NCBI GenBank assembly: GCA_050180485.1
Contig: JBFXED010000019.1
Location: 13,540 to 77,539, forward strand
Direction of reading: 5' to 3'
DNA length: 64,000 bases
Source of the DNA: Alphaproteobacteria bacterium
GTDB taxonomy: Bacteria > Pseudomonadota > Alphaproteobacteria > CADEGL01
The notes under the pieces are model-generated. The model ran no database searches and was not told the origin of the DNA. It was given only the letters and a program-made list of their open reading frames with translations. Shown here in pieces: positions 1 through 64,000 of the stretch; within the stretch, counting starts at the first letter, position 1, and each line of letters begins with the position of its first letter. The position numbers were made by a program, and so were the translations under genes.

Positions 1-1027
1 CCATCTTGCCCTGCTCACGTTTGGGGGCGCCCTCGGCCGTGGAGACGGTGACGTAGCTGTTGAAGTCCGTCGCAGCCAAGCGCAGCTCCTCCGGTGTGGA
101 GTGCGCAAAATGCGCGATAGCCGCCGTGGTGATGTCGCCGCCCCAGCTGTCCTCCAGGATCATGGCGATGCCCAGATGCACGCACAGGTCGCGAATCTGC
201 TTGGCCTTGGTCAGGCCGCCGACCTTGGAGATCTTGATATTGATGCAGTCGGCCGCGCCGTCCTGATGCAAACGCAACAGCATGTCGATGCCGTCGATAT
301 TCTCATCCAGGATGAAGGGGTGATTGGTGCGCCGGCGGATAGCCACCGATTCCTCGTAGGACAGGCACGGCTGCTCGATATAGACGTCCACGTCATGCAC
401 CGCGCGCACCACCCGCGCGGCCTGGTGCATCAGCCAGCCGGTGTTGGCGTCGGCCACCAGCGTGTCGCGCGGCTGCAGCTCGGCGCGCGTCGCGCGGATG
501 CGCTCGATATCGTCATCGGGGTTGCCACCGACCTTGAGCTGGAACTTCCTATAGCCCTCGCCACGATACTGACGCACGCGCGCGGCCATCTTTTCCGGCG
601 CCTCCTGCGAGATCGCGCGATAGAGGTCGATCGTTTCGCCAAAGCGGCCGCCCATCAGCACGCAGACCGGCTGCCCTGAGATCTGGCCCAGAATGTCCCA
701 GCAGGCCATGTCCAGGGCGCTTTTCACATAAGGATGGCCTTTCAGGGCCAAATCCATCGCGCGGTTGATGGCTGCGATCTGGCGTGGGTCCGCGCCGATC
801 AGATGCGGCCCCAACTCCTGGATGCCCACGCGCGCACCGGCCGCAAAGGCCGGCAGATAGAATGGGCCCAACGGGCACACTTCGCCCCAGCCCGTGACGC
901 CCGCATCGGTTTCGATGGAAACGACGGTGCTGTCGAACACCGACACCGACTTTCCACCGGACCAGTTGTAGCGTCCCTCGTGCAAGGGTAACTCGACACG
1001 ATAGCCACGGATGCGCTTGATCTTCAC
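1..1027 (-). CDS. lhpI: Enolase-superfamily (MR/MLE) protein, cis-3-hydroxy-L-proline dehydratase-like; 3' end runs off the window
   Basis: Not in the ORF track. Hand translation from GTG at 1027 gives [54 protein letters not shown]... with FQLKVGG, DAN, EQP and [11 protein letters not shown] motifs. Confidence 0.8.
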
Positions 1028-1114
1028 CGGAAATCCCCCTGGGCCGAAGGCATGGAAAAACGGCCCAGACCTTAGCAAAAAGGTCTCCAGTCCGTCACGC
1101 GCCAGGGGCGCCCG

Positions 1115-2782
1115 TTAGTTCAAGATCCGCGTCTGGGGAAACCAGATTTCCGCGGTGGTGCCCACATCCTTCACGCTTTCGATCCGGATGGTGCCGCCAT
1201 GAAGTTCCATCAGGCGCTTGCTGATGGCTAAGCCTAAGCCTGTCCCCTCATAGCCGCGCGCGTGACTGGCGTCGCTCTGCCAAAAGGGTTCGCCTACTCG
1301 CTCTAGCTGGTCAGCAGCAATACCGACGCCCGTATCGGACACTGACAATACTACGCCGTCCCCCGGATCACGGGCGGTCGAGATGACGACGGTGCCGCCG
1401 ACTTTTGTGAATTTCACGGCGTTGGAGAGAAGATTGAGCACGACCTGCTTGATGGCCCGCTGGTCGCCTCGGATAGCCGGCACCGTGCCATCCAACCGCT
1501 TAACGATATTCACGCCGCCGTCGCGCGCGCGACATGCAACAATCGCGAGGCAAGATTCGGCGACCTTAGCCAAGGATGTCTTCTCTTCCATGAGGTCGTA
1601 GCGACCCGCCTCGATCTTCGACATGTCGAGCACGTCGTTGATCAGATCGAGAAGATGGCTGCCGCTGTCGTGGATGAGCTTAGCGTAATCCCGATAGGTC
1701 TGTAGAGAAGCCACCGTGCCCGGATCATCGCGCATAATTTCGGCCAGACCCAAGACCGCATGAAGGGGCGTGCGAAGCTCGTGGCTGATATTGGCCAAGA
1801 ACGCCGACTTCGCCCGGTTGGCCGCCTCGGCGGCGTCCTTGGAAAGGATTAGCTCGCTCTCGCGCTTCTTCAAAGCGGTGATGTCCGTCTGCAAACTGAT
1901 CAGCCCGCCACCCGGAGTGCGCCGCTCCGAAAACTGCATCCATCGCCCGCCCGCCATGCGCCGGATGATGGGCTCGCCGGGATTCCGGAAGCTTTTGAGG
2001 CGATCCTGAATGAACGCCTCCTTATCCATCCCCGGGGAAATCTGGCACGACTGTCCCCGCTCGACCGAGGCGCGCAGGACGTCTTCGTACTTCACGCCCG
2101 GCCGGTGCATATCCGCAATATCCGGGTAGAACTCCAGATAGCGGCTATTGGCGACGACGAAGCGATCCTGGTCATCATAGACCACGATACCTTCGGAGCT
2201 GCTTTCAATGGCTTCGACCAACAGCTGCTCCGCCTGACGCTCACGGTGCATGGCATCGAGCCGTGCCTCCTCAGCACGCTTGTGTTCGGTGACATCGATA
2301 TAGAGCGCCACGAACCCGCCGGCCGGCAGTGGGCGGTCGCGAACCTCGATTACCGTTCCGTCCGGCCGCTTGCGTTCGAACCGGCGAGGCTCCAAGCGTT
2401 TGAGGGATTCCATGCGCGCACGAACGAGATCCTCGATGTTGCTGTCGGTCCCGAACTCGCCAAGCTTCGCGCCGTGCCGAACGATATCCTCGAATGGGAT
2501 ACCCCGCCGCATGAGTGAGGGGGGAAGTCGGAACAGGTCGACGAATTTCTGATTCCAGGCGACCATCCGAAGATCGCCGTCAACCATGGCGATGGCCTCG
2601 CTCATGTGCTCGAAGGTCGCTTCCAGATGCGCGGTTTCGCGCCGGAGCGCATCTTCGATCCGGCGCAGATTTCCAGCCTCCTGCCCGAATCGGAACAGGT
2701 TCCGAAAAACGTCGAGCAAAGCACGCCACGACTTCGCCGGAAGCGCGTTCGCCTCAGGTAGAACCTCGATTCCTCGGTCCAC
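1115..2782 (-). CDS. Cytoplasmic PAS-PAS sensor histidine kinase (HisKA + HATPase_c), no receiver domain
   Basis: H-box FLANISHELRTPL, N-box QVVLNLLSNAVKFT, G-boxes DTGVG and GTGLGL, two PAS-like repeats. Confidence 0.9.
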   Translation of the reverse strand: MDRGIEVLPEANALPAKSWRALLDVFRNLFRFGQEAGNLRRIEDALRRETAHLEATFEHMSEAIAMVDGDLRMVAWNQKFVDLFRLPPSLMRRGIPFEDIVRHGAKLGEFGTDSNIEDLVRARMESLKRLEPRRFERKRPDGTVIEVRDRPLPAGGFVALYIDVTEHKRAEEARLDAMHRERQAEQLLVEAIESSSEGIVVYDDQDRFVVANSRYLEFYPDIADMHRPGVKYEDVLRASVERGQSCQISPGMDKEAFIQDRLKSFRNPGEPIIRRMAGGRWMQFSERRTPGGGLISLQTDITALKKRESELILSKDAAEAANRAKSAFLANISHELRTPLHAVLGLAEIMRDDPGTVASLQTYRDYAKLIHDSGSHLLDLINDVLDMSKIEAGRYDLMEEKTSLAKVAESCLAIVACRARDGGVNIVKRLDGTVPAIRGDQRAIKQVVLNLLSNAVKFTKVGGTVVISTARDPGDGVVLSVSDTGVGIAADQLERVGEPFWQSDASHARGYEGTGLGLAISKRLMELHGGTIRIESVKDVGTTAEIWFPQTRILN

Positions 2783-2857
2783 CGCGCAAGCCCCAGTTGC
2801 CCTCCTTATTGTCGTTGAAGGGCAAAAAGGTGCAAGAACCTTATAGGCGCGGAGTTC

Positions 2858-3057
2858 TTAGGTTTTTAGAAGGTCAGCCTCCCAAAAGGGGCGCGTGTGG
2901 CTATCGTCGGCTTGCCAGAACGGCTCGGTGAGGTGCGGCAGCTGCGACGTGCGAAGCTCGTAGCTGATGTTGGCAGGTGCGCAGCATCCATGCCTAGAAA
3001 CGACCAGGCCGTGAGCGCCGCAACGAGGAGCGCGACCCCCGCCATGAACGCCAGCAA
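2858..3057 (-). pseudogene. Probable degraded histidine-kinase fragment (TM-like segment plus frameshifted HATPase piece)
   Basis: One frame gives a hydrophobic stretch LLAFMAGVALLVAALTAWSFLG. Another gives QLPHLTEPFWQADDSHTR, similar to QLERVGEPFWQSDASHAR in the adjacent kinase. Confidence 0.45.
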
Positions 3058-3208
3058 AGCACGGCGCAGCTTCGCAAGCAGCGCGGCGGGCTCCGATCAG
3101 GACGTGCTATGCGGGTTCAATGACGGGCGCCTCGGATGCTCGTCGCAATCTCGACACCAGATCAGAGCAAGGCTTGAACCTTACTGTGACACTACCGTGA
3201 ACGGCGTC

Positions 3209-4786
3209 TTAGAAGGACAGCAGCCTCGCCTGCACGATACCAGGTAGGGCGCGCAGCCGCGTTAGGGCATCGTCCGACATGCGTTCGTCGACGCCCAGCA
3301 GCGCCAGCGCCCCGCCGCCCTTGGCCTGCCGGCCCAGGTTGAACGTCGCGATGTTGACCCCGCTCTCGCCAAGCAGCGTGCCGATGCGCCCGATCGTGCC
3401 CGGCGTGTCCTGGTTCCGGATATAGACCATGTGCGGCATGATTTCGGCCTCGACCGGGATGTCCTCGATCCGCACGATGCGCGGACGCCCGCCACCGAAC
3501 AGCGTGCCGGCCACCGACTGGCGGCCATCGGCCGTCTCGACCGTCAGGGAAACCAAGGTCTGATAGTTCTCGTCCTGGTCGCGGACGACTTCCTTGACCT
3601 CGATTCCGCGCGAACGCGCGATGACGGGTGCGTTCACCATGTTCACGGCATCAAGCAAGGGCGTCAGCAGCCCCTGCAGCAACATGGCCGTGAGGGGCCG
3701 CGTGTTCAGCTCCGCCACATGGCCCGCATACTCGACCGTCGCAGATTTGAGGCCGGACTGAACGAGCTGGCCGACGAGGCTGCCGACCTGCCCGGCCAGC
3801 ATCATGTACGGGCGCAGCTTGACGGCATCCTCGGCGCTGACCGACGGCATATTGACCGCGCTGGTCACCGCCCCCGTCAGCAGGAAGTCGGACATCTGTT
3901 CGGCAATCTGGACCGCCACGTTCTCCTGCGCCTCAGCCGTGGACGCACCGAGATGCGGCGTCGCCACCACGTTCGGATGACCGAACAGGGAATTCGTTTT
4001 CGCGGGCTCGACGGAGAACACGTCGAGCGCCGCGCCGGCGACGTGACCGTCGTCGAGCGCGGCCTTCAACTCATCCTCGACAACGAGGCCGCCGCGCGCG
4101 CAATTGATGATGCGTACGCCGCGCTTCATCAGCGCGATGGACTTAGCGCCGATGATGCCGCGCGTCGAATCCGTCAGCGGCACATGCAAGGTGATGAAGT
4201 CGGCGCGCTTGAACAGATCCTCCAGCGCCACGGCCTCGATACCCAGGACGGCCGCACGCTCAGGCGACAGATACGGATCGTAGCCGATCACCTTCATCTT
4301 CAGGCCCAGGGCGCGGTCCGCCACGATGGAGCCGATATTGCCGCAGCCGATGACGCCGAGCGTCTTGCCGGTCAACTCGACGCCCATGAAACGGCTCTTC
4401 TCCCACTTTCCGGCCTGGGTCGAGCGGTCGGCGGATGGGATCTGCCGCGCCAGCGCAAACAGAAGCGCCAGCGCATGCTCGGCCGTCGTGACAGAATTGC
4501 CGTGCGGCGTGTTCATCACCACGACGCCCCGCGCGGTCGCGGCGGGCACGTCGATATTGTCGACGCCGATACCCGCGCGGCCGACGATCTTGAGACGCTT
4601 GGCGTGCGCCATCACATCGGCAGTGACTTGCGTCGACGAACGCACGGCCAGCCCGTCATAGTCGCCGATCACGGCGGCGAACTGCTCCGGTGTCAGATCC
4701 GTGCGGACATCGGCCTCGATACCGCGCGCGGTGAAGATGCGCGCCGCCTTGGCGCTCAGCTTATCGGCAATCAGAACCTTGGTCAT
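3209..4786 (-). CDS. serA: D-3-phosphoglycerate dehydrogenase with C-terminal ACT domain
   Basis: MTKVLIAD start, RAGIGVDNID, GxGxxG (GCGNIG), TPHLGAST, ACT domain; start trimmed to ATG 4786. Confidence 0.95.
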   Translation of the reverse strand: MTKVLIADKLSAKAARIFTARGIEADVRTDLTPEQFAAVIGDYDGLAVRSSTQVTADVMAHAKRLKIVGRAGIGVDNIDVPAATARGVVVMNTPHGNSVTTAEHALALLFALARQIPSADRSTQAGKWEKSRFMGVELTGKTLGVIGCGNIGSIVADRALGLKMKVIGYDPYLSPERAAVLGIEAVALEDLFKRADFITLHVPLTDSTRGIIGAKSIALMKRGVRIINCARGGLVVEDELKAALDDGHVAGAALDVFSVEPAKTNSLFGHPNVVATPHLGASTAEAQENVAVQIAEQMSDFLLTGAVTSAVNMPSVSAEDAVKLRPYMMLAGQVGSLVGQLVQSGLKSATVEYAGHVAELNTRPLTAMLLQGLLTPLLDAVNMVNAPVIARSRGIEVKEVVRDQDENYQTLVSLTVETADGRQSVAGTLFGGGRPRIVRIEDIPVEAEIMPHMVYIRNQDTPGTIGRIGTLLGESGVNIATFNLGRQAKGGGALALLGVDERMSDDALTRLRALPGIVQARLLSF

Positions 4787-4787
4787 A

Positions 4788-5942
4788 TCACGCCGCCTCC
4801 GCCCGGACGGAAGCGTATGCCCAGTCCAGCCACGGCAGCAGGGCTTCGACATCGCCCCGATCGATGGTGGCGCCGCCCCAGATGCGCAGGCCCGGCGGCG
4901 CCGAGCGGTAGGCGCCGATATCGAGCGCCACGCCTTCGGCCTCCAGCAGCGAGGTCATGCGCTTGAGCATCTCGGCCTGGCGCGGCTTCGGCAGGTTCGC
5001 GAACAGCGGCTCCTGCACCTTGAGGCAGATCGAGGTGCAGGAGCGCGTGGTCGGATCATCGGCCAGGAACGCGGCCCAATCGCTCCGTTCAACCCACGCG
5101 GCGACGGCGGCAAGATTGGCTTCCGAGCGCGCGATCAACGCGTCCAGCCCGCCGATGCCTTCCGCCCATTTCAGCCCGTCGAGCGCATCCTCAACGCAGA
5201 GCATGGACGGAGTGTTGATCGTCTCGCCGCGGAAGATGCCCTCGTCCAATTTTCCGTCCTTGGTCAGGCGGAACAACTTGGGTAGCGGCCAGGCCGGCTT
5301 ATGGCTTTCCAACCGCGCAGCAGCGCGAGGCGAGATCGCTAACATGCCGTGCTGCCCCTCTCCGCCTAGCACCTTCTGCCAGGACCAGGTGACCGCATCG
5401 AGCCTTTCCCACGGCAAGCGCATGGCGAACGCCGCCGAGGTCGCATCGCAGATGGCCAGGCCTTCGCGCCCGGGCGCGAGCCAAGCCGCATCGGGCACGC
5501 GCACGCCCGAAGTCGTACCGTTCCAGGTGAAAACAACGTCGCGGTCGGCCGCGACCTGCTTCAGGTCCGGCAGCTTGCCGTAATCGGCTTCGAACACCCG
5601 CACGTCGGAGAGGCGCAATGCCTTCACCACATCGGTGACCCAGGTCTTGCCGAAGCTTTCCCACGCCAGCATGTCTACGCCCCGCGCGCCGAGCAGCGAC
5701 CACAGCGCAAGTTCGACGGCGCCCGTATCCGACGCCGGAACGATGGCCAAGCGCCAGTCGGCTGGCATGCGCAGCACCGACTTACTACGGTCGATCACCT
5801 CGGCCAAGCGTGCCTTGCCCTTTGCCGAACGATGGGAGCGGCCCAGGAACGCGCCTTCGAGCACGTGAGGCGTCCAGCCCGGACGCTTGGCGCAAGGGCC
5901 AGAGGAAAAATTGGGATTCCGGGGACGGAGAGAAGGCTTCAT
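4788..5942 (-). CDS. serC: Phosphoserine aminotransferase (alphaproteobacterial type)
   Basis: [33 protein letters not shown]-lysine motif; directly upstream of serA. Confidence 0.95.
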
Positions 5943-6053
5943 GGACGTCTCGGAAATGGCTAAAACATCGCAAATATTCATTTGTGCGATGCAGCATTTC
6001 GTATAGGCCCGAGCAAAACCCGTCAACCGTGCATTCGGGAAAAGATAGCTGGC

Positions 6054-6743
6054 CTACGCTTCCCGCATATCGCGCGCCGTGGTGCCGCTAGCCGTTCCAT
6101 CGGCATAGGAGCGTGCACCTTCGATATAACGGTCGAGTGGCAGCGAAATCGACCGGACGGAGGGACGTTCCATCAAATTATCGGCCAATGCCCTGAGGCG
6201 ACGGCATTCCGGAGGCAACCCCACACCACGGTAGTGTTCCATCACGGGGAGGCGCTCGAACCAGGGCTCATACGTAAGATCGACCAGGGAAAGCCGCTCA
6301 CCGAGCCAATATGGCCCCTTCGCGGTCCCGATCCCCGCACTTTCCATAAACAGAAAATGGGTTCGCAGCTCTGCAGACAGTCGGGCTTGATCGTCCTTCG
6401 ATTGGGCCAGAAGCAACCTGTACCAAGTTGGCGTGAACTTGACGTTGGCGAAGTCGACCCAAAACCGGGCGCGGGCTCGCGCGGCCGGGTCCGTAGGCAT
6501 CAGCGCAGGATCGGGAAACACTTCCTCCACATATTCATTGATGATCGAAGATTCCCAAACCAGATCATCGCCATGCTTGAGCACAGGCACTTTGCTGTAG
6601 GGAGAAACTTCGGCAAACCAGGAGGGTTTGGCACTCAAATCAATTTCGGTGAACTCAAACGAAATATTCTTCTCCAAGAGTACGAGACGCGTGCGGGCCG
6701 CATAGGGACAAATTTGCGCGCTATAAAGATGAATGATCGCCAT
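6054..6743 (-). CDS. Glutathione S-transferase, omega/SspA-like with CPY active site
   Basis: CPYAARTRLVL, KVPVL, ESSIINEY motifs. Confidence 0.85.
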   Translation of the reverse strand: MAIIHLYSAQICPYAARTRLVLLEKNISFEFTEIDLSAKPSWFAEVSPYSKVPVLKHGDDLVWESSIINEYVEEVFPDPALMPTDPAARARARFWVDFANVKFTPTWYRLLLAQSKDDQARLSAELRTHFLFMESAGIGTAKGPYWLGERLSLVDLTYEPWFERLPVMEHYRGVGLPPECRRLRALADNLMERPSVRSISLPLDRYIEGARSYADGTASGTTARDMREA

Positions 6744-6802
6744 TGTCTAACCCTCCGCTCACGTTTATTCCTGCCCCTGCGAACAACCGCGAAGGCCCAT
6801 CG

Positions 6803-7498
6803 ATGACAATGGTATTGTACGAACTTGTCGGCCAGAACGACCATCGGTTCAGCCCCTATGCTTGGCGCAGCCGCCTCGCGCTCGCCCACAAAGGGTTGGA
6901 GGCCACGTTCGTGCCCTGTCGCTTGACGGACAAGGACAAAATTGCTTTCAGCAAGCAGGAACGGGTACCGGTACTGAAGGACGGCGACACGGTCGTGCCC
7001 GATTCCTGGGCGATCGCCTGCTATCTGGAGGACAAGTATCCTGACCGGCCGTCGCTCTTCGGCGGCGCGGTCGGCCGTGGGGTCGCGCGGGTCGTGAACG
7101 CGGCGGCGGACACGCAGCTGATCCCGGCCATGGCGCGCCTGATCCTCGGCGATGTCTTCGCGACCATCGATCCCGCCGACCGCGAATACTTCCGCAAGAC
7201 GCGTGAACCGCGCTTTGGCGCCACCATCGAGGCGATTGCCGCCGGGCGCGACGGTCAGCGCGAGCCGTGGCTCAACGCTCTAGGCCCTTTTCGCCTAGTT
7301 CTGAAAGAGCAACCATTCCTGTCGGGCGAGAAGCCCGCCTACGCCGACTACATCCTGTTCGGCACGTTCCAGTGGGCGCGCTGTACCAGCCCGTATCCAT
7401 TGCTTGAGCGCGACGATCCGGTCCATGCTTGGCGCGAGAAGATGCTGGACCTGTTCGGCGGCATGGGCCGGAAGGCCAAGGGCTATCCGGTCGACTGA
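6803..7498 (+). CDS. Glutathione S-transferase, LigE (beta-etherase)-like subfamily
   Basis: LYELVG..D.RFSPYAWR.R.ALAHKGL, VPVL.DG...V.DSWAIA.YL, PAYADY..FG.FQW; start trimmed to ATG 6803. Confidence 0.8.
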   Translation: MTMVLYELVGQNDHRFSPYAWRSRLALAHKGLEATFVPCRLTDKDKIAFSKQERVPVLKDGDTVVPDSWAIACYLEDKYPDRPSLFGGAVGRGVARVVNAAADTQLIPAMARLILGDVFATIDPADREYFRKTREPRFGATIEAIAAGRDGQREPWLNALGPFRLVLKEQPFLSGEKPAYADYILFGTFQWARCTSPYPLLERDDPVHAWREKMLDLFGGMGRKAKGYPVD

Positions 7499-7501
7499 CC
7501 G

Positions 7502-7951
7502 CTAGGCGGGCCGCCGCCGGACGATGTGCGGAATGGTCATCGTGCACATCGTCTCGCCGCGCTGATTGGTTGTCCGGTACTTGAGGACCATGATGCCCCG
7601 TCCAGGCTTGGTCGCCGACGGACGCACCTCCGCCACCTCGACCTCCACCTGCAACGTATCACCAGCCTTCAGCGGCTTGAGAAACCTGACGTCGTCCACC
7701 GCCGGCGCGCCCATGTTGCAGGCCGTGATGACGCCCGTCTCGAAGAAGAGCTTGAAGCTGAGCGCGCAGGTCTGGAAACCGCTAGCAACGACCTCGCCGA
7801 AGAGCCCGTGCTTGGCCGCTTCCTTGTCCTTATGGAACGGCTGCGGGTCGTATTTGTGGGCATAGTCCAGGATGTCGGCTTCGCTGACGGTCAGCTTCGC
7901 CGAGGTGAATTTCTCGCCGACCTTGAAATCTTCCAGATAGCGCGTGGTCAC
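7502..7951 (-). CDS. MaoC-family hot-dog dehydratase
   Basis: YLEDFKVG, YDPQPFH, VVASGFQT, RFLKPLKAGD; GTG start overlaps the phzF stop (GTGA). Confidence 0.85.
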   Translation of the reverse strand: MTTRYLEDFKVGEKFTSAKLTVSEADILDYAHKYDPQPFHKDKEAAKHGLFGEVVASGFQTCALSFKLFFETGVITACNMGAPAVDDVRFLKPLKAGDTLQVEVEVAEVRPSATKPGRGIMVLKYRTTNQRGETMCTMTIPHIVRRRPA

Positions 7952-8760
7952 GTCGACGTCCCTGCCGCGGTTGTTGATGCCGAAATCCTGATCGTACCTT
8001 CGAGGAAGAAAGCCACGCGGCCGCGCATGACGACGCGCTCGCCGCGCTGTTCGCACACCAGTTCCCCACCCCGCGCGGAAATCTGCCGCGCATTCAGCGT
8101 GGTCTTGTCCAGTCGCTTGGACCAGTACGGCGTCAGCGCGCAGTGGGCCGAGCCGGTCACCGGGTCTTCCTTGATGCCCAAGCCGGGCGCGAAGAATCGG
8201 GAAACGAAATCCACTTCGTCGCCGGGCGCGGTGACGATCATGCCGGGACGCTCTAGCTTGCCAAATTTCTCGAAATCTGGCGTCATGGCGCGGATATCCG
8301 CCTCGCGATCGAAGACGGCCAGATAGTCGCGTTGATTGCTCAGCAATTCGACAGGCGCCAGGCCCAGCGCGTCTGCCACGGCGGCGGACTTGATCGGCTT
8401 GGCTTCCCAAACCGGAAAATCCATGGCGAACCACTCGCCATCCTTCACCACCTCCAGCACACCGCTCGCGGTGTGAAAACGGACGGACGAGCGGGACGGA
8501 TCGAGCTTTGAGAGCACCAACGCGCCGGTCGCGAGCGTGGCATGGCCGCACAGATCCACTTCCGTCGTGGGTGTGAACCAGCGCAGATCGTAGTTAACGT
8601 CGCTGGGCACAAAGAACGCTGTCTCGGACAGATTGTTTTCGGCCGCGATGGCCTGCATCGTCTCGTCCGGCAGCCATTTCGTCAGCACACAGACGGCGGC
8701 CGGGTTGCCGCCGAAGACGCGGCCCGTGAACGCGTCGATCTGATAGAGCGGAATTTCCAT
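7948..8760 (-). CDS. PhzF-family isomerase/epimerase
   Basis: QIDAFT...FGGNPAAV, NNLSETAF, EVDLCGHATLA, EDPVTGSAH. Confidence 0.9.
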   Translation of the reverse strand: MEIPLYQIDAFTGRVFGGNPAAVCVLTKWLPDETMQAIAAENNLSETAFFVPSDVNYDLRWFTPTTEVDLCGHATLATGALVLSKLDPSRSSVRFHTASGVLEVVKDGEWFAMDFPVWEAKPIKSAAVADALGLAPVELLSNQRDYLAVFDREADIRAMTPDFEKFGKLERPGMIVTAPGDEVDFVSRFFAPGLGIKEDPVTGSAHCALTPYWSKRLDKTTLNARQISARGGELVCEQRGERVVMRGRVAFFLEGTIRISASTTAAGTST

Positions 8761-8765
8761 TTCGA

Positions 8766-9245
8766 TCAGGGCTGGTTCTGGAACAGCATGAGCGTGGCGC
8801 TGCCGTGGGCGTAGAGCTTACCCTGGAGATCGGTCAGGCGGGCCTCCGCCGTGGCTATGCGCTTGCCCTGATGGATGATCTTTCCTTCGCAGCGGACCCG
8901 GCCGGTCTTGGGGGTCATGGGACGCACGAAATTGACCTTTAACTCCAGCGTGGTCGACGCTCCGCCGGCATCCTGGGTGGTCAGGGCGGCCGAGCCGGTC
9001 GCACTGTCGATCAGCGCCGCGGCCAAGCCGCCATGGGCGATGCCCAAAGCGTTGTTGTGCTGTTCAGCAATGTCGCATTCGAAGACGCAGCGGCCGAACT
9101 CCGCCTCCACGACGCGCAAGCCCAGGCTGGCTACGAAAGGCGAGGACGGTTTCTCGCCCCGCGCCATGGCCTGCATGTATTCCAGGCCGGAAACCTTCCT
9201 GCCCCCGTGCACCGGGGCGTCCGGACCGTATTTCGTCTCTGACAT
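8766..9245 (-). CDS. PaaI-family thioesterase
   Basis: HNNALGIAHGG...LIDSATG, TLELKVNFVRP. Confidence 0.9.
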   Translation of the reverse strand: MSETKYGPDAPVHGGRKVSGLEYMQAMARGEKPSSPFVASLGLRVVEAEFGRCVFECDIAEQHNNALGIAHGGLAAALIDSATGSAALTTQDAGGASTTLELKVNFVRPMTPKTGRVRCEGKIIHQGKRIATAEARLTDLQGKLYAHGSATLMLFQNQP

Positions 9246-9262
9246 GGGATCTCCGCGCAACG

Positions 9263-9292
9263 AAGGCCGGTTCGAGGAACCGGCCTTTTTTC
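9263..9292 (+). terminator. Intrinsic terminator-like hairpin with U-tract on the + strand
   Basis: aaggccggttc-gag-gaaccggcctt followed by tttt. Confidence 0.55.
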
Positions 9293-9338
9293 GAGGGGCC
9301 GACCTTACGCGGTCACGCCCTATCCGTCGAGCGGCGGT

Positions 9339-9530
9339 CTAAGAATGACGGCGCTTCCAGTCCCAGATTTCCGCAGGCACGGCACCGCGCGCCAAACCGA
9401 TATCGTCCATCGAGAACGTATCGGGTTTGATTTCCGCCGCATGGGCGGAGCGCGGCGAATCGCCAGCCTGAATCACGTTGGCATCAAGCGGTGCAGAATA
9501 AATCGGGTGCAAGAAGCTGCGCTCTGTCAT
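9339..9530 (-). CDS. 63-aa protein resembling the AlaX N-terminal region (mini-AlaX)
   Basis: M1, T2, F6, Y11, A17, V19 and DWKRRH are shared with the neighbouring AlaX; purine-rich RBS. Confidence 0.5.
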   Translation of the reverse strand: MTERSFLHPIYSAPLDANVIQAGDSPRSAHAAEIKPDTFSMDDIGLARGAVPAEIWDWKRRHS

Positions 9531-9551
9531 CTCTCTCGGTCATCTCTCTCG
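9526..9551. repeat. Exact 13-bp tandem duplication (gtcatctctctcg x2) covering the RBS and start codon
   Basis: 9526-9538 and 9539-9551 are identical. Confidence 0.9.
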
Positions 9552-9682
9552 TCCTTCATACGGCAAACGCGCCGTTGGCGTTTATGGTTCCCCGATCCCT
9601 TCAAGATAGGAGAAGACCGTGACGCCAGAGTGACGGTTGAGAGTGTCGGTCTGAGGGCCGACTTGCGGTTTATTCGGGGCAG

Positions 9683-10390
9683 CTAGACGAATGCGATATT
9701 GATGCGCCGGTTCTGGCGACCTTTGTTCTCGATCTTGCCCACGACCACCTGACCGATCTCGCCCGTGCGCGCCACATGAGTGCCACCGCACGGTTGAAGG
9801 TCGACGCCATCGATTTCCAACAGACGCACTTTCCCCGAACCGGTGGGCGGCTTGACCGACATCGTACGCACCAGACCGGGATTGGCCGCCAGCTCGTCGT
9901 CTGTGATCCAGCGGGGATGCACAGGATGGTCCTCGGCCACCAGCCGATTCAGATCGGCGGTCAGCTTCTCCTTGTCGATGGCAGTGTTGGGCAGGTCGAA
10001 GTCGAGCCGCCCCTTGGCCTCGCCTAGGGCACCGCCCGTGACCGATCCGGTCACCAGCGAACAAAGAAGATGCAGGCACGTATGCATCCGCATATGGCGG
10101 TGGCGTCGCTTCCAATCGAGTGCGGCCGTGACCGTCTCGCCGACGGCAGGTGGCGCTGCGCCCGGCTCCAGCACATGGGCGGGTTCGCCGGTCGCGGGGT
10201 GCTTGCGGGTATCGGCCACCTGCAATTCCCGGCCGTCGGCGAGGCGCAGAACGCCCGTGTCGCCCGGCTGGCCGCCGCCTTCGGGGTAGAACACCGTACG
10301 GTCAAGGCGGATGCCCGCCTCGTCGACGGACATGACGCGCGCTTCGCAGGATTTCAGATAGGCGTCTTCGCGAAAGAGCTCGTCGGTCAT
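9683..10390 (-). CDS. alaX: Free-standing alanyl-tRNA editing protein AlaX (AlaXp)
   Basis: TVFYPEGGGQPGDTG, HMRMHTCLHLL (HxxxH), CGGTH. Confidence 0.93.
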   Translation of the reverse strand: MTDELFREDAYLKSCEARVMSVDEAGIRLDRTVFYPEGGGQPGDTGVLRLADGRELQVADTRKHPATGEPAHVLEPGAAPPAVGETVTAALDWKRRHRHMRMHTCLHLLCSLVTGSVTGGALGEAKGRLDFDLPNTAIDKEKLTADLNRLVAEDHPVHPRWITDDELAANPGLVRTMSVKPPTGSGKVRLLEIDGVDLQPCGGTHVARTGEIGQVVVGKIENKGRQNRRINIAFV

Positions 10391-10429
10391 GCGGTCCTCC
10401 CTTAGAGCACTTAGTCTAGCAGACGGGCG

Positions 10430-11329
10430 CTACGAACGCTGAGTCAGGCGGACGCCGATTAGGATGACGATCGCCGCGCCGATGCCCACCGCCGTCAGCC
10501 GTTCTCCCAAGAACACCACGGCCAAGCCGACGCCCACCACAGGCAGGAAGAACTGGGCTGGCGCGACACGCGCAACCCCGCCTTTGGAGAGGGCCCAGTA
10601 CCAGGCGATATAGCCGATCACCGTCACGATGAACGCCAGATAAACGATAGCGATCCAGCCGGCCGGCCCGATGTGAAGGACTGCCTCCCATCCACGCGTC
10701 AGCAGCAGGACCGGCACGCCAACCGCCGTACCGATGGTCGCGCCCCACATGGTCGTCGACCAACTCCCCAGCGTGCCCGAAAGCCGGGCGCCCGCTACAT
10801 AGCCCAATGAGCAAGCCCAGCAGCCGACCAAGATGATCAGATCGCCGATGACGGGATCGCTGCCGCCTTCGAAGCCGGAGCGGTCGCCGATCAAGGCGGC
10901 GGTACCAGCGAGCGCCAGGGCGCAGCCGTAGAGCCAACGGCGCGCCGGCATACGGCGCTCAAGACCAGCCGCAATGAGGCCCGTCCAAATCGGCAGCGTG
11001 GCGATCAGGAGCGCGCCGTGAGACGCCGTGGTGAAGCGCAAACCCACGCTGAAGAACACTGGAAAGATCACAAAGCCGCAGATGGCGGAAACCATCAGCC
11101 AACGCCAGTCGCGCGCATTGCCCGGCCGGGACACGCGGCCCACCAGGATCAACGGAACGCTGACCACCGCGGCGACGATGGTACGGAGCAATCCCACCAG
11201 GAGCGGATCAGTGTCGGCCACGCCCAGCTTGGTCGCGAATGGGCTGGCGCCCCAGATTACGACCGCGAAAGCCGCCGCGCCGATCACCGCAGGAGTAAGC
11301 CGTTGCGCCGGCGGCGCCACGGACTTCAT
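10430..11329 (-). CDS. DMT/EamA-family transporter
   Basis: About 10 hydrophobic segments in two EamA-like repeats. Confidence 0.85.
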   Translation of the reverse strand: MKSVAPPAQRLTPAVIGAAAFAVVIWGASPFATKLGVADTDPLLVGLLRTIVAAVVSVPLILVGRVSRPGNARDWRWLMVSAICGFVIFPVFFSVGLRFTTASHGALLIATLPIWTGLIAAGLERRMPARRWLYGCALALAGTAALIGDRSGFEGGSDPVIGDLIILVGCWACSLGYVAGARLSGTLGSWSTTMWGATIGTAVGVPVLLLTRGWEAVLHIGPAGWIAIVYLAFIVTVIGYIAWYWALSKGGVARVAPAQFFLPVVGVGLAVVFLGERLTAVGIGAAIVILIGVRLTQRS

Positions 11330-12138
11330 CGCGGCGTCTCGAACGGCCGGACGGTATGACCGTGGCCCAATGGTCCCTTCCCCTGGCCCAGCCTCGGCGC
11401 AGCACGAATGGCGGCTTGGACATAGGCGTGGGCGCGTGCGACTGCGTCCTTGAGCGAGCGGCCTTGCGCCAACCCGGTGGCGACGGCGGAAGCCAGGGTG
11501 CAGCCCGTGCCGTGGGTGTGCTTGGTCTCGATGCGCGGCGCCTCGAAGACATCCACGCCCTCGCGTGTGACCAGCAGATCGCGGACGACCGGGCCTTCGC
11601 GGTGGCCGCCTTTGAGCAGTACGGCTTTGGGGCCCATGGCTAGAAGCGCGCGGGCTGCGGCTTCCATGTCGGTATCCGACAGAATAGCGCGACCGGTCAG
11701 AACTTCGGCTTCCGGCACATTGGGCGTAAGCACGGCAGCCAGGGGCAGCAACTGACCTCGCAGCGCCCCCTGCGCGGCCTGCTGGAGAAGCGCCTGTCCA
11801 CCCTTGGCGACCATCACCGGGTCGACCACGACCGGAATATTCGGCGCACGCGTTCTGACCTCACCGCAAACGGCCTCGATCACCTCGGCGCGATGAAGCA
11901 TCCCGGTCTTGATCGCATCCGCGCCGATATCGTCGAGCACGAGCGCCATTTGTCGGGCCACGAACTCAGGCGGCACATCCAGGATGCCGAAGACGCCCTG
12001 CGTGTTCTGCGCGGTCAGCGCGGCGATGGCGGTAGCGGCATAGCCACCCAGAGCCGTGACCGTCTTAATGTCGGCCTGGATACCCGCCCCGCCCCCGGAA
12101 TCGGAGCCGGCGACGATCAGGACGCGCCCTTGCGTCAC
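11326..12138 (-). CDS. thiD: Hydroxymethylpyrimidine/phosphomethylpyrimidine kinase
   Basis: AGSDSGGGAGIQADIKT, DPVMVAKGG, TPNVPEA, HTHGTGCT. Confidence 0.95.
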   Translation of the reverse strand: MTQGRVLIVAGSDSGGGAGIQADIKTVTALGGYAATAIAALTAQNTQGVFGILDVPPEFVARQMALVLDDIGADAIKTGMLHRAEVIEAVCGEVRTRAPNIPVVVDPVMVAKGGQALLQQAAQGALRGQLLPLAAVLTPNVPEAEVLTGRAILSDTDMEAAARALLAMGPKAVLLKGGHREGPVVRDLLVTREGVDVFEAPRIETKHTHGTGCTLASAVATGLAQGRSLKDAVARAHAYVQAAIRAAPRLGQGKGPLGHGHTVRPFETPR

Positions 12139-12145
12139 GACCGTG

Positions 12146-13495
12146 CTAACCCGCGGCGCGAGCGATCGCGTCCGCGATGCCGTCGACCACGCGCGTGACC
12201 TTGGTGGAATCCTCGCCTTCGGCCATCACACGGATCACGGGTTCGGTCCCCGAGGTGCGGATCAGCACGCGTCCGGCCCCCTTCAGTTCCGCTTCGCCCG
12301 CCTTGATCGCATCCTTGACCGAAGCGCTTTCCAACGGTGCCTGGCCCTTCGTGTATCGCACATTCTTGAGGATCTGGGGCAGCGGTTCGAAACAGCGCGT
12401 GACCTCGCTGACCGGCCGGTCGGTTTCGACAATGACGGCCAGCGCCTGCAGTGCGGCGATCAAACCATCGCCCGTGGTGATGTAGTCGTTCAGGACTAGA
12501 TGACCGGACTGCTCGCCCCCGACGTTGAAGCCGCCATCGCGCATCATCTCGATGACATAACGATCGCCGACCTTGGCGCGCTGGAGCGAAAGCCCGAGTC
12601 CGCCCAGGTAGCGTTCGAGGCCGAGGTTGGACATCACGGTGCCGACGATGCCGCCGCCCTTGAGGCGCCCAGACTTGCCCCAGGAGCGTCCGACCAGTGC
12701 CATGAGCTGGTCGCCGTCCACCTGGCGCCCGGTCTCGTCCGCCATGATGACGCGGTCGGCGTCGCCGTCGAGGGCGATGCCGAGATCCGCGCCATGCGCC
12801 ACCACGGCCTCGCGCATCGTTTCGGTGTGGGTCGCGCCGCACTTCTCGTTGATGTTGAAGCCATTTGGCTCGACGGCGATGGGCACCACCTCCGCGCCCA
12901 ATTCCCACAGCACGCTGGGCGCCACCTTGTAGGCCGCACCATGAGCGCAATCGACCACGATCTTGTAGCCGTCGAGCCTGAGGCCGCGCGGAAACGTGTT
13001 CTTCACGAACTCGATATAACGGCCCTGTGCGTCATCCAGGCGCTTGGCGCGCCCGAGCTTCTCGGCCTTGGCCAGATGGTCGCCAAGGCCGTTGGACACA
13101 CTCCGCTCGATCTCGCACTCGACCTCGTCGGACAGTTTGTAGCCGTCCGGCCCGAACAGCTTGATGCCGTTGTCGTTGAAGGGATTGTGCGAGGCCGAGA
13201 CCATTACGCCCAGATCCGCGCGCAACGACCGGGTCAGCATCGCCACACCCGGCGTCGGGATCGGGCCACTCATCACCACGTCCATCCCCATGGAGATGAA
13301 GCCCGCGGCAAGCGCCGGCTCCAGCATATAGCCGGACAGACGCGTGTCTTTGCCAATCACCACCACGTGCCGGTGGTCGCCGCGGATGAAATGCCGGCCC
13401 GCCGCCATGGCCACGCGCAAGGCGGTCTCCGCCGTCATCGGCTCGACATTGGCCAACCCCCGGATACCGTCCGTGCCAAAGAGCTTAGGCGCCAT
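12146..13495 (-). CDS. glmM: Phosphoglucosamine mutase
   Basis: [28 protein letters not shown]; start trimmed to ATG 13495. Confidence 0.96.
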
Positions 13496-13538
13496 GCGTT
13501 CCCCCTGGTCCGTCCGCCGTTTTATAACAGAAAAATGT

Positions 13539-14714
13539 TCAGCTCGCCGCCGATGCCGCGCCCGACGCGGGACGGTCGGCAAGGCCGCGCACGGCGCGCC
13601 ACACGGCAAGAGCCTGAGCCGTTTCCGCCACGTCGTGGATGCGCAGCACGTGCGCACCCTGATCGAGCGCGAGCAACGCCGCGGCCAACGACGCGGGCAA
13701 GCGTTCTTGGGGCGTCGAGCCACGCTTCACCGCCGAGACCAGTCCCTTGCGCGAGGCGCCGACAGCTAGCGCGCAGCCAAGGCCGTGATAGAGCGCCAGC
13801 TCGGCCATTACCTGGGCGTTCTGCGCGGACGTCTTGGCGAAGCCGAGGCCGGGATCGAGCACGATGCGTTCGGCGGCGATGCCGGCGGCGGCACAGGCTT
13901 CGAGGCGCGCGGCCAGCTCGTCATAGACGTCGAGCGGCGCATGGGCGTAACCGGTCTTAAGGTGCATCGTCGCGGGCTCGCCGCGCATATGCATTAGCAC
14001 GACGGGCACGTTCCGCGTCGCGACCAGCGCTAGACTTTCCTTGTCGGCAGTCAAAGCCGAAACATCGTTCACGAGCTTGGCGCCGGCATCGAGCGCGGCC
14101 GCCATGACCTGCGCCCGCCGCGTATCGATGGACACGGGGATACCCGCCGCGGCCAAGGCCGAGACGACGGGAACGACGCGTGCCAGTTCGTCCACGACCG
14201 ACGCGCCATTGGAGCGCGGACGGGTCGATTCGCCGCCCACGTCCACGATGCCGGCGCCAGCCTCCAGCATGCGACTTCCGTGGGCGATGGCCGTGGCTGG
14301 ATCGAGAAACATACCGCCGTCGGAAAAGCTGTCCGGCGTCACGTTCAAGACGCCCATTAGCAAGGGGCGGTCGAAGGACAAGCCAGCCAGTCCAGGACGT
14401 GGCCGCGTCAGGCGTTTCAGCGCTTCATCGAACCAACGCGCGATGATTGCCCCCTCGCCGCGTGCCCAAGCCTCCAGCGCGTCGACGGGGGCGCGGCAGC
14501 GAGAGACCGCACCAAGACGTGCCGTGGCGCGCCACAAAAGTTCGCACTGAGAGAATGAGAGCGGCCCGCCCGCGAGCGCGCGAGCCGCGGGGGGCCCGGC
14601 TGGCTCGAGACCGACGGGCTTCAGGTACAGACGGAGGCCGCCCGCTTCGAGCGCGGGCGCCAGGCCGGTGGGAAGCGACGGAAGGTAAATGTCCGAGCCG
14701 CGCGGCTCAGGCAC
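13539..14714 (-). CDS. folP: Dihydropteroate synthase with N-terminal extension; start uncertain
   Basis: [42 protein letters not shown]. Confidence 0.92.
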
Positions 14715-16644
14715 CCGGCTGCGGCTCCGGTTCGAGACCGCTCGGCCGGCCCTTGTCCTTGGAACCCGTGGTGGGCACCGAGGTGCGCCGCCCGCCGCCG
14801 CTGTCCGAACGGGACGCGGGCGGTTCGGTCGGCCGGTAGATGGACTCGCCGCGTAGGATGGCACGGATGTCCTCGGCCGACAGAGTCTCGTATTCGAGCA
14901 ACGCCTTAGCGATCTTGTGCAGATCCTCGACGCGTTCGGTCAGGATTTGGCGCGCCTTCGTCTCGCCGGCCTGGACGAGCTTGCGGATTTCCTCGTCGAT
15001 GATCTTCGCCGTCTCTTCGGAGAGGTTCTTGCGAGTCGTGACGGAGTGGCCGAGGAAAACCTCTTCCTCGTTGTCGCCATAGCGCAGGGGCCCAAGTTTC
15101 TCGTTCATACCCCACTCGGTGACCATGCGACGCGCTAGGTCGGTCGCACGGCGGATATCGTCGGAAGCGCCCGTGGTGATCGATTCCTGGCCGAAGATCA
15201 GCTCTTCCGCCACGCGCCCGCCGAACAGGCTGGCCAACAACGCCTCAAGCTCGCGCCGGGTCTGGCTGTACTTGTCGCGCTCGGGCAGGAACATGGTGAC
15301 GCCCAGCGCGCGGCCGCGCGGGATGATGGTAACCTTGTGCAGCGGGTCGTGGCCCTCGACGGTCAACATGAGAAGCGCATGGCCGCCTTCGTGATAGGCC
15401 GTGCGGCGCTTCTCTTCCTCCGTCATGACCATGGAGCGGCGCTCGGCACCCATGAGGACCTTGTCCTTGGCCTCTTCCATCTCGGTCATGGTGACCATGC
15501 GCTTGCCCTTGCGCGCAGCGATCAGGGCGGATTCGTTCACGAGATTCGCAAGATCGGCACCGGAGAAGCCGGGTGTGCCGCGGGCGATCACCTTGAGGTC
15601 CACGTCGGGCGCCATGGGCACCTTGCGCGTGTGCACGCGCAGGATGTGCTCGCGGCCCTGGATGTCGGGATTTGGCACCACGACCTGACGGTCGAAACGG
15701 CCGGGCCGCAGCAGCGCCGGGTCCAGCACGTCGGGCCGGTTGGTGGCCGCGATCAGGATGACGCCCTCGTTGGTCTCGAAGCCGTCCATCTCGACCAGCA
15801 ACTGATTCAGCGTCTGCTCGCGCTCGTCGTTGCCGCCGCCGAGCCCAGCGCCGCGATGGCGGCCGACCGCGTCGATTTCGTCGATGAAGATGATACAGGG
15901 CGCATTCTTCTTACCCTGCTCGAACATGTCGCGCACGCGGCTGGCGCCGACGCCAACGAACATCTCGACGAAGTCCGAGCCCGAGATGGTGAAGAACGGC
16001 ACGTTGGCCTCGCCCGCGATGGCGCGCGCGAGAAGCGTCTTGCCGGTGCCCGGCGGACCGACCAGAAGCACGCCCTTGGGAATCTTGCCACCCAGGCGCT
16101 GGAACTTCTGCGGGTCCTTGAGGAATTCAACGATCTCTTCGACTTCCTGCTTAGCCTCCTCGACGCCCGCGACGTCGTCGAAGGTCACGCGGCCGGTCTT
16201 TTCCGTCAAAAGCCGCGCGCGCGACTTGCCGAAGCCCATGGCCCGGCCGCCCCCCGATTGCATCTGGCGCATGAAGAAGATCCAAACGCCGATCAGGAGC
16301 AGCATCGGGAACCAGGAGATCAGGACGGAGAGCAAGGGATGCATGCTCTCCTCGATCGGCTGCGCGGTGATGCGCACGCCCTTGGACTGCAGCTTGCTGA
16401 CGAGGTTGGGATCGTTCGGCGCATACGTGCCGAACGCCTTGCCGTCATTCAGGCGGCCGGAAATGTTGGCGCCCTGGATGGTCACTTCGGTGACGCGTCC
16501 GGCCTCGACCTCGTTCAGGAAGTCGGAAAATGCCAGCTGGGACTGGGGACCACGGCCGGAGTTGCCCTGGAACAGGCTGAACAGCGCCACCAGGAGCAGC
16601 GCGATGATGATCCAGAGCGCGAAATTCTTACCGAAATTGTTCAC
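14707..16644 (-). CDS. ftsH: ATP-dependent zinc metalloprotease FtsH
   Basis: Two TM segments, GPPGTGKT Walker A, IDEID, HEGGH Zn motif. Confidence 0.98.
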
Positions 16645-16741
16645 TTTGCCATCCGTTCCGCCGGTTCCGGGAGGCTCCGCCCACGCGGCCTCGTTCCCGG
16701 AACGCTCCAGGGCGTCCTATGAAAATAGCGCATCCGTGACA

Positions 16742-18070
16742 TTAAACAACGGCAAAGGGCGCGCCCATCAGGGACTCTTCGGGCTTAAATTTGCATCGGA
16801 TGGGCGGCTTTTTCCGGCCGGTTTCTCGCAGGTACCCGGCGGGGGGAACGGCAACCAGTCCCTTGCGGCCCCAAAGGGCCGGCAATGAAGGGCGAACGGC
16901 GGCCGGGAACGTCGAGAGGCGCTCCTTGAGTGCCTGATCGCGCGCGCCAAAGTTCACCGGGCCAACAAATACATCCTTCCCGACGCGCGCCTCGACCTCG
17001 AAACGGTCATCCCAAACTGCACGGCCTCCGGCAAGCGGTACCTTGCCCGCCACCGCACCGGCTTCACGGCACACAAGAAGCGATTCGCGCCAGGACAATA
17101 CGCGGCATCCGGCCAAGGTCCGTCCTTGCGCACCCGGCCGCGAAAGCTCGCCGAGCAAACGTTCCAAATTCTCCAACCGCGGCGGGTAGGCAGCTCCACT
17201 TACGGTCCTGAGGATGCGGGCCGTGGCACGCAAGGCGATCTCCGGCGGCGCGGCGAGGAGTTTTTCGCGGTCGAGCAGACAAAAGCCGGCCGGATGCAGC
17301 ATGACGGTTTCCGCGAGCATATCGGCGACAGCCATTTCGAGCGTCGCACGCGCGCGTGCCAAGCGGCTCGCCGTGCGTGCCAATCGCGGGCCGGACAATC
17401 CTTCCGCCGAGAGCGAGGGAAGCAATTGACGCATTCGCACCCGCGCATGGTCGCGATCGCGGTTGGTCGGATCGTCGACCCAATCCTGTCGGGCACGGCG
17501 CAACGCGGCCTCCAGCCGGGCGCGCGGCACGTCCAGCAGCGGCCGCAGCACGCGGACGGAGGGAAGCTCGTGCACCGGCGCCATGGCGGCCAAGCCGTCC
17601 ACGCCACTGCCGCGCGCGAGACGCAGCAGATACGTCTCCGCCTGGTCATCGGCATGATGGGCGAGCAGCAAGTGAAGAACGCCATGGCGCGCGCACCAGC
17701 CGGAAAGAAGCCCATAGCGCGCTGCGCGCGCGGCAGCCTGGATGTTGGCCGCGGGCTTCGTTCCGCGCCATGCGATGATTCGATGTTCGACGCCGCGCGC
17801 GCGCAGCCAACGCCCCACGCGGCGCGCTTCGGCCGCCGCCTCCGGCCGCAGACCGTGATCGACCGTGAGCGCGGTCAGGCCGCCGCCGCGTTTGCGTACC
17901 CATGCCGCAGCGAACAGAGCCAATGCCAAGCTGTCGGCGCCGCCCGAGACCGCCACGGCCAAGCGCGGATGTTTTTCGAACGGCCCCAGCCGTTGGATGG
18001 CACGCGCAAATTCCCGATGCGTGAGAGGTTCGACCGTCACCCCGCGAGGCTCCAGCCGAACAGAGATCAC
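16742..18070 (-). CDS. tilS: tRNA(Ile)-lysidine synthase
   Basis: [10 protein letters not shown]-loop, [15 protein letters not shown]; GTGA overlap with cpoB. Confidence 0.95.
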
Positions 18071-18984
18071 TTGCAGCCGAGACGGATGCTTTCCGCCTGG
18101 ACACTCTGCTTGGTGGCTACGGACGCCGTCGGGTACTGGGTCTGGAACTGCTTGAAGGCGGTGCAGGCCTCGTCCTTCTTGTTAAGCTGGGCCAGCGACA
18201 CGCCGAGCTTCTGCAAGCTCTCGGGCGCCTTCGAGCCATCGGGGAACTTCTCGTAGCTCTGGGCGAACGAGACGGCCGACTTCGTGTAGTCCTTGTTCAC
18301 GAAATACATCTGGCCGAGCCAGAACAGCGCATTGCCCGTGAGTGGGTGGTTCGGATGGGCGTCAGCGAAGGCGCGCATGGCCTTCTCGCCCTGGACATAA
18401 TCGTTCTGCTTCAGGAAATCGAAGGCGAACTTGAACTGCTCGTCCGGCGTGCCGGGCGGCAGAAGCATGGGTGCGGACGATGCGGCCGGCGGCGCGCTGG
18501 CCTGCTGCGAGCCCGGAGCCGGCATCGGCGCGATCGGCTTGGTGCCGGGCGGAACGCCGGGGGCCGCAGCTCCCGCAGCTCCTGCGGGCGCCTTGCCCTC
18601 CGCCGGGCCGCGCTGACCGTCTTCGATCGCCTTCAGGCGGAACTCCGCGTCGCTGAATTTCTTGTCCATGGTCTTGTCGACCTGGTTCAGCTTGAGGCCG
18701 AGTTCTTCGATCCGTCCGTTCATCTCGCGCATTTGCGATTCGATGGCGGAGATGCGCATCTCCATCTGCACCAGCGCAGCCGAGCCGCCGCTCGTGGTGC
18801 CGGGCGCCGCGGAGGGAGCGGCCGCCGAAGATGGGCCGGCGCGGCCCATCTGCTGTTGCAGGATCTGCATGTCGCGCTCAAGCCGGTCCAAGCGGGCCGA
18901 ATCGCTTTGCGCGAGAACCGTGCCCGAAAACAGGACGGACGCCACGGCCGCCACCGCGCCCACGAACGCATGAGTCTGCCGCAT
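18067..18984 (-). CDS. cpoB: Tol-Pal system protein YbgF/CpoB
   Basis: Signal peptide, coiled coil, C-terminal TPR (NALFWLG, KAPESLQKLG); follows pal. Confidence 0.9.
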   Translation of the reverse strand: MRQTHAFVGAVAAVASVLFSGTVLAQSDSARLDRLERDMQILQQQMGRAGPSSAAAPSAAPGTTSGGSAALVQMEMRISAIESQMREMNGRIEELGLKLNQVDKTMDKKFSDAEFRLKAIEDGQRGPAEGKAPAGAAGAAAPGVPPGTKPIAPMPAPGSQQASAPPAASSAPMLLPPGTPDEQFKFAFDFLKQNDYVQGEKAMRAFADAHPNHPLTGNALFWLGQMYFVNKDYTKSAVSFAQSYEKFPDGSKAPESLQKLGVSLAQLNKKDEACTAFKQFQTQYPTASVATKQSVQAESIRLGCK

Positions 18985-19154
18985 TCTCTGTCCTCTCTGC
19001 CTGATGCAGGGTCGGGGCGCCCAGATGAGGGCGAAAACCCGAACGAACGTGCCGTTCATTTTAGACAAAACTAAGGCGCCTGCCCAACGCTCCGGCATCT
19101 CGGCCGGAGGCGGGCAGGCGCCCCGAAGAAACGTCCGACGAAGTGTCGGGCGGA

Positions 19155-19676
19155 TTAGTTCACGCGGGCGTAGCCGTTACGATTTTTCGCCCAAGCGTCC
19201 TCGTTCGAACCCATCACCCACGGCTTGTCCTTGCCGAAGCTGATCGTCGTCAGACGGTTGGGATTCACGCCACGCGCGAGAAGGTAGTTCTTCACCGCGT
19301 TCGCGCGACGCTCGCCCAGCGCCAAGTTGTACTCACGCGTGCCGCGCTCGTCGCAATTGCCTTCGATCGTGAGCGTCACGTTCGGATACTTCGCGAGCCA
19401 TGCAGCCCAACCGTCGAGCGTTCCGGCCGCATCGGTCCGAATGTCCGACTTGTCGAAATCGAAGAACACGCGGTCGCCGTACTGCTTCGCCAGATCTTCC
19501 TGCGAACCGGGGCGCGGGCCTGCCGGCATCGGCGGCGGCGGAGCCGGCGCGGGTGCGGGCGGCGCGGCGGTGGACTGACCGGAGCTGGCCACGGTGGCCT
19601 TGGTTTCGGGCGAGCTTTCGCAGGCGGTCAACATGACCACGGCGGCGAACGCGACGAGGACTGTTCTGAAACGCAT
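19155..19676 (-). CDS. pal: Peptidoglycan-associated lipoprotein
   Basis: Lipobox LTAC, GNCDERGTREYNLALGERRA. Confidence 0.97.
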   Translation of the reverse strand: MRFRTVLVAFAAVVMLTACESSPETKATVASSGQSTAAPPAPAPAPPPPMPAGPRPGSQEDLAKQYGDRVFFDFDKSDIRTDAAGTLDGWAAWLAKYPNVTLTIEGNCDERGTREYNLALGERRANAVKNYLLARGVNPNRLTTISFGKDKPWVMGSNEDAWAKNRNGYARVN

Positions 19677-19816
19677 CTTTTATCTTCCTCTCAAGGACCG
19701 GGTCCGCTTACTGACGCGAAGCGGGCGAAGACGCGGCAAGGGAAAACGCCGAGACGCAGATAAAGTTCCGCTGCTCCTGAAAGAAGCGGTTTCGCGGGGA
19801 CTATACGAATCGCCCC

Positions 19817-21154
19817 TTATGGAATCAAGGGCGACCATGCCGGATCCGAGCCATCCATGGGGGTTACGACCTCCCTTTCGTTGTGTCCCGTGATGTCGAT
19901 CGAATACAGCCGCGCCACGCCGCCACGCCCCTGTTTATCTTGGGGAGTCTGGCGGTAATACATGAGAACCCGCCCGTTCGGCGCCCAGGTCGGCCCCTCG
20001 ACCAGGAAGGCGCTGGTCAGCATGCGTTCGTCGGACCCGTCGGGCCGCATGATCCCGATATAGAACTGACCTTGGTGCATCTTGGTAAACGCGATGTAAT
20101 CGCCACGCGGCGACCAAACCGGGGTCGCGTAGCGGCCGGGGCCATTGCTCAAGCGGCGCACGCCCGAACCGTCGGCGTTCATGATGTAGAGCTGCTGGCT
20201 GCCACCCCGGTCGGAATTGAAGACGATCTGGTTGCTGTCCGGCGAATAGGATGGCGACGTATCGATCGCCAGATCGTTAGTCAGGCGCGTCACTTTCCGT
20301 GTGCGCAAGTCCATCGTATAGATTTCGGAATTGCCGTCTTGCGCCATGCTCATGATGACTTTCTGCCCATCGGGCGAGAAGCGCGGCGCGAAGGTCATGC
20401 CGGGGAAATCGCCCAGCACCTCCTGCTTACCCGTGTCGATGCTAAGTAAATATACCCGGGGCCGATCACCCACGATGGCGAAGTAGGTGATCTCCTGCAG
20501 CGTCGGCGAAAAACGCGGCGTCAGGGTCAGGTGCCGTCCATCGGTCAGGAAACGGTGATTGGCGCCGTCCTGATCCATGATGGCCAGCCGCTTGGTTCGC
20601 CGCGTGGACGGCCCTTGCTCGGAGATATAGACGACACGCGTGTCGAAATAGCCATCCTCGCCGGTCAGGCGCTTGTAGATGGCATCCGAGATCTTGTGCG
20701 CGAGGCGGCGCCAGTGCATCGGCGCCGTGGAATAAGCCAGGCCGACGAGCTGCTGTCCCGCGAATACGTCCCACAGCCGGAACTCGACGCGAAGCTGGCC
20801 GTCGCCCTGCATTTGGGCCGTACCCGTGACCAACGCGTTGGCGTTGATGACGCGCCAGTCAGGAAAGTTCGGCATCACGCGCAGCGACGCCGCATTCTGG
20901 ATGAAAGCGCGCTGGTCGATGGGCTTGAACAGGCCCGAGCGCTCCAGGTCGGCGGCGATGACCCCCGTCACGTCCTTGCCCATCTGGACTTCCTGCGGAT
21001 TGTCGCCCGCGAAGTCGGTGATGGCGATCGGCATCGGGGCCCGGAAGCCCTCGGTGATGTCCACGCGCAAATCCGCGCGCGCGGGCAACGCGGCCCACAT
21101 CACGCCGATCACGACGAGGAACAGGGTGCGGAGGATCGATCGGGTCATGATCAA
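19817..21154 (-). CDS. tolB: Tol-Pal beta-propeller protein TolB
   Basis: DLERSGLF N-terminal domain, repeated P.F/WSPDG propeller blades. Confidence 0.96.
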
Positions 21155-22014
21155 ACAAGGTCCTTTGGGTTGAACGTCAGCGTCATGTCACGCCAGATAT
21201 CGTAGCTGTCGGACGGAAGCTTGAGCGGATTGCAGCGCGGGTTGAGCACGGCGCGCATCGCGCTTTCGGCCAAGGTCCGATAGAACGGATCGCTGCCCAT
21301 CCGGCCAGGGTCGCGCGGTTCCACGCGCTGCACCGCGCCGTCGGGACCAAGCTGCATCCGAATCTCGACCACCATGTTCTGGATGTCCTTCGCGCCCGCG
21401 GGGACGTTCCAACATTGTTTGATCTGCTGCCGGACCAGATCGCCGAGCTGTGCCTCGCGGCGCGTTCGGTCCAGATTGGAAACGGCGGCATTCGGCGTCG
21501 GCGGCGTTTGCGTCTCTGTCTTGGGCGCGGGCTTGTCATTCGCCTTTTTCTGTTCCTGGTCCAGCTTTTCGACCGTCTTGAGAACCGATGCCATCAGATT
21601 CTTGTTCTGGGTCGGCGGCTCCGGCTTTTCCTTAACGACCGGGCGCACCTGGGGTTCCGGCGGCTGGGGCTGCGCGGTCTCTTTCGGCGGCTCGGGTTTG
21701 GGCGGCTGGGGCTTTGGCAACGGCACGGCGTCGGACTGCTGCTCGACCTTGGGCGCCGGCGGCTGCGGCGGCGGCGGAGTGGGCGGCGTCGGCGTGGGCG
21801 GTTCGGGCTTGGCCTCCTTGGGCGGCTCGGGCGCCGGCTCTTGCTTCGGCTCCGGCTTGGGCTCCGACTGCGACTGCGGCAAAGATGCCACGATCTCGAC
21901 CGGCATGATCGGCTCGGGCATCTCCCGGTCGAAATCCAAAAGCGGCCAGATCACCGCGGCGAAGAAAACGATGCCGAGGTGGAGCCCCGCCGAGTAATAG
22001 GCGGCTCTGCGCAT
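21151..22014 (-). CDS. tolA: TolA/TonB-like Pro-rich envelope protein
   Basis: N-terminal TM, PEP/KP-rich linker, CWNVP...C-terminal domain; lies between tolR and tolB. Confidence 0.85.
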
Positions 22015-22015
22015 G

Positions 22016-22483
22016 CTAGGGAGACTTCTTCGGCCTCTGCGAGGCCGTCCCCTGCGGCATCTCGGCGATGAGCGCGACCTTGCTGAAGCCTGCGGACGAC
22101 AACGTGCCCATCACCTCCATCACGCGCCCGTAATCGACCCCCCGGTCGCCGCGCACAAAGACGCGGGTGTCATGCTTGTTGGCCGTGATCGCCTCAAGCT
22201 TAGGCGTCAACGAATCCAGCGAGATTTCGGTTTCCTGCAAAAACACCTTGCCGTCCTGCTTGATTGAAACCACCAGCGGCTCGCCGGGCTCCGTGATCGG
22301 CTTGGCGTCCGTCTTGGGCAGATCGACAGGAACGCCGACCGTCAGCAGCGGCGCCGTGATCATGAAGATGACCAGCAACACGAGCATGACGTCCACAAGC
22401 GGCGTAACGTTGATCTCGTGCGACGGCGCATAGCGTGCGCGCATGCCGCCACCTTTGCCGCCTCCGCCGAGTTTGGCTCCCAT
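22016..22483 (-). CDS. tolR: TolR
   Basis: EINVTPLVDVMLVLLVIFMITAP. Confidence 0.95.
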   Translation of the reverse strand: MGAKLGGGGKGGGMRARYAPSHEINVTPLVDVMLVLLVIFMITAPLLTVGVPVDLPKTDAKPITEPGEPLVVSIKQDGKVFLQETEISLDSLTPKLEAITANKHDTRVFVRGDRGVDYGRVMEVMGTLSSAGFSKVALIAEMPQGTASQRPKKSP

Positions 22484-22486
22484 GGG

Positions 22487-23218
22487 TTAGCTCCGCTCCT
22501 CGAGTTGGCGCGACAGCACCGCGCTGAACTCGCCGGCGAAGGCTTCGAGGCGCGCCGTGTAACGGACCAGATCGCCCGAAATCTTGTTGTAGGCCACAAC
22601 CGCCGGAATGGCGGCGACCAGACCCAGCGCCGTCGCGAACAACGCTTCCGCGATACCGGGCGCCACAACCGCCAGGCTGGTGTTCTTCGACACGGCAATG
22701 GCCTGGAAACTGTTCATGATACCCCAGACCGTGCCGAACAGGCCGATGAACGGCGCGGTCGAACCGACCGAGGCCAGGAAGGTCATGTAGCGCTCGAGGC
22801 GCTCCATCTCGCGCGTCACTGTGATCATCATGACGCGCTCGATGCGCTCCTTCAGAAGCTGCTTGGCCACATCGTCGCGCGCACGGCCCTTTGCCTGGGC
22901 CCGACGCCATTCCGCCATCGCGGCGGAGAACACCGCTGTCATGGGGTCCTGCGGCCTCTGCCCGATATGGTCGTAGAGCTGGTCGAGCGATCCGCCGGAC
23001 CAGAACGATTCCTCGAACTGCGTGGTGCGTTGGTTGATGCGGCGGATGCGCGTCATCTTTTCGAAGATGATCGTCCAGCACCAGAACGACGCGGCCAGAA
23101 GGCCGATCATCACCAGTTTCACGATGACGTCGGCGCGAAGGAACAGATGCCAGAATGACATATCGTAAGCGCCGACCGATCCGGCCAGCGCTGTGGCATC
23201 GATTGCGGTTTGTTGCAT
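22487..23218 (-). CDS. tolQ: TolQ
   Basis: STAPFIGLFGTVWGIM, APGIAEALFATALGL. Confidence 0.96.
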   Translation of the reverse strand: MQQTAIDATALAGSVGAYDMSFWHLFLRADVIVKLVMIGLLAASFWCWTIIFEKMTRIRRINQRTTQFEESFWSGGSLDQLYDHIGQRPQDPMTAVFSAAMAEWRRAQAKGRARDDVAKQLLKERIERVMMITVTREMERLERYMTFLASVGSTAPFIGLFGTVWGIMNSFQAIAVSKNTSLAVVAPGIAEALFATALGLVAAIPAVVAYNKISGDLVRYTARLEAFAGEFSAVLSRQLEERS

Positions 23219-23239
23219 GGTTTCTTGCTCGCGTGTGGC

Positions 23240-23671
23240 TTAAGGGTTGGAACGGAACGCCGCGAGGATCGCGGCCGGAATACGGGCCGGGCGCCCCGCC
23301 CGGTTGACGCAGGCGAGACGGACCTTGAGGCGGGTCAGCACGGCGTCCTCGCGCGTGATGTCCTGGTCCGCCTCCAACGTGGCGCCGCCGACATGGGTCA
23401 CGCGGGTGCGGACTTCGAGCGCGTCGTCGAGGCGCGCGGGTAAAAGATAATCCGCGCTGCAGGCGCGCACCGCGAAGACCACGCCATCCTTGGCGTCCAA
23501 CTGGCGATGATCAAAGCCCCGCGCACGCAGCATCTCGGTTCGCGCCCGCTCGGCGAATTTGAGGTAGTTCGCGTAATAGACGATGCCGGCCGCATCCGTG
23601 TCCTCGTAATAGACGCGGAATGGAAAGACATGCTCCGGTACCGGCTTGGCGATTTCGGCGGCGCTAGGCAT
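23240..23671 (-). CDS. ybgC: Tol-Pal-associated acyl-CoA thioesterase
   Basis: [28 protein letters not shown]. Confidence 0.93.
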
Positions 23672-24728
23672 CGTTCGCCTCCTCGCGCCCAGCCAGAAGA
23701 TCGAGCTGCGCGCTTTCGCGCTTCGGCACCGTGAGACCCAGATAGCGATAGCCCTGGTCCGACAGCATGCGACCGCGCGGCGTGCGCTGAATCAAGCCTT
23801 GCTGGATCAGGAACGGCTCGATCACCTCTTCGATCACGTCACGCTGATCCGACAGCGCAGCCGAAAGCGTCTCTACGCCGACCGGCCCGCCGCCGTAATG
23901 CTGGGCGATGCAGCCCAGATAGCGCCGATCCATCGTGTCGAGCCCGCGGGCATCCACGTCCATACGCATCAGCGCGGCGTCGGCCACCTTGCGGTCGATG
24001 CGCGCAGCGCCATCCACGGCCGCGAAGTCGCGCACGCGGCGCAGCAGGCGGCCAGCGATGCGCGGGGTGCCGCGCGACCGGCGCGCCACCTCGTCGGCGC
24101 CGTCGTCGGTCATGGCGACGCCCAAAAGCCCGGCGCCGCGCAGAACGATGCTCTGCAGTTCGGCCGTGTCATAGAACTCGAGGCGCAGCGGGATGCCAAA
24201 CCGTTCGCGCAAGGGCGTGGTGACTAGGCCCGTGCGCGTTGTGGCGCCCACCAACGTAAAGGGCGGCAGGTCGATGCGGATCGAGCGCGCGCCCGGCCCC
24301 TCGCCGATCATCAGATCGAGCTGAAAATCCTCCATCGCGGGATAAAGCACTTCCTCGATGGCAGGATTGAGGCGGTGAATTTCGTCGATGAAGAGCACAT
24401 CACGCGGCTCGAGCGCCGTCAGCAGTGCGGCCAAGTCGCCCGCGCGCGCGATGACGGGGCCGGAGGTCGCGCGGAAGTTCACGCCCAACTCACGCGCGAC
24501 GATCTGGGCCAAGGTCGTCTTGCCCAAGCCCGGCGGGCCGTGGAACAGGACATGGTCCAGCGCCTGCTTGCGGCTGCGCGCAGCGGCGATGAAGACCGCG
24601 AGGTTCTCGCGCGCCTGCTTCTGACCGACGAAATCCTTCAGCGTCTGGGGACGCAATGTCGGGTCGCCCGAATCGTCCTTATCGGTGCGGCGCTGGAAAT
24701 CGGGGCTGACCACGCGCTCCGCCGTCAC
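23664..24728 (-). CDS. ruvB: Holliday junction branch migration helicase RuvB
   Basis: [24 protein letters not shown]. Confidence 0.98.
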
Positions 24729-25339
24729 GACGCTAGCTCCTTCAGCCCGGCGCGCACCAGCGCCTCGACCTTGGCATCGGCGCCCAGCTTGGCCGAGGCG
24801 CGCGCAACCGCGCCGAATGCTTCCGTGCGGCCATAGCCGAGATTGACGAGAGCGGACACGGCATCGCCCGTACCGCCGGCCTCTCCACCGCGCGCCGCGG
24901 CACCGGCCGGCGCTGCGACGGAAACCGGCGACGCCAGGTCGGCGATGCGATCCTTCAGTTCATTGACCAGGCGCATCGCGAGTTTCGGCCCGACGCCGTC
25001 GGCACGCGAAACCATGGCCTTGTCTTGCGCAGCGATCGCCTGCGCGATCTCATCGGGCGTCAGCGCGGAAAGGATCGACAGCGCCACCTTGGCGCCCACG
25101 CCCTGCACCGTCGTCAGCAAGCGATACCAATCACGCTCGAGACGGTCGGAGAATCCGTAAAGGACAATGCGGTCTTCGCGCACCGTCGTTTCCACGAGCA
25201 CGCTGGTGTTACCGCCGCGCACCGGCAGCTTGCCGAGCGTACGCCGCGAGCAAAACACTTGGTAACCGACGCCGTTGACGTCGACGACCGCCGAATCCTC
25301 GTCGACCGAATCGATCACGCCGGTAAGCTTGGAGATCAT
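24725..25339 (-). CDS. ruvA: Holliday junction branch migration protein RuvA
   Basis: [28 protein letters not shown]. Confidence 0.97.
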
Positions 25340-25851
25340 GGCCGCGCCCCCGCGGCCAATTGCGCGGCCTGACGGTAAGCGGGTGAAGAGCGGTGATGGG
25401 CATGGCAGATGGCGACAGCCAAGGCGTCTGCCGCGTCCGCACTGTCGATCTTGCAGCTCGGCAACAGCGTCCGGACCATAAGCTGAATCTGCGTCTTTTC
25501 CGCATGGCCTGCGCCGACGACAGATTTCTTGATTTGGTTCGGCGCATATTCGGCCACGCTCAAACCGAGCCGCGCGGGTGCCAGCATCACCACGCCGCGC
25601 GCCATGCCGAGCTTCAGGGTCGATTCGGGATTCTTATTCACGAACACGGTTTCGACGGCGGCTTCGTCCGGCGCGTGTTCGGCGATCACAGCGGCCAGCG
25701 CCTCATGCAAAGCGGCCAGACGCTCGCCCATCGGACGGCTATCGGCGGGCGCGATGACGCCGTTGGCGACATGCGACAGGCGCAGACCCTCAACGCGGAT
25801 GATTCCCCATCCGGTCCGCCTAAGGCCGGGATCAAGTCCCAGCAGCTTCAA
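25336..25851 (-). CDS. ruvC: Crossover junction endodeoxyribonuclease RuvC
   Basis: LGLDPG...TGWG, AAVE, DAADALAVAICH; probable TTG start at 25851. Confidence 0.95.
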   Translation of the reverse strand: MKLLGLDPGLRRTGWGIIRVEGLRLSHVANGVIAPADSRPMGERLAALHEALAAVIAEHAPDEAAVETVFVNKNPESTLKLGMARGVVMLAPARLGLSVAEYAPNQIKKSVVGAGHAEKTQIQLMVRTLLPSCKIDSADAADALAVAICHAHHRSSPAYRQAAQLAAGARP

Positions 25852-25870
25852 CGCCGCACCGCCATCAGGC

Positions 25871-26617
25871 TCACGCCCTCTCCTTCTGGAGAATCTCTTC
25901 CGGCACGTCGAGATTGGCGAAGACATGTTGCACGTCATCGAGTTCGTCGAGCGTCTCGATCAGACTCAGGACTTCCTCGGCGGTCTCGCCCGCGACGGGG
26001 ACATCGATGCTCGCGCGCCAGACGAAGCCAGCCGACTTGGGTGCGCCCAGCTTCTTCTCCAGGACTTCACGCACCTCGTTGAAGGCATCGACCGAGCAGA
26101 TCACCTCGTGCCCGTCGGTCGACGACTGCACATCGTCGGCGCCGGCCTCAACCGCCGCCTCGAACACGGCCTCCGTCGCGCCCGCCTCGGGCGGGAAGAA
26201 CAGGTTTCCGACGCGCTGGAACATGTGGCTGACACTGCCGGTCTCGCCCAGGTTGCCGCCGTGCTTGGTGAAGGCAGAGCGCACGTCACCGGCGGTGCGG
26301 TTCCGGTTGTCCGTCAGCGCTTCGACGATCAGCGCGACACCGCCCGGCGCGTAGCCTTCGTAGCGTACTTCCTGATAGGCGTTTTCCTCGTTGCCGGCCG
26401 CGCGCTTGACCGCCCGCTCGATGCTGTCCTTCGGCATGTTCGCCGCGCGCGCGTTCAACATGGCCAAGCGCAGACGCGCATTCTGGGCGGGATCGGGCAA
26501 TCCGGAGCGGGCCGCCACGATGATTTCGCGCGCGAGCTTGGAAAACAGACGGGACCGCTTGGCGTCCTGGGCGCCTTTGCGGTGCATGATGTTCTTGAAT
26601 TGAGAATGACCTGCCAT
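25871..26617 (-). CDS. yebC: YebC/PmpR family protein
   Basis: [30 protein letters not shown]. Confidence 0.97.
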
Positions 26618-26785
26618 CGTCCAACGTCAGCTAAAAACTGGCTAAAACCTGTAGCCGGAAAGGATTTCTATACCATATGTGGTGTTTTCGCGCCTAGCGG
26701 CGCGCAGGGCGCGTTGGCGAGAAACTGCCGGGTCAATATGGCAGGAATACGGCTCTGAACCCGCGATTTACGGGGCTGAACGCCC

Positions 26786-27598
26786 CTAGGCGGGCATAGC
26801 GGGCTCCAAAATGCCACCCAGCCGCAAGGGAGAAACCCGCTTCGCCCGGCCGGTGGCGTCGTCGGTCTCAACCACGACCCCACACAGGGTGGCTTCGCCA
26901 TCGGCGGGAGCCAGCCGTTCCGTCGGCAGCTTGCGGGTGAAGCGGTAGACCGAGCCCTCATGCTGCATGCCGATGACCGAGTGATAGTCGCCGCACATGC
27001 CGAGGTCGGTCAGATAACCCGTGCCCTTGGGCAGGATGCGCGCGTCTGCGGTCGGCACATGGGTGTGGGTGCCGACCACGAGCGAGACCCGCCCATCGCA
27101 GTGATAGGCCATGGCCTGCTTCTCGCTGGACGCCTCGCCATGCAAGTCGAGCAGGATCGCATGGGCCGTTCGGCCGAGCTGATGGCTGGACAGCATCGTA
27201 TCGACGCAAGCGAAGGGATCGTCCAGCGGATCCATGAACAGGCGCAGCATGACGTGCATCACCACGACGGTGCGCCCATCCAGCGTCTTGTAGACGCCCA
27301 TGCCCTTGCCGGGCGTGCCCTTGGGGAAGTTCTGCGGGCGCAGAAGACGCGGATCGCCGTCGATGTAGGGGATGATCTCGCGCTGGTCCCAGACGTGGTT
27401 GCCGGTCGTGATGACATCTACACCCGCGCCATAGACGCTCTGGCAGATCTTGCCGGTGATGCCGAAACCGCCCGCCGCGTTCTCGCCGTTGGCCACGACG
27501 AAATCCAGACCCAACTTCTTGCGCAGTTCCGGCACCTGCTCGACGACAGCATCACGCCCGCTGCGTCCCACGATGTCGCCGAGAAACAGGATCTTCAT
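26786..27598 (-). CDS. ymdB: YmdB-like metallophosphoesterase
   Basis: GDIVG, NGENAAGG, TTGNH, DLHGEASSEK, GTHTHV; ATGA overlap with ygfA. Confidence 0.92.
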   Translation of the reverse strand: MKILFLGDIVGRSGRDAVVEQVPELRKKLGLDFVVANGENAAGGFGITGKICQSVYGAGVDVITTGNHVWDQREIIPYIDGDPRLLRPQNFPKGTPGKGMGVYKTLDGRTVVVMHVMLRLFMDPLDDPFACVDTMLSSHQLGRTAHAILLDLHGEASSEKQAMAYHCDGRVSLVVGTHTHVPTADARILPKGTGYLTDLGMCGDYHSVIGMQHEGSVYRFTRKLPTERLAPADGEATLCGVVVETDDATGRAKRVSPLRLGGILEPAMPA

Positions 27599-28191
27599 GC
27601 CTTGGCTCCAAATTGGATCGCTTCGACCTCGGTAACCAGCCAATCGAGCGGCTGATCGTGGGCCTCGCGCGGCACCTGCGCCACTTCCTGGCCGGCATAG
27701 GCGACCCCGACCGCCAGCACACGCCCCGCCGCGCGCAAGTCCGCGAGCGTCATGTCGTAATAACCCGCCCCGTGCCCCAAACGGAACCCTTCCCGGTCGA
27801 ATGCCAGGAGCGGCACCAGAAGAAGCGACGGCGTCAGCACGGCGGCATCGGGCGCGGGCGCGAGAATGCCGAGCGAGCCCGGCACCATCGCATCGCCTTT
27901 GCGCCAGGCGCGGAACAACAGCGGTTTGCCGCGCCCCTGCACGACGGGCAGGCAGAGCGAGTGGCCGCGCGCGGCCAAATCCGCCATCAGCACACGCGGA
28001 TCCATCTCGCCTTCCATCGGCCAGTAGCCTGAAACGACCGCGCCGACGGCGGGCATGATCGCGCGCCCGAAGTTTCGGCACAGCCGCTCGCCCGCGCCGC
28101 GGCCGGCGGCCGTGTGTGCAGCGCGCTGCGCCATGCGCGCCGCCGCGCGCAACGTGCGCTTGGCGTCGGTCATGGCGGCATCAGACGGCAT
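27595..28191 (-). CDS. ygfA: 5-formyltetrahydrofolate cyclo-ligase
   Basis: VPLLAFD..G.RLG.GAGYYD; canonical position downstream of 6S RNA. Confidence 0.93.
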   Translation of the reverse strand: MPSDAAMTDAKRTLRAAARMAQRAAHTAAGRGAGERLCRNFGRAIMPAVGAVVSGYWPMEGEMDPRVLMADLAARGHSLCLPVVQGRGKPLLFRAWRKGDAMVPGSLGILAPAPDAAVLTPSLLLVPLLAFDREGFRLGHGAGYYDMTLADLRAAGRVLAVGVAYAGQEVAQVPREAHDQPLDWLVTEVEAIQFGAKA

Positions 28192-28199
28192 GGGATTCT

Positions 28200-28350
28200 C
28201 GGCAGGGAAACAGGCGGAGCCAGATCGGCCGTCGGCGAGTCATGTCCACTGGAGCCTGCGTAAGCAGGTGGGCGCCATGTACCGAGGCCAGGGCCCCGGC
28301 AGAGACAGCTCCCTAGTGGTTTACATTGGCCCCCGGGACGACGATTGCCT
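28200..28350 (-). ncRNA. ssrS: 6S RNA
   Basis: Lies between zapA and ygfA. Contains the alphaproteobacterial-type core ggggccaatgtaaaccactagggagctgtc...cggtacatggcgcccacctg, and its ends pair (ggggcca/tggctcc). Ends approximate. Confidence 0.85.
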
Positions 28351-28381
28351 AACGCGCCGCCCAGCACCGCCCAATGGGAAT

Positions 28382-28720
28382 CTAGGCGTGCTCCAGCCGC
28401 GCGGCAATGTCCTCGATGCGCGCGGCGACGCCTTCCAGCGCCGAGGCCGCGCGCGCATCCGCCTTCGAGGCGGTGGAACGCGCGTCGTCCGAGGTCTTAC
28501 GGGTTTCGTCGAGCTGCCGCGTGACCTCGGACAATTCGTCCGCGATCAGGAGGCTGACCATGACCAGGAGGCGCATGTCGCCGATCTGCCCCATGGCGGC
28601 AACCAGCTCGGACACACGGCGGTCGATATAGCCCGCCAACTGACGCAGATGATCTTCCTGGCCGTCGTCGCAGGCGATCTGGTAGGCGCGGCCGTTGATG
28701 GTGACGCTGACTTGCGCCAT
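28382..28720 (-). CDS. zapA: Cell division protein ZapA
   Basis: VTINGRAYQIACDDGQEDHL, RLLVMVSLLIADE. Confidence 0.93.
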   Translation of the reverse strand: MAQVSVTINGRAYQIACDDGQEDHLRQLAGYIDRRVSELVAAMGQIGDMRLLVMVSLLIADELSEVTRQLDETRKTSDDARSTASKADARAASALEGVAARIEDIAARLEHA

Positions 28721-28721
28721 C

Positions 28722-28988
28722 TCAGCTCTCCAGCAGCCGCGTGATGCGGTCGATGGTGTCCTCTAGCCGGCGGGTCACGTCGCGATTCGCCTCGGCCAGC
28801 GAGGCGGCACGCGCCTCCGCGGCGCTGGCGGCTGCCTGAGCGGCGTCGGCCGCCGTCTGATTTTGGTCGGCCGCATCGCGACCTTCGACGGCTGCGGCTT
28901 CCACGCGGGCGACACGCGCGGCAACCGCGCTCTCCAAGCGGTCGAGGGATTTTTCCAAGCGCTGTGAAGCGCTGTCGAAGCTTGTCAT
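28722..28988 (-). CDS. zauP: Small coiled-coil protein upstream of zapA (ZauP/DUF4164-like)
   Basis: Heptad-rich 88 aa, stop 1 nt before the zapA start, same position as Caulobacter zauP. Confidence 0.7.
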   Translation of the reverse strand: MTSFDSASQRLEKSLDRLESAVAARVARVEAAAVEGRDAADQNQTAADAAQAAASAAEARAASLAEANRDVTRRLEDTIDRITRLLES

Positions 28989-29273
28989 CGGTTGCGCGAT
29001 GGTGGCGGATGGGTACTGTTCGGACCATACGACGGCACATGAGGGAGGTCAACGAACGCCTTGCGCCCCAGGGATTTTTTGCCTCAGGCGCAGGTACGCA
29101 ACGAAGCGGCCGGCAAGGCCGTCGGAATCACCCCGGACAAACCATGAACCCGATTGACGTGATCCCGGCGGCACAGCATGTTGCGCACCGTCCGTTTCGG
29201 CCCCGTTGTCGGGCCGTCCATCCCGAACGGGGGCATGCCGCGCGCGCAACGCCCGCCCGCCCCACAGGCTCCA

Positions 29274-31295
29274 ATGACCGCCGCACGGCAGACCGAAAAA
29301 CCCTCGACTGACAGCTTGTTAGACCCCGCCCGACGCGCCATGGCGAACGCGATCCGCGCTTTGTCGATGGATGCCGTCGAGGCCGCGAAATCCGGCCATC
29401 CCGGCATGCCGATGGGCATGGCCGACGTGGCCACCGTCCTGTTCGCCGATTTCCTGAAATTCGATCCCGCCGCGCCGTCGTGGCCCGACCGCGACCGCTT
29501 CGTCCTGTCCGCCGGTCACGGCTCGATGCTGCTCTATTCGCTGCTGCATCTGACCGGCTATGCCGACATGACGATCGACGACCTGAAGCGTTTCCGTCAG
29601 CTCGGCAGCCGCACCGCGGGCCATCCCGAATACGGCCACGCCGCCGGCATCGAGACCACGACCGGTCCCTTGGGCCAGGGCCTGGCGAACGCGGTCGGCA
29701 TGGCGCTGGCCGAGGCCATGCTGCGCGCGCGTTACGGGCGCGAGGCGGTCGATCATTACACCTACGTCATCGCGGGCGACGGCTGCCTAATGGAAGGCAT
29801 CAGCCACGAGGCCATCTCGCTGGCCGGGCACCTGCGCCTCAGCCGCCTGATCGTCCTGTTCGACGACAACGGCATCACCATCGACGGTAAGACCAGCTTT
29901 TCCGTCTCCGACGACCAGCTCGCGCGCTTTCGCGCCAGCAATTGGGACGTCCAATCGGTCGATGGTCACGACCATGGCGCAGTGCGCGCCGCGATCGAGA
30001 AGGCACGCGCGACCGAGGCGCCCTCGCTGATCGCCTGCCGCACCACCATCGCCTACGGCGCGCCGACCAAGGCCGGCAGCGAGTGGGCGCACGGCAGCCC
30101 CTTGGGCGCGCAGGAGATCGCAGGCGCGCGCGAGAAACTCGGCTGGAGCCACGCGCCGTTCGAAATCCCGGCCGATATCGCCAAAGCGTGGCGCGCGGTC
30201 GGCAGCCGCGGCCAGGCCGCGCGTAAGGAATGGGAAGCCCGTCTCGCGGCTTTGCCTGCCGACAAGCGCAAGACGTTCGAGCGCGTCATGGCGGGCAGGC
30301 TGCCCGAGGGCTGGAAAGAAGCTGTCGACGCGCTGAAGCAAAAGGTTTCGAGCGAGAAGCCCAAGCTGGCCACCCGCCAGAGTTCGGGCAACGCGCTGGA
30401 AGTGCTGACCCAAGCCGTGCCGGAACTGGTCGGCGGCTCCGCCGACCTCACCGGTTCGAACAACACCAAGGCCAAGGCGCAGAATTTCGTCACGTCAGCC
30501 GATTTCTCGGGAAGCTATATCGGCTACGGCGTGCGCGAGCATGCGATGGGCGCGGCCATGAACGGCATCGCCCTGCATAAGGGCCTGATCCCATACGGCG
30601 GCACGTTCCTGGTCTTCACAGACTATGCCCGCCCCGCGATCCGCCTTTCCGCCCTCATGGGCCTGCGTGTCGTCTATGTGATGACGCACGACTCGATCGG
30701 TCTTGGCGAGGACGGCCCGACCCATCAGCCGGTCGAGCACATGGCGGCGCTGCGCGCCATCCCGAATCTTCTCGTCTTCCGTCCCGCGGACGGTGTCGAG
30801 ACCGCCGAATGCTGGGCGGTCGCGCTCGAGAATGCGGACCGTCCATCCGTCCTGGCTCTGACGCGCCAAGCCGTGCCCACCGTGCGCACCGAACACCAGC
30901 GCGAGAATCTCTCCGCGCGCGGCGCATACGAATTGGCGCCCGCCACCGGCAAGGCCAAGGTCTCGCTGTTCGCGACCGGCTCCGAGGTGCATCTCGCCCT
31001 CGAAGCGCGCGCGCAGTTGGAGAAGGACGGCATCCCCACCCGCGTCGTCTCCGTGCCCAGCATGGAACTGTTCGCGGCGCAGCCGGAGAGCTACCGCGCC
31101 GCCGTGCTCGGCGAAACCGATGCGCGCGTGGCCATTGAAGCCGGCGTACGCCAGGCCTGGGACAGCATCATCGGTCCCAAGGGCGCCTTCATCGGCATGA
31201 CAAGTTTCGGTGCCTCGGCGCCGGCCGGGGATCTCTACAAGCATTTCGGCATCACGGCCGAGGCGGCGGTCAACGCCGCCCGGAAGCTGGTCTAG
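29274..31295 (+). CDS. tkt: Transketolase
   Basis: [45 protein letters not shown]; start trimmed to 29274. Confidence 0.98.
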
Positions 31296-31330
31296 CAAAG
31301 ACCAGGGGCACTTAGAGAACGGAGGGAAGA

Positions 31331-32341
<1,011 letters not shown>

Positions 32342-32363
32342 GCCGGAACACTTTACGGAATCG

Positions 32364-32397
32364 AAAAGGGCGGACCTTCGGGTCCGCCCTTTTGTTT
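32364..32397. terminator. Bidirectional intrinsic terminator between gap and the LysR gene
   Basis: aaaagggcggacc-ttcg-ggtccgcccttttgttt. Confidence 0.9.
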
Positions 32398-33344
32398 CAG
32401 GCCGCCGACGCGTCCGGCGTACGCGGGGCAAGCGATGCGCCCGCTTCCCAGCGCGGCACGGGCGAAAACAATCCCGAGAGAAAATCGACGAAGGCGCGCA
32501 CCTTGGGCGAGAGGTGCCGGCTGGGCGGATACATGGCGTAGATCGGCGGCGCGGGCGCGGCATAGTCGCTGAGCACCGCCTTCAGACGGCCCGCGCGCAG
32601 ATCCTCGCCCACGAACCACGTGGGCAGCATGGCCACGCCCAAACCGTCCAGCGCCGCGCAGCGGATCGTCGAGACGTTGTTGACGCGCATGCGGCCCGTG
32701 ACATGGATGGCTTGCTCGACGCCTTCCTCGCCCGTCAGCCGCCAGTGCTCGCCCGCGGCCAGATAGCTGTAAAGAAGACAATCGTGGCGCGTCAGATCGC
32801 GCGGCTCCTTGGGCGTCCCCCGTTCAGCCCAATAGGCCGGCGATGCCACGATCACGCGTTGCGAGCTGGCCAGCTTGCGCGCGATCAGGCTCGAATCCTT
32901 CAACTCGGCGATGCGCACCAGGACGTCCACCGCCTCGGCCAGAGGATCGATGAACTGGTCGGTCATCTCCACATCGAGCGTGATGTCGGGATATTGGCGC
33001 ATGAACGAAGCCAGCGAAGGCGCGATATGCAGGCGGCCGAACACGGCCGGCATGTTGATGCGCAAGGGACCGCGCGGCGTCGCGTTCAGGCTGGTGACGG
33101 CCTCGGTCGCCTCCTCGATATCGGCCAGGATGCGGCGGCACCGCTCCAGATAGCCGCGGCCCACGTCCGTGAGCGCGATCTTCCGCGTGGTGCGGTTGAA
33201 AAGCTGGGCGCCAAGCTGGTCCTCGAGCGTCGAAATCTGCCGGCTAATGGCCGAGGGGGTCAGTCCCAAAAGCCGTGCCGCGCCGGACAGGCTGCCGGCC
33301 TCAGCCACCTTCACGAACACCCGCATACCTTCAAATGTGACCAT
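32397..33344 (-). CDS. LysR-family transcriptional regulator (CrgA/DmlR-like)
   Basis: HTH SLSGAARLLGLTPSAISRQI..LE..LG..LF.RTTR, G.LRIN, HDCLLY. Confidence 0.93.
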   Translation of the reverse strand: MVTFEGMRVFVKVAEAGSLSGAARLLGLTPSAISRQISTLEDQLGAQLFNRTTRKIALTDVGRGYLERCRRILADIEEATEAVTSLNATPRGPLRINMPAVFGRLHIAPSLASFMRQYPDITLDVEMTDQFIDPLAEAVDVLVRIAELKDSSLIARKLASSQRVIVASPAYWAERGTPKEPRDLTRHDCLLYSYLAAGEHWRLTGEEGVEQAIHVTGRMRVNNVSTIRCAALDGLGVAMLPTWFVGEDLRAGRLKAVLSDYAAPAPPIYAMYPPSRHLSPKVRAFVDFLSGLFSPVPRWEAGASLAPRTPDASAA

Positions 33345-33356
33345 GGCGGCAATCCT

Positions 33357-33379
33357 ATTTGTGCAAAAATATTACAAAT
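33357..33379. promoter_or_regulatory. LysR recognition box (T-N11-A inverted repeat) in an AT-rich divergent promoter
   Basis: ATTTGT-gcaaaaatatt-ACAAAT, 12 nt upstream of the LysR start. Confidence 0.7.
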
Positions 33380-33500
33380 TATGTTTTATTTTTTATCATT
33401 TTCAAAAAATTAGCAAAGCCAATAATCAGCTTACGCCGCACCGCAGCGTAATCATTGTACCGCAACATTGAGGTGTGCCGTGAGCCGGCTTCCCAAGCCC

Positions 33501-33848
33501 ATGCAAGACTACAGCGAAATCCTGGTCACGTTACCTCCCCGCGGCCCCGCGCCCCTGCCGCTGGGCGGAAAGTGGCCGGGTCCCGTCCCCCTCGTCCGCG
33601 AGCATCTGGACGAGATCGTGGCCGAAGCGCGCGAGGATCGCGCCCGCGCCGTGCGTGAAGCTGCGTGGTCTCTGATCCATACCGCGATCGCGCCGTTCCG
33701 CGCCTTGGCGCGTTCCTGGCGCGCCTGGCGCAAACACGAGCGCGACATGGAAGAACTGCTGCAGCTCGACGATCGCGCGCTCGCCGACATGGGTATTTCG
33801 CGCTACGACGCGCTCGTGGCAGCCAAGAGCGCCCGTCGCCGCGACTAG
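33501..33848 (+). CDS. DUF1127-domain protein (long form)
   Basis: C-terminal RSWRAWRKHERDMEELLQLDDRALADMGISR. Confidence 0.8.
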   Translation: MQDYSEILVTLPPRGPAPLPLGGKWPGPVPLVREHLDEIVAEAREDRARAVREAAWSLIHTAIAPFRALARSWRAWRKHERDMEELLQLDDRALADMGISRYDALVAAKSARRRD

Positions 33849-33893
33849 CGTCCGGCGCTTGCGGCCGGGCGCGGACCAACGCAGTGTGGGCCG

Positions 33894-34352
33894 GTGCGCA
33901 CGAAAGCGAAGCGGATTCGGAAAACCTCGCCGCGGAAGTTACCCCGCGCGATCGTGATTCATTCTCTCACCCATGCGGTGACCGCGCTCAAGGCCGCCGA
34001 AGAAGCCGGCGTACCCATCACGCTTTTATCACCACGCGATTTCGCGGCCTATGGCGGCGCTGGATTCTTCAACGCAATCGTCCGGCGCGCACGGGCGAAA
34101 GTACCGGCGGCAAAATCGGAAGCCGTGCTCGATTGCGGCGACGCGCCCGGTGTGGCGTTGGAAGCGTTGCGCGCGGGCGCGGAAGCCGTGCGTTTCGGCG
34201 GCCGGCCAACCGTGCGAAAGAAGATCGCCGAGATCGCCGGCGTGTACGGCGCGCGGCTTTTCACCGTCCGGCCACAGGCGCTCGATCTTCTCGATGCCGT
34301 CGATCCGCATGCCGCCTGCTGTGCATGGCTTGGACGCAGGATGCGCGCCTAA
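33894..34352 (+). CDS. Truncated class II fructose-bisphosphate aldolase-like protein
   Basis: ALKAAEEAGVPITL...AYGG and VLDCG...EALRAG resemble the class II FBA N-terminal half. Confidence 0.6.
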   Translation: MRTKAKRIRKTSPRKLPRAIVIHSLTHAVTALKAAEEAGVPITLLSPRDFAAYGGAGFFNAIVRRARAKVPAAKSEAVLDCGDAPGVALEALRAGAEAVRFGGRPTVRKKIAEIAGVYGARLFTVRPQALDLLDAVDPHAACCAWLGRRMRA

Positions 34353-34426
34353 TTGAAAAACGCGCCTATGTCGGCTATTCAGGATCGGTCATTCCCTCTC
34401 CGCACGATTGCAAGGAAAACGGTCCG

Positions 34427-35356
34427 ATGAAGCTCTCCGCGCGCGTCAAGAAAATCCTGGCCAACTATGAAAGCGACACGCCCGGCACCAAGGCCAACCT
34501 GGCCCGCATCCTGATGAACGGCCGACTGGGCGGCACCGGCAATCTGGTGATCCTGCCGGTCGACCAGGGCTTCGAACACGGCCCCGCGCGCAGCTTCGCG
34601 CCCAACCCCGACGCCTACGACCCGCACTATCATTATCAGCTCGCGATCGATGCGGGCCTGTCGGCATACGCCGCGCCGCTCGGCATGATCGAAGCGGGCG
34701 CCGACACCTTCGCCGGCTGCATTCCGACCATCCTCAAGGTCAACAGCGCGAATAGCCTGTCGCGCGTGAAGGAAGGCGCCGACCAGGCCGTGACCGGCAG
34801 CGTGAAGGACGCGCTGCGCCTCGGCTGCTCTGCCATCGGCTTCACCATCTATCCGGCTTCCGACGCGGGCTACGCCCAGATGGAAGAGATCCGCGCGATG
34901 GCCGAAGAGGCCAAGGCGCACGGCCTAGCCGTCGTCATGTGGTCCTATCCGCGCGGCGGCAGCCTGTCCAAGCAGGGCGAGACGGCCATCGACATCGTGG
35001 CCTATGCCGCCCACATGGCCGCGCTCCTGGGCGCCCACATCATCAAGGTGAAGCCGCCAACCGAGCATCTTGAACTCGAAGCCGCCAAGAAGGTCTACGA
35101 AAGCCGCAAGATCGACGTCTCCACCCTCACCGCCCGCATCCGCCACGTGGTGCAGAGCTGTTTCAACGGCCGCCGCATCGTCGTCTTCTCCGGTGGCGAG
35201 GCCAAGGATCTGGACGGCATCTACAAGGAGATCCGCGAGATCCGCGACGGTGGCGGCACCGGCTCCATCATCGGCCGCAACACGTTCCAGCGTCCGCGCG
35301 ACGAGGCGCTGAAGATGCTCGACACCATCATCGACATCTACAAGAACAAGGCCTGA
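34427..35356 (+). CDS. fbaB: Class I (DhnA-type) fructose-bisphosphate aldolase
   Basis: [26 protein letters not shown] Schiff-base lysine, IIGRN. Confidence 0.94.
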
Positions 35357-35366
35357 TTCCCCGCCC

Positions 35367-36056
35367 ATGGCGCGCAAGCCGCGTCCGGCGAAGGAACCTG
35401 AGGAAACCGAATCGGAGCCGGCGCCCTGCCGGCTCTACCTCATTACCCCGCCCGCCTTCGATCCGCGCGCGTTCCGCGACACGCTCGCGGCCGCACTCGA
35501 CGGCGGCGACGTGGCCTGCCTGCAGCTTCGCCTGAAGGACGTGCCCGACGAAGAAATCCGCCGCGCGGGCGAAATCCTGATGCCGGTGTGTCACCGGCGC
35601 GACGTGGCCTTCATCGTCAACGACCGGCCCGACATTGCCCAAGCGCTGGGCGCGGACGGCGTGCATGTCGGCCAGACCGATGCGAGCTATGAAGACGCAC
35701 GGCAACTTTTGGGGCCGGACAAGATCGTCGGCGTGACCTGCCATGCCTCGCGCCATCTGGCCATGGAGGCCGGCGAGGCGGGCGCGGATTACGTGGCGTT
35801 CGGCACCTTCTTTCCGACGCGCACGAAAGAGGGCGCCAAAACGCTGGCCGATCCCGATCTTCTGTTCTGGTGGGACCGGCTGATGACGGTGCCCTCTGTC
35901 GCCATCGGCGGAATCAACGCCGAGAACTGCGCGCCGTTGGTCGAAGCCGGCGCGGATTTCCTGGCCGTCGTCTCAGCCGTATGGGATCACCCTCAAGGCC
36001 CCGCGGCGGGCGTGCGAGCCTTGAATGACGCCATTGTCCGCGCGGGCGGGGCTTAG
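35367..36056 (+). CDS. thiE: Thiamine-phosphate synthase
   Basis: [25 protein letters not shown]. Confidence 0.93.
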
Positions 36057-36496
36057 TCGGCGGGCGGTTGCATGCGGAAGGGAATCGCCAGGCGGTTCCA
36101 CGCATTGATCTCGATGATGAGATAGGTCAGCGCGACCATCAGCTTGTCGCCGAACTGCTTCAACGCTTCCTGATAGACGTCGTCCGGCGCGTGGGTCTGA
36201 CTGACCAGCGTGACGGCCTCGGCCCAGGCCAGCGCCGCGCGCTCCTGGGCGCTGAAACTGTTCGCCTCGCGCCAGGCCGGCAGCACATCGATATGCGCCT
36301 GCTTGACGCCAACCGCGCGCAAATCCTTCGCGTGCAGCCAGCAGCAATAGGCGCAGCCGTTGATCTGCGACACACGGAGCTTGACCAGATGGATCAGCGC
36401 CTTGTCGAAGCCGCTCTCGCTGACGACGCGGCTGAGCCCCGCCATGGCGCGATATCCTTCCGGAGAGATCGTCTTGTAGTCGAGCCGTTGGGACAT
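36053..36496 (-). CDS. Carboxymuconolactone decarboxylase/AhpD-like protein
   Basis: [23 protein letters not shown]. Confidence 0.88.
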
Positions 36497-36516
36497 GGTT
36501 GCCTCCGTTGAAACCG

Positions 36517-37569
36517 TTACGTTCGCGCGACCGGCGCCCACAGGATGTCGTCGATACGATCCACGCCGGCCGCCAGCATGACCAGCCGGTCGAAGCCCAA
36601 GGCGATGCCCGCACTTTCCGGCATGCCGTGTTCGAGCGCCGCCAGGAAATCCTCATCGATGGGATAGCGTAGGCCGTACAGCTTCTCTTTCAAGTCCATG
36701 TCGGCCTCGAAGCGCGCGCGCTGGACGCGGACATCGGTCAACTCGCCGAATGCGTTGGCCAGTTCCAATCCGCAGACATAGATCTCGAACCGCTCCGCCA
36801 GGCGCGCATCGCCCGGCTTCGGACGCGACAGCGCGGCCATGGAGATCGGGTAGTCGTAGAGAATCGTCGGCGTGGGATGTCCGAGCTTGGGCTCGATATG
36901 CTCAAGGAAAATACGGAAGAAGATGTCGTCCCAACTGTCACTCTCCACAGGACGCAGTCCCAGCTTGCGTGCTTCCGGCGCGAACAACGCCGCGTTCGGA
37001 TTCTTCGGATCCGGCCCCATGCAGGCAAAAAGATCGATGCCGGTGTGCCGCCGAAACGCGTCGGTGACCGAAACCCGGTCCCATGCGCCGAACGGATCGG
37101 ATTCAAGGCCGCGCCAGGAAAAGCGCGTGCGTCCCGCCGCCTGCAGCGCGGCGCGCAACAGGCCGACGCAATCCTCCATGATGTCGCGATAAGAGGCGTC
37201 GGCGCGGTACCACTCGATCATGCTGAACTCGGGGTGGTGCGTCGCGGCGCGCTCGGCGTTCCGGTAGACCTTGCACAATTGGTAGAGGCGCTTCTCGCCC
37301 GCCACCAAGAGCTTCTTCATGGTGAATTCGGGACTCGTGTGCAGATAGAGCGTGCGCCGCGCCGCGCGGTCCGGCGCCTCGAGTTCGGTGCGGAAGGCGG
37401 CCAGATGCGGCTCCAGCCCCGGACTAACCTGCAAGGCGGGGGTTTCGACCTCGGCGAAATTCTCGCCGGCGAAGAACCCGCGCACGGCACCAAGCACCTT
37501 CTGGCGCGTTTCCAGATAGGGCCGGCGAGCGGCGTAAACATGGGGTTTCCACCAGTTTTCCGTACTCAC
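36517..37569 (-). CDS. epmA: EF-P lysine aminoacylase EpmA (GenX/PoxA)
   Basis: EVETP, LHTSPEF.MKKLL, RNAE...HHPEFSMIEWY, ELANAFGE, GIALGFDRL; divergent from efp. Confidence 0.93.
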   Translation of the reverse strand: MSTENWWKPHVYAARRPYLETRQKVLGAVRGFFAGENFAEVETPALQVSPGLEPHLAAFRTELEAPDRAARRTLYLHTSPEFTMKKLLVAGEKRLYQLCKVYRNAERAATHHPEFSMIEWYRADASYRDIMEDCVGLLRAALQAAGRTRFSWRGLESDPFGAWDRVSVTDAFRRHTGIDLFACMGPDPKNPNAALFAPEARKLGLRPVESDSWDDIFFRIFLEHIEPKLGHPTPTILYDYPISMAALSRPKPGDARLAERFEIYVCGLELANAFGELTDVRVQRARFEADMDLKEKLYGLRYPIDEDFLAALEHGMPESAGIALGFDRLVMLAAGVDRIDDILWAPVART

Positions 37570-37677
37570 GCGCGCGGCCTCGCGGCGTTGCGTGGGTAGG
37601 GGCAAGCTGATAGGGTCCGCGCCCGTCGCGCCGGCCAGGGCGTACGACAAAGCCATGTCCAGCAAGGCGAAACCGAC

Positions 37678-38244
37678 ATGAAAGTCTCCGCGATCACCGT
37701 CCGTGCGGGCCACATTCTTGAGCACGAGGGCAAGCTGTGGGCCGTCATTAAGAGCGAGATATTCCAGCCGGGCAAGGGCGCCTCGGTGGTCCAGGTCGAG
37801 ATGCGCGACGCGCGCACCGGCATCAAGACCAATGTGCGCTTCCGTACCCAGGAAACCGTCGAGCGCGTGAGCCTGGACGAGCGCGAGTATCAGTTCCTGT
37901 TCCATGAAGGCGACACCTACACCTTCATGGACAAGGAATCGTTCGAACAGCTGACGGTCCAGAAGGAGGTTATCGGCGAGCAAGCCGATTTCCTGCGCGA
38001 CAATATGGATGTCTCGATCCACACCTTCGAGGGTCAGCCGCTGACGGTCACCCTGCCGCAGAACTGCATCATGGAAATCGTGGAAGCGGATGCGGTGGTG
38101 AAAGGCCAGACAGCCTCCTCGTCATACAAGCCCGCGATCCTCGAGAACGGCGTGCGCGTGATGGTGCCGCCCTTCGTCGGCCGCGGCGAGAAGATCGTCG
38201 TCAACATCGCCGACCGGACCTACGTCGAACGCGCCCGGGGCTGA
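37678..38244 (+). CDS. efp: Translation elongation factor P
   Basis: PGKG loop, YKPAILENG, VPPFV. Confidence 0.96.
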   Translation: MKVSAITVRAGHILEHEGKLWAVIKSEIFQPGKGASVVQVEMRDARTGIKTNVRFRTQETVERVSLDEREYQFLFHEGDTYTFMDKESFEQLTVQKEVIGEQADFLRDNMDVSIHTFEGQPLTVTLPQNCIMEIVEADAVVKGQTASSSYKPAILENGVRVMVPPFVGRGEKIVVNIADRTYVERARG

Positions 38245-38250
38245 TCGCCG

Positions 38251-39063
38251 ATGACCATGCGGTCCCCCATCCTCAACGTGATGGTCAACACCGCGTTGAA
38301 GGTCTCGAAGGGTCTGGTGCGCGACTTCGGCGAAGTCGAACAGCTCCAGGTTTCGCTCAAAGGTCCTGCCGATTTCGTTTCTTCCGCCGATCTCAAGGCC
38401 GAGGAAATGCTGCGCAAGGAACTGGGCAAGGCGCGTCCGGGCTACGGCTTCCTGATGGAGGAAAGCGCCGAGACCAAGGGCGATGGCCAGCACCGCTGGA
38501 TCGTCGACCCACTCGACGGCACGCTCAATTTCCTGCACGGCATTCCCCACTTCGCCATCTCGGTCGCGCTCGAGAAAGACGGCGAGATTGTGGCCGCCAT
38601 GGTCCACGACCCGATCCGGCACGAGACCTTCACCGCCGAGAAGGGCAAGGGCGCCTACGTGAACGACCGCCGCCTGCGCGTTTCGGCGCGCAAGCACATG
38701 AACGAGGCGGTGATCGCGACCGGCATTCCCTTCAAGGCGCACGCCGACCACCCGCGGTATCTCGGGCAGTTGGCCACCGTGATGGCCGAGGTGGCCGGGG
38801 TGCGGCGCTTCGGCTCGGCCGCCCTGGATTTGGCTTGGCTCGCGGCCGGACGTTACGACGGGTTCTGGGAGATCGGGTTGTCGCCCTGGGATATCGCGGC
38901 CGGTCTGCTGTTGGTGCGCGAGGCTGGCGGCTTCGTCAGCGAGATCGGCGGCGGCCATAAGATGATCGAAAGCGGCAGTGTGCTGGCCGCGAACGCCCAC
39001 CTCCATTTGCCGCTGGGCGAATTGCTGAAACGGTCGAAGCCAGCCAGCCAGCCGGAAAATTGA
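38251..39063 (+). CDS. suhB: Inositol monophosphatase family protein SuhB
   Basis: WIVDPLDGTLNF, RRFGSAALDL, WDIAAG. Confidence 0.95.
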   Translation: MTMRSPILNVMVNTALKVSKGLVRDFGEVEQLQVSLKGPADFVSSADLKAEEMLRKELGKARPGYGFLMEESAETKGDGQHRWIVDPLDGTLNFLHGIPHFAISVALEKDGEIVAAMVHDPIRHETFTAEKGKGAYVNDRRLRVSARKHMNEAVIATGIPFKAHADHPRYLGQLATVMAEVAGVRRFGSAALDLAWLAAGRYDGFWEIGLSPWDIAAGLLLVREAGGFVSEIGGGHKMIESGSVLAANAHLHLPLGELLKRSKPASQPEN

Positions 39064-39202
39064 ACGATTCCAAGGCGGTTGTCCGCAATGGCCGGCCTGG
39101 GCTATGGTGACCGGGCATGGCCTGGCCGGATTTTTTCCCGCGCGATCGATAAGCGCGCGCCTCGCCAGGCGACGAGAAACCGGCGGCTGACGTCACGAGA
39201 CC

Positions 39203-40435
39203 ATGGGGAAGATTGAGCCGATGACGGGCCGCCAAGCCCAAACCCGGATCTATCCGTCGGCGCGCCGCACTGGCGGCGCGGTGATGCTCGCGGCTGCCTG
39301 TCTCGTCTTCGCGCCCACCGGTGCCCAGGCCCAGTATTACGACTACGGGCGCTCTTCCAGCGGGGTCACCGTCGACCAGTCGGTTCTCGATGCGCTGGGG
39401 CCGGAGCCGAACGCCGCGCAGTATTCGACACCGGGCAATCCTTGGCTGAGCCCCGCGCCCGCCCCACAGCAGCAGATGCAGGCCCCCGCACCAACCGGTA
39501 AGGGCGCCGTCAATCTGAAGCGCCCGTCCGGCAAGGCGCCGCGCAAGGCCGTGGCCGCGAAAAAGAAGAAGGTGCCCGCCGAGACCGCGTCCGTGCCCAC
39601 GATCACGGCGACCCAGCCGGTCGCCGAGCCCGTGCCCGCGACGCCGCCCGCCGAAACCAAGGCGGAAGCCGCGCCGCCAGCCCCGGTCGAGACCCCGGCC
39701 AAGCCCGCACCGAAGGCGACCAAAGCCGGCAAGGATGCCGTGAAGGCCAACCCGCCGCCGCCCGAGGTGAAGGCGGCGGCATCCGGCACGCCGGAGCCCG
39801 CTCCTGTCCCGCCACTGCCATCGTCTCCAGCATCGACACCTGCGCCCAGCAGCCCCCCGGCCGCGCCTGCCGCATCGCCCACGCCCCCGACTCCAGCGCC
39901 GGCCGCGACCTCGCCGCCCGCGCTTCCGGCGGCACCCGCCCCGTCCAAGCAAGCTTCCGCGACGCCGCCTGCGCAACCGACGCCGCCAGCCGGAGCACCA
40001 ACACCGGTGACGCCCCCCGCCACGGCACCTTCGGCCGCCACGCCGCCGGCCGCGCCACCGCCCGGACCGGCCATCCCTCCGACAACCCAGACCGCCACAG
40101 CACGCGCGCCTTCCGTCCCGCTCGGAGACGGCACGCGCATCGCGTTCACGGGCGAGGAAACCGAACTGAACGACGCCAGCAAGCAAGCGCTGGCGGGCGT
40201 CGTGCAGAAGCTGCAGGCGCAACCCAACACGCGGGTGCAGTTGCTGGCCTATGCCAGCGGCACGCCGGACCAAGCCAGCAAGGCACGGCGCACGTCGCTC
40301 TCGCGCGCACTTGCCGTGCGCACATACCTTCTCGCTCAGGGCGTGCAGAGCACGCGTATCGACGTGCGCGCGCTGGGTAACACGACCGACGAGCAACCGG
40401 TCGATCGCGTCGACGCGATCTACGCGAAGCCTTAG
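39203..40435 (+). CDS. Secreted Pro/Ala-rich protein with C-terminal OmpA-like domain
   Basis: Signal peptide (AQA), long P/A/T linker, SLSRALAVR.YL...GV...RIDVRALG. Confidence 0.8.
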   Translation: MGKIEPMTGRQAQTRIYPSARRTGGAVMLAAACLVFAPTGAQAQYYDYGRSSSGVTVDQSVLDALGPEPNAAQYSTPGNPWLSPAPAPQQQMQAPAPTGKGAVNLKRPSGKAPRKAVAAKKKKVPAETASVPTITATQPVAEPVPATPPAETKAEAAPPAPVETPAKPAPKATKAGKDAVKANPPPPEVKAAASGTPEPAPVPPLPSSPASTPAPSSPPAAPAASPTPPTPAPAATSPPALPAAPAPSKQASATPPAQPTPPAGAPTPVTPPATAPSAATPPAAPPPGPAIPPTTQTATARAPSVPLGDGTRIAFTGEETELNDASKQALAGVVQKLQAQPNTRVQLLAYASGTPDQASKARRTSLSRALAVRTYLLAQGVQSTRIDVRALGNTTDEQPVDRVDAIYAKP

Positions 40436-40439
40436 CCGA

Positions 40440-42251
40440 TCACCCGGCAGCCAGACGCGCCGCTGAATCCATCTCGTTCCGGTCGAACTGCAGCGCCGCG
40501 AGCCGTGCATAGAGGCCACGCGCCGCGATCAATTCGTCGTGGCGGCCGATCGCGTCGATCCGTCCCCGGTCGAAGACGACGATGCGATCCGCCTTCTGCA
40601 CGGTCGACAGGCGGTGCGCGATGACCAGCGTGGTGCGCCCCGCCATCAGCCGCTCCAGCGCCGTCTGCACCAGCCGTTCGCTTTCCGAATCCAAGGCGCT
40701 GGTGGCCTCGTCGAGCACAAGAACGGCGGGGTCGCACAGGATCGCGCGGGCGATGGCGATACGCTGGCGCTGGCCGCCGGACAAGCGCACGCCGCGCTCG
40801 CCTAGGAACGTGTCCAGCCCTTCGGGCAGCTTGTGCAGGAATTCCATCGCCGCCGCCGCTTCGGCCGCTGCGCGCACCTCTTCATCGCTGGCGGTGGGCC
40901 GCCCGTAACGGATGTTCTCGCGCGCGGTGGTCGAGAAGATCACGGGCTCCTGCGGCACCAACGCGATGCGTCGCCGCACGGCAGCCGGATCGGCTTGACG
41001 CAGATCGACGCCGTCGAGCGTGACGCGGCCCGACTGCGGATCGTGGAATCGCAGCAAAAGCTGGAACACCGTCGATTTGCCGGCGCCGGACGGCCCCACC
41101 AGCGCGATGCTTTCACCCGGCGCGACGGAGAGGGAGACGCCCTCCAATGCGGCGCGATCAGGGCGTGACGGATAGTGGAAGACCACATCCTCCAACGTGA
41201 CCGCGCCTTTGGCCGGCACCGGCAGCGGCAGGGGATTCGCCGGCACCGCGATTTCGGGCACGCTGTCGATCAGCTCGAGTAACCGTTCGCTGGCGCCCGC
41301 CGCGCGCTGAAGGTCGCTAGCGAACTCGCTGATCGCGCCGACCGAGCCGGCCACGACGACCGCATAGAACACGAAGGCGGACAGATCGCCGGCCGTGATC
41401 CGTCCAGCCATCATGTCATGGCCGCCGATCCACAGGATCGTGCCGATGGCGCCGAAGGCCAGCAGGATGACCACCGCGGCCATGCTCGCGCGCGCCGTGA
41501 TACGTCCGCGCGCCGTGTTGAACGCCTCTTCCACGCGCCGGGAAAAATCGCGCCGGTCGGCATCCTCGTGACCGAAGGCCTGGACGGTCTGGATGGCATT
41601 CAACGCCTCGTCCACCTGGGCGCCGACATCGCCGATGCGATCCTGGCTCAGGCGCGAAAGGCGGCGCACGCGCCGGCCGAACACGACGATGGGCGCCACC
41701 ACCAGCGGCACGACTAGGAACACAAGTGCGGTCAGCTTGGGGCTGGTCACCGCCATCATGGCGCCGCCGCCGAGAAGCAACAGGACATTGCGCACGGCCA
41801 TGGAGGCCGATGTACCCACCACAGTCTGCAAAAGCGTGGTGTCGGTGGTCAGGCGCGAGATCACCTCGCCCGTGCGCGTTGTCTCGAAGAAGGCGGGGCC
41901 GAGATCGAGCACGCGATCGAACACCGCTTTGCGGATGTCCGCCGCCACGCGCTCGCCCAGCCACGAAACGAAATAGGAGCGCGCCCACGAGGCCGCCGCC
42001 AACACGGCTACGATGGCCAGCATGCCGAGAAGCGCCTGATCGAGCAGGGCCGGGTCGCCGCCCGACAGGCCTTTATCGACCAACCAGCGCAGGCCCGCGC
42101 CGAAGCCCAACACCGTGGCGGCCGCCGTCGCCAGAGCCAGGACCGCCAGCACCGCATGACCCCGGTAGGGGGCCAAAAAGCGGCCCATACGGCGCAGCGA
42201 AGCGAAGCGCGCCGCCCGGCCTTGCCCCCTTGATTCGTCTCGTGCCGCCAT
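40440..42251 (-). CDS. ABC exporter, fused permease/ATPase (MsbA-related)
   Basis: Six TM segments, GPSGAGKS, LSGGQRQR, LDEATSALD. Confidence 0.93.
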   Translation of the reverse strand: MAARDESRGQGRAARFASLRRMGRFLAPYRGHAVLAVLALATAAATVLGFGAGLRWLVDKGLSGGDPALLDQALLGMLAIVAVLAAASWARSYFVSWLGERVAADIRKAVFDRVLDLGPAFFETTRTGEVISRLTTDTTLLQTVVGTSASMAVRNVLLLLGGGAMMAVTSPKLTALVFLVVPLVVAPIVVFGRRVRRLSRLSQDRIGDVGAQVDEALNAIQTVQAFGHEDADRRDFSRRVEEAFNTARGRITARASMAAVVILLAFGAIGTILWIGGHDMMAGRITAGDLSAFVFYAVVVAGSVGAISEFASDLQRAAGASERLLELIDSVPEIAVPANPLPLPVPAKGAVTLEDVVFHYPSRPDRAALEGVSLSVAPGESIALVGPSGAGKSTVFQLLLRFHDPQSGRVTLDGVDLRQADPAAVRRRIALVPQEPVIFSTTARENIRYGRPTASDEEVRAAAEAAAAMEFLHKLPEGLDTFLGERGVRLSGGQRQRIAIARAILCDPAVLVLDEATSALDSESERLVQTALERLMAGRTTLVIAHRLSTVQKADRIVVFDRGRIDAIGRHDELIAARGLYARLAALQFDRNEMDSAARLAAG

Positions 42252-42340
42252 GGCGTCTGCCCTTTAAGCCCCCGGACAGAAAGGTAAAATCGGGAGCGGC
42301 GGCACCCTATCGCGGGGGGCCTCTCCTGCCAACCGGCCCC

Positions 42341-42369
42341 TTGCCGCGCCTGCCCCCCTCGGCTATAAC
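42341..42369 (+). promoter_or_regulatory. Sigma70-type promoter for rpmE
   Basis: TTGCCG-17 nt-TATAAC. Confidence 0.6.
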
Positions 42370-42434
42370 CCCGGGCCTCAGATCAACGGCAGACGGATTT
42401 CCGCGCGCCCATCGCGCGCGAGGAGCGACGGCAT

Positions 42435-42668
42435 ATGAAGAAAGAAACCCATCCGGACTACCACGAGATCAACGTGGTGATGACCGACGGCACCGCGTTC
42501 AAGACGCGTTCGACCTACGGCAAGCCCGGCGACACGCTGCGCCTGGACATCGACCCGCTGACGCACCCGGCTTGGACCGGCGGCTCGCAGCGCCTGGTCG
42601 ACTCGGGCGGTCAGGTTGCGCGCTTCAATAAGCGCTTCCAGGGCTTCGGCCTCAAGCAGGGCAAGTAA
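42435..42668 (+). CDS. rpmE: 50S ribosomal protein L31 (Zn-free type)
   Basis: [10 protein letters not shown]...STY...LDID..THPAWTG; no CxxC. Confidence 0.96.
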
Positions 42669-42689
42669 GCCCCGCCATCTTCGTTTTTG

Positions 42690-42722
42690 AAACGCCCGGG
42701 ACACTGTCCCGGGCGTTTTTTG
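42690..42722 (+). terminator. Intrinsic terminator after rpmE
   Basis: aaacgcccgggaca-c-tgtcccgggcgttt followed by a T-run. Confidence 0.88.
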
Positions 42723-42730
42723 TTTGCGCT

Positions 42731-43681
42731 CTATTCCGGCAGGTCGCGCCCGCGCAGCGTGGCGATCAGGTCGATGATGGCCTTGTCGCGCTCGCGCGCT
42801 AGCGCATCGTTGCTGCGCCCGCCTGTTGCTTCCACCACGCCATCGACCATGCGCTTGCGCGTGTCGGGATCGACCGTCGTCTTGCCGTCGGCCAAGTCGT
42901 AGGTGTTGAACTCGTTCGGGAACGAATCGATGAAGTCCCAGAACCCGGTCCGGCGCGCCAAGTGGAAATTCAGGCTCGGCCCCATCACCGCCCAGCGCAG
43001 GCCCGGACCTTGCGACATGGCCGCGTCGATGTCGGCCATGCTGGCGATGTCCATCCGCGCCAGGTTGATGATCTCGCGGTAGACCGCACCCTGCAGCCGG
43101 TTGGCGACGAAGCCCGCGATCTCCTTCTTCAGCTTGAGCGCACGCTTGCCGCAATGCGTGTAGAAGTCCGCCGCCCAATCCAGCGTCTCCGGCGCGGTCT
43201 TGGCGCCGCCCACCACTTCGACCAGCGGGATCAGATAGGGCGGATTGAACGGATGCCCCACGATCACGCGCTCCGGATGTCTGCAGCGCGCCTGGATCTT
43301 GCTGGGCAGCAGCGCCGAGGCGCTGGAGGCGATGACAATGTCCGGATCGAGAACCGCCTCCAATGACGCCACCAGCGCGGCCTTCACGTCTTCCTTCTCC
43401 GGCGCGCTTTCCTGCACGAACTGGCAGCCTTCGACCGCCTTCACCGGATCGGCATTGAAAGTGAACCGCTCCGGGTCGGCCCCCGGCGCCAGGCCCAGCT
43501 TCTCCAGCACCGGCCAGCCGCGCGCGATCATCGTGCGCAGAGATTCCTCGCCCTTCGGACCGGGGTCACTGGCCGAAACCTCCAGCCCGCGCGAAAGGAA
43601 CAGCGCGGCCCAGGCCCCGCCGATCAGACCCGTGCCGATGACGCCAACGCGGCGCACCTGGTCCGGAGCCGGTCTTGCCAT
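42731..43681 (-). CDS. 3-hydroxyacyl-CoA dehydrogenase family (L-carnitine dehydrogenase/lambda-crystallin-like)
   Basis: GTGLIG, VQESAPE, HPFNPPYLIPLVE, GFVANRLQ, GPGLRW. Confidence 0.88.
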   Translation of the reverse strand: MARPAPDQVRRVGVIGTGLIGGAWAALFLSRGLEVSASDPGPKGEESLRTMIARGWPVLEKLGLAPGADPERFTFNADPVKAVEGCQFVQESAPEKEDVKAALVASLEAVLDPDIVIASSASALLPSKIQARCRHPERVIVGHPFNPPYLIPLVEVVGGAKTAPETLDWAADFYTHCGKRALKLKKEIAGFVANRLQGAVYREIINLARMDIASMADIDAAMSQGPGLRWAVMGPSLNFHLARRTGFWDFIDSFPNEFNTYDLADGKTTVDPDTRKRMVDGVVEATGGRSNDALARERDKAIIDLIATLRGRDLPE

Positions 43682-43695
43682 GAAGAATCTCCCGT

Positions 43696-44457
43696 TCAGA
43701 CAGACAGTGTTTTCAGAAAGCGATCCACCGCCGCGTTGAGTGCAGCAGGCTGCTCCAGCGCCACGGCGTGGCCAGCGCTCGGGATCAGCTCAAAACGAGC
43801 ACCCGCGATGCCGTCACGCAGCGCGTGCGAGCCGTCGAGCCACGCCTCCTCGTCACCGGCGACGACAAAGGTCGGCGCCTTGACTTGGTCCAGCCGCCCT
43901 TCCATCGCGACGCTGCGGCAATGGGCGATGTCCGCCTGACACGTCTTGGGGGGCGTCGTGCGCAACTGACGGTCATAGGCCGAGCGCACGGAGGCCGCGG
44001 CGCCCTTGGCGAAGAGGTAATCGAGATTTTCTCCAAACGCCCCTTCAGGGTCGCTGTCCCATTTGTCGATATCGGCTTGCGAGGTGGTCCAGCGCGGCGC
44101 GGAGCCCAGCGCAATCACGGCTTTTGTCCGTGCCGGATTGCGCGCAGCGAAATCGACCGCCATGGAGCCGCCCATGGAGTGGCCGAAGAAGATGAACGGC
44201 GGCAGCTTCAGCGCATCCGCCAGCGCCGGGAAGAACCGTGCATAGCCGGCCGCATCGTTAATCGGCGGGCCTTCCGATTCCCGCCGCCCTGGCAGATCGA
44301 TCGCGATGGGCGTGTGGTCGCGCGCAAGATGCGGGTACACGTGCTGCCAGTAATCGCCGTTGTCATAGGCGCCATGGACCAGCAGCACGGTATGGCCTTT
44401 CGCGCCATCCGTCTTTCGGTATCCGACGGCACGCCCGTTGACGGTGACGGTCGGCAT
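43696..44457 (-). CDS. Alpha/beta hydrolase
   Basis: VHGA, DLPG, GHSMG nucleophile, AGH. Confidence 0.88.
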   Translation of the reverse strand: MPTVTVNGRAVGYRKTDGAKGHTVLLVHGAYDNGDYWQHVYPHLARDHTPIAIDLPGRRESEGPPINDAAGYARFFPALADALKLPPFIFFGHSMGGSMAVDFAARNPARTKAVIALGSAPRWTTSQADIDKWDSDPEGAFGENLDYLFAKGAAASVRSAYDRQLRTTPPKTCQADIAHCRSVAMEGRLDQVKAPTFVVAGDEEAWLDGSHALRDGIAGARFELIPSAGHAVALEQPAALNAAVDRFLKTLSV

Positions 44458-44467
44458 ATCGCTTCCC

Positions 44468-44863
44468 CTAGCCCGCCGGCACGCCGACGCAGCGCGCCAC
44501 GACACTAATCAAGTAGAACACCATGCAAGCCCGGACCATGTAGGACCAGAAGCGCGGACCGTTGAAATTGGCCGCGCATTTCCAGACCGCCACGACGATG
44601 AAGATCATGTAGGCGAAAAAGCAGAACGCCAGAAGCCGCATGCCCGCCATGACATAGCGGCCCGAATCGCTGGGATCGGCGAATTGCTCCACCAGCCATT
44701 CCCGGACGGCAGGTGTTTCCAGCGCTCCGGCGTAGATCGAGAAGACGACGAGAGGCAGGAACCAGTAGTGCCAGAAAGCCCGCCACATAGGCATTTCGCC
44801 GCGCCACAGGCGGCGGATCAGCGCCAGCGGTCCCCACAGAGATTTCTCGGATTCGTCGGTCAC
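44468..44863 (-). CDS. Hypothetical membrane protein (about 3 TM)
   Basis: Hydrophobic helices; LW.GE..MW.AFW and VAVWKCA.N patterns. Confidence 0.6.
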   Translation of the reverse strand: MTDESEKSLWGPLALIRRLWRGEMPMWRAFWHYWFLPLVVFSIYAGALETPAVREWLVEQFADPSDSGRYVMAGMRLLAFCFFAYMIFIVVAVWKCAANFNGPRFWSYMVRACMVFYLISVVARCVGVPAG

Positions 44864-44947
44864 GCACTGCTCTCCGGCTCGGTTCGGCGGCAATAACGCG
44901 CGATGGCTTCGGTTCTGTCAAACGCGCATTCCGGCGGCGCAAACGGT

Positions 44948-44962
44948 CTGATAATTTATCGG
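44948..44962. promoter_or_regulatory. Putative TetR operator
   Basis: Near-perfect inverted repeat cTGATAA-t-TTATCGg just upstream of the TetR gene. Confidence 0.45.
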
Positions 44963-44988
44963 CCGCACCTTCCGTGAGGCTTCCCGCA

Positions 44989-45789
44989 ATGGCCAAATCC
45001 CGGCGTTCTTCCACCGATGCGCCCAAGCGCCGGCGCGGCATCACACGCGACGCGCTGCTGCAGGCCGCGGCCGAGCTGTTCGCGCGCAAAGGCTATCGCG
45101 CGACCAGCCTCGAGGACGTGGCCGACACGCTCGGCGTCAAGAAGACGACGATCTACCACTATGTCCGCTCCAAGGAAGTACTGCTGGTCGACATCTACGA
45201 GACGATGCTCGACGTCATCGAGGCGCGGCTGCGCCCCATCTCGCGCGCGAACCTGCCGCCGGACGAGCGCCTGCGCCGCCTGATCCACGCCTATATCGAG
45301 ATCATGGCTGAGAAGGCCGCGATGTCGACCACGTGGACGCGCGAAGAGAACAACCTGTCGAAGGACAATTTGCTCAAGATCCTTCGCCGCAGCCGCCAGA
45401 TGGAAAAGCTGTTCGAAAGCGTGATCGAGGAAGGACAGGAAAAAGGCCTGTTCCGGCCTTTGACGCCGCGCCTGGTCGTCTTGGCCATCCTGGGCATGTG
45501 CAACTTCGTCTCGTACTGGTTCCGACTGACGGATATTCCCGTGGACCGGATCGCCAGCGAGTTCGCGCTCATCCTTGCATCGGGCCTGGGCAACGACGGC
45601 GCGGGCGGCAGCGGTCTGTGGCCGCGCGCAGGTTCGGTCGGCGAAGCGCTGGCGCCCGCCCTCGCGCGCTTGGAAGCGCTCGAAGGCGAGATGACGCAGC
45701 TCAGGGGCGAAATCGAAAAAGCCCAGGCCCGTCTGGGCGATGGGCTGACGGGCGGAAAGTCCGGTACGCCGCGGACGCGAAAGGGCTGA
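44989..45789 (+). CDS. TetR/AcrR regulator (KstR2-like C-terminal domain) with extra C-terminal coiled coil
   Basis: AAELFARKGYRATSLEDVADTLGVKKTTIYHY..SKE. Confidence 0.9.
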   Translation: MAKSRRSSTDAPKRRRGITRDALLQAAAELFARKGYRATSLEDVADTLGVKKTTIYHYVRSKEVLLVDIYETMLDVIEARLRPISRANLPPDERLRRLIHAYIEIMAEKAAMSTTWTREENNLSKDNLLKILRRSRQMEKLFESVIEEGQEKGLFRPLTPRLVVLAILGMCNFVSYWFRLTDIPVDRIASEFALILASGLGNDGAGGSGLWPRAGSVGEALAPALARLEALEGEMTQLRGEIEKAQARLGDGLTGGKSGTPRTRKG

Positions 45790-46575
45790 TCAACGGCCCT
45801 TGAAGTTGGGCTTCCGCTTTTCCAGGAAGGCGGAGCAGCCTTCATGGGCGTCTTCCGAATCGAGCACCAGACTGACCATGGCCCGCTCGTGGTCGAGTGC
45901 GGCCTGCATCGCCATGTCGGCGCCCGAGGCCAGCGTGCGCTTCATCAGCTTCAACACCAGGGGCGACTTGTCGGCGATGCGGTTCGCCAGCTTCAGCGTC
46001 TCTTCCATCAGGTTCTCGCGCGGCACCACCATGTTGGCGAGGCCGATGGCGACGGCGCGCCCGGCATCGATGCGGTCGCCGGTGAACATCAGTTCCTTGG
46101 CCTTGCACAGCGAGATCTGGCGGATGATCCGCTGCGTGCCGCCCGCACCCGGGAACAAGCCCAGGGTGATTTCCGGCAGCCCGAGCACGGCTGAATCCGC
46201 CAGCACGCGCAGGTCCAGCGCCAGCAGAAGCTCGGTGCCACCGCCAAGCGCGAAACCGTTGACCGCGCCGATGGTCGGCTTGTCGCACAGCTCGATCCGG
46301 CGGAAGACGCGATGGATGACCTCGGCGAACTCCTCGTAATGGGCCAGGCCTTTGCGCGAATTGAGATCGCCAATATCCCCGCCGGCGACGAAAGCGCGAT
46401 CGCCCGCGCCGGTCACCACGATCACGCGCACGGCCGCATCGGCCTCCAGGGCGCCGAACGCAGTGTCCAGCGCCTGGACGGTCGGGATATCCAGCGCGTT
46501 GAGCGTCTTCGGGCGGTTGATCGTGATGATCCCCACCGCGCCCCGTGTTTCCGTCAGAATCGGTTGCTCGCTCAT
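45790..46575 (-). CDS. Enoyl-CoA hydratase/isomerase
   Basis: AFVAGGDI, GFALGGGTE, PEITLGLFPGAGGTQR. Confidence 0.93.
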   Translation of the reverse strand: MSEQPILTETRGAVGIITINRPKTLNALDIPTVQALDTAFGALEADAAVRVIVVTGAGDRAFVAGGDIGDLNSRKGLAHYEEFAEVIHRVFRRIELCDKPTIGAVNGFALGGGTELLLALDLRVLADSAVLGLPEITLGLFPGAGGTQRIIRQISLCKAKELMFTGDRIDAGRAVAIGLANMVVPRENLMEETLKLANRIADKSPLVLKLMKRTLASGADMAMQAALDHERAMVSLVLDSEDAHEGCSAFLEKRKPNFKGR

Positions 46576-46586
46576 GCCAGGTTCCC

Positions 46587-47024
46587 TCAGATCACCAGAC
46601 GTTCCAGCGCCGCACGGATAGGCGCCGGGATCGGCACCGGCTTACGCGCCGTGCGTTCGACGAAGACATGGACGAAATGCCCCGTCGCCGCGGCCTCCGC
46701 GATGTCCTTTTTGAAGATGCCGATCTCGTACCGCACGGACGAATTGCCCAGCTTGCCGACGCGCAACCCCACCTCGACCACCTCCGGAAAGGTCAGTTCA
46801 CGGTGGAACTGGCAGAACGTCTCGACGGCCAGGCCAACGATATCGCCCTTGGTGATGTCGAGCCCGCCCGCACGGATCAGGTATTCGTTGATGACCGTGT
46901 CGAAGTACGAATAGTAGACCACGTTGTTGACGTGGCCGTAGATGTCGTTGTCCATCCAGCGCGTCGGGATCAGCAGGAAATGCCCATAGCGGTCGCGCGT
47001 CTCGGGCAGTTTGCGTTCGGCCAT
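46587..47024 (-). CDS. 4HBT/YbgC-like acyl-CoA thioesterase
   Basis: [23 protein letters not shown]. Confidence 0.9.
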
Positions 47025-47031
47025 CACCGCC

Positions 47032-47820
47032 TCACAGGAAGCTCTTGAGCGCGGCCAACGTGGCGCCGGGCTGCTCGATCATCATCATGTGGCCCGCCTC
47101 GGGCAGGGTCACGGTCTTCGCGTCCGCGATTTGCTTCGCGAGCGCCGCCGCGGCCTTGGGCGGAGTCATGATGTCCGCCGTACCGCACAGGAACAGCGCC
47201 GGGCATTTGATCTTGCCCGCGGCGGCACTGGCGCCCTGATAGGCGTTGCACGCGGCCAAATCGACGCCCAAGGCACCCTTCGGTCCCGTTTCCAGAAGGC
47301 TCAGGCCGCCGCCCAGCATCCATAAGCCCGGCGCCTGATGCCCGCCCAAATGCGCGCGGCGGCCGAAGCCCCAGGACGAGACCAGTTCGGACGCCAGCGT
47401 TTCGCCCGCTTGCGCCGCTTTCAGAAGTTCGGGATGCACCGCCATGGGCGCCGAGATGCCGAGCAGCGCCAGCTTGGCAACACGCTCCGGCACCTGAGCT
47501 GCCGCCTCGAACGCGGCCAGCGCGCCCATGCTGTGACCGACCAACGCGGCCTGGGACGCGCCGGACGCGGCGATCAACTTGCCGAGCCATGCGCCCAGCC
47601 CCTCGATCGAATCGATCGGCGTACCCTCGGAGCGTCCGTGGCCCGGCAGGTCCACCGCCAGGACGGAATAACCGTGATGGGCGAACCAGCGCGCCTGCAA
47701 CGGCCAGACCGTGTGATCCATGCCCGCGCCGTGAACGAAGACCACCGTGGGCTTCGCTGCATCGAACGGGCGTCCGCCCGTCGCCGCGAAAACCGCGCGG
47801 CCGTCGACCCTCAGCTCCAT
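47032..47820 (-). CDS. Alpha/beta hydrolase
   Basis: [27 protein letters not shown]. Confidence 0.9.
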
Positions 47821-47823
47821 CGC

Positions 47824-49119
47824 TCAGCCCTTCTGCGAGGCGCGCAGGGCGCGCGACAGATCGGCGATCAGGTCTTCCGCATCTTCCAGGCCGATTGAAA
47901 GGCGCACCAATTCCTCGCCGATGCCGGCGGCTTTCAGCGCTTCGGCATCCATCTGCTGGTGCGTCGTGGAGGCCGGATGGATGACCAGCGACTTGGCGTC
48001 GCCGACATTGGCCAGATGCGAGAACAGGCGAAGGTTCTCGATGAATTTCCGTCCCGCAGCGCGGCCGCCCTTAATGCCGAAGCTGAACACCGCGCCGCTG
48101 CCCTTCGGCAGCAAGGCCTTGGCGCGCGCATGGTCGGGATGGCTAGCCAGTTCCGGATAGCCGACCCACGCCACCTCGGCTGCCTTGGACAGGTACTCGA
48201 CCACGCGCCGCGTGTTCTCGACGTGGCGCGCCATGCGCACGGGAAGCGTCTCGATTCCCTGCAGAAGGTAGAACGCGTTGGACGGGCTCATGCAGGCGCC
48301 GAAATCGCGCAAGCCCTCGGCGCGCGCGCGCATGATGAAAGCCAAGGGGCCGAACTCCTCGGCGAAGTCGAGGCCGTGATAGCCGGCATAGGGCTCGGTG
48401 AGCGTCGGGAACTTGCCGGACTTCTCCCACGCGAAGCGGCCGCTATCCACGATCACGCCGCCGATGGCGACGCCGTGGCCGCCCAGGAACTTGGTCGCCG
48501 AGTGCATCACCAGATCGACGCCATGTTCGAAGGGTCGGAACAGGTAGGGCGTGGCGAAGGTGTTGTCGATCAGCACCGGCACGCCGGCCGCGTGCGCGAT
48601 CTCGGCCACCGCCGGCAGATCCATGATTTCGAGGCCGGGGTTGCCCAGCGTTTCGCCGAAGACAAGACGCGTCTCGGGCCGGATCGCAGCCTTGAACGCC
48701 GCCGTATCGCGCGGCGGCACGAAGGTCGTGGTGATTCCGAAGCGCGGCAGCGTGTGGGTGAAGAGATTATGGCTGCCGCCGTAGATCGAGGCCGACGAGA
48801 CAATATGTCCGCCTGCCCCCATCAGCGTCGCGATGGCCAGATGCAGCGCCGCCTGGCCGCTGGCCGTGGCGACGGCGCCAACGCCACCTTCGAGCGCGGC
48901 GATGCGTTCTTCCAAAACCGAAACGGTGGGATTGGAGATGCGCGAGTAGATGTGGCCCGCGCGCTCCAGATTGAACAATTCCGCCGCGTGATCCGCGTCC
49001 GGAAAGACATAGGACGTGGTCTGGTAGATGGGGACCGCCCGCGCGCCGGTCACGGGATCCGGCTGCTGGCCCGCATGCAGACTCAACGTGCCGAATTTGA
49101 GGAAATTGGGGTCGACCAT
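47824..49119 (-). CDS. metY: O-acetylhomoserine aminocarboxypropyltransferase (sulfhydrylase)
   Basis: [46 protein letters not shown]. Confidence 0.92.
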
Positions 49120-49198
49120 GGCGCGGCTCCGTGGCCGCGACGCGCGGCCCGGCGCATGAGACACCACGCATTCGGCCCCGGCAAGACCGCGGGCCGGA

Positions 49199-49229
49199 CC
49201 AAAAAAAGAGGCCGCCCGAAGGGGCGGCC
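49199..49229 (-). terminator. Intrinsic terminator in the metY 5' leader
   Basis: Minus strand ggccgccc-cttc-gggcggcc-tc-U7, about 80 nt upstream of the metY ATG. Confidence 0.85.
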
Positions 49230-49240
49230 CAGTCGATAGG

Positions 49241-49322
49241 GGGCGTGAAACGAAGGATTGGATGGCTTGCACCCAAGCAGCAGGCGCTGCGAGGGCTCTT
49301 CTAGAGACCCTTCGTTACGCCC
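49241..49322 (-). ncRNA. Putative structured RNA (four-way junction), riboswitch-like leader or sRNA
   Basis: Closing stem gggcgt-aacgaa/ttcgtt-tc-acgccc encloses three hairpins; terminator follows. Confidence 0.5.
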
Positions 49323-49348
49323 GCGTGACGGAGAAATGAATTTCCTGC

Positions 49349-50137
49349 TCAACCCGCCATGATCCCGCCGTCGATCGACAGGGCGGCGCCGGTGATGGGC
49401 GATGCGGCCTCGCTGCAGAGATAAGCCACGAAGCGGCCGATTTCTTCAGGCGTGATGAAGCGCTTGTTGGGCTGGGTCGAAAGAAGAATTTTCGATGCCT
49501 GCTCGAACGAAACGCCTTCGCGCTGGGCGATGACCTCGACCTGGGGGCGCGACATGCCGGTCAGAACCCAGCCCGGGCAGATCGCGTTGCAGGTGATCTG
49601 GCTTTCGGCAACCTCGAGCGCGACCGCCTTGGTCAGGCCGATCAGGCCGAACTTGGCCGCCGTATAAGCCGTCTTCTTGGGCGATGCCGCCAGGCCGCTG
49701 GCCGAGGCGTTGTTGATGATACGGCCCCAGCCGCGCTTCTTCATGCCCGGCATGGCCGTGCGGATGGCGTGGAACGCCGCGGTCAGGTTAACGGCGAGAA
49801 GCGCATCCCAGCGCTCGACCGGGAATTCCTCGACCAGCGCCACGTGCTGGATGCCGGCGTTGTTGACCAAGATGTCGACGGCGCCGAACGCCTTCTCGGT
49901 GTTGCGCACCATCTGCACCACCTGGTCCTCGTGCGCCAGATCGACCGGATCGTGCAGCACCTTCACGCCGTGCTTGCCCGCGATCTCGGCCTTCAGCTTC
50001 TCGATCTCCTTGGCCTCGCCGAAGCCGGTGATCATCACGTTGCAGCCTTCTTCGGCCAGCACCTTGGCGATGCCCAGCCCCATGCCGCTGGTCGCGCCGG
50101 TGACCAGCGCGGCCTTGCCCTTCAATTTCAGATCCAT
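49349..50137 (-). CDS. bdhA: 3-hydroxybutyrate dehydrogenase-like SDR
   Basis: TGATSGMG, NNAGIQH, YTAAK, ICPGWVLT. Confidence 0.8.
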   Translation of the reverse strand: MDLKLKGKAALVTGATSGMGLGIAKVLAEEGCNVMITGFGEAKEIEKLKAEIAGKHGVKVLHDPVDLAHEDQVVQMVRNTEKAFGAVDILVNNAGIQHVALVEEFPVERWDALLAVNLTAAFHAIRTAMPGMKKRGWGRIINNASASGLAASPKKTAYTAAKFGLIGLTKAVALEVAESQITCNAICPGWVLTGMSRPQVEVIAQREGVSFEQASKILLSTQPNKRFITPEEIGRFVAYLCSEAASPITGAALSIDGGIMAG

Positions 50138-50191
50138 TGATTCCCCCAAGATTGGAATGACTGGGCGAATCCGCCGGAGCGGCGGAAGCGC

Positions 50192-50374
50192 CTAACGCTT
50201 GAAAAACGATTCGGCCGCGCTGCGATGGCTTGTCTTACCGGAGATGGCTTGGCGCACGCGCGCGATCTCTTCCTCCAGTTCCTCGATGTATGCTTCGAGC
50301 TCCTTGACGCCCAACACCTCGAGATTGCGCTTCTCGATCTTCTTCTTGCGCGGCTCCAGGTCCTCGGCGTCCAT
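50192..50374 (-). CDS. DUF1192-like small coiled-coil protein
   Basis: MDAEDLEPR...LEVLGVKELEAYIEELEEEIARV...AAESFFK. Confidence 0.8.
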   Translation of the reverse strand: MDAEDLEPRKKKIEKRNLEVLGVKELEAYIEELEEEIARVRQAISGKTSHRSAAESFFKR

Positions 50375-50446
50375 GGTCTCCTCCGTCTTGCGACCGGTCG
50401 AGCAAGATACTAGACCTGATTTGTCCTGTCCCAAGAAGGGTGCCCC

Positions 50447-51442
50447 ATGAAAATCCCCAAGGAAATGCACGCCATCGAGGTGGCGAAACCGGGCAAGCCG
50501 TCGGCCATGAAGCTGGTGACGCGACCGGTGCCACAGCCGGGCCAGGGCGAAGTTCTGATCAAGGTCGCCGCCGCAGGCGTCAACCGCCCCGACGTAATGC
50601 AGCGCCAAGGCAAGTATCCACCGCCACCGGGCGCGTCCGACATCCTGGGTCTCGAGGTTGCCGGCACGATCGTGGCGCTGGGGCCGGGCGCCACGGGCGT
50701 GCGCGTGGGCGATCATGTGTGCGCGCTCTTGTCGGGCGGCGGTTATGCCGAATACGCGGTCGCCGCCGCATGGCTGTGCCTGCCCGTGCCGCATCACTTC
50801 AGCCTGGTCGAAGCCGCCGCGGCGCCGGAGACGTTCTTCACCGTGTGGGACAATGTCTTCACCCGCGGGCGGCTGAAGCGCGACGAAACGATCCTGGTTC
50901 ACGGCGGGTCGAGCGGTATCGGCACGACGGCGATCCAGTTGGCCCACGCCTTCCAGGCGCGTGTCCTGGCCACCGCCGGCTCGACGCAGAAATGCGAGGC
51001 CTGCATGTCCCTCGGCGCGGACCTCGCCATCGACTACAAGAAAGAGGACTTCGTCGCCGTGGTGAAGGAGGCGACCCAGGGGCGCGGCGTCGACGTCATC
51101 CTGGACATGGTCGGGGGCGACTATTTCCCCCGCAACATCGAGGCACTGGCGCTCGAGGGGCGGCTGGTGCAGATCGCCACCCAGGCCGGGGGCAAGAGCG
51201 AGATCAACCTGGTCCCCTTGATGCAGAAGCGCATCACGGTGACCGGCTCGACCCTCAGACCCCGCACCGTGGCCCAGAAAGCCGTCATCGCGGGGGCCCT
51301 CAGGGCCCATGTCTGGCCCCTCCTGGATTCGGGCAAAATCCGCCCTCTGATCCACGCCATGGTGCCCCTGGCCCATGCCGCGGAGGCCCATACGGTCCTG
51401 GAATCGGGCGCCCATATCGGAAAAATCGTGCTGGCGATCTAG
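50447..51442 (+). CDS. NAD(P)H-quinone oxidoreductase, PIG3 family
   Basis: AAGVNRPDVMQRQGKY, GLEVAG, HGGSSGIG, HIGKIVL. Confidence 0.93.
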   Translation: MKIPKEMHAIEVAKPGKPSAMKLVTRPVPQPGQGEVLIKVAAAGVNRPDVMQRQGKYPPPPGASDILGLEVAGTIVALGPGATGVRVGDHVCALLSGGGYAEYAVAAAWLCLPVPHHFSLVEAAAAPETFFTVWDNVFTRGRLKRDETILVHGGSSGIGTTAIQLAHAFQARVLATAGSTQKCEACMSLGADLAIDYKKEDFVAVVKEATQGRGVDVILDMVGGDYFPRNIEALALEGRLVQIATQAGGKSEINLVPLMQKRITVTGSTLRPRTVAQKAVIAGALRAHVWPLLDSGKIRPLIHAMVPLAHAAEAHTVLESGAHIGKIVLAI

Positions 51443-51590
51443 GCCTTAGGCCGCGTATAACACCCCCCTACTGACTTTTCCCGCGGCCCCTAAATAGAGG
51501 GGCACGCCCCTTCCCCTAGGTACTGGGTTTGGGAAGCGCCTTCGGCGCGCCCGACCTGCTGCATTCAGGGGTGCGATGCGTGGAGGACAC

Positions 51591-52304
51591 ATGCCGCAAC
51601 CGTTGATGCCGAAGGCCACGGCCGTCTGGCTGGTCGAGAACACGACGCTGACCTTCAAGCAGATCGCCGATTATTGCGGCCTGCACGAGTTGGAGATCCA
51701 GGCCATCGCCGACGGCGAAGTGGCGCCGGGCATGCACGGCATCGACCCGACCGCTTCGGGCCAACTCACCCAGGCCGAGATTGAGCGCTGCCAGGGCGAT
51801 TCGAGCGCCAAGCTGGCTTTCGCCAAGACCGACATTCCGCTGCCCAAAGCCCGCACGCGCGGGGCGCGTTATACGCCGGTGGCCAAGCGCAACGACAAGC
51901 CCGACGCGATCGAGTGGCTGTCCAAGCACTATCCGGAACTGGCCGACGCGCAGATCGGCCGCATCCTCGGCACCACGAAGCCGACCATCAAGGCGGTGCG
52001 CGAGCGGACCCATTGGAACGCGCAGAACATCCGGCCGCGCAGCCCGGTGGAGTTGGGCCTGTGCAGCCTGACGGAGCTGGACGCCGAGATCATCAAGGCC
52101 CGCCGCGCGAAGCAGCGCGCCGAGGACAGGAAGCGCCGCGCCGAACGCCGCGCCGCGCGCGAGGCCGCCGCCGCTGCCAATCCGCAGCCCGCGAGCGAGC
52201 CCTCCACGGAGGCGCCGACGCAGGAGCCCGCGCCGGAGATGCACAACAACGGTGGTGAGGCTGCGCCGTCGGCGCCCGCCACGGACGAGCCGCAGCAGAA
52301 CTGA
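51591..52304 (+). CDS. DUF1013-family conserved alphaproteobacterial protein
   Basis: MPKATAVWLVENTTLTF.QIA..CGLH.LE, RYTPVAKR.DKPDAI.WL. Confidence 0.88.
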   Translation: MPQPLMPKATAVWLVENTTLTFKQIADYCGLHELEIQAIADGEVAPGMHGIDPTASGQLTQAEIERCQGDSSAKLAFAKTDIPLPKARTRGARYTPVAKRNDKPDAIEWLSKHYPELADAQIGRILGTTKPTIKAVRERTHWNAQNIRPRSPVELGLCSLTELDAEIIKARRAKQRAEDRKRRAERRAAREAAAAANPQPASEPSTEAPTQEPAPEMHNNGGEAAPSAPATDEPQQN

Positions 52305-52326
52305 CGCCGCGCGCCGCTAAAACGAG

Positions 52327-52354
52327 AACGGCGCCTCCGCGAGGAGGCGCCGTT
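52327..52354. terminator. Hairpin between converging genes
   Basis: aacggcgcctcc-gcga-ggaggcgccgtt. Confidence 0.75.
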
Positions 52355-52379
52355 GCCGTTTCTGGACCGTCAAACCGGC

Positions 52380-53159
52380 CTATTCGTCCTTCACCGGCAC
52401 CGTGTAGTTGAGCGCGAGGCGCCCGCCGTCCGGATAGATGGTCTGGCCGGTGATGTAGGAGGAATCCTCGGTCGCCAGGAACAGGGCCACCTTGCCCACC
52501 TCCTCCGGCTCGCCGTAACGCCCCAGCGGGGTACGCGCCATCTGCGCGCGCTTCACGGCCGGGTCCTTGGCCACCATCTTGACCATGTCGGTCGCGATCG
52601 AGCCCGGGCCGATGGCGTTCACGCGGATGCCCTTGGTCGCGAGCGAGATGGCGGCGGCGCGGGTCAACTGGTTGATGCCGCCCTTGGAGGCCACATAAGG
52701 CGCGATGGTCGGGATCGCCATGACCGCGTTGCACGACGACATGGTGATGATCGAGCCGCCCTTGCCCTGCTTCGCCATCTGGCGCGCCGCCGCCTGCACG
52801 GTCAGGAAGGTGCCGGTCAGGTTGACCGCCATCACCTTGCTCCAATCCTCGAGCGTGATGTCGAGGAAATCCTTGACCGCGTTGATACCCGCGTTGGCGA
52901 CGCAGACATCGAGGCCGCCGAAATTCTTCACGGCCGCATCGACCAGCCCCTGCACGTCGGCCGGGTTGCTGACATCGCACTTCACGAACACCGCGCGCTT
53001 GCCCGACGGATCGAGCGACTTGGCGGCGTCGGGCCCGATGTCGGTCATCACGTCGCCCAAGACGACCTTCGCACCCTCGTCGAAGAACACCTTCGCGCAG
53101 GCGAAGCCGATGCCGCGCGCGGCACCCGTGACGATGGCGACCTTGTCCTTCAAACGCAT
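52380..53159 (-). CDS. Classical SDR oxidoreductase (array copy 1)
   Basis: TGAARGIG, NAG, YVASK, GGRLALNY. Confidence 0.93.
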   Translation of the reverse strand: MRLKDKVAIVTGAARGIGFACAKVFFDEGAKVVLGDVMTDIGPDAAKSLDPSGKRAVFVKCDVSNPADVQGLVDAAVKNFGGLDVCVANAGINAVKDFLDITLEDWSKVMAVNLTGTFLTVQAAARQMAKQGKGGSIITMSSCNAVMAIPTIAPYVASKGGINQLTRAAAISLATKGIRVNAIGPGSIATDMVKMVAKDPAVKRAQMARTPLGRYGEPEEVGKVALFLATEDSSYITGQTIYPDGGRLALNYTVPVKDE

Positions 53160-53225
53160 GGGAATCTCCTCGGAGGCTTTTGAAATCGGAACGTGCTTAG
53201 CAAGCGGCCCGCACAGGCGTCAACG

Positions 53226-53996
53226 CTAGTCCTTCTCCGGCATCATGTAATTGAGCGCGAGGCGCCCGCCGTCGACGTAGATCTGCTGGCCGGTCAGGTA
53301 GCTGGCGTCGTCGGAGGCCAGGAAGGCGGCCACGGCGGCCACCTCCTCGGGCTCGGCCATGCGGCGCAGCGCGGTGCGCGATTCGCGGATCTTGCGCTTG
53401 GCGGGATCGGCCATCACCGCGGCCTCCATCGCCGTCTTGGTCGGGCCGGGCCCGATGGCACAGACGCGGATGCCGTGATCGGCCAGAGAGATCGCCATCA
53501 CCTTGGTGAGAAGCAGCACCGCGCCCTTGCTGACCGGATAGGGTACCGAGCCGTGTTGCACCAGGACCGAGTTCACCGAACCGATGTTGATGATGACGCC
53601 GCCGTTGCCGCAGGCGATCATGCGCTTGGCCGCGGCCTGGCCGGTCAGGAACACGCCCTTCACATTGATCGCCATCACGCGGTCCCAATCGGCCTCGGTC
53701 ACGTCGAGGAAATCCGCATGGCTTGAGATGCCCGCGTTGGCGATACAACTGTCCAGCCGGCCAAATTTCTTGACCGCCGCGTCCATCAGCGCCTCGACCT
53801 CGGCCTTCTTGGTCACGTCGCAGCGGACGTAGAAGGCGTTGTCGGCACCCAGCGTCTTGACCGCTTCGCCGCCCTCCTTGTCGAGCAGGTCGCCGATCAC
53901 GACCTTGGCGCCCTCCTTCACGAAGCGCGTGGCATAGGCCAGGCCGATTCCGCGCGCGCCGCCCGTGATGACCGCCACTTTGTCTTTCAGCCGCAT
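53226..53996 (-). CDS. Classical SDR oxidoreductase (array copy 2)
   Basis: TGGARGIG, NAG, YPVSK, GGRLALNYMMPEKD; start trimmed to 53996. Confidence 0.93.
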   Translation of the reverse strand: MRLKDKVAVITGGARGIGLAYATRFVKEGAKVVIGDLLDKEGGEAVKTLGADNAFYVRCDVTKKAEVEALMDAAVKKFGRLDSCIANAGISSHADFLDVTEADWDRVMAINVKGVFLTGQAAAKRMIACGNGGVIINIGSVNSVLVQHGSVPYPVSKGAVLLLTKVMAISLADHGIRVCAIGPGPTKTAMEAAVMADPAKRKIRESRTALRRMAEPEEVAAVAAFLASDDASYLTGQQIYVDGGRLALNYMMPEKD

Positions 53997-54103
53997 GAAA
54001 ATCCTCGTCGAAAGCCGGTGAGAAACTACGCTCTTCGCTCTAGCAAGCGGGCCGATCGTACGCAATGGACTGCAATCGGCATGCACATCTTCGGCGACGC
54101 CGC

Positions 54104-54190
54104 TCAATCCTTCTCCAACATCATGTCGTTGAGCGCCAGGCGGCCGTCCTCGGCGCGGATGGTCCGGCCGATGACGTCGCTGGAATCGGG
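54104..54190 (-). pseudogene. Remnant 3' end of a fourth SDR copy
   Basis: Translates to PDSSDVIGRTIRAEDGRLALNDMMLEKD*, versus DDASYITGQTIYAEGGRLALNYMMPEK in the neighbours. Confidence 0.8.
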
Positions 54191-54193
54191 CAA

Positions 54194-54724
54194 CTAGGGC
54201 TCCCCTGCCGGCGCGGCGTCACCGCGAGGACCGAATCGGATAAGCCATAGCCACGCGCGAAACTGGCTGACGATCAGGGGCGCGAAGATGGCGGCCACGA
54301 CCAGCGTGCCCTTGACGGGCATGTCGTCGAAATAGCCGCGCAAAAGCCTCCCCGCCCCCATCGCGAGAACCGACGCTGGAAACGCGAGCAACGTCCACAG
54401 CCGTTCCTTCGCGTAACGGCAGATGATGCCGAAAAGAGTCATACAGACGAGATACTCGGCGATCAGGGCGTAATCGGCCGGCTCGATCTCGCCGTGATAC
54501 AAGCCCAACACCAGCTCGGCGGCTATGTAGAGCGCCAGAAAGAAGGAATATCCCGGGATGTCTCGCGCGAGCGTGCGCGCCGAAATTTCATCGATGCCGG
54601 GCCAGACATAGTCGCGCAGCGTACCGAGCACGGTAAGCCGCCCGCGCTCCTTGCCGGACGAACGTGCGTTCGCGCAGATCCACCAGACGAGAAACAGAAT
54701 GATGACGATGTCGATCGCATCCAT
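54194..54724 (-). CDS. Hypothetical multi-pass membrane protein
   Basis: 176-aa ORF with about 5 hydrophobic segments. Confidence 0.65.
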   Translation of the reverse strand: MDAIDIVIILFLVWWICANARSSGKERGRLTVLGTLRDYVWPGIDEISARTLARDIPGYSFFLALYIAAELVLGLYHGEIEPADYALIAEYLVCMTLFGIICRYAKERLWTLLAFPASVLAMGAGRLLRGYFDDMPVKGTLVVAAIFAPLIVSQFRAWLWLIRFGPRGDAAPAGEP

Positions 54725-54784
54725 CAGATGCGTCGATCGCGAACCGGGCGCGGTCGGGCCGTCTGCGGTTGCGTCATGGTCCCG

Positions 54785-55561
54785 TCACTTCTCCGGCATC
54801 ATGTAGTTGAGCGCCAGGCGGCCGCCCTCGGCGTAGATGGTCTGGCCGGTAATATAGCTGGCGTCGTCGGAGGCCAGGAAGGCCGCCACGCCCGCGATCT
54901 CCTCGACCTCGGCCGGGCGGCGCAGCGCCGTGCGCAGGCCGACGTTCTTCATGAAGGTGGGGTGATTCTTGATCACTTCGTCCAGCATCTCGGTGCGTGT
55001 CGGACCCGGGCCGATGGCGACGACACGGATGCCGTTATCGGCCAGCGAGATGGCCATCACCTTGGTCAGCAGGTTCACGGCGCCCTTGCTGACCGGATAG
55101 GTCACCTGGCCGTGCTGCACCACGATCGCGTTCGTAGATGCGATGTTGATGATCACGCCCTTGCGCTTGCCCGCGATCATGGCCTTGGCCGCGGATTGGC
55201 CGGTCAGGAACACGCCCTTCACGTTCACCGCCATGACGCGGTCGAAATCGTCTTCCTTCAGCTCCAGGAAGCCGCCGTCGTTCACGATGCCCGCGTTGGC
55301 GATGCAGACATCCACGTGGCCGAATTTCTTCACGGCCGCGTCGAACAGGGCATCGACCTCGGCTTTCTTGGTCACGTCGCAATGGACGTAGAGCGCCTTG
55401 CCGCCCTGCTTCTCCAATTCGGTCACCGCCGCCGCGCCGGCCTTGTCATCCACATCGCCGATCACGACCGGCGCGCCTTCCTTCACGAAACGGCGGCCAT
55501 ATGCCAGGCCGATACCCTTCGCGCCGCCGGTGATGACGGTCACTCGATCCTTTAGCTTCAT
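54785..55561 (-). CDS. Classical SDR oxidoreductase (array copy 3)
   Basis: TGGAKGIG, NAG, YPVSK, GGRLALNYMMPEK. Confidence 0.93.
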   Translation of the reverse strand: MKLKDRVTVITGGAKGIGLAYGRRFVKEGAPVVIGDVDDKAGAAAVTELEKQGGKALYVHCDVTKKAEVDALFDAAVKKFGHVDVCIANAGIVNDGGFLELKEDDFDRVMAVNVKGVFLTGQSAAKAMIAGKRKGVIINIASTNAIVVQHGQVTYPVSKGAVNLLTKVMAISLADNGIRVVAIGPGPTRTEMLDEVIKNHPTFMKNVGLRTALRRPAEVEEIAGVAAFLASDDASYITGQTIYAEGGRLALNYMMPEK

Positions 55562-55630
55562 AACGATTCCTTTGCGATGGCGCGCGGACGCAGAACGCGC
55601 CGCTCCGATTGTCGGAATGAGGACGGAACT

Positions 55631-57130
55631 CTAGAGGGATACGATCACGGACTTCACTTCGGTGTAGAGGTGCAGGCCTTCGTGGCCTTTCTCGCGCCCC
55701 CAGCCCGATTGCTTGAAGCCGCCGGTGGGCAAGGCCGCATCGACGTTGCCGTGCGTGTTGATGCCGATGCGTCCGGCCCGGATGCGTTGCGCCATCTTGT
55801 GGGCGATGCTGATGTTCTGCGTCCAGATGCTGCCGGCGAGCCCATAGATCGAATCGTTGGCCTGCTTGGCGATCCGCTCCAGGTCGTCGTCGTCGAAACT
55901 CATGGCGCAGAGAACCGGCCCGAAGATCTCCTCGCGCACGACCGACATGTCGGGTTTCGTATCGGTCAAAATCGTTGGCGCGACGAAGTAGCCCTCGTCG
56001 CCGACGCGCGTCCCGCCGGCCGCGACCGTGGCCCCGGCGGCCCGGCCTTGGTCGACGTATCCCATCACCCGTTCCATCTGCGTCTGGGAAATCACGGGCC
56101 CCATCTGGGAGCCGTCGGTCAATCCGTGCCCGATGCGAATCTGGCTCGCTTGCTGCACGATCCCATCGACCATTTTGTCGAACACTTTCTTGTGCGCGAA
56201 AAGCCGCGAACCCGCGGTGCAGACCTGACCCGAATTCGCGAAGATGGCCTGCGTCGCTCCGGGGATCGCAACGGACATATCGGCATCCGGGAAGACGATG
56301 ACGGGCGACTTTCCGCCCAACTCGAGCGACACCTTCTTCAGATTCCCCGCCGCGGCATGGACGATGATGCGGCCGACTTCGCTGGAGCCCGTGAAACCGA
56401 CCTTATCGATGTCGGGGTGCGCCGCGATCGCGGCACCCGCCGTCGCACCGAAACCCGTGACGATGTTGACCACACCGTCCGGAATGCCGGCCTCCTGGAT
56501 CAACTCGCCCATGCGCAAGGCCGTCAGCGGCGTCTGCTCGGCCGGCTTCAACACAACGGTGCAACCCGTGGCCAGGGCCGGCGCCAGCTTCCACGTCGCC
56601 ATGGCCAAAGGCCCGTTCCATGGAATGATCTGGCCGACCACGCCGACCGGCTCGCGCACGGTGAACGCGTGAAACTGCCCCGGCGTCGAAATGCTGAGCG
56701 TCTCGCCGGTGATCTTGGTCGCCCAACCGGCCATATAGCGGAATAGGTCGGCGCAGCCGGGCACATCGCGGTCGCGCGCCGTGGCGAACGGCTTGCCGTT
56801 GTTCAAGGCCTCGAGGACGCCCAGTTCTTCCGCGTTCTGTTCCAGGAGATCCGCCAGCCGCCAGATCAGCTTGCCGCGCTCGTTCGGCGTCATCATCCGC
56901 CACGCCTTGCCCTCGAAAGCCCGGCGCGCGGCCTGAACCGCGAGATCGATGTCGGCGGCATCGCCTTCCGCGACCTTCGCGATGACCCGCCCGGTGCCGG
57001 GGTCGAAGGTGTCGAACGTCTTCCCGGACCGCGCGGGCACCCATTTGCCGTCGATCAGAAGCTTGTGTTCCCTGGCCAGGAACTCCGCCGCGCGCGGGCC
57101 GATCTTCGGATGAACGTAAGGCGCATTCAT
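55631..57130 (-). CDS. NAD-dependent aldehyde dehydrogenase (phenylacetaldehyde DH/DhaS-like)
   Basis: IPWNGP, FTGS, LELGGKSP, GQVCTAGSR, EEIFGPV. Confidence 0.95.
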   Translation of the reverse strand: MNAPYVHPKIGPRAAEFLAREHKLLIDGKWVPARSGKTFDTFDPGTGRVIAKVAEGDAADIDLAVQAARRAFEGKAWRMMTPNERGKLIWRLADLLEQNAEELGVLEALNNGKPFATARDRDVPGCADLFRYMAGWATKITGETLSISTPGQFHAFTVREPVGVVGQIIPWNGPLAMATWKLAPALATGCTVVLKPAEQTPLTALRMGELIQEAGIPDGVVNIVTGFGATAGAAIAAHPDIDKVGFTGSSEVGRIIVHAAAGNLKKVSLELGGKSPVIVFPDADMSVAIPGATQAIFANSGQVCTAGSRLFAHKKVFDKMVDGIVQQASQIRIGHGLTDGSQMGPVISQTQMERVMGYVDQGRAAGATVAAGGTRVGDEGYFVAPTILTDTKPDMSVVREEIFGPVLCAMSFDDDDLERIAKQANDSIYGLAGSIWTQNISIAHKMAQRIRAGRIGINTHGNVDAALPTGGFKQSGWGREKGHEGLHLYTEVKSVIVSL

Positions 57131-57401
57131 GGACCTGCTCCGCCTTTTTCCATTGCTCTATTCAGGGCAAATGTAAGCGATCGATTTCGGGATATCCAAC
57201 GCACTATGGCACGTTTATTTCAGGGGTCCGGCAGCACGGTTACGCGCCAACTGTTCACCGGAGTGCCGTCGGGCAGCTGGTGCGTGTGCTGGCCGATGGG
57301 GAATTGGAAGAAACCGCTGTAAGCGAAGCCATAGACCGACGCGATGTCTGCGAGATCCGCGCGCGGCTGAACGCCATTCCCCCTTGCGCTCAACCCGCTT
57401 T

Positions 57402-57959
57402 CTAAAGATCGACGATAAGAAGCGTCGCCGCTGTTTCGCCGGTTCGGAACAAGCGCTCCTGCGGCGCCACCAACGTATCGCCGGCCTCCAGCGTTTCAGA
57501 TTGCACCATGATCGTGCCGGCCGCGCAATGAACCGCCGCCGGGCGGCGCGGCACCTCGGCTTGGTGATGGCCGGCGATCGTAAGGCTGGTAACCGCGCCC
57601 ACCATGCGCGCGCGATTGAAGATGAGGTTGAACGCGCGCGACGGCCCTCCGGCCAACGTGCAATGGGTTGGTCTATCGCCGGGGAAATGGGCGGGCACGA
57701 GTGGATTGCAGCGGAGCGGCGGCAGGTCGTCAATTTTCAGATCGACCGGGTTCTTCCCGACCAACGTGAAGATGCGATCGCATCCTTCGTAGTGGGAGAA
57801 CGCGGCGTCCTCCACCAGCTCCGCGATGCTGATGAGCCAATCGCGAGAACCGTCGCCCGCCGTTTCATTCGCCACGTCGCGTGTTACGCCGCGGCCATTG
57901 GGCCAGGGTCTTGGCGCCAGGTCGCCGAAACGGACAATCGCGGGCTTAGCGTGCTCCAT
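57402..57959 (-). CDS. HutD/Ves-family cupin
   Basis: PWPNGRGVTR, WLISIAE, FSHYEGCDR, AFNLIF. Confidence 0.8.
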   Translation of the reverse strand: MEHAKPAIVRFGDLAPRPWPNGRGVTRDVANETAGDGSRDWLISIAELVEDAAFSHYEGCDRIFTLVGKNPVDLKIDDLPPLRCNPLVPAHFPGDRPTHCTLAGGPSRAFNLIFNRARMVGAVTSLTIAGHHQAEVPRRPAAVHCAAGTIMVQSETLEAGDTLVAPQERLFRTGETAATLLIVDL

Positions 57960-58070
57960 GGCGAACCCCGAAAGCGAAAAATCGTCGTTGCCTGGTTCCT
58001 CCCGCGCTCCGCCGCGCCGCGCCGGGACGGATCGGACAAGATTCTCAGGCAGACATGCGGGCGAGTCCCT

Positions 58071-59966
58071 TCACCCGGCGTAGCCGATCTTCTTGAGCGC
58101 GGCGGCGATCTCCGGCAGCGCTTGCGGGTCGTCGATGGTGGCGGGAGCCTTATAGGTCTCGCTGTTGGCGATCTTCTGCATCGTGCCGCGCAGAATCTTG
58201 CCAGAGCGGGTCTTAGGCAGGCGGCCCACCACCGTGGCCGATTTGAACGCGGCCACCGGGCCGATCTTCTCGCGCACCAGCGCGACGGTTTCCTTCACGA
58301 TCTCCTCGTCCGGCCGGTTCACGCCTGCCTTCAGCACCAGGAAGCCCAGTGGCACCTGGCCCTTCAACTCGTCGTTCACGCCAATGACGGCGCATTCGGC
58401 CACGTCGCGGTGCGAGGACAGCACTTCCTCCATGGCCCCCGTGGACAAGCGGTGGCCCGCCACGTTGATGACGTCGTCCGTGCGCGCCATGACGTAGACG
58501 TAACCGTCTTCGTCGATATAGCCCGCGTCGCCCGTCTTGTAGTAGCCGGGGAAATCGACCAGGTAGGCGTCCTTGTAGCGCTGGTCCGCGTTCCACAGCG
58601 TGGGAAACGAGCCCGGCGGCAACGGCAGGCGGATCACCAGGCTGCCCACATCGCCCGTCTTCACTTCCTTGCGGTTGTCGTCCAGCACCTCGACCACGTA
58701 GCCCGGCGCGGGCTTGCTGGGCGAGCCATATTTCACCGGCATCAAGCCGAGGCCCGCGTAGTTGCCGCAGATGGTCCAGCCGGTCTCGGTCTGCCACCAA
58801 TGGTCGATCACCGGCACCTTCAAGTGATTCTCGGCCCATTTGACCGTGTCGGTGTCCGAGCGCTCGCCCGCCAGGAACAGCGTGCGGAACTTCGAGATGT
58901 CGTATTTCGCGATCAGTTTGCCGTCGGGATCGTCGCGCTTGATGGCGCGGAATGCCGTGGGCGCGGTGAACAGCGCGGCCACCTTGTGCTGCGAAATCAG
59001 CCGCCAGTAAGCGCCCGCGTCCGGCGTGCCCACGGGCTTGCCCTCGAACAGGACGGTCGTGTTTCCGTGGGTCAGCGGCCCATAGACGATGTAGGAGTGG
59101 CCGACCACCCAGCCGACATCCGACGCGGCCCAGAACACTTCGCCCGGATCGACGCCGTAGAGATTCTTCATCGTCCAGTTGAGCCCGACCAGGTGGCCGC
59201 CATTGTCGCGCACGACACCCTTGGGCTGGCCGGTCGTGCCGGAGGTGTAGAGAATGTAGAGCGGATCGGTGGCTTCGACCGGCACGCATTCGTGCGGCCT
59301 GGCGTTCGCCGTCACCTCGGCCCAACTCTTGTCGCGTCCCGCCACCGGCTCGAACTTCACCTGCGGCCGCTCCAAGATGATGCAGCGCTTCACCTTGTGG
59401 CGCGCGATCTCGATCGCGCCATCCATCAGCGGCTTGTAGGGAATGACGCGATTCGTCTCGATACCGCAGGTGGCCGAGACGATCACGTCGGGCTTGCAAT
59501 CGTCGATGCGCACGGCCAGCTCCGCCGCTGCGAAGCCACCGAACACCACGGAATGGATGGCGCCCAGCCGCGCGCAGGCCAGCATGGCGATCGCGGCCTC
59601 GGGTACCATGGGCATATAGATGATGACGCGGTCGCCGCGCTTGACGCCTTCGGCCGCGAGCGCGCCGGCGAAGCGCGCGGTCAGATCGCGCAATTCGCGG
59701 AAGGTAAAGCTTTTGACCGTGTCGGTGACGGGGCTGTCGTAGATCAGCGCCGTCTGCTCGGCGCGTCCGCCTTCCACATGCCGGTCGAGGGCGTTGTAGC
59801 AGGTGTTGAGCCGGGCGCCGGGATACCAGCGGTAGAACGGCGCATTGGAATCGTCGAGCACGCAGTCCCAACGCTTGTCCCAATGAATCGCCTCGGCGGC
59901 CTCGGCCCAGAACCCCATCGGATCCTGGATCGAACGGCGATACACCTCTTCATACCGGCTGGACAT
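58071..59966 (-). CDS. prpE: Propionyl-CoA synthetase
   Basis: YTSGTTGQPKG, DHWWQTETG, KTGDAG, LPKTRSGKILR; start trimmed to 59966. Confidence 0.9.
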   Translation of the reverse strand: MSSRYEEVYRRSIQDPMGFWAEAAEAIHWDKRWDCVLDDSNAPFYRWYPGARLNTCYNALDRHVEGGRAEQTALIYDSPVTDTVKSFTFRELRDLTARFAGALAAEGVKRGDRVIIYMPMVPEAAIAMLACARLGAIHSVVFGGFAAAELAVRIDDCKPDVIVSATCGIETNRVIPYKPLMDGAIEIARHKVKRCIILERPQVKFEPVAGRDKSWAEVTANARPHECVPVEATDPLYILYTSGTTGQPKGVVRDNGGHLVGLNWTMKNLYGVDPGEVFWAASDVGWVVGHSYIVYGPLTHGNTTVLFEGKPVGTPDAGAYWRLISQHKVAALFTAPTAFRAIKRDDPDGKLIAKYDISKFRTLFLAGERSDTDTVKWAENHLKVPVIDHWWQTETGWTICGNYAGLGLMPVKYGSPSKPAPGYVVEVLDDNRKEVKTGDVGSLVIRLPLPPGSFPTLWNADQRYKDAYLVDFPGYYKTGDAGYIDEDGYVYVMARTDDVINVAGHRLSTGAMEEVLSSHRDVAECAVIGVNDELKGQVPLGFLVLKAGVNRPDEEIVKETVALVREKIGPVAAFKSATVVGRLPKTRSGKILRGTMQKIANSETYKAPATIDDPQALPEIAAALKKIGYAG

Positions 59967-60109
59967 GCGCACTCCCCGCGTCTTTTCCGGGCAAGGGATA
60001 GCATGGGCCGCGCTAACTTCAAAAGCCCGCCAGAACCGCAGCGCGATACGTTTAGAAATACGTCGGGGCGGCGCACCGCACGCCGCCCCGATCTTCCATT
60101 CGCAGAGGG

Positions 60110-62317
<2,208 letters not shown>

Positions 62318-62400
62318 TCATCATGCTCTAACGGTACTCTGGAATTATTCTAAAATATGAACCCATGTCAAGCGACCCCGACAAGGCCTACAGGAATGAT

Positions 62401-64000
62401 ATGACGAGCAATCCCTACGAACGCGACCTGGACAAGAACGCGGCCAATTATGTGCCGCTGTCGCCGCTGGGTTTCCTGGAGCGTTCGGCCAGCGTCTATC
62501 CGAACCGAATCGCGGTGATCCACGGCAAACGCCGCCACACCTGGGCCGAGGCGCGCGAGCGTTGCACGCGCCTGGCCTCTTCCCTCTCCAAGCGCGGCAT
62601 TGGCCTCGGCGACACGGTGGCGGTCATGGCGCCCAACGTGCCCGAGCTGTTCGAGGCGCATTTCGGCGTACCCATGGCCGGCGGCGTGCTGAACGCCATG
62701 AACACGCGGCTGGACGCAGCCACCATCGCCTTCACGCTCGAGCATGGCGAGGCCAAGATCCTGATCACCGACACGGAATTCGCACCGGTGATCGAAGCCG
62801 CGCTGGCCAAGATGAAGAACCCACCCTTGGTGATCGACATCGTCGATCCGTTGGCGCAAGGCGGCAAACGGCTGGGTGCATTGGATTACGAAACGCTCCT
62901 GGCCGAGGGCGATCCTGCGTTTGCATGGAAGCCGCCGGCCGACGAATGGCAGGCCATCGCGCTCAACTACACCTCGGGCACGACCGGCAATCCCAAGGGC
63001 GTCGTCTATCACCATCGCGGCGCGTATCTGAACGCGATCGGAAATATCCTGGTCTGGTCGATGCCGCAGCATCCCGTCTATCTGTGGACGCTGCCGATGT
63101 TCCACTGCAACGGCTGGTGCTTTCCCTGGACGATCACGGCGCTGGCGGGCACGCATGTGTGCCTGCGCCGCGTCGATGCGGCCAGCATGTACGGCGCCAT
63201 CGCGGATCACGGCGTCACCCACATGTGCGGCGCGCCCATCGTGCTGGGCATGATCATCAACGCGAAGCCAAACGAGCGCCGCGAACTGCTGCGCCAGGTC
63301 GAAGTGATGACGGCCGCCGCCCCGCCCCCGCCCGCCGTGCTGGAGGCCATCGAGAACCAGGGTTTCCGCGTCACCCATGTCTATGGCCTGACCGAGGTGT
63401 ACGGACCCGCCACGGTCTGCGCCTGGCATCCCGAATGGGACGCGCTGCCCGCGCCCGAACGCGCCGCGCTGAAATCGCGCCAGGGCGTGCGCTATCCGGT
63501 GATGGAAGGGCTGACGGTCGCCGATCCGAAAACGCTCGCGCCTGTCCCTCGCGACGGCAAGACCATGGGCGAAGTGCTGATGCGCGGCAACATCGTGATG
63601 AAGGGCTACCTGAAGAACCAGAAAGCGACCGACGAGGCCTTCGCCGGCGGCTGGTTCCACACGGGCGATCTCGGTGTCATGCACCCGGACGGCTATATCG
63701 AGTTAAAGGACCGTTCGAAGGACATCATCATCTCGGGCGGCGAGAACATCTCGACCATCGAGGTGGAGCAGACGCTCTATCGCCACCCGTCCGTGCTGGA
63801 GGCCGCCGTGGTCGCGCGGCCCGACGAGAAATGGGGCGAGACGCCCTGCGCCTTCGTCACGCTGAAGGAAGGCAAGAACGCGACCGAGGCCGAGATCATC
63901 GCCTTCTGCCGCGACAACATGGCGCGCTTCAAGGTGCCGAAGCACATCGTCTTCGGCCCGCTGCCTAAAACCTCCACGGGCAAGATCCAGAAATTCGTGC
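62401..64000 (+). CDS. AMP-dependent acyl-CoA synthetase; 3' end runs off the window
   Basis: Not in the ORF track (no stop). MTSNPYERDLDKNAANYVPLSPLGFLER..., YTSGTTGNPKG, YGLTE, FHTGD, IISGGENIS, LPKTSTGKIQKF. Confidence 0.92.
   Translation, partial: MTSNPYERDLDKNAANYVPLSPLGFLERSASVYPNRIAVIHGKRRHTWAEARERCTRLASSLSKRGIGLGDTVAVMAPNVPELFEAHFGVPMAGGVLNAMNTRLDAATIAFTLEHGEAKILITDTEFAPVIEAALAKMKNPPLVIDIVDPLAQGGKRLGALDYETLLAEGDPAFAWKPPADEWQAIALNYTSGTTGNPKGVVYHHRGAYLNAIGNILVWSMPQHPVYLWTLPMFHCNGWCFPWTITALAGTHVCLRRVDAASMYGAIADHGVTHMCGAPIVLGMIINAKPNERRELLRQVEVMTAAAPPPPAVLEAIENQGFRVTHVYGLTEVYGPATVCAWHPEWDALPAPERAALKSRQGVRYPVMEGLTVADPKTLAPVPRDGKTMGEVLMRGNIVMKGYLKNQKATDEAFAGGWFHTGDLGVMHPDGYIELKDRSKDIIISGGENISTIEVEQTLYRHPSVLEAAVVARPDEKWGETPCAFVTLKEGKNATEAEIIAFCRDNMARFKVPKHIVFGPLPKTSTGKIQKFV

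Follow-up and report, generated by a model that had tools for sequence, protein, structure and literature searches.

A small gene behind alaX in an alphaproteobacterium is probably a reduced DUF1127-type gene and probably not an AlaX paralogue

The locus considered here lies in a 64,000-nucleotide stretch of alphaproteobacterial DNA, the whole of which we call the window and to which all unqualified coordinates refer. On the minus strand the order is an EamA transporter gene, alaX, a small open reading frame (ORF), a PaaI/4HBT-type thioesterase gene, phzF, and a MaoC dehydratase gene. The three central genes, and the parts of the small one, are as follows.

9683-10390, minus strand: alaX, encoding a free-standing alanyl-tRNA editing protein of AlaXM type, 235 aa
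9339-9530, minus strand: the small-protein gene, 63 codons and a TAG stop, DUF1127-like and alaX-linked
8766-9245, minus strand: the PaaI/4HBT-type thioesterase gene, downstream of the small gene (Pfam 4HBT, E 5e-15)
9495-9530, minus strand: N-terminal 12-mer of the small protein, MTERSFLHP(I/V)YS, near-invariant in the genus alignment (pN/pS 0.17)
9423-9494, minus strand: variable linker, residues 13-36, with in-frame indels only and predicted disordered (pN/pS 0.69)
9345-9422, minus strand: C-terminal module, residues 37-62, DTFSMDDIGLARGAVPAEIWDWKRRH, a DUF1127-type DIGL core followed by a W-x-W-K-R-R tail (pN/pS 0.12)

The alaX product has Pfam matches to tRNA_SAD and tRNA-synt_2c; among NCBIfam models AlaXM scores best, at 226 bits, under the 300-bit cutoff. 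The small gene encodes a 63-aa protein, MTERSFLHPIYSAPLDANVIQAGDSPRSAHAAEIKPDTFSMDDIGLARGAVPAEIWDWKRRHS. The thioesterase gene beyond it is syntenic in genera g1, g2, and g4 and on metagenome contigs.

Judged against its relatives, the 63-codon ORF is a genuine gene under protein-level purifying selection, not a decaying remnant, and its translation is predicted. Three other genomes of the genus carry it as an uninterrupted, syntenic frame, at 67%–77% identity, and it is intact in all relatives examined. Public genomes and metagenomes together hold 20 protein clusters of the family (55%–100% identity, all 61–70 aa), and in their alignment a near-invariant N-terminal 12-mer and an invariant C-terminal 25-mer enclose a variable linker whose indels are all multiples of three. 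Across eight loci the NG86 estimate of dN/dS is 0.26 for the small gene and 0.07 for both alaX and the thioesterase gene. When all six frames were compared, the annotated frame alone combined a low pN/pS (0.36) with zero stops; the ratio was 1.1–1.5 in four other frames, and 0.51, with 11 stops, in the antisense frame that shares its wobble positions with the ORF. Variable sites in the conserved blocks are distributed 9/4/25 over the three codon positions. An earlier note on this DNA had proposed a selected protein-coding gene or else a decaying duplicate, to be abandoned if the ORF were broken in relatives or dN/dS lay near 1. Neither was observed when both were checked, and of the two proposals it is the selected gene that is borne out.

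DUF1127 is among the largest bacterial small-protein families and includes YjiS of E. coli and Salmonella, CcaF1 of Rhodobacter sphaeroides, and small proteins of Agrobacterium tumefaciens; its molecular role is debated, with RNA binding and sensor-kinase binding as the two positions. Across genera and metagenomes the family studied here has a core of the form [ED]-D-[YH]-D-L-N-D-[IV]-G-L-[AV]-R-G-A-V-P, usually then W-x-W-[RKC]-R-[RH]. The DIGL of the window protein (residues 43–46), which sits within SMDDIGLARG, is invariant in 20/20 family members; orthologues have LND[IV]GL[AV]RG, and DIGL is a highly conserved motif of DUF1127 (PMC11707872). At 63 aa, with the DUF1127-type motif at residues 37–55, the protein is small and carries the motif near its C-terminus.

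We consider it probable, at roughly 70%, that the small gene is a stripped-down, DUF1127-derived variant, the positional orthologue of a DUF1127 gene that stood behind alaX in the ancestor of the order. The evidence for this homology, from profile comparison and positional orthology, is moderate and not conclusive. The decisive observation is one of synteny. In each of three genomes of genus g5, a canonical DUF1127 gene, scoring 46.7 bits against a cutoff of 23.3, follows alaX on its strand at a distance of 219 bp and has the core LHDIGLTRGDIPY; the corresponding core in g2 is LNDIGLARGAVPY. The g5 pair is flanked by a PALP enzyme gene upstream and a different gene downstream, unlike the window, so that what has been conserved is alaX paired with the small gene. 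In all newly found lineages the small gene is directly behind alaX. An AlaX tree (midpoint root, for display only) places g5, together with g3, as sister to g4+(g2+g1), the clade carrying the reduced form; no small DIGL ORF was found behind alaX in g3. Among the matches listed for 54 other alphaproteobacterial genomes with AlaX, no adjacency of alaX and DUF1127 within 4 kb was seen. The g5 gene (L055 994-1266, minus strand; also L057 and L058) encodes 90 aa; the N-terminus, MVYTVEWLAWRERD, is W-rich and conserved, and the long tail, rich in Asn and Asp, ends in AA.

Sequence comparison points the same way. By BLASTP the g5 protein matches the g2 orthologue at E 5e-6, a single syntenic comparison, and the window protein at E 2e-4. 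The pairwise profile comparisons with DUF1127 were made after the motif had been noticed, so that their P values are not blind: with hhalign, the family matched the g5 genes at 86.5% probability (P 4.6e-6), rising to 90.9% (P 1.2e-6) with the expanded family, and matched 30 local DUF1127 sequences at 76% (P 2e-5), rising to 82.6% (P 1e-5). None of 200 column shuffles (0/200) reached the observed score against DUF1127. With hmmscan over all 24,736 Pfam models, DUF1127 (PF06568; gathering score 23.3 bits) was the sole family returned for 8/10 orthologues outside genus g1, at E 0.012–0.18 and 12–16 bits, over profile positions 22/23–35 of 37 (~13 positions). The window protein and 19 genus-level homologues gave no Pfam or NCBIfam match, even at E 10, and the small ORF was not among the matches when this genome was searched with the DUF1127 HMM at E ≤10. 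This genome has four canonical DUF1127 copies, none of which was retrieved when the small-family HMM was run on its six-frame ORFs. One of the four lies elsewhere in the window, at ~33705-33812 on the plus strand (G000:C19:47244-47351), and scores 37.5 bits. A profile search of 1.84 billion representative proteins recovered the family itself, one g4 orthologue, and two repetitive, spurious-looking proteins, with four representatives at E <0.001.

We call the small gene a reduced variant, and not a regular member of DUF1127, because its score is below threshold, the arginine-rich half is missing, and the protein has only 7.9% Arg and a net charge of -2 (orthologues have 10%–14% Arg); typical DUF1127 proteins are ~14% Arg and positively charged (PMC12501420). 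The likeness consists in small size (53–90 aa), an alphaproteobacterial host with several paralogues, an identical D-I-G-L inside D-x-x-L-x-D-I-G-L-x-R, a C-terminus with many aromatic and basic residues, and a genomic slot shared with the canonical gene of sister genus g5. The difference is that the small protein lacks the arginine-rich N-terminal half (profile positions 1–22), has a W-x-W-K/R-R-R tail and a genus-specific N-terminal 12-mer of its own, and is always encoded directly behind alaX. A short-tail DUF1127 subfamily ending in KPFWR was considered as a source of the tail and set aside (38.6% probability only, with the tail unaligned).

It could be argued instead that this is an order-restricted orphan family, born in the alaX–thioesterase spacer, with a DIGL core that is convergent and a g5 DUF1127 gene that is there by coincidence. 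Such an origin would suit a family this narrow (the four representatives noted above), with a composition unlike that of DUF1127, no match at a curated threshold, and a similarity to DUF1127 that spans only 13–28 residues. We regard it as unlikely, since motif and genomic slot coincide, the BLASTP and hhalign (91%) matches to g5 would have to be fortuitous, DUF1127 emerged as the sole Pfam family from eight of ten unbiased scans, and the DUF1127 signal rises as more divergent members are added.

The likeness to AlaX involves one further feature, located by direct sequence reading.

10100-10117, minus strand: the DWKRRH codons of alaX, residues 92-97

The earlier note had taken the small protein for a miniature paralogue of AlaX, produced by internal deletion of a duplicate and aligning without gaps with the AlaX N-terminus. 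Its individual readings were accurate. The N-terminal identities it listed (M1, T2, F6, Y11, D/E16, A17, V19) are present, and DWKRRH occupies residues 57–62 of the small protein and residues 92–97 of AlaX, six residues before HTCLH. The codons are GAC TGG AAG CGC CGT CAT in the small gene and GAT TGG AAG CGA CGC CAC in alaX, with four synonymous third-position differences. The gapless alignment holds for the N-terminal identities, but it cannot contain both matches, since the two proteins are in register at the N-terminus (offset 0) and shifted by 35 residues at the tail.

That the ORF is an internally and 3'-deleted alaX duplicate, kept to serve AlaX, without catalysis of its own, as decoy, regulator, or assembly partner, nevertheless deserves a hearing. 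The small gene adjoins alaX on the same strand, the N-terminal and tail matches are collinear, and g4 orthologues keep E-W-R-R-R. The hexapeptide matches at 6/6 positions and is all that BLASTP aligns between the two proteins, at E 0.004 for the single pair; ranked among all 34,651 six-frame ORFs of the genome, the same match comes 7th (blastp-short, E 4.1) or 132nd (blastp, E 91). Anchored at Met1, the first 12 residues resemble the AlaX N-terminus at p ~0.004 against the crude N-termini of this genome and at 0.02 among those starting with MT, and the shared pattern, M-T-E-x-x-F-x-x-x-x-Y, is found at 7/8 genus-level loci. The 12-mer is confined to that one genus, however: orthologues in g2, g4, and metagenomes begin MVLAF, MSSTQ, MNAPF, MKAFL, or MSDAA. 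A17 and V19 belong to the variable linker, and the family does not conserve them. The W-x-W tail is missing in genus g2 and in the P0035 orthologue. The Lys of the AlaX hexamer is unique to this genome, the seven related loci (n = 8 loci) having DWERRH or DWDRRH, and the small protein has WDWKRRH throughout the compared loci. Exact DWKRRH is thus common to both proteins in this genome only, and the N-terminal pattern in this genus only; the residues shared with AlaX are not those conserved across the small-protein family, and the core that is conserved in all genera, DLNDIGLARGAVP, has no counterpart in AlaX.

Profile and DNA comparisons likewise fail to bear out the duplication. The hhalign score of the family against an AlaX alignment does exceed all 200 column shuffles, but the probability is 4%–7% over 8–10 columns and falls as the family alignment is broadened, from 7% over 8 columns to 4%. 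AlaX was absent from the small-family matches in the search of 1.84 billion representatives and was not retrieved by the small-family HMM from all six-frame ORFs of this genome. Between the small-gene region and alaX, blastn found chance matches of 7–17 nt only. Measured against the AlaX/AlaXM editing domain (tRNA_SAD; NCBIfam NF040865), the small protein lacks the editing core, with neither HxxxH nor CxxxH; it ends in DWKRRHS and has no Pfam or NCBIfam match. Only 78 bp follow its stop codon, which leaves no room for an editing-domain relic. A duplicate would moreover require two deletions, one internal and one 3', and near-total divergence elsewhere, and we hold this origin to be very unlikely. 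The small protein is probably not an AlaX paralogue. The DWKRRH identity is best read as a lineage-specific variant of the family tail, W-x-W-[KR]-R-[RH], that happens to coincide with the D-W-x-R-R-H of AlaX, with no evidence of common descent, and the N-terminal resemblance we leave as coincidence. Even a conspicuous short match to an adjacent gene, as here, can be a coincidence peculiar to one lineage.

It is scarcely credible that the ORF is untranslated and owes its conservation to a leader, a small RNA, a regulatory region, or an opposite-strand gene (plus-strand ORF 9345-9686), for although the intergenic DNA on either side is likewise well conserved in the genus and the antisense frame is open in four genomes, substitutions concentrate at the third positions of the ORF, pN/pS is lowest in its frame, indels keep to multiples of three, the protein motifs persist at 40%–50% identity in other genera despite diverged DNA, and there is no Rfam match.

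On the reading of the small gene as a reduced DUF1127 variant, the ancestor of this alphaproteobacterial order would have had a DUF1127-family gene directly behind alaX. In the lineage leading to this genome the arginine-rich N-terminal half would have been lost or replaced and the C-terminal half kept, that is, D-x-x-L-x-D-I-G-L-x-R-G-x-V-P and then a short aromatic and basic helix, W-x-W-K/R-R-R. An AlphaFold2 model built on the family alignment has a mean pLDDT of 62 and a pTM of 0.23, values too low to support a search by fold. It leaves residues 16–35 below a pLDDT of 50, as a disordered linker, and places short helices at 41–44 (the DIGL motif) and 53–61, with a pLDDT of ~84 at the C-terminus. 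The disordered, variable linker may thus tether the C-terminal module to the genus-specific N-terminal 12-mer, so that the protein would amount to two short conserved binding elements on a flexible tether. A profile search across the PDB gave a sole match, to the NHR3 peptide of human CBFA2T1/ETO (2kyg chain C), at E 0.022. It aligns AMADIGSASGYVPEEIW with SMDDIGLARGAVPAEIW of the small protein, at residues 37–52 (window 9375-9422). The peptide comes from an unrelated eukaryotic context, and the match is almost certainly due to chance.

Among characterised DUF1127 proteins, CcaF1 binds RNA (PMC8034643) and other members bind the sensor kinase PhoR (PMC12501420). By analogy, the small protein would bind a partner through its conserved C-terminal module. 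We infer that a protein is more likely to be that partner than RNA, because the arginine-rich half has been lost, the protein is not rich in Arg, and its net charge is negative. The persistent adjacency to alaX makes AlaX a candidate partner, but the matches listed for the rest of the class showed no further case of it, and the linkage may simply be inherited. Since the two genes remain neighbours in genera whose flanking genes on both sides differ, one could go further and see in the alaX-linked DUF1127-like proteins dedicated partners of AlaX, with the W-x-W-K/R-R-R helix and, in this genus, the AlaX-like N-terminus docking on AlaX or tRNA(Ala) and tuning the trans-editing of mischarged tRNA(Ala). 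We rate this as a long shot. If it were true, this would be the first DUF1127-type small protein tied to translational quality control; as matters stand, the small gene's invariable place next to alaX is a weak hint at a possible link with tRNA editing.

If descent from DUF1127 is correct, this lineage keeps the DIGL half of the domain, without the arginine-rich half, still under clear purifying selection. The DIGL half would then be functional without its arginine-rich companion, which bears on the question of RNA versus protein binding, and the small gene would provide a natural minimal DUF1127 construct. The lineage is missed by both Pfam and NCBIfam and exemplifies how eroded small-protein genes escape annotation.

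Three further features lie at the start of the small gene and on either side of it.

9526-9551, minus strand: 13-bp tandem duplication, GAGAGAGATGACC twice on the coding strand, in this genome only (1/8 loci)
9531-9682, minus strand: the spacer between alaX and the small gene, 152 bp, with conserved blocks in the alignment of four genus members
9263-9292, no strand assigned: GC-rich hairpin, conserved across the genus, in the interval that separates the small gene from the thioesterase gene

In the four-genome genus alignment the duplication is seen in this genome alone, and the other seven loci have a single copy. With it, the ATG that follows the AAGGA Shine-Dalgarno sequence at a distance of 8 nt is out of frame and begins an ORF of 19 codons; the true start survives only because the ATG is part of the duplicated unit. 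The strain may translate its small gene less as a result; alternatively, the duplication may be an assembly variant. Scans of 9150-9800 found no Rfam family and, in the spacer, neither a sigma-70-like promoter nor a minus-strand terminator. Several blocks of the spacer are invariant across the four genus genomes, for example CTCAACCGTCACTCTGGCGTCACGGTC and GGCGCGTTTGCCG. In the hairpin, stem changes between genomes are compensatory (GGCCGGTTC/GAACCGGCC versus GGCCGGCTT/AAGCCGGCC). Its T-run is on the plus strand; on the minus strand, which carries all the local genes, the stem is preceded by an A-run.

Follow-up and report, generated by a model that had tools for sequence, protein, structure and literature searches.

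The bdhA-metY spacer and its RNA element

The window, the whole 64-kb stretch of DNA that was analysed, carries on its minus strand a gene for 3-hydroxybutyrate dehydrogenase (a bdhA-type SDR; 49349..50149, stop TGA at 49351-49349) and, downstream of it, metY, encoding O-acetylhomoserine aminocarboxypropyltransferase (sulfhydrylase; 47824..49119, ATG at 49119-49117). Both assignments come from NCBIfam: the bdhA product scored 321 bits against TIGR01963 (cut-off 307) and 311.8 bits against NF009093 (cut-off 258), and the metY product 792.7 bits against NF006004 (cut-off 636). The 229-nt spacer between the SDR stop codon and the metY ATG holds a multi-stem element with a terminator, which an earlier reading of the letters alone (the sequence-only reading) had put forward as a new riboswitch or attenuator of metY or, as a fallback, a free-standing sRNA. 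The stems, the terminator and the stop and start codons all lie where that reading had described them, on the minus strand. For comparison, we sampled the surroundings of metY homologues in relatives, at 80 loci from genomes and 80 from metagenomes; the closest relative is designated L001.

The element begins 27 nt past the bdhA stop codon. Between stop codon and element lies an A/U-rich single-stranded linker, GAAATTCATTT (49344-49334), identical to L001 at 11/11 positions, and its conserved A/U-rich sequence GAAAUUCAUUU is a possible RNase E-type processing site. The closing stem has an outer part (GGGCGT/ACGCCC, 49322-49317 with 49246-49241) and an inner part (AACGAAGG/CCTTCGTT, 49316-49309 with 49256-49249). 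Its 5' strand, GGGCGT AACGAAGG (49322-49309), is contained in a lineage-specific 5' extension (49322-49305) whose pairing probabilities in the partition function are 0.74-1.0; its 3' strand spans 49256-49241. The interior consists of hairpin 1 (GGG(T)CTCT-AGA-AGAGCCC with one T bulged, 49310-49293), hairpin 2 (GCAGC-GCCT-GCTGC, 49290-49277) and hairpin 3 (TTGGGTG-CAAGC-CATCCAA, 49276-49258). The intrinsic terminator (49230-49201) follows, a GC-rich hairpin with a U-tract: a 9-bp stem with a 4-nt loop (49230-49209), then C and U7 (49207-49201). As the sequence-only reading had claimed, this terminator is strong (8 of the 9 pairs G-C, probability at least 0.99) and begins 11 nt beyond the closing stem. 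It ends 82 nt ahead of the metY ATG and is the only terminator available to bdhA.

The predicted fold has a free energy of −61.6 kcal/mol (z = −3.99), and 0/200 shuffled sequences folded as well. The complementary strand folds nearly as stably (z = −3.66), so the strand cannot be read from stability by itself. The minimum-free-energy structure retains closing stem, hairpin 2 and terminator; only the centroid shows the interior with its three hairpins.

Three other identities for the spacer were considered and rejected. At up to 3 mismatches the window has one copy of the element, which argues against a repeat of the REP or MITE kind; ARAGORN found no tRNA or tmRNA in 49000-49500; and an 89-codon ORF across 49083-49352 was discarded because frame-breaking indels occur there in L001.

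Downstream of the terminator, the metY 5' UTR is short, with a hairpin (GGCCGCG-CGT-CGCGGCC, 49149-49133), a Shine-Dalgarno sequence (GGAG, 49130-49127) and the ATG. Between terminator and hairpin lies a promoter-like block (49185..49153, minus strand) made up of CTTGCC (49185-49180), N18 and TCTCAT (49161-49156), the latter inside a conserved 14-mer, TGGTGTCTCATGCG (49166-49153). Both hexamer regions are conserved in the window, L001 and a second relative, L002, and the 18-nt spacer differs in sequence and keeps its length, a pattern that suggests a promoter serving metY. The block matches the E. coli consensus at 8/12 positions and was not called by an E. coli-type promoter scan, which reported no sigma-70-like site in 48900-49700. 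The 14-mer contains an out-of-frame ATG and could be something other than a promoter; a 24-codon out-of-frame uORF starting in TCTCATGCG has no protein-level conservation in L002. Among the 160 metY loci, the GGTGTCTCATG block does not occur widely, so its role as a -10 element is putative. The sequence-only reading had itself named a metY promoter 3' of the terminator as a finding that would speak against its proposal, and the promoter-like block conserved in three loci would in substance be such a finding.

An sRNA family beside metY in related genomes

At about 30/160 related loci, an sRNA-like element precedes metY in the same orientation, an arrangement that occurs in many alphaproteobacteria. 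Its parts follow one order: a TTAA-N7-TTAA box, two hairpins, a single-stranded core, GCCUCCCUGU, and an intrinsic terminator. The core is C-rich and has anti-Shine-Dalgarno character. In its fuller form, GCCTCCCTGT, it is invariant in 27-28 relatives and is followed by ..AACT and the terminator; GCCTCCCTG(T) is likewise unchanged in 27-28 of them. The hairpin 5' of the core varies in sequence and keeps its pairing (GGATC/GATCC, GGATG/CATCC, CCGGAC/GTCCGG, TGGGA/TCCCA or GGTGTT/AACACC).

MAFFT followed by RNAalifold gave no usable consensus for the relatives, or a wrong one, because stems were aligned by sequence, and we replaced this procedure by a hand-set structure with iterative covariance-model alignment. 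Both family helices covary in the resulting model-fitted alignment, 18/19 pairs having changes on both sides. Paired cells made up 91%, compared with 64.6% in shuffles and 33–52% when partners were slid, figures to be read with the bias of a structure-fitted alignment towards structure. The stem of hairpin 3 is the same in L001, L002 and another relative, L115, and 6/6 pairs of the corresponding helix show double changes across the family. Covariation among metY upstream regions, which the sequence-only reading had looked to for support, exists for the family's two hairpins.

The TTAA-N7-TTAA(C/G) box lies 88-105 nt upstream of the core, often as TTAACCAT, and is perfect in 15-16/29 members compared with 0.2% of background windows. 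Its sequence agrees with the consensus for sites bound by CtrA, a cell-cycle regulator, and it is centred at the -35 position relative to the -10-like CTAG/CATAG that accompanies it. The box may instead be transcribed, as the Rfam model of BjrC1505 has the TTAA-box region within the RNA. BjrC1505 (RF02356) is the best Rfam family for the relatives, with full-length matches of 24-43 bits (E 8.5e-5 to 4e-3) and a gathering score of 50. BLAST of one relative's sRNA against plasmids gave no match. The family is widely linked to metY outside Rhizobiales and carries this CtrA-type box.

A further observation concerns the metY leader. At ~26 loci it has, in order, a CTTGAC-type promoter, ~12 nt and a motif reading AGTTGAACAGGG or AGTT(G/T/A)GACAGGTTGAGGC. 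An A-rich spacer leads from there to a GC-rich hairpin, often with a U-tract and located 20-110 nt before the metY ATG.

In the relatives, reverse-complementing the leader motif gives the core of the neighbouring sRNA together with the nucleotides after it. Predicted duplexes between sRNA and leader have energies of −31 to −38 kcal/mol (z −3.5 to −6), and motif and core change together: UUCAAC occurs with GUUGAA (L004, L084, L085), UCUAAC with GUUAGA or GUUGGA (L157, L028), and UUAAAC with GUUUGA (L040, L125). No Rfam family matched the relatives' metY leader. These sequence relationships suggest an sRNA-leader or sRNA-sponge pair dedicated to metY in the relatives. The idea of an RNA regulator of methionine synthesis is thereby echoed, by another mechanism than the one that the sequence-only reading had in mind. 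If confirmed, the pair would be a dedicated control of methionine synthesis in lineages without metY SAM riboswitches, and the ancestral circuit, from a cell-cycle-regulator-type promoter through the sRNA to the metY leader, may itself be undescribed.

Loci with short leaders, including the window, L001 and L002, have no leader motif. The altered core of the window is not significantly complementary to the metY leader of the window itself (z = −1.0), and neither the complement of that core nor the canonical anti-seed occurred elsewhere in the window beyond chance.

The window element as a diverged family member

We compared the window with two covariance models built from relatives, R1 (11 relatives, hand-set structure) and R2 (27 relatives), both made without the window and L001. 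R1 gave the window element 22.7 bits (E~2e-4) and placed it ahead of every other match in the 64 kb, both strands included. With R2 it scored 30.1 bits (E~8e-5) over the full model (1-106) at 49304-49198, and was the top match in 64 kb on both strands, the next match reaching 12.2 bits; L001 scored 31.6 bits. One second covariance-model match in the window, at 42613-42727, was set aside as spurious because what it covers is an L31-like gene's 3' end with its terminator. In the R2 alignment, hairpin 2 of the window is aligned to helices 1 and 2 of the model and corresponds to the first hairpin of the family, and hairpin 3, directly 5' of the core, corresponds to the second, covarying one; the window's CACGCC-CCCUAU-CGACU is aligned as the core, and the terminators correspond. 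The R2 match begins only at 49304, which leaves the 5' extension outside the family model.

Searches with sequence profiles pointed the same way over the 3' half. A profile HMM of that half ranked the element first in the window (E 0.05), and by BLAST the element's 3' half aligned to L002 (E 5.6e-4); a full-length profile HMM of the relatives did not reach it. When intergenic DNA was compared with the 80 genome loci, only L001 and half of L002 aligned. The nhmmer and covariance-model alignments place the seed-equivalent stretch, TCACGCCCCCTATCGACT (49248-49231, minus strand), opposite the family's invariant UUGAC-GCCUCCCUGU-..ACU, in an altered form. Position agrees too: as in the relatives, the element immediately precedes metY and shares its strand. 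L115 provides an intermediate: bdhA lies upstream, GCAGC and TTGGATG/CATCCAA hairpins are common to it and the window, and its core, GCCTCCCAAATCCC, is intermediate. Hairpin 2 is kept in both L001 and L115, with changed loop and register in L001.

Custom models, with E-values that are rough, and synteny together show the window element to be homologous to the metY-linked sRNA family, as far as sequence comparison goes; the copy itself falls below curated Rfam thresholds and does not have the family's invariant core. The description of the element as unrecognised or as a new class accordingly goes too far. Rfam thresholds are not reached, but the element is tied to a described family, BjrC1505, below threshold and via intermediates. 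The sequence-only reading had counted a match to such a family against novelty, and in substance there is one.

Divergence and constraint

The window core reads GCCCCCUAUC, so that a core otherwise invariant in the family is changed at 2-3 positions. In place of ACGCCUCCCUGU the window has CACGCC-CCCUAU, which corresponds to one deletion or U>C, plus G>A. By colinearity, the linker occupies the position where relatives have the TTAA-N7-TTAA box, and at the positions of box and -10 the window reads the degenerate TTGAGCAGGAAATTCA and CGCGGG, neither of them recognisable; the bdhA stop codon falls inside the former box position. The promoter loss is judged from the letters, and CCGTCACGCGGGCGTAACGAAGG, which is perfectly conserved, could harbour a promoter of an unrecognised type. 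Two parts have been gained relative to the family. The 5' extension, which pairs with the stretch just before the core and into it and so makes the closing stem, has no counterpart in L002, and hairpin 1 is an addition.

At the 4-fold sites of both flanking genes, the window and L001 are 72–73% identical. Against this background, two runs in the element are identical, one of 23 nt (the 5' strand of the closing stem and its flank) and one of 30 nt (covering the 3' half of hairpin 3 and everything up to and including the core); chance would be expected to give a longest run of ~13 nt, and a 30-nt run has a probability of ~0.005. These runs indicate that the 3' core of the window element is still constrained by purifying selection. 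Hairpin 1, in contrast, is fast-evolving: it is ~58% identical to L001, where its lower stem is broken. The exact four-way junction is therefore no conserved unit. No metagenome locus exceeded 85% MetY identity, and L001 is the sole close relative with the window's architecture.

Riboswitch and attenuator

In the form proposed by the sequence-only reading, the multi-stem junction would be the aptamer, and the U7 terminator the platform, of a new methionine-, SAM- or sulfur-sensing riboswitch or attenuator controlling metY. In favour of this, the element precedes a gene of methionine biosynthesis and is on the coding strand, its fold is multi-stem (z = −4), and the family is persistently linked to metY. 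An alternative pairing also exists, in which CGAAGGG (49314-49308) would pair with CCCUUCG in the terminator over 7 nt. Possible alternative pairings are limited to 5-7 bp in the window and are weaker in L001, where this one drops to 5 bp; the 5-bp switch originally suggested, between gggcg and a terminator arm, found no thermodynamic support. In the partition function, terminator pairs had probabilities of at least 0.99 in every transcript context, and the closing stem coexisted with them. With the 3' arm of the terminator withheld, its 5' arm found no upstream partner and the closing stem was unchanged, so no antiterminator was predicted. These calculations show a strong terminator without a predicted competitor.

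Rfam at gathering score returned only 6S RNA (28213-28370) in the whole 64-kb window and nothing at the element. A permissive scan of 49050-49420 listed SorY (25.5 bits), suhB/mmgR (24.2 bits) and BjrC1505 (16.5 bits), each match spanning the terminator. There was no match to an Rfam riboswitch in 49050-49420 up to E = 10, and none upstream of metY in 27 relatives. For the SAM-class aptamers (SAM-I, SAM-II, SAM-V, SAM-SAH and others), no match was obtained in the window at gathering score, in 49050-49420 up to E = 10, or in the 27 relatives, in agreement with the earlier failure to match SAM-I, SAM-II or SAM-SAH by eye. The likeness to SAM-I, SAM-II, SAM-V and SAM-SAH is confined to the location upstream of a methionine-biosynthesis gene; the window has no pseudoknot, aptamer consensus or fold-coupled expression platform.

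The arrangement of genes in relatives bears on the same question. At L017, the homologous element remains beside bdhA, with a 333-aa ORF between it and metY; the element is therefore a gene of its own rather than a leader. At L115 and the long-leader loci, CTTGAC-type promoters follow the sRNA terminator. Taken with the promoter-driven anatomy of the family, a junction that is not conserved (hairpin 1 lost in L001, closing stem absent from L002) and the conserved promoter-like block between terminator and metY, this makes a riboswitch or attenuator highly improbable. The most likely reading is that the element senses no ligand and does not gate metY via termination.

Proposed origin and alternatives

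On balance, we think that the element is probably a strongly diverged local copy of the metY-linked sRNA gene, which now serves as the bdhA 3' UTR and terminator and possibly gives rise to a 3'UTR-derived sRNA. In the lineage of the window and L001, the promoter box and -10 would have eroded, the element would have come to start 27 nt behind the bdhA stop codon, the core would have turned into GCCCCCUAUC, and a new 5' extension would have created the closing stem. With no promoter of its own and bdhA directly ahead, the element would be transcribed as the 3' UTR of that gene. The hairpin and U7 would end the bdhA transcript and insulate metY, which would be read from the downstream promoter-like block. 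A 3' fragment of ~110-125 nt might be freed, for example at the A/U-rich linker, as an sRNA with a changed target range.

A free-standing, trans-acting sRNA of the Hfq type, driven by an unrecognised promoter in CCGTCACGCGGGCGTAACGAAGG or the end of bdhA and acting via the altered C-rich stretch, would account for the homology to a promoter-bearing sRNA family, for two blocks perfectly conserved with L001 (23 nt on the 5' side, 30 nt at the core), and for an anatomy of hairpins, single-stranded stretch and U7 terminator. We judge it unlikely, because the window is degenerate at both places colinear with TTAA-N7-TTAA and CTAG/CATAG of the relatives, the 48900-49700 scan found no sigma-70-like site, the element starts so close behind a stop codon, and the 5' block pairs with the core region, which would also account for its conservation. 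The sRNA fallback of the sequence-only reading thus survives as far as descent from an sRNA family is concerned; its free-standing form fares less well, the element's own promoter having apparently eroded and the element probably being bdhA 3' UTR. The same losses could mean that only the terminator matters, for bdhA, and that the rest is a dying sRNA gene without a function of its own. Loss of the promoter box, mutation of an otherwise invariant core, absence of the complementary motif from the metY leader and erosion of hairpin 1 would all be expected of such a relic. The 23- and 30-nt identity runs outside the terminator would not, given ~27% difference at 4-fold sites, and we consider a decaying relic quite unlikely.

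The favoured reading, a diverged sRNA gene that has become the bdhA 3' UTR, has a more specific version that is tentative and rather doubtful. It holds that a CtrA-box sRNA linked to metY lost its promoter and its leader partner, was captured as the bdhA 3' UTR, and has been kept under selection with the core GCCCCCUAUC and a self-sequestering 5' arm; it would then be a functional 3'UTR-derived sRNA, its target range re-tuned. If confirmed, the window lineage would document the dismantling of an sRNA-leader circuit and the re-purposing of its RNA. For annotation, a false riboswitch lead is removed; the region is best described as bdhA 3' UTR and terminator, probably derived from a BjrC1505-like sRNA, and metY as having a promoter of its own, on the present evidence a putative one.

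Comparison with known RNAs

CpxQ and SroC of enterobacteria are 3'UTR-derived sRNAs that have their terminator in common with the mRNA. UdsC of Rhodobacter sphaeroides is likewise derived from a 3' UTR (PMC9779115). The window element resembles such RNAs in starting just past a stop codon, in having no recognisable promoter, in ending at the mRNA's intrinsic terminator and in having a stable stem preceded on its 5' side by a conserved A/U-rich stretch. It differs in that its 3'UTR state appears secondary, a once independent gene putatively having been captured by bdhA.

BjrC1505 is an alphaproteobacterial trans-acting sRNA, first found in Bradyrhizobium japonicum and confirmed by Northern blot in Methylorubrum extorquens (bioRxiv 10.1101/2022.01.24.477521). 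The relatives' elements align over its full 140-position model, with ...UGUUUGAC-GCCUCCCUGU-U..ACUU in common, as are the preceding hairpin, the GC-rich terminator and the 5' TT(A/T)A-N7-TTAAC region. The window element has the same order and position of parts, including the hairpin at 49276-49258 and the terminator at 49230-49201. It reaches only 16.5 bits (E 0.86), however, compared with 24-43.1 bits in the relatives, all below the gathering threshold of 50; it has GCCCCCUAUC as its core and TTGAGCAGGAAATTCA in place of the TT(A/T)A-N7-TTAAC box, and it adds the 5' extension and an extra hairpin and is embedded directly behind bdhA.

The 3' half of SorY (RF02651, Rhodobacter sphaeroides, PMC4615379), ACCUCCCUGUUGGACUU plus terminator, closely resembles GCCUCCCUGUUGAACUU plus terminator in the relatives. 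Its 5' part differs, the window match of 25.5 bits is far from the gathering score of 111, and the SorY promoter is of the RpoHI/HII type rather than a TTAA-N7-TTAA box.

The alphaR8 sRNAs (MmgR, SuhB, SisA-D; RF00519) consist of a weak hairpin, a single-stranded pyrimidine-rich anti-SD sequence, UUUCCUCCCU, and a Rho-independent terminator (PMC12559287). The family element is built alike, with hairpin, anti-SD stretch and terminator. Unlike them, the window scores 24.2 bits (gathering score 41) and does not contain the 10-mer UUUCCUCCCU, the family core being GCCUCCCUGU instead. In Caulobacter, the sponge RNA CrfA pairs with the anti-SD stretch of alphaR8, which parallels the anti-seed RNA or leader beside the relatives' sRNAs. 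MmgR and SuhB control PHB metabolism, and the gene ahead of the window element is one of PHB degradation, a correspondence that may be coincidental.

The metY leader and the sRNA core

A conserved leader, or 'anti-seed' RNA, was present 90-190 nt upstream of the O-acetylhomoserine sulfhydrylase gene metY in relatives' loci L004, L010, L013, L025, L027, L028, L036, L037, L040, L042, L046, L067, L083-L085, L094, L098-L102, L106, L119, L125, L146 and L157 (for example L025:2405-2500 and L157:1389-1500). From 5' to 3' it begins with a CTTGAC-type promoter and continues with either AGTTGAACAGGG or AGTTNGACAGGTTGAGGC, a spacer rich in A and a hairpin, which in some loci carries a U-tract; the metY ATG comes after these parts. 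The neighbouring BjrC1505-like sRNA has a core, the single-stranded stretch between its last hairpin and its terminator, to which the AGTTGAACAGGG/AGTTNGACAGGTTGAGGC motif is complementary; motif and core co-vary across the relatives' loci. This leader had no Rfam match, and the window does not contain it.

Altered cores were also found in other lineages, GCCUUUCUUUAU in the sRNA at L087:1259-1395 and GCCUCCCAAAUCCC in that at L115:1290-1427, both within the same sRNA frame as in other family members. Thus the window lineage is not the sole case of core turnover.

In relatives, 88-105 nt before the sRNA core, lies a TTAA-N7-TTAA(C/G) box, frequently TTAACCAT (for example L042:2113-2127 and L101:1157-1171), which fits the CtrA binding consensus. 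TTAA-N7-TTAA was perfect in 15-16 of 29 sRNA loci, compared with 0.2% of background windows. Because the Rfam BjrC1505 model counts this region as RNA, the box may be either a promoter element or a transcribed stretch.

Between the element and metY in the window, the 14-mer TGGTGTCTCATGCG at 49153-49166 (-) did not differ from that in L001 (the closest relative) and L002. An out-of-frame ATG inside it opens a uORF that overlaps the metY start (24 codons in the window, 30 in L002), and the encoded peptide was not conserved. In L081 it is a sequence like this 14-mer, TGGTGTCCCATGG, that forms the start of metY.

Neighbouring gene and other RNA matches

Next after metY is a 262-aa alpha/beta-fold hydrolase gene at 47035-47820 (-), which fell below every NCBIfam family cut-off. 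Of the 80 genome loci, about 75 have this gene in the same place (46-90% identity).

The window also carries a 6S/SsrS RNA gene at 28213-28370 (-), which Rfam RF00013 matches over its full length (70.8 bits against a gathering score of 46.4). The runner-up window match of R1, one of our covariance models of the sRNA family, was 42613-42727 (+) (11.5 bits); we rejected it as a spurious sRNA copy, since the score is driven by a terminator, the intrinsic one of a ribosomal protein L31-like ORF whose 3' end makes up the rest of the match. Downstream of the metY locus, two relatives have ROSE thermosensor elements (RF00435), at L042:5104-5191 (-) with 50.3 bits and at L028:5125-5218 (-) with 45.7 bits, against a gathering score of 45.
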